DNA from: Azolla caroliniana
Taxonomy: Eukaryota > Plantae > Polypodiophyta
Length of the DNA: 12,852 nucleotides
Assembly: GCA_043228905.1 (NCBI GenBank)
Contig: JBHGNT010001024.1
Location: forward strand, 1-12,852
Reading direction: 5' to 3'
Shown: positions 1 through 12,852 of the stretch, in pieces
Layout of the letters: each line of letters opens with the position of its first letter
Numbering within the stretch: position 1 is the first letter of the stretch
Position numbers and translations under genes: made by a program
The notes under the pieces: generated by a model
What the model was told of the DNA's origin: nothing
What the model saw: only the letters and a program-made list of their open reading frames with translations
Databases searched by the model: none

Positions 1-300
1 CTACTCTTTCCTACATGTATAAGTGATTGGGGTTATCTCCCCCGTAAACATAGATTACAAAATTAATCTAAATTTATATTACAAGTCAATCGGCATAAAG
101 CCGAGTTGGTAAGGGTAAAGTTGGTGTTTAGCCTAGTTTCGCTAGCCTCAAGGTTAGGTTGGTTCGATTCGGTCAAATTGACTTGTTCGAATCGTTTTTC
201 GTTCGAATTGGTCCGAATATCGAAGTCGGCTTGTGTCCGATTCTCGACTGCGGCCTTGTGTCGATTGTTCGTAGCTCGCTTGTGTCTGCTCCTATGCTCC

Positions 301-1044
301 TCATTGGATCCTCGATCTGTATCCGAGTTCGTTTGCCTCTCGATCGTTTCCTTTCCAGTCGGTATCCTCACTCAATGCTATTTCTTCAGGCCCTTGTGTT
401 TCCGAACGTGTCGATTTCGCTCTTCTTGTGAGTATGTTCAAGTTGGTTTTCGACTTCCCTTCTGCTCCTTGTTCAGCTTTCTTCTGCTCGGTCGCTTGTC
501 GTAGTCCCATCTTTGTCCTCAGTGTTCTGAAGCGTTGATCTGGGAGTGGTTTCATCAAGCAATCGGCGATGTTCACCTCGGTGTTGATCTTCCAGACTTC
601 GAGCTTCTTTTCGGTTATCAACTCCCGGATGTGATGATACCGCACCTCAATATGTTTTTTCTTTGCGTGATAAACAGGGTTGTTGATGAGGTGTATTGCG
701 CTCTATGAGTCGCAATAGATGGTCGGCACTGGTCAATCGATTCGGCTTGTAGCCGAAAAGTCGGCAGTTAGTCGATGCAGCCAGATCGCTTCCTTCGTTG
801 CCTCCGATGTTCTTATGTACTCGACCTTTGTGGTAGACAAGTTCATGCACTCTTGGATCTTTGATCTCCATGATGTAGCGTCGCCACCGTAGGTGAAGAT
901 CTAACCTGATGTCGACTTCCGATTATCCGAATTCCCAGCATAGTCGGAGTCGGTGTAGCCTTCGAATTCGATCGGGTTTGCCAATCCGAAAGTCAGTTGT
1001 GTATCTTTGGTTCCTTTTGGGTACTTGAAAATGTGTTTGACGGC
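301..1044 (-). pseudogene. pol: 3' end of Ty1/copia pol (RT-RNase H junction and RNase H), decayed; continuation of element C at 4648-8479
   Basis: Minus-strand translation gives AVKHIFKYPKGTK...EGYTDSDYAGNSDNRKSTSG*, IYCDS*SAIHLINNPVYHAKKKHIEVRYHHIRE and VNIADCLMKPL, which are typical copia RNase H motifs. In-frame stops at ~901 and ~703. Confidence 0.93.
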
Positions 1045-1165
1045 TGTTACCTTGTACGAGATGTACGGAGAGTCAAGTGTGATGATCGAGGGTCGAATGT
1101 TATCATGATGTTGTTGTGTATGTGTAGGAGGCATAAATGTAATTGTGAGTCTATACGTATGTGAA

Positions 1166-1191
1166 CACATGCACACACGTGTGTGCATGTG
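1166..1191. promoter_or_regulatory. Perfect 26-bp palindrome in LTR U3: G-box flanked by two RY motifs (copy at 4256-4281)
   Basis: CACATGCACACACGTGTGTGCATGTG equals its own reverse complement and contains CATGCA, CACGTG and TGCATG. Confidence 0.6.
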
Positions 1192-1274
1192 GATGGATAC
1201 GAGGAGGTGTGAGTGAGTGTCCAGTATGAATGCTCAATGGGGCTTACACCCTATGTATCTACCCCCTCTTGTAC

Positions 1275-1281
1275 TATTTAA
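1275..1281 (+). promoter_or_regulatory. TATA-like box of LTR A (copy at 4365-4371)
   Basis: CTATTTAA in mid-LTR, followed by a pyrimidine-rich leader-like tract. The same octamer occurs in LTR B. Confidence 0.6.
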
Positions 1282-1562
1282 CCCCTTATGGGGAATGAAT
1301 GAAACATGAATGAACATTTCTCTCTAATCTCTCTCTCTTTGACACCTTTTCTCTTCTCTCCCCCTCTCTCACGTTGAACCCCCTTGGGAGGGGGGTGGAG
1401 CCATTCTAGGCACCACCCCCCACCCCGCAATGCTTCTCTATATGATCTCTCTCCACCATCATACTCTTCATCATCTTTGCTATTTCACCATGTCTATCTT
1501 CGTCATCGTTAACCATCATCATCCTTAACCCTAACCCTAACTCTAAAACCTACAACACCTTT

Positions 1563-1573
1563 TGGCGACCACA
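1563..1573 (+). other. Primer-binding site of element A, probably tRNA-Arg(UCG)
   Basis: TGGCGACCACA lies 5 nt after the LTR end and is complementary to ...UGUGGUCG-CCA, the 3' end I recall for plant tRNA-Arg(UCG). Not database-checked. Confidence 0.75.
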
Positions 1574-3006
1574 ACGACGGACCCCCTTTGATGAAGAAGT
1601 CCAAGAAGAGAACGTGGCAGCATGATGTGCGAGAAATGACAGAAACATGCAAATGACGGCGACGATGTTCAATGTATGTGCAAGCGAAGAAATGGAAACG
1701 ATGACGTTTGTGTACGAGTGCAAGAAATGATGATGCGATGGAGGAATGCATGAATGGCAACAATGGTTGTGCGAGGTTGCGATTAGTGTCAATGTGCGGG
1801 TTTCCGATGCGGTTAGCGACAATGTGCGTGTTTTTGAAAGCGTGGTGCAAGATGCACGGCTGTACAAACTGCGATGCAGTGGGAACCGGTGCCAGCACGA
1901 CCGGAACGAAGAAGCCCACCAGGAGACTGCGGAGAAAGTCGCAGTGTGTGGTGCGAAGACCGGCAGGATGTGCTGAGAATGCACGAGAGGTGGTTCTAAA
2001 AGAAGCAACACAGAGAGAGTCGGAACCGGAATCGGAACCAGAACCGGAGCCGGTTAACACTGAAGGGTCGAAGAAGACCCAGACATTGACCAACAAAGAA
2101 ACCAACAACGCAGACCAGACATCTACGACCAAAGAAACCAACAACGCCAGAAAGAGACGATCGGATGCACCAGACAAAGACAGACAAAGACGACGAAAAG
2201 AGACTACTCAAACAGACAGAAAGAATGGAACAACGAAGGAGAAACACGACTAGAACAAATGCTAAGAACCAGTACAACAAAAACAGGACCACATGTGCCC
2301 TCTAGGTCATCGTCATCAACTGGGAAAGCAGAAAAAAAAAACAACTGCGACCGGAGCGGCAACCGACCAAAATGGCTAGATATGGGAGCAGCCGGACAAC
2401 ATTCAAACTGACTACCGGAAAACCGGCCGGAACAGACCAGAAGACGACGGACGGTGCCGGACTACGACAAACCAACAGAGGAACGAAGGCCGGATGGCCA
2501 CCGTATGGGAGCGGTTGAAGCACGGCGGAAGAGCGACCGGTATGGCGGCCAGAATGCGGGACAAATGGCCGAACGACGACGACGCTATACGGCAGAGGCC
2601 GGACAGCGGCGGCGAATGGCAACCCGAAACCCTACACAACAGTCAAAGAGTGGCCGAAGAGTAGCGGCCAGATTGTGTGCAGAGCGGGCAAGCGACGGAC
2701 GAGGTTGGACTATGACGAACCGGCAGAGACGACAACAGAAACGGAAACAGGGCTGGATGGAAAGGCGCCGGACAAGACCGAACAACTCGAGTGAAGGACG
2801 AATGGCGACAGAAACGACCGGAAAGCCAACGACCGAACGGAGAACGGTGATGAAGACGGAAGATGACGGGACGGTTGCAGAGATGGAGAGACAACCAGAG
2901 TGGTAACGGTCGGCACAGTGACAAAGCAATGACCAGAACGGACCGGACAACCGGACAAACGACAAAAACGACCGGAAAGACGAAGGGACGACCGAACATG
3001 CCAAAT

Positions 3007-3103
3007 GGACGAAGCGGCCGAACAACGATAGTTGGAGACAGGGACGACCGACCACAACAGTGAGGGAGACAGGGACGAAGCGGCCGAACAACGATAGTTG
3101 GAG
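3007..3103 (+). repeat. 31-bp direct repeat in the interior of A
   Basis: GGACGAAGCGGCCGAACAACGATAGTTGGAG at 3007-3037 and 3073-3103. Confidence 0.85.
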
Positions 3104-3720
3104 CAGTGCCCCGATTGCGGCCGAACAGTGGCGGCCAACAAACGAACATACAATCGACAATGATGAAAGAGAAGAAGAAGATGAAGAAGAGAAGAAGGAA
3201 GGGAAGGAAAAGAAGAAGCACAAGAGGTGTTGGCGGCCAGACAACCGATGGTCGTAAAGAATAGAGACAGCTGGACAGAGATGGCAGACCATAGAATGGC
3301 CGGACAGGGCCGACAGAGACGGCAATGACGCCAAACGATGGCAGAACAGGAACGGAAAGCGGCGGCTGGACAGCCACGTCCGAGCATCGGAGGACACTGA
3401 TGGCAACGGCGATGGACCCAGAGACGGAAACAGAAAAAAAAAAAAACAGAGACCGAGACGGAGATGAACAGAGAAGGCCGTACAAACACACAACGACACA
3501 CAAAAGCAGAGCGTGACAGCCACGGACAATGGACATAGAATAGCGGTGGTGAAAGAAGGAAGAAAAACGAGAAGAGAGGATGAAGATAAAAAGAAGAGAA
3601 AGATGAAACAGAATCAGAAAAGAAGAAGAAGAAACAGACAACGATAAGAGAGAGAAAACGCAGAAAACAAGAATAAGAAGAAACAAGAGAGGAAGAAGAA
3701 AAAGCAAGAAAGAAAACACA

Positions 3721-3842
3721 AAAAGAGAGGGGGGGGGCATGTAACAAATATTGAAACCCTGAGGGTACTGAATGAAATTGTCAAAATTCGAGGGTATGTA
3801 ATAAAAATTTTAAAACTTGAGGGCACCGACGAAATTGTAAAA
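3721..3842 (+). repeat. Degenerate ~29-bp repeat (4 units, alternating a-b-a-b)
   Basis: GAGGG cores at 3727, 3761, 3790 and 3819, each preceded by an A run. Units 1 and 3 continue YATGTAAYAAA; units 2 and 4 end GAAATTGT. Confidence 0.6.
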
Positions 3843-4091
3843 ACTCATCCACCTAGAGAAATGGATGTGATCAACAACGACAACTCACACAAAATTAAAG
3901 GAAGATACACATACACACAACATTTTTGGACCCATGACGAAGTTCGTAAGTCGACAGAACGAGAATGTTCGTGTCGCGGAAGATTTGCTGACCAACAAAG
4001 ATGGTCGAGTCAAGCACTCCGATCGAGGGAGTCAATCGTTGAAAGGACCGATGGAAGTTTTGGTCGAAGAAATATCATCATCAAGGCATGT

Positions 4092-4129
4092 GGGATCGAC
4101 GTGCAAGGCACTTTCCCACGGGCGTGCCA
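4092..4129 (+). other. tRNA-Arg 3'-end-like motif (PBS on the - strand) at the expected PPT position of element A
   Basis: GGGATCGACGTGCAAGGCACTTTCCCACGGGCGTGCCA ends 5 nt before the 3' LTR and is 34/38 identical to the reverse complement of 8901-8938. Confidence 0.8.
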
Positions 4130-4134
4130 TATTG

Positions 4135-4647
4135 TGTTACCTTGTATGAGATGTACGGAGAGTCAAGTGTGATGATCGAGGGTCGAATGTTATCATGATG
4201 TTGTTGTGTATGTGTAGGAGGCATAAATGTAATTGTGAGTCTATACGTATGTGAACACATGCACACACGTGTGTGCATGTGGATGGATACGAGGAGGTGT
4301 GAGTGAGTGTCCAGTATGAATGCTCAATGGGGCTTACACCCTATGTATCTACCCCCTCTTGTACTATTTAACCCCTTATGGGGAATGAATGAAACATGAA
4401 TGAACATTTCTCTCTAATCTCTCTCTCTTTGACACCTTTTCTCTTCTCTCCCCCTCTCTCACGTTGAACCCCCTTGGGAGGGGGGTGGAGCCATTCTAGG
4501 CACCACCCCCCACCCCGCAATGCTTCTCTATATGATCTCTCTCCACCATCATACTCTTCATCATCTTTGCTATTTCACCATGTCTATCTTCGTCATCGTT
4601 AACCATCATCATCGTTAACCCTAACCCTAACTCTAAAACCTACAACA
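4135..4647 (+). repeat. 3' LTR of element A
   Basis: Matches 1045-1557 except C1057/T4147 and C1524/G4614 (by-eye comparison). Confidence 0.95.
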
Positions 4648-4781
4648 ATAAATAACGAAAGCTTCATTTGAGATCGAACTATGTCTACGCTTCAATCATA
4701 TCTTCTGTCATACTCTTTGTGTTGTTTGTTGTGCACATTCACCAACAGGTCCTCACTTGCTTCTGTGCATTCATTCCATCA
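4648..4781 (+). repeat. 3' remnant (134 bp) of the copia 5' LTR
   Basis: Ends ...TTCCATCA, 2 nt before the PBS. The left end abuts the LTR of A. Confidence 0.75.
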
Positions 4782-4783
4782 AT

Positions 4784-4795
4784 TGGTATCAGAGC
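4784..4795 (+). other. Primer-binding site, initiator tRNA-Met
   Basis: TGGTATCAGAGC, the canonical plant iMet PBS. Confidence 0.95.
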
Positions 4796-5732
4796 GACCT
4801 GCTGTTCAACAGAAACAAAAGCAACAGAGGAAGCTAAAAAAGAAGACAAGGTCAGAAAAATAAATCTCACTTTCAAAAAAGAATATGGCTTCAACATCCG
4901 GAACGACAATTGAAATCAGAAAGTTCAATGGCAAAAAAATTTCCTTGTGGAAGGAGATGATGCAGGATGTGCTGATCATCAGAAAAAAAAACCCATTTCG
5001 ATGAAAGTCGAAGAGTGGAGATCCATAGACGAAATCGCGCACTCCACCATCCGAATGCACCTGGCCGAAAATGTCTACTTCAGCATGGTTAAGGAGACAA
5101 CAACTTTCTCGTTATGGGAGAAGTTGCAAGTAGTGTACAAAAAGAAGTCCTCCTTGTCAAAACTCATATTGATTCGACATCTATTCAATATAAAGATGAG
5201 AGAGTTAGATCTTGCTACCTCCCACATCAACAGCTTCAACCGGGTGTTGTCTGAACTCTCCTCCCAAGGGATTAACTTTGAAGAAGAAGCTAAAGCCCTT
5301 GCCCTCCTATCGAGCTTGCCAACGAGTTGGGAGGTATTCTGCACGACATTTGCCAATAGCCGTCCGATCCTAAATCTAGATGAGACGATCGGCCAAGTCC
5401 TCATTGAGGATATTCGGCGAAAATCGATGGGACTCACCATTGATGGATCGGCAGAAGCCCACCACTCGGCAGAGTCAATAAAAGAAAAAACCGATAGAAC
5501 CAGTTGACACCATAGTCAATCGAAAACAAGGGGAGACCGACAACGGTTGAAGTTGAGACCGGGCCGATTAGGCGAAAAATGCACCGATTGTAGAAAAATC
5601 GGTCACAATGTTTTCGACTGCTAGTTGATCAAGAGGAAAAAGAGTGGCCGACAATTTGAGCGGAATTGAGGACGATCCGACTCGAACCACTCTCCAATCA
5701 ACAACCAAGTCAATGTTGTTGACACTCGTTCT

Positions 5733-5811
5733 GGAGAAATCCTCTCCTTGGAGGACTTGATGATCGGAGAAATCCTCTCCTTAGAGGACTCGATGATCGG
5801 AGAAGTCCTCT
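5733..5811 (+). repeat. 33-bp tandem duplication (2.4 copies) between zinc knuckle and protease
   Basis: GGAGAAATCCTCTCCTTRGAGGACTYGATGATC at 5733 and 5766, partial copy at 5799. Confidence 0.85.
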
Positions 5812-8474
5812 ACAGTGCGCAAGACGTGCACACATGTTTGCTAGATTCTGACGCCACATTTCATGTAACCCCAAACATCAAATGGTTTTCGAACTATTCA
5901 CCCGAACCCAGCGGCACAATCTGACCCGACAACGGGCAAGAGTGCCTAATCATAGGGATCAGAGAGGTCCCCATCTGACTGCCGAATGACAACATGATAA
6001 CCCTGCACCAAGTTCGGCACGTACCCGATCTGAAGAGGAGTTTGGTCTTCATCGGCATGTTAGCCGAAGACGGGTACTGAACGACTCTCAATGCATTGGC
6101 ATGGATGATCTGCCATGGAAACCTAAAAATAAGAAGCGGACAAAAGTACAACAACTTGTATCCAATGATGGTGATCAATCCAGAAGGGGCCGTGAACGTA
6201 GTCGACAAGACCGACCCGAACCTATGGCATGTGATGGTGGTCGGCTATATTCCAAAATTCCAAGCAAAGATGGACTTCTGCAAGCACTTTCAATACAGGA
6301 AACTGACCTAAAGTCAGCAATCCCTTCATTATGAGACGATATGTCAGCCCCTAGAGCTCGTGCACGTAGATATATGTGGGTTGATGCCCGAAAGATCTTT
6401 AAGTGGCTCCCGGGACTTCATCACATTCGTTGATGATTGTACACAAAAGGTCTGGGCCTATTTGATTTGGTCAAAAGACGAAGTGGTCGAGACCTTCGCT
6501 CGAGGGTTAATTGAAGCGGGGAACTGGTCGGGACATAGAGTGAAGACACTCCGTTCTGACAATGGAGACGAATATACCTCCCGATCCTTCAAATAGTACC
6601 TGTCTGACAAAGGGATCCGAAACCAAAAGACCGTTCCACACACACCCATTCATAATGGAGTGGCAGTACGGATCAACCAAACGATCCCAAGGAGGATGAC
6701 AACAATGCCCCAACAAGTCGGATTGAAGCCAAAGTTCTAGGCTGAAGCATTGCAAACGACAGTATATTTGATAAATCTATCACCGTCGAAAGCAATCAGG
6801 CTCGAAGTGCCACAAGCATTATGGTCAAGCAAACAAACAACCTATGAAAGGCTTTGAATTTTCATATGCGAAGCTTACACATTTATCCATAGGGAGAAAA
6901 GGACCAAGTTGGTACCCCATGCAACAAAATGCATATTTCTCAGTTATGGAACTGGAGAATCAGAAATTGATCCGAAACGGTAACGTAGTCTTCAATGAAG
7001 ATTCTATCCTCTCTGAGCGGAACTAGCAGAAAGTAGTGGGCAAAAAGCTCTCTTTCAAAATCGACAGAGAAATTGTAGAAAGACCTACCCACCGGGCTGG
7101 ATCGAAGATTTGACAAATAGTCGAACTCGAAGAAAAAGCCATCAAAGACAAAGCCAAATCGACAAGAGTCGAAAAAGACAAAGTTGACAAGGTGTGAATC
7201 GAAAATGACTCAACTAAGCCTCTCAATCCTGAAGTAGGGGAGGTTGCGGTAAAATCACCGAAATCCTATCACAGGGGCAAGTCATCCGAAACGACTCCTT
7301 ACATAAATGGCTCAACAAATGCCGATTGCCCGACATAGACGATTGAAAGATCCGAACAGATCATTACAACAGTCAAGAGATTTGGACGAAATCGAAGGCG
7401 GACAGAGTTCTATCAACCGGGCCTCGACTACGTCAACTACACCGATGCAGACGAACCAAGCACATATGAAGAAGCTATAGCCGCATCAAACGCTGATACA
7501 TGGCTACAAACCATGCAATCCGAGATGGATTCGATTCAACATAATCAAACATGGGAGTTGGTCGAACTACCAGCTGGAAGAAAGTCGTTGTCCTACAATG
7601 GGTCTTCCGATACAAATATGTATTCGACTCAGAAAAGCCCAAATACAAAGCTCAGCTCATCGTGAAGGGATTCAAACAAAAACATGGGATCGACTACGAC
7701 GAGATATTCTCACCAGTAGTCATGATGACCACCCTTCGGCTCCTACTCAGGGTCGTGGCAACCGAAGACCTAGAGCTTGAGCAATTGGATGTCAAGACGA
7801 CTTTCCTACACAGAGACCTAGAAGAGGACATTTACATGTCCCAACCGGTAGTCTTCACGGTGACGGGGGAGGAAGGTCACCTCGTATGTCGATTGAAGAA
7901 AAGCCTTTACGGCTGAAAACAAGCACCGAGGATGTGGTACCAGAAGTTTGACTCCTACATCCAATTACTCGGTTACAACTGGTCCAACTCCGACCCATGT
8001 TTATATACTCGGCAACAGGCTGATGAGTCCTGGATTAATCTGATCCTATATGTCGACGACATGCTGATTGTAGGGAGCAATCAACCCGAAATCGGAAAGC
8101 TAAAGCGGAGCCTTCACGACAAGTTCGCGATGAAGGAACTCGGACAAGCCCAACACATACTGGGCATGAGGATCGAGCGAAATCAGAAGACGAAGACTCT
8201 CCGACTCTCCTAGTCTGACTACATCGGAAAGATGTTGAGGCACTTCAACATGGAGCACGCGAAGTCAACACCAACACCGCTTTCGTCGTCGATTTGACTA
8301 TCAGACAAAGACTCTCCTTCGATGGACAAGGAGAGAGAGCTCAATGGAAAGATACCTTACGCATCAACAGTAGGAAGTATCATGTGCCCGATGGTGGCGA
8401 CCAGACCCGATCTTGCATATGTTGAAGGGGTCGTTATTCGGTACATGTCGAATCCAGGACGGAAGCATTGGGAG

Positions 8475-8479
8475 GCCGT
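8475..8479 (+). other. Target-site duplication GCCGT; second copy is ACGGC at 1040-1044 (GCCGT on -)
   Basis: Joining 8479(+) to 1039(-) with one GCCGT copy restores CAT TGG GAG GCC GTC AAA CAC ATT TTC AAG TAC = HWEAVKHIFKY in frame. Confidence 0.9.
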
Positions 8480-8898
8480 TGTTATTCGCTAGCCGGACAA
8501 GGCCTAACACAAGGTGTCACGGAGACACTTCACCAAAGGGTGATTACGGCATAGAATTAAGATTCAACGATTACAACGACTTACGTAGGTTACACGATTA
8601 GATTGCTTTGGTTAATTACACGCGTAAGATACAGCAGTAAGTACAGAACGGAAATCAAGACAGAAGTACAAACATCATAAGCTCTATTAATTATCCGCTG
8701 CGATTACAATGGGGTCCGGGCCTTTAAATAGGTTTCCGGCCCGTAGTACAAAACGGTGCCTATCGCACCTATTCGGGATCCGTCCGGATCTGGAACGGCA
8801 TACCGTTTCCAGTCCGTCCGTCCACACTATGCTCATTTACAACCATATTTAATTAATTCCTTCACTCCGTATTTTGGACTCCTTGCCGGCCGGTAACA
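8480..8898 (-). repeat. 3' LTR of element B (419 bp)
   Basis: On - it reads TGTTACCGG...GCGAATAACA (TGTTA/TAACA terminal inverted repeat). TATTTAA on - at 8724-8730. It interrupts the copia RT exactly at 8479/8480. The partner LTR is not in the window. Confidence 0.85.
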
Positions 8899-8900
8899 CA

Positions 8901-8938
8901 TGGCACGCCCGTGGGACAGTACCTTGTACGTCGAACCC
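8901..8938 (-). other. tRNA-Arg 3'-end-like motif (antisense PBS) at the expected PPT position of element B
   Basis: Element sense reads GGGTTCGACGTACAAGGTACTGTCCCACGGGCGTGCCA-TG-LTR. On + it reads as a PBS, TGGCACGCCCGTGGGAC. Confidence 0.8.
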
Positions 8939-8950
8939 TTCTTGGCCCCT

Positions 8951-11886
8951 TCATTGTTTACCCAAATTGTCCAAATTACTTTGTTCCAGAATTTCCACTT
9001 GTTCTTCCGGTTGTGGTTGCTGCGGCTGTGCTTGCTGCTGCTGCTGTGGTTGCGGTCGGGACTGAGGCTGCTCCGGCTGCTCTGCTTGCTGCTGCTGCTC
9101 CGTTTGTTTCTCTGACTCCGGCTGCTCCGTTTGTCTCTCTGACTCCGGCATCTCCGTTTGACTGCTTCCGGTCCGGTCTCCTTCCAGTAACGGTTCCTCA
9201 TCACTAAGGTTGACCGTAACCGGTTCCCGTGATTTCTCTTCCCGGATCCGGGACCTCTCATAGCTTTCAAACTGGATCTGCGCCTCCAGCCTATCGTCGT
9301 CCAGCTGAGCTACAAGTTGCCGGACTTGCTCTAGTTGGTCCTCCGCCAAGGCTTGAAAGTCTTCGGCCAGCTCATCTCTTATGCCGGTGAAGTCTTCGGA
9401 ATTCAGCATATAGCAATCATCTCCCTCCTTCCGCCGGTTCTCAACGTCGGCCCGGAGCAATTGGAGTTCCGCCGCGTTCGTGGCCCACTTGGTCCACCAT
9501 TTGACGGACCCGTTGTCAATCAAGCTCTTGGTCTGGTTCAACCAGGCCCGCATGATATCCTGGATGCGACTTGCTCCCATTTGTGCTCTGCTTTCCACCA
9601 CTTGTCGCTCCTCCTTCAACTGCTTGATGAGATTTGCCGTATCCTCCGCCTACTCTCTGTAGCACGTCAGCTGCCCTTGATATGTCGTTTGCAGCCTCTG
9701 CAGTACCTCCGCCGCTCTTTCTTTTTCCGCCTGCTGTTGCCTGAGGAGCTCTGTCCGAACCTTCTCCGCCTCTTCCAACCGTCTTCTGGTTTCCGCTTGT
9801 TCCTTGGCGAATGCGATTGCGGTCTGATCAACTGCTTGCCGGAGCTCATCCGTCCGTTGTGCTCCGTTTGCAACCGTTTATACTCTCGGTGCAATTGCTC
9901 AAATTCCTCTGTTTTTTGTTTGAGCTTGCCGTTGATCTGGCGATGGTTCCGGTCTTCCCGGTCCTTTACCTGCCGGAGTTCCTCTTTCAGGCGCTCTACT
10001 TCTGTTTCGGCGTTCCTTCGGAGCCTGTCCTTCTCTTGCAGCATTTTCTCCTTCTCCTCCTTGAGCCGGTCGTACGCTTGGTGGCCTTTCCGTAAGCTCT
10101 CCTCGGCCCGGCGTAGGTTCTCAGCAGTCTTTTTGAGTTCTGCCTCCGCTGCCGTCTTCAATTCTCTTTCGCGGCTCCTCAGCGCTTCTTGGGCAGCTAG
10201 CTCATCCTTTAAATCCGCAAGCTCTTGGGCTTGTGCCGCATTTCTCTCCGGAACGGTTTCCGTTGCCAGGGTCTGATTGCTATGTACAGGTTGATCTGCC
10301 GCTTTATTCTGTACATTGCCCGGAGTCACCGGTGCTTGGACTTGTGTTGTCAAAGCCAATTGAGCCATTTCCCTTGTGACCTTGTCCAAGTCTTGTTCAA
10401 GGCTCCGGATTCTGGACCGGGCCGTCTCTAGATCTACGGTTGTGACGAGCAACCGTTCGTTGTGCGCTCTCTCCTCCGCCTCTATGTACTCGACCGCTCC
10501 GGCGATCTGCTCGCCTACCCACCGTAGCCACATGCTACTGGTGCCTTGCTGCTGTACTGGTCCTACTCCTTGGCCGCCGTGTGTGCTGGCTGGGCTCGCC
10601 GGCTGTTGAGTTCCGGTTCTCGCCGTCTCTGGAGCCGTTGGAATGACTTCTTCTATAGAAGCCGTCGAGGCCGGTTCCATACGCACCGGTTCTGGTTCCT
10701 CCCTTGTGGTTTGCTCAGGTTGAGTTGGGGGCGTTTCTTCCTCTTGCGGGCACGAACGCTCCCCCGCTGTCCCGGCGGTCCTACTTCTTGACCGTCGTTG
10801 GAGGTGCTCTTCTGGCTCCTCCGTTTCCTCTTCCTGGGTAACGGCCTGTTTCTGTGCCGTCAAGGGTTCCGGTTCCTTCTGTCCCGGTCGCCGTATGGTT
10901 ATCTTAACGGGTCGGACCGGTGACACCTCCTCCAGTTCTGAGAGCCGTTTCTTCCCTTTCGTCACCTTCGACGCCAGCAGCTGCTGTCGTTTGGACGCCG
11001 GCTTCGAGGTGCTTCCTTCCGATACTCTTGGCCGCTTCTTTGGCTGGACGGTCTCGACCGGCGGCACGAGCAATGTTATCCACTGAGCTACGGCGTGCCA
11101 CAGCTTCCGGCCCTCCTTGCCGTCCTTTCCTCGTACCATGTCGATTGCCGTGCACAAACCGTCTGCAATCAACACCGGCCAGTCCACCTTGATCCCTTCA
11201 TAGGTGGCTATGATCATCCCTGCCCGATTTTTTGGCATGACAGGGGGTCGGGGGTACACGTGGCCGTACTCATGGAGCACTCGAGCTATCTCCCTGAATA
11301 GCGGATCTTCGCCGCCCTGCGTCCGATAGCCTTTGCCGGCAACAGAGTACTCACCGAAATATCGGATGAGTTGCTCCGAGGTTGGGTTATCGATCTGGAA
11401 GATACCTCCCTCCGGAAGGCCTGTTAGCGCACGGATCGCTTCCTCGGTGATGACCTCTGTGGCGAGCTCCTTGATGACTCGGTCGGCTTCTCTGTGCGGC
11501 GGTGCCTCCATGATGGCCAAGAACCCCTCCAGTCTGTGTTGCCTGAACCATTTCCTGGCCGCTTCCGACAGCGTTTGTGGTTCCATGTCTGCCTCGAGGT
11601 CGAGGGAAGATGGCGAGGTAGAGTGGTGATGAGAGTGAGAGCGAGAGAGAGAGCGTTCCGGACGTGGGGGTTCTCTGCGTGCAGGTTCGCGTTTGCTCAG
11701 CTTCCACTGCCTTGGTGCTTTTGTGCTTCTTGGCTCGCGAAATGAAAAGGTCTCCATGCGTTCTGCTTCTTCTTTGTGCGTTTTGGCGCCTTTTTCGAGC
11801 ATGCACACGTCGTGTACCAATTTAGTATTAAGTAGCGTGGCGGCTCTTAAATGCCCACTTCGTACCTTTTCGCTCCTTGCTTTCAC
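8951..11886 (-). pseudogene. Extra 3' ORF of element B (~950-980 codons when repaired): plant-transposon-protein-like domain, disordered linker, long coiled coil, Q/P/E-rich tail
   Basis: ORFs 9667-11886 and 8951-9619 join through one frameshift near 9860 (other frame reads QRTDELRQAVDQTAIAFAKEQAETRRRLEE...) and one TAG at 9650-9652. Motifs ITEEAIRALTGLPEGG and GIKVDWPVLI. Confidence 0.75.
9098..9160. repeat. 27-bp tandem repeat (2.3 copies) next to CAG-rich low-complexity sequence in the ORF tail
   Basis: CTCCGTTTGTYTCTCTGACTCCGGC at 9098 and 9125, partial at 9152; encodes PESE(R/K)QTEQ. Confidence 0.8.
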
Positions 11887-11972
11887 GTCCGTTCACACCT
11901 CGATTTTTAATGATTTCTTTCTTTTTCTTTTTCTTTTTTTATTTTTTTTTATTTAAATGACGGTATGTGACC

Positions 11973-12852
11973 TTACACATCCGTAGGTCCCTTCGGACCC
12001 TTACCGTTTTCCTTACGGGTTGCCGTGTCTTCTTTCACCTCTGCTACGGGTTCCCCGTTGTCTTTTTCTTCCATCCGTACCGTTCCCGGTATAGTGCCGG
12101 TGATCTGCATAAACGGGTTCTTTGGCATCGGTCCTTTATAGGGCTTTAGTCTAAATCCGTTCATCCACTTGCCTAGTACTTCACCGGCAAGTGTCCCTAT
12201 CTAATAGGACCCGTTGTATTCCCGTGTCAGCCAATACGGGCCTGTCCATCTGAACCGGAGTTTACCCGGCATCTTGCCCATCCTTGTTTGGAATACTAGA
12301 ACCGGTTTTCCGATTTCGAACATCTTTTCGTTACCTTTCCGGTGACGGTCAACGAACGCTTTCCGTCGTCGTTGCTCCAGTTCCATGTGTAGGATGCTGG
12401 CCAGCCGTTGCTCCTCCAGTTCGCATAGTGCTGCTAGCCGCATTTCTTCCGACTTCTTTTCATTCAGCCGTTCCCGTAGTTGGATCCGTAAGCTTGGTAC
12501 CTGAAATTCCACCGGCATGACCGCTTCTAAGCCGAATGCTAACCGGAACGGCGTTGTCCGGATACTTGTTTTGTATGCCGTTCGGTACGCCCATAGCGCG
12601 CTATGGAGCTTTGTATCCCAGTCCGTCCGGTTTTCATTGACGATTTTGCGGAGAATGTTCTGCAGCGTTTTGTTGGTGGACTCTGCTAACCCGTTCGCTT
12701 GTGGGTAGTACGGTGTGCTCCGTTTATGGACCATGGCATAGAACGTTGTTAAGCTTTCCACTACCTGGCCGAGGAAGTGCCCTCCTTGGTCGCTGATTAA
12801 TTCAATCGGACATCCATATCGGCACCAAATGTTCTCGTACAGGAATTTTGCT
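11973..12852 (-). pseudogene. pol: Gypsy pol C-terminus: integrase core and GPY/F module, one premature stop
   Basis: RYGCPIELISDQGGHF...STPYYPQANGLAESTNK...LWAYRTAYKTSIRTTPFRLAFG...KLRFRWTGPY...SY*IGTLAGEVLGKWMNGFRLKPY. The TAG at 12201-12203 is in frame with ORF 11973-12164. Confidence 0.92.

What the first reader, a model, noticed from the sequence alone, without database searches (positions are those of the whole stretch)
1558..4134. Element A has inward-facing PBSs at both ends, for two different tRNA-Arg isoacceptors
Seen: LTR1-CCTTT-TGGCGACCACA on +, and LTR2-CAATA-TGGCACGCCCGTGGGA reading inward on -. Both start TGG exactly 5 nt from the LTR edge. Neither orientation has an LTR-adjacent PPT, yet the LTRs are ~99.6% identical, so the element replicated recently in this form. 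Inference: a complete single-element example of the two-PBS layout, which argues against a simple orientation error. Isoacceptor calls (UCG and UCU) are from recall.
Basis: partly seen in the sequence, partly recalled or inferred. Interest (0 to 1): 0.8.

Follow-up and report, generated by a model that had tools for sequence, protein, structure and literature searches.

The report
tRNA site replaces retrotransposon purine tract
A young, non-coding plant jumping gene lacks the purine-rich patch that such elements use to start their second DNA strand and carries there a conserved copy of a tRNA's tail split by a small hairpin, so a host tRNA likely starts both strands, a route we did not find described.

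Summary
Element A (1045-4647; LTRs differ at 2 of 513 nt) has TGGCGACCAC 5 nt inside LTR1, an inward-facing TGGCACGCCCGTGGGA 5 nt inside LTR2, and no polypurine tract (PPT) at either LTR. The element reads on +, so the first motif is the true primer site. The second ends a 40-nt sense copy of tRNA-Arg(UCU) nt 49-76, split by a covarying 4-bp hairpin, at the PPT position. Coding element B and 115 of 121 loci fetched with the motif share it. A full tRNA-Arg(TCT) with CCA in relative L002 matches it. Best reading: the tRNA anneals to minus-strand DNA and primes the plus strand (0.6, inferred only). Corrections: 11 of 21 relatives use the same tRNA at both ends; 5/5 spacers are family-specific; the UCG call remains recall; A has no matching target duplication, its left one is swapped with B's. 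This scan noted the layout before on other DNA of this genome (three notes). Our paper searches found no description.

The parts
1045..1557 (+). 5' LTR of element A (513 nt, TGTTAC...CAACA; TATA-like CTATTTAA at 1274)
1558..1562 (+). 5-nt spacer CCTTT between LTR and primer site
1563..1573 (+). Primer binding site TGGCGACCAC(A), 10-nt conserved core; tRNA-Arg(UCG) call is from recall
1574..4089 (+). Non-coding, purine-skewed interior; no Pfam hit in 6 long frames, no tblastn hit to clade polyproteins; parts shared with L013, L016, L023, L071
3720..3737 (+). 18-nt purine run 397 nt upstream of LTR2; possible internal plus-strand origin, absent from many coding relatives
4090..4129 (+). 40-nt block at the PPT position: tRNA-Arg(UCU) nt 49-58 (4090-4099), 13-nt hairpin insert with stem GTGC/GCAC (4100-4112), nt 59-76 less one C, ending in CCA (4113-4129); numbering by standard tRNA convention
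4130..4134 (+). 5-nt spacer TATTG between the block and LTR2
4135..4647 (+). 3' LTR of element A
1040..1044 (-). GCCGT on the minus strand, abutting LTR1; partner of 8475-8479 (swapped target duplication)
4648..4652 (+). ATAAA right flank of A, inside the Copia host's LTR; partner not in the window
8475..8479 (+). GCCGT abutting the LTR of element B, inside the Copia host's pol
8480..8898 (-). 3' LTR of coding element B (no homology to LTR A beyond the TGTTACC start; CTATTTAA on minus at 8724)
8901..8938 (-). Same block in element B, 2 nt from its 3' LTR, stem GTAC/GTAC
12201..12851 (-). Integrase C-terminal part of element B; fixes the clade's sense strand

Best explanation
Element A is a young, non-coding Ty3/gypsy LTR element whose clade has replaced the polypurine tract with a split tRNA-Arg(UCU) site, so a host tRNA likely primes the plus strand as well as the minus strand. 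Shown: orientation, absence of an LTR-adjacent PPT, identity of the block to the tRNA's last 28 nt, its conservation across LTR families, and hairpin covariation. Inferred: RNA is made from the 5' LTR on +; a tRNA at the 10-nt PBS primes minus-strand DNA; RNase H clears the RNA over the block; tRNA-Arg(UCU) pairs its last 17-18 nt and its T arm with the exposed minus-strand DNA on either side of the looped-out hairpin, which falls just 3' of nt 58 (m1A in most tRNAs, recalled); reverse transcriptase extends the CCA end through the spacer into U3; the 2-8 extra nt are removed before joining, as the 2-7 nt spacers at the PBS end must be. A likely borrows these enzymes from B-like elements.
For: Position: the block ends 2, 4, 5 or 8 nt before TGTT[AG] in 107 of 118 matches (adjacency was partly built into the search pattern). 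Orientation: clade coding hits upstream are sense in 34 of 34 loci; TATA-like motif sense 38 vs antisense 4 of 49. tRNA match: 26 of 28 nt to L002's tRNA-Arg(TCT) apart from the insert for A's block counting one gap as a miss gives 25 identities; the alignment is. The T-arm 10-mer, not in the pattern, matches 8.5/10 on average vs 3.6/10 at a control offset in 93 distinct contexts. Predicted three-way junction of tRNA end and antisense block, about -50 kcal/mol with RNA parameters as proxy. Hairpin: 320 of 364 cells paired vs 14-26% when slid, 7 distinct fully paired stems; 125 of 168 vs shuffle mean 93.7, 0 of 10000. Pattern-independent: no variant at 2% or more at 4114-4131 or 4101-4110 in contigs of 4 DNA runs, while flanks vary. 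The block stays fixed while the 5' PBS switches between two tRNA ends. L002 holds the whole tRNA with CCA, antisense and fused to element interior, likely a copied minus-strand primer. RT and RNase H catalytic residues are present in close relative P0123.
Against: No direct evidence of priming: no RNA, particle or cDNA data. The L002 fossil bears on the minus strand only. The block lacks one C of the tRNA in every copy seen, which perfect pairing would not favour. An RNA annealed to DNA is an RNase H substrate (established knowledge), so the primer needs protection. In A-like non-coding families a purine run recurs 350-460 nt upstream. The sense RNA could also fold the T stem on its own; hairpin energies do not pick a strand. 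Related sequences inflate shuffle tests. Nearly all loci come from one series of assemblies, and short-read contigs can join families through a shared LTR. Contigs must resemble the block to be laid.
Confidence: 0.6

Rival explanations
1. The block's own RNA is the plus-strand primer: a captured tRNA end that survives RNase H because of its structure and acts as a non-purine PPT. No second tRNA is needed.
For: Right position and sense for a PPT substitute; GTGGG/CCCAC can pair within the sense RNA around the hairpin; the missing C costs nothing in this model.
Against: It does not explain why T-loop letters and the CCA stay matched to a host tRNA across divergent families (8.5/10; invariant core). 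The spacer to U3 varies 2-8 nt, as at tRNA-primed ends.
Confidence: 0.2
2. The plus strand starts at an internal purine tract (3720-3737 in A) and the block has another role, such as end processing or packaging.
For: Purine runs recur 350-460 nt upstream in A-like families; A's run ends in a G stretch followed by CATGT.
Against: LTR1 starts exactly at TGTTAC against a target site, so U3 is defined next to the block. At least 12 listed loci have no purine run of 11 nt or more in the upstream sequence held.
Confidence: 0.08
3. The block pairs with the element's own PBS, circularising the RNA or self-priming the minus strand.
For: In 11 of 21 rows the PBS is the UCU type and so complementary to the block's last 10 nt, with one mismatch in one row.
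Against: In A and 10 of 21 rows the PBS shares only TGGC with it, yet the block is unchanged.
Confidence: 0.05
4. The element is transcribed on the minus strand, the LTR2 motif is the real PBS, and the layout is an orientation error or an inversion.
For: The LTR2 motif is the longer tRNA match.
Against: pol and extra frames are sense upstream of the block in 34 of 34 loci; gag follows LTR and PBS in sense in 5 loci downstream, plus L042; TATA-like motifs are sense 38 vs 4 of 49. The other orientation has no PPT either.
Confidence: 0.04

Closest known systems
Canonical LTR retroelement priming, e.g. Ty3 (PMC5371799, passages read)
   Same: tRNA at a PBS behind the 5' LTR; Ty3 and Ty1 use split PBSs that also engage the T arm; P0123 aligns to Ty3 Gag-Pol at E 1e-90.
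   Different: [quoted passage not shown] Here the PPT position holds a tRNA-sense block that can pair with tRNA only on minus-strand DNA.
Plant non-chromovirus Ty3/gypsy: Athila, Tat (Ogre, Retand, TatI-III), Phygy, Selgy (PMC6317226, section 13 and Additional file 5 read)
   Same: gag-RT-RH-INT order, no chromodomain hit, extra frames 3' of pol, 5-bp target sites; tRNA-Arg PBS as in Ogre, TatIII and Retand.
   Different: No extra RNase H hit (not Tat); PBS not Asp/Asn/Ala (Athila) or Trp (Phygy); target site not 4 bp (Phygy, Selgy). Nearest named integrases are fern and liverwort at about 50% identity. No PPT replacement is mentioned in the parts read.
Non-autonomous LTR elements of the LARD/TRIM type (recalled)
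   Same: LTRs and priming signals kept, no coding capacity.
   Different: 3.6 kb, between the usual size classes (recalled); carries the tRNA block instead of a PPT.

Membership tests
Ty3/gypsy LTR retrotransposon | Direct LTRs with TG...CA ends | tested here: met
Ty3/gypsy LTR retrotransposon | PBS behind the 5' LTR | tested here: met
   1563-1572; same position in relatives followed by gag
Ty3/gypsy LTR retrotransposon | PPT abutting the 3' LTR (present in most, PMC6317226) | tested here: not met
Ty3/gypsy LTR retrotransposon | Matching target site duplication | tested here: inconclusive
   A's flanks differ; the left one pairs with B's flank as a 5-bp duplication
Ty3/gypsy LTR retrotransposon | RT-RH-INT order | tested here: met
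   In P0123 (86% identical to B's integrase) and P0126; A itself encodes nothing
Tat clade | Additional RNase H domain | tested here: not met
   Only the RT-linked RNase H is found in P0123, P0126, P0133 (Pfam)
Athila clade | PBS for tRNA-Asp, Asn or Ala | tested here: not met
   One clade PBS matches tRNA-Arg(TCT) of L002; the other is Arg by recall only
Athila clade | Placement in an RT-RH-INT tree with reference elements | not testable with these tools
   Reference domain file too large to read
Phygy / Selgy | 4-bp target duplication; PBS tRNA-Trp or Ala | tested here: not met
   5-bp GCCGT duplication; Additional file 5
tRNA-primed plus strand (proposed) | tRNA covalently joined to plus-strand DNA | not testable with these tools
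   needs particle nucleic acid or an in vitro assay

The most novel reading that the evidence does not exclude
A whole plant Ty3/gypsy clade has abolished PPT priming and starts both DNA strands from host tRNAs, the second annealing to minus-strand DNA through a three-way junction placed at the tRNA's modified nt 58. Element A and element B were inserted together with crossed ends by one integrase pool, inverting the DNA between them.
Probability: 0.5. Interest if true: 0.88.

Novelty: new variant of a known kind. Interest (0 to 1): 0.72.

Why it matters
PPT priming of the plus strand is treated as a shared rule of retroviruses and LTR retrotransposons. A natural, abundant and recently mobile clade without it would show that reverse transcriptase can extend a tRNA on a DNA template and spare it from RNase H, and it gives a small, testable substrate for how RT tells a primer from RNA to be degraded. 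It also means annotation tools that need a PPT or take the best PBS will misorient or miss these elements.

Tried and rejected
No genome is held for this window, so no genome-wide copy or tRNA survey. Viral collection: no integrase relative and no motif. Prokaryote genomes: 2 matches to the core plus TGTT in 596 Gb, not examined, taken as chance level. No RNA holder listed. Rfam at E up to 10 gave only weak unrelated hits on 3900-4300. A cognate tRNA for TGGCGACCAC was not found (0 hits; phage tRNAs of mixed identity; PMC4724089 shows the same human motif labelled R or W). Hairpin energies on sense vs antisense, RNA vs DNA did not choose a strand. Spacer symmetry as a rule was rejected: equal lengths in 9 of 21 rows. 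L023 and L047 looked like a clean PBS swap but are identical for 337 nt then diverge, so may be an assembly chimera; not used as proof. A relaxed intron-mode ARAGORN run gave spurious calls and was ignored. Six of 121 loci (L007, L039, L054, L055, L079, L110) were dropped as chance matches, and L050 was dropped from the 22 rows because its second site is an inverted block. Simple recombination between A and B does not give the swapped duplication because their LTRs are not homologous.

Full report
Observation. Element A has two 513-nt LTRs (1045-1557, 4135-4647) with 2 mismatches. With recalled plant rates of 0.7-1.3e-8 per site per year that is about 0.15-0.3 million years; the host's rate is unknown. 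TGGCGACCACA starts 5 nt after LTR1 and TGGCACGCCCGTGGGA starts 5 nt inside LTR2 on the minus strand. Neither orientation has a purine run of 11 nt or more near an LTR; the nearest ends 397 nt upstream of LTR2. The motifs exceed chance. The interior has no Pfam hit in the 6 long frames tested and no tblastn hit to clade polyproteins.

Setting. A and a second element, B, sit in a decayed Copia (gag, integrase and RT hits). B's integrase reads on the minus strand, and its 3' LTR (8480-8898) is preceded, in B's sense, by the same block as A's LTR2. That block and the TGTTACC start are the only strong homology between A and B. B's nearest full polyprotein, P0123 (86% identical over the integrase piece), has gag, RT, RNase H and integrase in Ty3 order, with no extra RNase H or chromodomain hit and catalytic residues present in the Ty3 alignment. 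Nearest named relatives are Adiantum and Riccia proteins at about 50%.

Orientation. Clade coding hits upstream of the block are sense in 34 of 34 loci; downstream hits are sense gag in 5 loci and one 29% antisense hit in L003. A TATA-like motif is on the sense strand in 38 of 49 LTR stretches and antisense in 4. So A reads on +, the LTR1 motif is the PBS, and the LTR2 motif lies where the PPT belongs, in the same sense as a tRNA.

What the second motif is. L002 carries a 76-nt tRNA-Arg(TCT) ending in CCA (ARAGORN). A's block 4090-4129 aligns to its last 28 nt with 25 identities, 2 mismatches, one missing C and a 13-nt insert between nt 58 and 59 (numbering is the standard convention). The T-arm 10-mer was not in the search pattern, yet matches 8.5 of 10 on average in 93 distinct contexts against 3.6 at a control offset. 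The insert holds a 4-bp stem: 320 of 364 cells pair, 14-26% when slid, and 69 of 91 distinct contexts are fully paired in 7 different stems; among 42 distinct inserts 125 of 168 cells pair against a shuffle mean of 93.7 (relatedness inflates this). Contigs of 4 DNA runs from 3 studies show no variant at 2% or more at 4114-4131 or 4101-4110, while nearby positions vary and unrelated flanks join at 4089 and 4130. Cofolding the tRNA end with the antisense block gives a three-way junction of about -50 kcal/mol, RNA parameters as proxy.

Among 21 rows spanning block, LTR and PBS, 10 have the TGGCGAC type and 11 the TGGCAC type, the same tRNA as the block; spacer pairs are 2/2 (6), 2/5 (5), 2/7 (4), 5/5 (3), 4/2 (2), 2/6 (1) (L050 left out). 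These contigs may join families through a shared LTR. Two different isoacceptors and 5/5 symmetry are thus traits of A's family only. The fixed block beside a switching PBS argues against pairing between the two. The UCG label is still recall. In L002 the tRNA is antisense to the element and its first base abuts element interior, likely a minus-strand primer copied whole; the 5' LTR is off the contig.

Mechanism. Shown: position, orientation, tRNA identity, conservation, covariation. Inferred: after RNase H clears the RNA, tRNA-Arg(UCU) pairs with minus-strand DNA on both sides of the hairpin and primes into U3 (0.6). The main rival is that the block's own RNA primes (0.2). An internal purine run recurs 350-460 nt upstream in A-like families but is missing from many coding relatives. 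In Ty3 the PPT primes the plus strand, the PBS is split and engages the T arm, and the genomic PBS is not copied from the tRNA (PMC5371799, passages), which would let imperfect sites persist here too.

Target sites. A's flanks are ACGGC and ATAAA. The Copia pol is cut at GCCGT: one copy abuts B's LTR (8475-8479), the other abuts A's LTR1 on the minus strand (1040-1044), and the reading frames on either side are consecutive. [quoted passage not shown] Because A's and B's LTRs are not homologous, crossed co-integration of two cDNAs fits best (inference, about 0.55); recombination with an unseen A-type LTR or misassembly remain.

Literature. Nine searches on priming or the motifs (listings only, except papers named) showed no title or abstract start describing a tRNA site in place of the PPT. 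PMC6317226 (passages, section 13, Additional file 5) lists three primer types, all for the PBS; its per-element file 1 was too large to read and may bear on this. PMC11963269, PMC4724089, PMC12885004, PMC5381547: passages only; PMC3185511: term search without hits. Subscription papers were not searched. Three earlier unreviewed notes of this scan reach the same reading on other pieces of this genome; I had stated it and do not count them as support.

Verdict. Real and conserved; a new variant of Ty3/gypsy priming if the inference holds. Interest 0.72.

Noticed in passing
window 1040-1044, 4648-4652, 8475-8479: Swapped 5-bp target duplications between elements A and B, with the Copia segment between them inverted; their LTRs are not homologous, which suggests crossed co-integration of two cDNAs. 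Predicts TTTAT after B's far LTR.
   Followed up: partly
L002:1190-1265: Complete tRNA-Arg(TCT) with CCA, antisense to and fused into an element of this clade; likely a primer copied through its full length.
   Followed up: partly
window 8951-11892 (minus): Element B carries two extra sense frames between integrase and 3' LTR, with no Pfam hit, conserved at 26-69% in about 30 related loci.
   Followed up: partly
L050:1975-2640 (oriented): Two blocks face each other about 550 nt apart with different LTR starts: head-to-head elements or an assembly join.
   Followed up: no
L011, L064, L042: Block-LTR-PBS units repeat at 2.3-2.5 kb periods: tandem arrays sharing LTRs or collapsed assemblies; L042 has a gag fragment directly followed by a block.
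   Followed up: no
L053:1062-1137 and 2756-2828: Two tRNA-Lys genes (TTT, CTT) near an LTR of this clade.
   Followed up: no
window 1166-1191, 1386-1425, 1527-1550 and LTR2 copies: LTR A holds a perfect 26-nt palindrome, a G-rich/C-rich inverted repeat kept in related LTRs, and CCCTAA telomere-like repeats near its 3' end.
   Followed up: no
window 1558 and 4134; related loci: The base just outside the terminal CA is C at both LTR ends in most relatives (spacer ends TG, GG, AG or CG in 99 of 107; PBS spacers start with C in 20 of 21), a possible integrase processing signal.
   Followed up: partly
window 3940-4042: Contigs of other copies show a roughly 100-nt local repeat here that this copy lacks.
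   Followed up: no

Follow-up and report, generated by a model that had tools for sequence, protein, structure and literature searches.

A structured tRNA-Arg(UCU)-like site before the 3′ LTR of Ty3/gypsy-type retrotransposons, a likely variant of the LTR replication signal

Results

Elements at the locus

The window, by which we mean the whole stretch of DNA analysed (12,852 nt of an Azolla caroliniana contig), is eukaryotic retrotransposon DNA. A copia element, with gag and reverse transcriptase (RT) recognized by Pfam, is interrupted by two other elements, here called A and B. Element A lies on the plus strand, with a 5′ LTR at 1045–1557, delimited by alignment to 4135–4647, and a 3′ LTR at 4135–4647, which has TG...CA ends and differs from the first at 2 of 513 nt. 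No gag-pol was found in its internal region (1558–4134, +), and the element is non-autonomous and non-coding. An ordinary sense primer binding site (PBS), TGGCGACCAC, is found at 1563–1572 (+), 5 nt past the 5′ LTR. We take its tRNA to be an Arg isoacceptor other than UCU.

Element B is present in the window with one LTR, two extra ORFs and an integrase end, all on the minus strand and pointing at the LTR. Its 3′ LTR (8480–8898) is full length, as judged by alignment to relatives in which the LTR is followed by a PBS and gag. The second extra ORF (8951–9619) and the first (9667–11886) read toward the site described below and had no Pfam match; both are kept across families, with 28–66% identity in the matched segments. 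The integrase end of a gypsy pol covers 12000–12851 and has an internal stop at 12201.

Element A has no target-site duplication of its own. An identical 5-bp target repeat (1040–1044 and 8475–8479) adjoins the left ends of LTR A and LTR B, and the copia RT is cut at one point, with its halves in opposite orientations. The cut and the common repeat look like the result of an inversion tied to integration, or of a double insertion at the same site followed by recombination. LTR A holds a perfect 26-nt palindrome (1166–1191, 4256–4281). The start of LTR A (1045–1058) has 11 nt in common with the B-type hairpin sequence (8919–8929), which is not seen in other families; pairing of a hairpin arm with the LTR start was dropped as an explanation, as it fits family A only.

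Two copies of a tRNA-like site

The site before the 3′ LTR of element A spans 4089–4129, and its copy in element B spans 8901–8938. The 39-nt arms 4092–4130 and 8900–8938 differ at four positions (4095, 4103, 4109 and 4113), a match far above chance (blastn E 1e-9). On the minus strand of element A, the proximal block (4115–4129) is the complement of tRNA-Arg(UCU) nt 76–61, with one G missing opposite C65/C66. It is followed by the bases facing tRNA nt 60–59 and an A that is invariant in 82 of 82 aligned sites among the matches listed (4112–4114, −), a covarying hairpin with a 4-bp stem and a 3-nt loop (4101–4111, −), and a distal block (4089–4099, −), complementary to nt 58–48 with one mismatch opposite nt 54. 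Five nucleotides (4130–4134, +) separate the CCA end of the site from the LTR. In element B the same parts are read on the plus strand: the proximal block (8901–8917, nt 76–59, one base missing), the hairpin (8919–8929, GTAC/GTAC) and the distal block (8931–8938, nt 58–51).

A sequence-only reading of this DNA had described a PBS-like block split by a small hairpin, GTGC-AAG-GCAC in copy A, which is present at 4101–4111 (+). The hairpin it quoted for copy B, GTAC-AAG-GTAC, is also there, as the reverse complement of the plus strand, which reads GTACCTTGTAC at 8919–8929. Two of the four differences, 4103 and 4109, form one compensatory change of a G-C to an A-T pair, as had been noted. At the other two, 4095 and 4113, copy A departs from the tRNA; position 4113 pairs with 4100 in most relatives, not in copy A. 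Without its 13-nt insert, copy B equals tRNA nt 51–76 less one of C65/C66, hence the earlier remark that it is 1 nt shorter than a real tRNA was correct, and so was the placing of the insert after A58, against the tRNA-Arg(UCU) of contig L002 (below). ARAGORN found 0 tRNA genes in the window, and Rfam gave no tRNA match there (no cloverleaf, no 5′ half).

Collection of related sites

Relatives were collected by a metagenome scan in which the LTR end and a 15-nt core were fixed, and the hairpin and the distal block were left free; this gave at least 120 loci. Together with the window there were 124 matches among those listed, of which 105 were family-like and 19 were excluded on visual inspection as unrelated, since they shared neither the hairpin nor the distal block nor the start of the LTR. 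Six of the 105 listed family matches were cut by contig ends, which left 99 full-length sites, 82 of them distinct. These 82 listed sites fall into 28 clusters by LTR or flank similarity and form the rows of alignment A1; five sites with a hairpin indel were kept in A1 but omitted from the column statistics. Conservation of the 15-nt core and its missing base was predetermined by the scan pattern, and the distant element L121, found without the pattern, has no missing base.

Nearly all family loci came from one assembly series, so that many element families but probably few hosts were sampled. The module was covered by contigs of sequencing runs from organisms coded A, B and C, and also A, E and F (887, 7 and 3 contigs; a fourth run gave none), and many run contigs end at both of its edges. 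No relatives were found among viral contigs, either by pattern or by protein, and Rfam holds no family for the site. The elements are those of plants, with ferns or mosses as the likely hosts.

Covariation of the hairpin

In A1 (82 rows, among the matches listed), five pairs were formed in 92.9% of 410 cells, compared with 74.9% after shuffling, and there were 70 double changes, compared with 22.8. The paired fraction, the number of double changes and the covariation score were each reached by 0 of 500 shuffles of these listed rows. The covariation, for which the sequence-only reading had named a larger alignment as the test, thus holds. For two further measures, which count pairs or pair types, 30 and 22 of 500 shuffles did as well, and slid controls paired at most 41.5% (A1, listed matches). 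Ranked by corrected mutual information, the three highest of 120 column pairs among the listed matches were stem pairs, and these three stayed among the first five whenever a single row was drawn per cluster (1000 of 1000 draws; 51 listed rows, 23 clusters). The stem is a perfect 4 bp in 76 of the 99 listed sites, with seven different stem sequences, and the hairpin loop takes 10 forms among the listed matches.

On a tree of the second extra ORF (31 rows, among the matches listed), a quick tree with modest support from which changes were read by eye, there were at least six separate double changes. T-A turned to G-C at least twice and G-C to A-T at least twice, and the outer pairs changed at least once each, all among the listed matches. 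Double changes were few at the innermost and outermost core pairs (1 and 2; A1, listed matches).

The structure extends beyond the stem. Among the listed matches, a pair joins the base opposite tRNA nt 59 to the one that follows the stem (C-G in 50, A-T in 13, T-G in 7, T-A in 1, unpaired in 11), one further pair switches from A-T to C-G in two clusters, and the invariant A is bulged in the hairpin structure (82 of 82 sites). The structure therefore spans the bases facing nt 58–60. The hairpin had been placed at the boundary of tRNA positions 58 and 59; it does lie near there, but the boundary is not a clean one. RNAalifold on A1 (listed matches) gave a slightly different consensus, with three hairpin pairs and three T-stem-like pairs. 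Overall, the site is real, conserved and structured.

Match to tRNA-Arg(UCU)

ARAGORN, run on 60 of the listed family loci, recovered a tRNA-Arg(UCU) with encoded CCA at L002:1190–1265 (71 bits with Rfam). This reference is one retro-copy from a related contig, not a gene of the window's genome. Its complement follows the site over nt 76–61, with one G missing opposite C65/C66, and then over nt 57/56–47. The two-block match described earlier stands, but the plain proximal stretch of ~18 nt does not, as it consists of 11 nt, a one-base bulge and 5–7 nt. Likewise the distal block does match the T arm, but is not limited to the 8 nt first given to it, and in most of the listed relatives extends to nt 48–47. 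Over nt 56–49, at least 6 of 8 positions were exact in 80 of the 82 listed sites and in 17 of 640 flank control windows under the same scoring, which confirms the T arm of the same tRNA as the match.

Opposite U55, 62 of the 82 listed sites have A and 20 have G, both of which pair with U. A U-pairing base is found opposite U48 in 70 of the 82 listed sites, and a mismatch opposite nt 54 in 13 of them. By cluster, among the listed matches, G stands opposite U55 in 3 of 28, and opposite U48 there is G in 7, T in 4 and C in 5; once relatives are grouped in this way the wobble signal is modest, and C-to-T wobbles can be methylation decay. The distal block covers T-loop and variable-loop positions that are unpaired within the element.

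Duplex modelling, which had been suggested as a check, was in line with the two-block arrangement. With RNA-RNA parameters as a proxy for the RNA-DNA hybrid, co-folding with the tRNA kept the hairpin in 67 and paired the distal block in 74 of the 82 listed sites, with a median gain of −11.7 kcal/mol. The longest unbroken helix with the tRNA was 10–12 bp in 74 and 13–15 bp in 8 of these listed sites. We infer that the tRNA may pair with the site in trans.

Copies of tRNAs were seen at two loci. The tRNA at L002:1190–1265, CCA included, is joined straight into the second extra ORF of the element, in the orientation of a minus-strand primer, and likely arose by read-through of the whole primer followed by a template jump. 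Three tRNA-Lys-like copies, two of them decayed, lie beside an LTR of the lineage in L059 (1063–1135, 2112–2183 and 2756–2828); they may represent a tRNA cluster, SINE-like repeats or an insertion near tRNA genes.

Position, orientation and the 5′ PBS

Family ORFs were found on the internal side in 32 of 101 listed loci, and in all 32 they read toward the site (0 away). In four listed loci gag is found past the LTR, in the same orientation. A gap of 2 nt separates the CCA end from the LTR in 82 of the 99 listed sites, and one of 4–8 nt in 17. Spacers of 5′ PBSs are also 2–7 nt, so the geometry of this end mirrors that of a PBS. No polypurine tract (PPT) abuts the 3′ LTR: in the last 48 nt of the 82 listed sites, the longest purine run has a median of 4 and a maximum of 8. 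Purine runs of at least 10 occur 48–140 nt upstream in 30 of 78 listed sites, compared with 18 of 78 further in; the excess is mild, and such runs do not abut the LTR.

In 18 listed loci the far LTR end is followed by an ordinary sense PBS. Its type is Arg(UCU) in 10 of the 18 (10–13 nt match, one of them decayed) and another in 8, as in element A. Since the 5′ PBS is not complementary to the 3′ site in these 8 listed loci and in element A, the site is not a self-primer, and general self-priming or cyclisation through the element's own PBS was rejected. Family-conserved sequence follows the sense PBSs (1563–1572 and relatives) and may hold further tRNA contacts. A TATA-like motif was found on the coding strand in 13 and on the opposite strand in 4 of the 18 listed LTRs. 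One locus, L056:959–1616, is a fold-back: the U3 half of an LTR is duplicated in inverted orientation (73% identity), with a site on either side.

Lineage and a distant relative

The closest integrases to that of the window were assembly proteins with 94–70% identity. P0003, 86% identical to the window integrase, is a whole gag-RT-RNase H-integrase polyprotein without a detected chromodomain. No archaeal RNase H family of Pfam was found in P0003, P0006, P0049 or P0001. In a quick integrase tree (85 rows, built without labelled reference elements, Rhodiola rows thinned to 4 and short hits removed), the window falls with proteins of Adiantum and Riccia, and those of flowering plants lie elsewhere. 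The Ty3/gypsy features found were the order gag, RT, RNase H, integrase (P0003 and L121), direct TG...CA LTRs and a tRNA PBS. The elements belong to a Ty3/gypsy lineage with relatives in ferns and liverworts, and the site is their 3′ end signal.

Integrase similarity (60% identity) was the sole criterion by which L121 was found, with no motif used. This complete element has LTRs of 1.65 kb, a single long extra ORF and the gag-RT-RNase H-integrase order, and its flanks agree at 3 of 5 target-site positions. The 5′ end has an 18-nt uninterrupted PBS-like run in sense orientation. Two nucleotides before the 3′ LTR there is a tRNA-like end that agrees with the L002 tRNA at 13 of 15 positions and has all its bases; CpG decay or a different isodecoder could account for the two differences. 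A hairpin of 7–8 bp, unrelated in sequence, stands in the same place as in the window, and is followed by a gapped match to nt 55–51 and 48–43. No polypurine tract was found just upstream of the 3′ LTR of L121. The other integrase hits among genome contigs, L122 and L123, were weak. The covariance model R1 missed the L121 site, which means that R1 will not find distant families. This complete retrotransposon of plant type lies on a 79-kb contig that had been assigned to a bacterial genome bin, likely through contamination.

Discussion

A tRNA-identical end on the coding strand, stopping 2 nt before U3, has the look of a plus-strand primer site. We therefore propose, with a probability of roughly 0.6, that the site replaces the polypurine tract, and that a second host tRNA-Arg(UCU) would bind the minus-strand DNA there and prime the plus strand. 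Judged from its sequence, the site is likely a new variant of LTR replication signal with a role in a tRNA-primed plus-strand start. The wider proposal is that of a widespread LTR lineage of seed-free plants without a polypurine tract, in which both strands would start from host tRNAs and a three-way junction with the template hairpin would bridge m1A58 and shield the primer from RNase H; we give it slightly better than even odds.

In the proposed course of events, minus-strand DNA would be primed at the 5′ PBS as usual, and RNase H would remove the RNA from the new minus-strand DNA. The tRNA-Arg(UCU), or its 3′ half, would then anneal through nt 76–61, with one base bulged, and pair again through nt 57–47 as the T arm opens. 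The DNA hairpin would loop out across nt 58–60, where m1A58 is incapable of a Watson-Crick pair; the accessible text of PMC13191261 likewise describes m1A58 as blocking base pairing. RT would extend the CCA end over the 2–8 nt spacer into U3, and the cDNA ends would be mirror images, which integrase would trim back to CA on both sides. A tRNA on DNA would be a substrate of RNase H. The bulge and the hairpin would keep the hybrid stretches short and may protect the primer, which is speculation; for Ty3, the accessible part of PMC5371799 gives a distance of ~13 bp between the two active sites.

Pairing between the two T-stem complements is possible, and a single long hairpin is a frequent outcome when either strand is folded by itself, so a structure in cis also fits. 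The RNA of the element could fold as a mimic of a tRNA 3′ end, with a T-stem carrying an inserted helix and a free 10-nt CCA tail, survive RNase H as a polypurine tract does, and itself prime the plus strand. The site does lie on the strand and at the place of a polypurine tract, 3 of the 6 examples folded form the long hairpin on the coding strand, and the invariant bulged A and the extra pairs 17–30 and 16–31 are structure within the element. We nevertheless consider this unlikely. T-loop features are not conserved: the A58 equivalent is gone in 15 of 51 listed rows, and of the 82 listed sites 20 have C for U55 and 14 have a change at U54. Spacing to the hairpin varies by 0–3 nt among the listed matches, ARAGORN and Rfam found no 5′ acceptor strand and no whole tRNA in the window, and the site stays Arg(UCU)-like where the 5′ PBS switches tRNA. 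Minus-strand A-to-G changes, small in number, break coding-strand pairs and keep tRNA pairs. A single base and the hairpin distinguish host tRNA from element RNA, so the primer sequence would separate these two leading models.

Quite improbable, in our view, is a reversed polarity, in which an antisense transcript would be packaged, the two-part site would be the first-strand PBS, as in Ty1, and the short sense PBS would prime the second strand; tRNA would still be the primer for both strands. TATA-like motifs lie more often on the coding strand (13 versus 4 of the listed LTRs), the single read-through tRNA of L002 (one event) is oriented as a primer at the sense PBS, and the sense PBS of L121 is long and uninterrupted. 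On the other hand, the sense PBSs of the window's families match just 10–13 nt, and the 3′ site is longer, two-part and wobble-tolerant, like the first-strand sites of Ty1 and Ty3 as far as they are set out in the accessible parts of PMC5371799 and PMC3592414. The site might also bind a tRNA or a fragment, or form its hairpin, for packaging, placement of an RNase H cut, pausing or processing of the end by integrase, with the plus strand primed otherwise. Extension from the CCA end is deduced from sequence and position, and the mild purine-run excess further upstream would suit such a role, which we hold to be very improbable: a CCA end 2 nt from the LTR in 82 of the 99 listed sites is placed as a primer end would be, and the LTR has no other feature next to it. 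Elements of this kind do capture tRNA copies, as in L002, and the site could be a neutral relic, such as the end of a tRNA once captured, part of a SINE, the PBS of an inverted element nested there, or a B-box for polymerase III. This is hardly credible, as the site is kept across 28 listed clusters with diverged LTRs and flanks, contigs break off on both sides of the module, and compensatory changes recur; covariation already largely refutes it. A B-box, with its consensus presumed from general knowledge, would be disrupted by the insert and by the variants at 54–55.

If the host-tRNA reading is true, it would reveal a second means of initiating the plus strand and of defining the left cDNA end. 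With the covariation, what was a suggestive motif becomes a defined structure for which compensatory pairs are already available. Such elements may be missed or inverted by annotation tools that demand a polypurine tract or take orientation from the PBS. Our literature search, which left subscription papers, Repbase reports and preprint supplements mostly outside, found no tRNA site in place of a polypurine tract, and a prior description is possible; 10-nt motifs of the site gave unrelated primers only.

Plus-strand priming from the polypurine tract is treated as common to retroviruses and LTR retrotransposons in the accessible parts of PMC5371799 and PMC13191261, and the known variety sits in minus-strand priming. 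The elements studied here share with this canonical scheme the LTRs, the PBS after the 5′ LTR and a signal a few bases before the 3′ LTR, but this signal is a tRNA-identical end with a hairpin and not a purine tract. The bipartite PBSs of Ty1 and Ty3 are alike in that two blocks match the acceptor end and the T arm of one tRNA (accessible parts of PMC5371799, PMC3592414 and PMC11381356), with a small internal loop between the blocks in Ty1. According to the same parts of these sources, those sites lie on genomic RNA and start the minus strand, and a polypurine tract is present, whereas here the complement is found only on the minus strand, at the position of the polypurine tract and besides a sense PBS. 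In 32 of 32 listed loci the site is antisense and before the 3′ LTR, and is thus not a bipartite PBS on the coding RNA. The primer activation signal and the primer over-extension sequence of HIV-1 also have extra complementarity to the T arm and T-loop beyond m1A58 (accessible part of PMC13191261). Their role differs from the one proposed for the site, as it lies with the minus-strand primer and plus-strand transfer rather than with the start of the plus strand; that part of the source describes no covarying spacer hairpin.

Among plant elements, Athila, Tat/Ogre/Retand, Phygy and Selgy share the gag-RT-RNase H-integrase order, the lack of a chromodomain and extra ORFs after pol, as far as the accessible text of PMC6317226 goes. 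By the same text, Ogre/TatIII has a tRNA-Arg PBS, as do 9 of the 18 listed loci with a 10–13 nt match and one decayed. Tat has an archaeal RNase H, which the lineage studied here lacks, Athila has a tRNA-Asp/Asn PBS, which is not so here, and Phygy has a tRNA-Trp PBS and no extra ORFs, neither of which holds here. In that survey the search for PBSs was confined to the 50 bp that follow the 5′ LTR. In the Dictyostelid element Skipper (accessible part of PMC5006619), one priming signal is likewise replaced by the mirror image of the other type: Skipper has a polypyrimidine tract in place of the PBS, and the elements described here have a PBS-type site in place of the polypurine tract.

What the first reader, a model, noticed from the sequence alone, without database searches (positions are those of the whole stretch)
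8899..8950. LTR retrotransposon with a second, antisense tRNA primer-binding site in place of the polypurine tract
Seen: B's integrase, extra ORF and LTR TATA box all lie on -, so 8480-8898 is its 3' LTR. The sequence just inside it is not purine-rich; it reads ...GTCCCACGGGCGTGCCA-TG|TGTTACC, like a tRNA 3' end including CCA. A has the same motif (34/38 nt) at the same position, although its LTR and interior do not otherwise align with B by eye. Established: LTR elements normally prime minus strand with a tRNA at the PBS and plus strand with an RNase H-resistant PPT abutting the 3' LTR. TGGCACGCCC(A)GTGGGAC resembles the tRNA-Arg PBS of Tat-type gypsy elements. Inference: this family may prime plus-strand DNA with a second host tRNA, probably Arg(UCU), annealed to the new minus-strand cDNA. 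Alternatives are a self-encoded tRNA mimic used as primer, or reverse transcription of antisense transcripts. I do not recall this arrangement being described, but could not search the literature.
Basis: partly seen in the sequence, partly recalled or inferred. Interest (0 to 1): 0.92.

Follow-up and report, generated by a model that had tools for sequence, protein, structure and literature searches.

The report
tRNA-end copy replaces retrotransposon polypurine tract
A group of plant gypsy-type retrotransposons carries a conserved copy of the 3' end of tRNA-Arg(UCU), CCA included, exactly where the purine-rich primer for second-strand DNA synthesis should sit, which suggests (but does not prove) a previously undescribed tRNA-based way of priming that strand.

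Summary
At 8901-8938 a roughly 40-nt block lies 2 nt inside LTR 8480-8898. Read on the minus strand, which is the coding strand of element B, it reads as tRNA-Arg(UCU) nt ~49-58, then a 13-nt mini-hairpin, then nt 59-76 including CCA. Element A has the same block at 4090-4129, 5 nt before its 3' LTR.

It is not a nested plus-strand element. Fifteen copies from at least 7 LTR families (window plus plant DNA in metagenome contigs) show the same layout: integrase, extra ORF, block, short spacer, LTR. Contigs that continue past the LTR show a separate, ordinary sense primer-binding site followed by gag on the same strand. 5' LTRs lack the block, so U3 starts right after it. No purine tract abuts any of these LTRs.

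The mini-hairpin covaries (five stem versions, 100% paired). A full tRNA-Arg(tct)+CCA copy in a related mini-element matches the block apart from one deleted C.

The mechanism is inferred only. The favoured reading is that host tRNA-Arg(UCU) anneals to minus-strand cDNA and primes the plus strand (about 0.45). The rivals are a genome-encoded tRNA-end primer or an RNA structural signal.

No description was found in the searchable literature. First-stage notes report the same feature elsewhere in this genome.

The parts
8480..8898 (-). 3' LTR of element B. On the minus strand it reads TGTTACC...GAATAACA, with a TATA-like CTATTTAAAGG in the sense orientation.
   Evidence: The same LTR follows the block in L001 and L004. 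The outer end at 8480 abuts a 5-bp target-site copy, GCCGT.
8899..8900 (-). 2-nt spacer (TG on the minus strand) between the CCA and the first base of U3.
   Evidence: The spacer is TG or GG in 14 copies and TATTG in A.
8901..8917 (-). Proximal box: a copy of tRNA-Arg(UCU) nt 59-76 including CCA, with one C missing, in the tRNA sense on the element's coding strand.
   Evidence: tRNA copy in L011. It is identical or differs at one base in every copy found without the pattern search.
8918..8930 (-). 13-nt insertion that forms a 4-bp mini-hairpin (GTAC/GTAC here). It sits at the tRNA position 58/59 boundary.
   Evidence: Alignment A1. Pair counts: 3 of 4 pairs change on both sides, 100% of cells are paired, and 0 of 500 shuffles reach the observed score. 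A fifth stem version, GGGC/GCCC, occurs in L126.
8931..8938 (-). Distal box: GGGTTCGA on the minus strand, a copy of the tRNA T-stem 5' strand plus T-loop (nt ~51-58).
   Evidence: In L026, L107 and L122 the match to the tRNA extends to 12-14 nt.
8951..9619 (-). Extra ORF, distal part (222 aa). It is continuous with the 739-aa ORF in copy L001, giving 972-974 aa.
   Evidence: No Pfam family.
9667..11886 (-). Extra ORF of 739 aa downstream of the integrase.
   Evidence: Six homologues, all on TE contigs. No Pfam family. A weak Atlas lead points to Streptophyta clusters, one of them carrying Transposase_28.
12201..12761 (-). C-terminal part of the element B integrase.
   Evidence: Weak rve_3 hit. 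The homologous ORFs in L001 and L002 carry rve, Integrase_H2C2, RT_RNaseH and RVT_1.
1045..1557 (+). 5' LTR of non-autonomous element A (513 nt, 2 mismatches to its partner LTR).
   Evidence: The block is absent upstream of it; copia coding sequence runs right up to 1044.
1563..1572 (+). Sense primer-binding site (PBS1) of A, TGGCGACCAC, 5 nt after the 5' LTR.
   Evidence: The same core follows the LTR in the B-like contigs L004, L005, L128, L130 and L133.
4090..4129 (+). Element A's copy of the block: GTGGGATCGA, hairpin GTGC/GCAC, then TTCCCACGGGCGTGCCA.
4130..4134 (+). 5-nt spacer, TATTG.
4135..4647 (+). 3' LTR of element A.

Best explanation
Shown: B, A and several sister families are Ty3/gypsy-type LTR retrotransposons or their non-autonomous derivatives. 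In all of them the position just upstream of U3, normally a polypurine tract, holds a conserved copy of the last ~30 nt of tRNA-Arg(UCU). That copy is split by a covarying mini-hairpin at the tRNA 58/59 boundary, lacks one C, and ends in CCA 2-5 nt before the LTR.

Inferred: after minus-strand cDNA synthesis and RNase H digestion, the complement of this block on the minus-strand DNA acts as a second primer-binding site (PBS2). Host tRNA-Arg(UCU) anneals through its 3' 17 nt and its T-arm, with the mini-hairpin looped out. Reverse transcriptase then extends the tRNA's CCA end through the spacer into U3-R-U5, making plus-strand strong-stop DNA. This fixes the U3 boundary where a polypurine tract normally would. 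The integrase trims the 2-5 extra nucleotides, as it must already trim the 5-6-nt spacer on the 5' PBS side.
For: 1. Position and orientation recur in 15 copies from at least 7 LTR families. The block lies in the sense strand downstream of the integrase and extra ORF in the window's B copy and in L001, L004, L005, L133, L081 and L126.
2. Contigs that run past the LTR show LTR, a 4-6-nt spacer, a sense PBS1 (TGGCGACCACGA or TGGCACGCCCGGT), and then gag on the same strand.
3. U3 starts right after the block. A's 5' LTR and the true 5' LTRs in L130 and L131 begin at TGTT with no block upstream.
4. No purine tract is conserved next to the LTR in any family.
5. The block is far more conserved than its surroundings. 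It is 38/39 identical between B and L005, whose flanks are 69% identical. Logan contigs from four runs share the block and then diverge at 4089 and 8938, and depth peaks there.
6. The mini-hairpin covaries, as expected if it must fold out of the way.
7. ARAGORN calls a full tRNA-Arg(tct) ending in CCA in L011. Its 3' end equals the block apart from the insertion and one C.
8. The PBS1 regions are built the same way: 3'-end complement, hairpin, then CGAAC, which is the complement of the T-loop.
9. In the L081 family, PBS1 matches the tRNA without the deletion while PBS2 keeps it. This fits a site that is inherited rather than recopied from the primer in each cycle.
Against: There are no data on replication intermediates, so no tRNA-DNA junction has been seen. 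The host's own tRNA genes were not available; the tRNA used for comparison is a retro-copy inside a related element. The one-base deletion would force a bulge in the tRNA-DNA duplex. In families A and B, PBS1 targets a different tRNA, so nothing on the genomic RNA would recruit tRNA-Arg(UCU) into particles; selective packaging would have to be protein-mediated. The cofold picture is an illustration built from the model, not a test of it. Most copies come from short metagenome contigs in which the assembler probably collapsed the 5' and 3' LTRs.
Confidence: 0.45

Rival explanations
1. Self-encoded primer. The block in the genomic RNA is itself the plus-strand primer. RNase H leaves the tRNA-end-like RNA segment annealed to minus-strand DNA and cuts at or near the CCA, perhaps using the same specificity that removes the tRNA primer. 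No host tRNA is needed for the plus strand.
For: The positional evidence is the same as for the main reading: CCA 2-5 nt before U3 and no purine tract. It avoids the problem of packaging a second tRNA in families A and B, whose PBS1 targets another tRNA. The conserved one-base deletion is harmless here, because the RNA is always perfectly paired to its own cDNA.
Against: In a continuous RNA-DNA duplex there is no reason for the mini-hairpin to covary, or for the distal T-arm box to stay tRNA-like. No RNase H is known to spare such a sequence (established knowledge of polypurine-tract selection).
Confidence: 0.2
2. RNA-level signal. The block is a structured element of the genomic RNA, a tRNA T-arm mimic used for packaging, dimerisation, 5'-3' cyclisation with PBS1 or protection from small RNAs. 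The plus strand is primed by some unrecognised non-purine RNase H product next to it.
For: The hairpin covaries. In the L081, L126 and L011 families the block is complementary to the element's own PBS1, both being tRNA-Arg(UCU)-based, so the two ends could pair.
Against: In families A and B, PBS1 is TGGCGACCAC and cannot pair with the block, yet the block is fully conserved. The T-stem part shows no covariation and is unpaired in 4-6 of 13 copies at its outer pairs. The most invariant part is the single-stranded 3' end with CCA, kept at a fixed 2-5 nt from U3. That is a priming geometry rather than a folding one.
Confidence: 0.17
3. Inert relic. The block is a leftover of an old tRNA read-through or recombination event, carried along without function.
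For: A whole tRNA copy exists in a related mini-element, so reverse transcription does put tRNA sequence into these elements. The one-base deletion is shared by all copies, which suggests a single origin.
Against: The block is near-invariant across families whose LTRs and interiors no longer align. The hairpin shows compensatory changes. These elements also have no alternative primer site next to U3, and some are young: A's LTRs are 99.6% identical.
Confidence: 0.08
4. Annotation artefact. 8480-8898 plus the motif is simply the 5' LTR and normal primer-binding site of a separate plus-strand element that happens to abut minus-strand coding sequence, through nesting or rearrangement.
For: Read on the plus strand, the arrangement (LTR, CA, TGGCAC...) looks exactly like a standard 5' LTR and primer-binding site. 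The locus is also rearranged: the copia segment 4648-8479 is inverted.
Against: The same ORF-block-LTR contiguity is found in independent copies, including L001 (95% identical), L004, L005, L133, L081 and L126. In those contigs the same LTR is followed by a sense PBS1 and gag in the coding orientation. The TATA boxes (TATATAAA in L005, L081 and L126) point the same way as the genes.
Confidence: 0.03

Closest known systems
Canonical Ty3/gypsy LTR retrotransposons of plants with 3' extra ORFs (Ogre/Tat/Athila superclade; Neumann et al. 2019, PMC6317226)
   Same: LTRs with TG...CA ends, a 5-bp target duplication, gag then RT-RNaseH-integrase, a large extra ORF after the integrase, and a tRNA-complementary PBS after the 5' LTR. 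tRNA-Arg is a common primer in this group.
   Different: A tRNA-sense block replaces the polypurine tract before the 3' LTR. No archaeal-type RNase H domain was detected in the partial pol of L002, so membership of the Tat clade is not established.
Extended or bipartite primer-binding sites. Examples: the Ty3 5'-3' bipartite PBS, Ty1 boxes, and the RSV and HIV-1 contacts with the tRNA T-arm (established knowledge, cited from memory).
   Same: Primer recognition uses the tRNA T-arm as well as the 3' end. Both PBS1 and PBS2 here consist of a 3'-end complement, a hairpin and a T-loop complement.
   Different: Those systems all bind the tRNA on genomic RNA to start the minus strand. Here the second site can bind the tRNA only on minus-strand DNA, at the plus-strand start.
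Polypurine-tract priming of plus-strand DNA in retroviruses and LTR retrotransposons
   Same: The same position abutting U3, the same role in defining the left LTR end, and a similar small overhang for the integrase to trim.
   Different: The sequence is not purine-rich. The proposed primer is a tRNA (or a tRNA-end mimic), not an RNase H-resistant piece of genome defined by purine content.
tRNA-like 3' ends that direct reverse transcriptase or replicase. Examples: the Mauriceville retroplasmid and plant-virus tRNA-like structures (from memory).
   Same: A tRNA-like sequence ending in CCA is used as a landmark for initiating synthesis.
   Different: Those structures sit at the very 3' end of the RNA and start the first strand. 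Here the block is internal, lacks an acceptor-stem partner, and is not recognised as a tRNA by ARAGORN or Rfam.

Membership tests
Ty3/gypsy LTR retrotransposon | Direct LTRs with TG...CA termini and a 5-bp target-site duplication | tested here: met
   A's LTRs are 513 nt with 2 mismatches. Termini read TGTTACC...ACAACA and TGTTACC...AATAACA. A 5-bp duplication (ACGGC/GCCGT) lies at 1040-1044 and 8475-8479.
Ty3/gypsy LTR retrotransposon | Gene order gag, RT, RNase H, integrase | tested here: met
   L002 carries RVT_1, RT_RNaseH, Integrase_H2C2 and rve. L004 carries Retrotrans_gag after the LTR and PBS1. L126 has gag followed by pol. Only the end of the integrase lies inside the window.
Ty3/gypsy LTR retrotransposon | tRNA-complementary primer-binding site just after the 5' LTR | tested here: met
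   TGGCGACCAC(GA) in A, L004, L005, L128, L130 and L133. TGGCACGCCCGGT in L081 and L129. TGGCACGCCTGG in L126.
Ty3/gypsy LTR retrotransposon | Polypurine tract abutting the 3' LTR | tested here: not met
   In all 15 copies the bases before U3 read ...GGGCGTGCCA plus a 2-5-nt spacer. The longest purine run is 3 nt. The purine-rich stretch about 30 nt upstream occurs only in the B subfamily and is not conserved.
Tat clade of plant gypsy elements (Neumann 2019) | Additional archaeal-type RNase H domain in pol | tested here: inconclusive
   Pfam finds no second RNase H in the 826-aa partial pol of L002. The pol is incomplete and no clade-specific database was available.
Tat clade of plant gypsy elements (Neumann 2019) | tRNA-Arg primer-binding site and an extra ORF 3' of pol | tested here: met
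   PBS1 of L081, L129 and L126 is complementary to tRNA-Arg(UCU). An extra ORF follows the integrase.
tRNA gene or intact tRNA-like structure | Cloverleaf recognised by tRNA-finding tools | tested here: not met
   ARAGORN finds no tRNA in the window and Rfam finds nothing. The block holds only the 3' third of the tRNA and has no partner for the acceptor stem.
Functional second primer-binding site for tRNA-Arg(UCU) on minus-strand DNA | Complementarity to the 3' end of a host tRNA including CCA | tested here: inconclusive
   The block matches the tRNA-Arg(tct)+CCA copy in L011 at 17 of 18 proximal positions, with one C deleted, plus 8-13 distal positions.
Functional second primer-binding site for tRNA-Arg(UCU) on minus-strand DNA | tRNA covalently joined to plus-strand strong-stop DNA | not testable with these tools
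   This needs cDNA intermediates from particles or extrachromosomal DNA. All 24 runs found are kept as assembled Logan contigs, and no run holding the stretch is on record as RNA.

The most novel reading that the evidence does not exclude
A lineage of plant gypsy retrotransposons, together with its non-autonomous parasites, replicates with two tRNA primers. One tRNA on the genomic RNA starts the minus strand. tRNA-Arg(UCU), annealed to the new minus-strand DNA, starts the plus strand. The polypurine tract, otherwise universal in LTR retroelements and retroviruses, has been dispensed with.
Probability: 0.45. Interest if true: 0.92.

Novelty: new variant of a known kind. Interest (0 to 1): 0.82.

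Why it matters
Plus-strand priming from an RNase H-resistant polypurine tract is treated as a universal feature of retroviruses and LTR retrotransposons, and annotation tools rely on it. This lineage appears to have replaced the tract with a tRNA-end site, and it has stayed mobile: A's LTRs are 99.6% identical and the block is very abundant in the host's reads. If confirmed, it would show that the second primer is evolutionarily interchangeable. It would also give a natural system for studying how reverse transcriptase uses a tRNA on a DNA template. It could explain why LTR finders that require a polypurine tract would flag such elements as lacking one. Finally, it would raise the question of whether 3' tRNA fragments, known to target primer-binding sites, also interfere at this site. 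The claim is directly testable by mapping the 5' end of plus-strand strong-stop DNA.

Tried and rejected
- **Nested plus-strand element.** This was my starting favourite at about 60%. I rejected it after finding the same ORF-block-LTR-PBS1-gag order in independent copies.
- **LTR extending upstream to include the block, with a purine tract before it.** Rejected. A's 5' LTR and the 5' LTRs in L130 and L131 start at TGTT with no block upstream.
- **Cyclisation with PBS1 as the conserved function.** Rejected for A and B, because their PBS1 is not complementary to the block.
- **Rfam and ARAGORN on the window.** Nothing found.
- **Pfam on the extra ORFs.** Nothing found. The Atlas search gave only weak Streptophyta leads.
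- **RNA evidence for transcript direction and ends.** Not obtainable. No run holding the stretch is on record as RNA, and all runs are kept as contigs. Read laying showed only that the block is shared by many families.
- **Literature.** Two of the eight gave usable context: led to Neumann 2019 and to the ERV9 primer-site paper. The other six found nothing relevant; the PBS phrase search was swamped by 'phosphate-buffered saline'. The supplements of Neumann 2019 do not contain the motif.
- **Metagenome pattern scan.** Most of the 120 hits were chance bacterial matches. Eight were plant transposable-element contigs.
- **Identity of the PBS1 tRNA.** Not settled. The same 12-mer is the ERV9 primer site, which has been labelled both tRNA-Arg and tRNA-Trp (PMC4724089).
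- **Substitution spectrum as a discriminator.** The two internal changes in the proximal box, in L004 and L126, are both G to A on the sense strand. That is compatible with wobble pairing to the tRNA, but it is equally what methylation-driven decay would produce.

Full report
**1. What is in the window**

The window is a nest of plant retrotransposons.

- 1-1044 is the RNase H tail of a copia element, on the minus strand.
- 1045-4647 is element A. Its two LTRs are 513 nt long and differ at 2 positions. Its interior is 2.6 kb, purine-rich and non-coding.
- 4648-8479 is the 5' part of the same copia element, on the plus strand. It has a tRNA-iMet primer-binding site (PBS), TGGTATCAGAGC, near 4785, plus gag and RVT_2.
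- 8480 to the end of the window is element B. It consists of LTR 8480-8898, then on the minus strand a 222-aa ORF, a 739-aa ORF and the end of an integrase.

**2. The observation**

On the plus strand, LTR 8480-8898 (TGTTA...TAACA) is followed by CA and then TGGCACGCCCGTGGGAC at 8901-8917.

On the minus strand, which is B's coding strand, this reads GTCCCACGGGCGTGCCA-TG-TGTTACC. That is a tRNA 3' end with CCA, 2 nt before the LTR.

Element A has the same sequence at 4113-4129, 5 nt before its second LTR. The shared block is 39 nt at 90% identity.

The 15-mer core occurs twice in the window against 0.01 expected; 0 of 200 shuffles reached 2 matches.

**3. Is it just a normal 5' LTR and PBS of a plus-strand element?**

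That was my first guess. I tested it by collecting other copies.

*Copies found through the 739-aa ORF.* Homologues of this ORF lie on plant-derived contigs in metagenome assemblies.

- L001 is 95% identical to B. It has the integrase, a continuous 972-974-aa ORF, the block, TG, the LTR and then unrelated flank.
- L004 (83% identical) and L005 (69% identical) have the same order. They then continue past the LTR end (...TAACA) into CAGTTT-TGGCGACCACGA, a leader, and an ORF with a Retrotrans_gag domain. All of this is on the same strand as the extra ORF.

These contigs are probably collapsed across the two LTRs. Even so, they show what lies on each side of the LTR.

*Copies found through the 15-mer.* A scan of metagenome contigs with the core gave mostly bacterial chance hits. 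It also gave eight more TE contigs carrying the extended block next to a TGT... LTR start.

- L081 has an integrase (rve, H2C2), a 1170-aa ORF, the block, GG and an LTR with a TATATAAA box. It then has CAATT-TGGCACGCCCGGT, which is a sense PBS for tRNA-Arg(UCU).

*Copies found through gag.* Gag homologues gave two more contigs, found independently of the pattern search.

- L126 shows the end of the extra ORF, a diverged block (GTGGATTCGA, hairpin GGGC/GCCC, GTCCCACGAGCGTGCCA), TG and an LTR. It then has CTTT-TGGCACGCCTGG, gag and pol, all on one strand.
- L133 repeats the L005 layout.

In total there are 15 copies from at least 7 LTR families. Wherever coding sequence is present, it has the same orientation as the tRNA-sense block. 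The artefact explanation is rejected.

**4. Where U3 starts**

If the LTR really began upstream of the block, a purine tract could lie in front of it. It does not.

- A's 5' LTR starts at 1045 (TGTTACC). Copia coding sequence runs right up to it.
- To test this I read across the insertion site in a script. I joined 8479 to the reverse complement of 1039, dropping one 5-bp copy. The copia RNase H frame is then continuous (...GRKHWEAVKHIFKY...). Only a short translation was printed. Nothing was saved or sent on.
- L130 and L131 carry true 5' LTRs. These are preceded by unrelated sequence, begin at TGTTAACC or TGTTGGCC, and are followed by PBS1 and gag.

So the plus-strand primer must end at or within 2-5 nt of the CCA. 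No family has a conserved purine run there.

**5. What the block is**

ARAGORN finds a complete tRNA-Arg(tct) with an encoded CCA at L011 1190-1265. L011 is a mini-element of the L081 family.

In the element's sense orientation, this is a PBS1 complementary to the whole tRNA. That is what read-through of a tRNA primer would leave behind.

The 3' end of that tRNA reads GTGGGTTCGA-GTCCCACCGGGCGTG-CCA. Relative to it, the block has two changes:

- a 13-nt insertion after position 58;
- one C missing from the CC at the junction of the T stem and the acceptor stem.

In L026, L107 and L122 the distal match extends to 12-14 nt.

The insertion forms a 4-bp hairpin. Its stem occurs as GTAC/GTAC, GTGC/GCAC, GTGT/ACAC, GGAC/GTCC and GGGC/GCCC. 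On alignment A1, 3 of the 4 pairs change on both sides, 100% of cells are paired, and 0 of 500 shuffles reach the observed covariation.

The T-stem-like pairing shows no covariation and is often incomplete. The block is therefore not a folded tRNA mimic. ARAGORN and Rfam see nothing in the window.

**6. Conservation**

The block is 38/39 identical between B and L005, whose flanks are 69% identical.

In Logan contigs of four runs, depth peaks over 8800-8999. Contigs then diverge with low agreement exactly at 8938 and 4089, which are the inner edges of the block. Many families share only this module.

First-stage notes report the same feature in other pieces of this genome (s1-504001, s1-500818, s1-504011). 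These notes are unchecked and are not counted as evidence.

**7. A parallel with PBS1**

The ordinary 5' sites are built the same way as the block. Each has 10-13 nt complementary to a tRNA 3' end, then a hairpin, then CGAAC, the complement of the T-loop GTTCG.

- L004 and L005: hairpin CTGC...GCAG.
- L081: hairpin GCTGTGA..TCACAGC.
- L126: hairpin CTGTG..CACAG.

Element A has lost this hairpin. This shared plan is the best indirect argument that the 3' block is a real tRNA docking site.

**8. Mechanism (inferred)**

On genomic RNA the block has the same sense as the tRNA, so it cannot bind the tRNA. Its complement on minus-strand DNA can.

A cofold of that strand with the tRNA's last 30 nt pairs 26-30 nt, loops the hairpin out and bulges one C. 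This is an illustration only.

Extension from the CCA would copy the spacer and then U3-R-U5, just as a polypurine-tract primer does. The 2-5 extra bases are no more than the 5-6 that the integrase must already remove on the PBS1 side.

PBS1 of the L081 family matches the tRNA without the deletion, whereas PBS2 keeps it. This fits a site that is inherited rather than recopied from the primer.

I put this reading at about 0.45.

*Rivals.*

- The element's own tRNA-end RNA is left by RNase H as the primer (0.2). This does not explain the hairpin covariation.
- The block is an RNA structural or cyclisation signal (0.17). It fails for A and B, whose PBS1 is a different sequence.
- The block is an inert relic (0.08).
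- The arrangement is a nesting artefact (0.03).

*Weak points.*

- No replication intermediates were examined.
- The host tRNA genes were not seen.
- The deletion forces a bulge in the duplex.
- It is unclear how tRNA-Arg(UCU) would be packaged in A and B.

**9. Comparison with known systems**

These are Ty3/gypsy elements by LTRs, target duplication, gene order and 5' PBS. They fail the polypurine-tract criterion.

They resemble the Ogre/Tat/Athila group in having a large 3' extra ORF and tRNA-Arg priming (PMC6317226). No second RNase H domain was found in the partial pol, so I do not file them under Tat.

Extended contacts between a primer site and the tRNA T-arm are known for minus-strand priming in Ty1, Ty3, RSV and HIV (from memory). 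None of them operates on minus-strand DNA at the plus-strand start.

Eight literature searches, two of which supplied only context papers, and one supplement search found no description of this arrangement. The library covers open-access papers only, so absence is not proof.

**10. Verdict**

The structural interpretation is supported. The mechanism is plausible but untested. I classify the finding as a new variant of a known kind, with high interest.

Noticed in passing
window 1040-1044, 4647/4648, 8475-8480: The copia segment 4648-8479 is inverted relative to its continuation at 1-1044. A single 5-bp target duplication (ACGGC, with GCCGT on the other strand) flanks A's U3 start on one side and B's U5 end on the other. 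This looks like one concerted integration that used ends from two different elements, for example two co-packaged cDNAs, followed by or coupled to inversion of the intervening copia piece. It predicts the reverse complement of 4648-4652 next to B's 5' LTR, which lies outside the window.
   Followed up: partly
L004 2320-2355; L005 3861-3897; L081 5517-5555; L126 1551-1590; L129 ~55-100: The ordinary 5' primer-binding sites of these families are tripartite: 10-13 nt complementary to a tRNA 3' end, a small hairpin, then CGAAC (the T-loop complement). This mirrors the 3' block. Element A (1563-1580) lacks the hairpin.
   Followed up: partly
L011 1190-1265: A mini-element of the L081 family carries a complete tRNA-Arg(tct) sequence with an encoded CCA at its 5' PBS position, about 460 nt from the 3' block. 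It probably arose by read-through of the tRNA primer. The two ends of this element are complementary to each other over roughly 17-28 nt.
   Followed up: partly
window 8951-11886 (-) versus L001 1041-3962: In the window copy the extra ORF is split into 739-aa and 222-aa pieces, but in L001 it is one frame of 972-974 aa. The protein is rich in E, K, R and Q, has predicted coiled-coil character and no Pfam family. An Atlas search gives only a weak lead to a Transposase_28-bearing plant cluster.
   Followed up: partly
window 1558-4134: Element A's interior is strongly purine-rich on the plus strand (AT skew up to 0.68), with GA-rich low-complexity repeats and no recognisable gene. A shares with B only the LTR tip TGTTACC, the PBS1 core and the 3' block. 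That is the profile of a non-autonomous element that depends on B-type proteins.
   Followed up: no
window 4785-4796: The copia element has the classical tRNA-iMet primer-binding site TGGTATCAGAGC. Only about 135 nt of sequence lie between A's LTR end and that site, so its 5' LTR is either very short or truncated at 4648.
   Followed up: no
window 1166-1191 and 4256-4281: A perfect 26-nt palindrome, CACATGCACACACGTGTGTGCATGTG, lies inside each LTR of element A.
   Followed up: no
L131 1208-1250; L132 232-275; L130 717-740: Older copies show C-to-T and G-to-A decay at CG and CNG sites. Examples are TGGTGACCATGA in place of TGGCGACCACGA, and CCAGCCAG in place of CCGGCCGG. This is the pattern expected of methylated plant repeats, and it limits what substitution spectra can say about selection on the block.
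   Followed up: no
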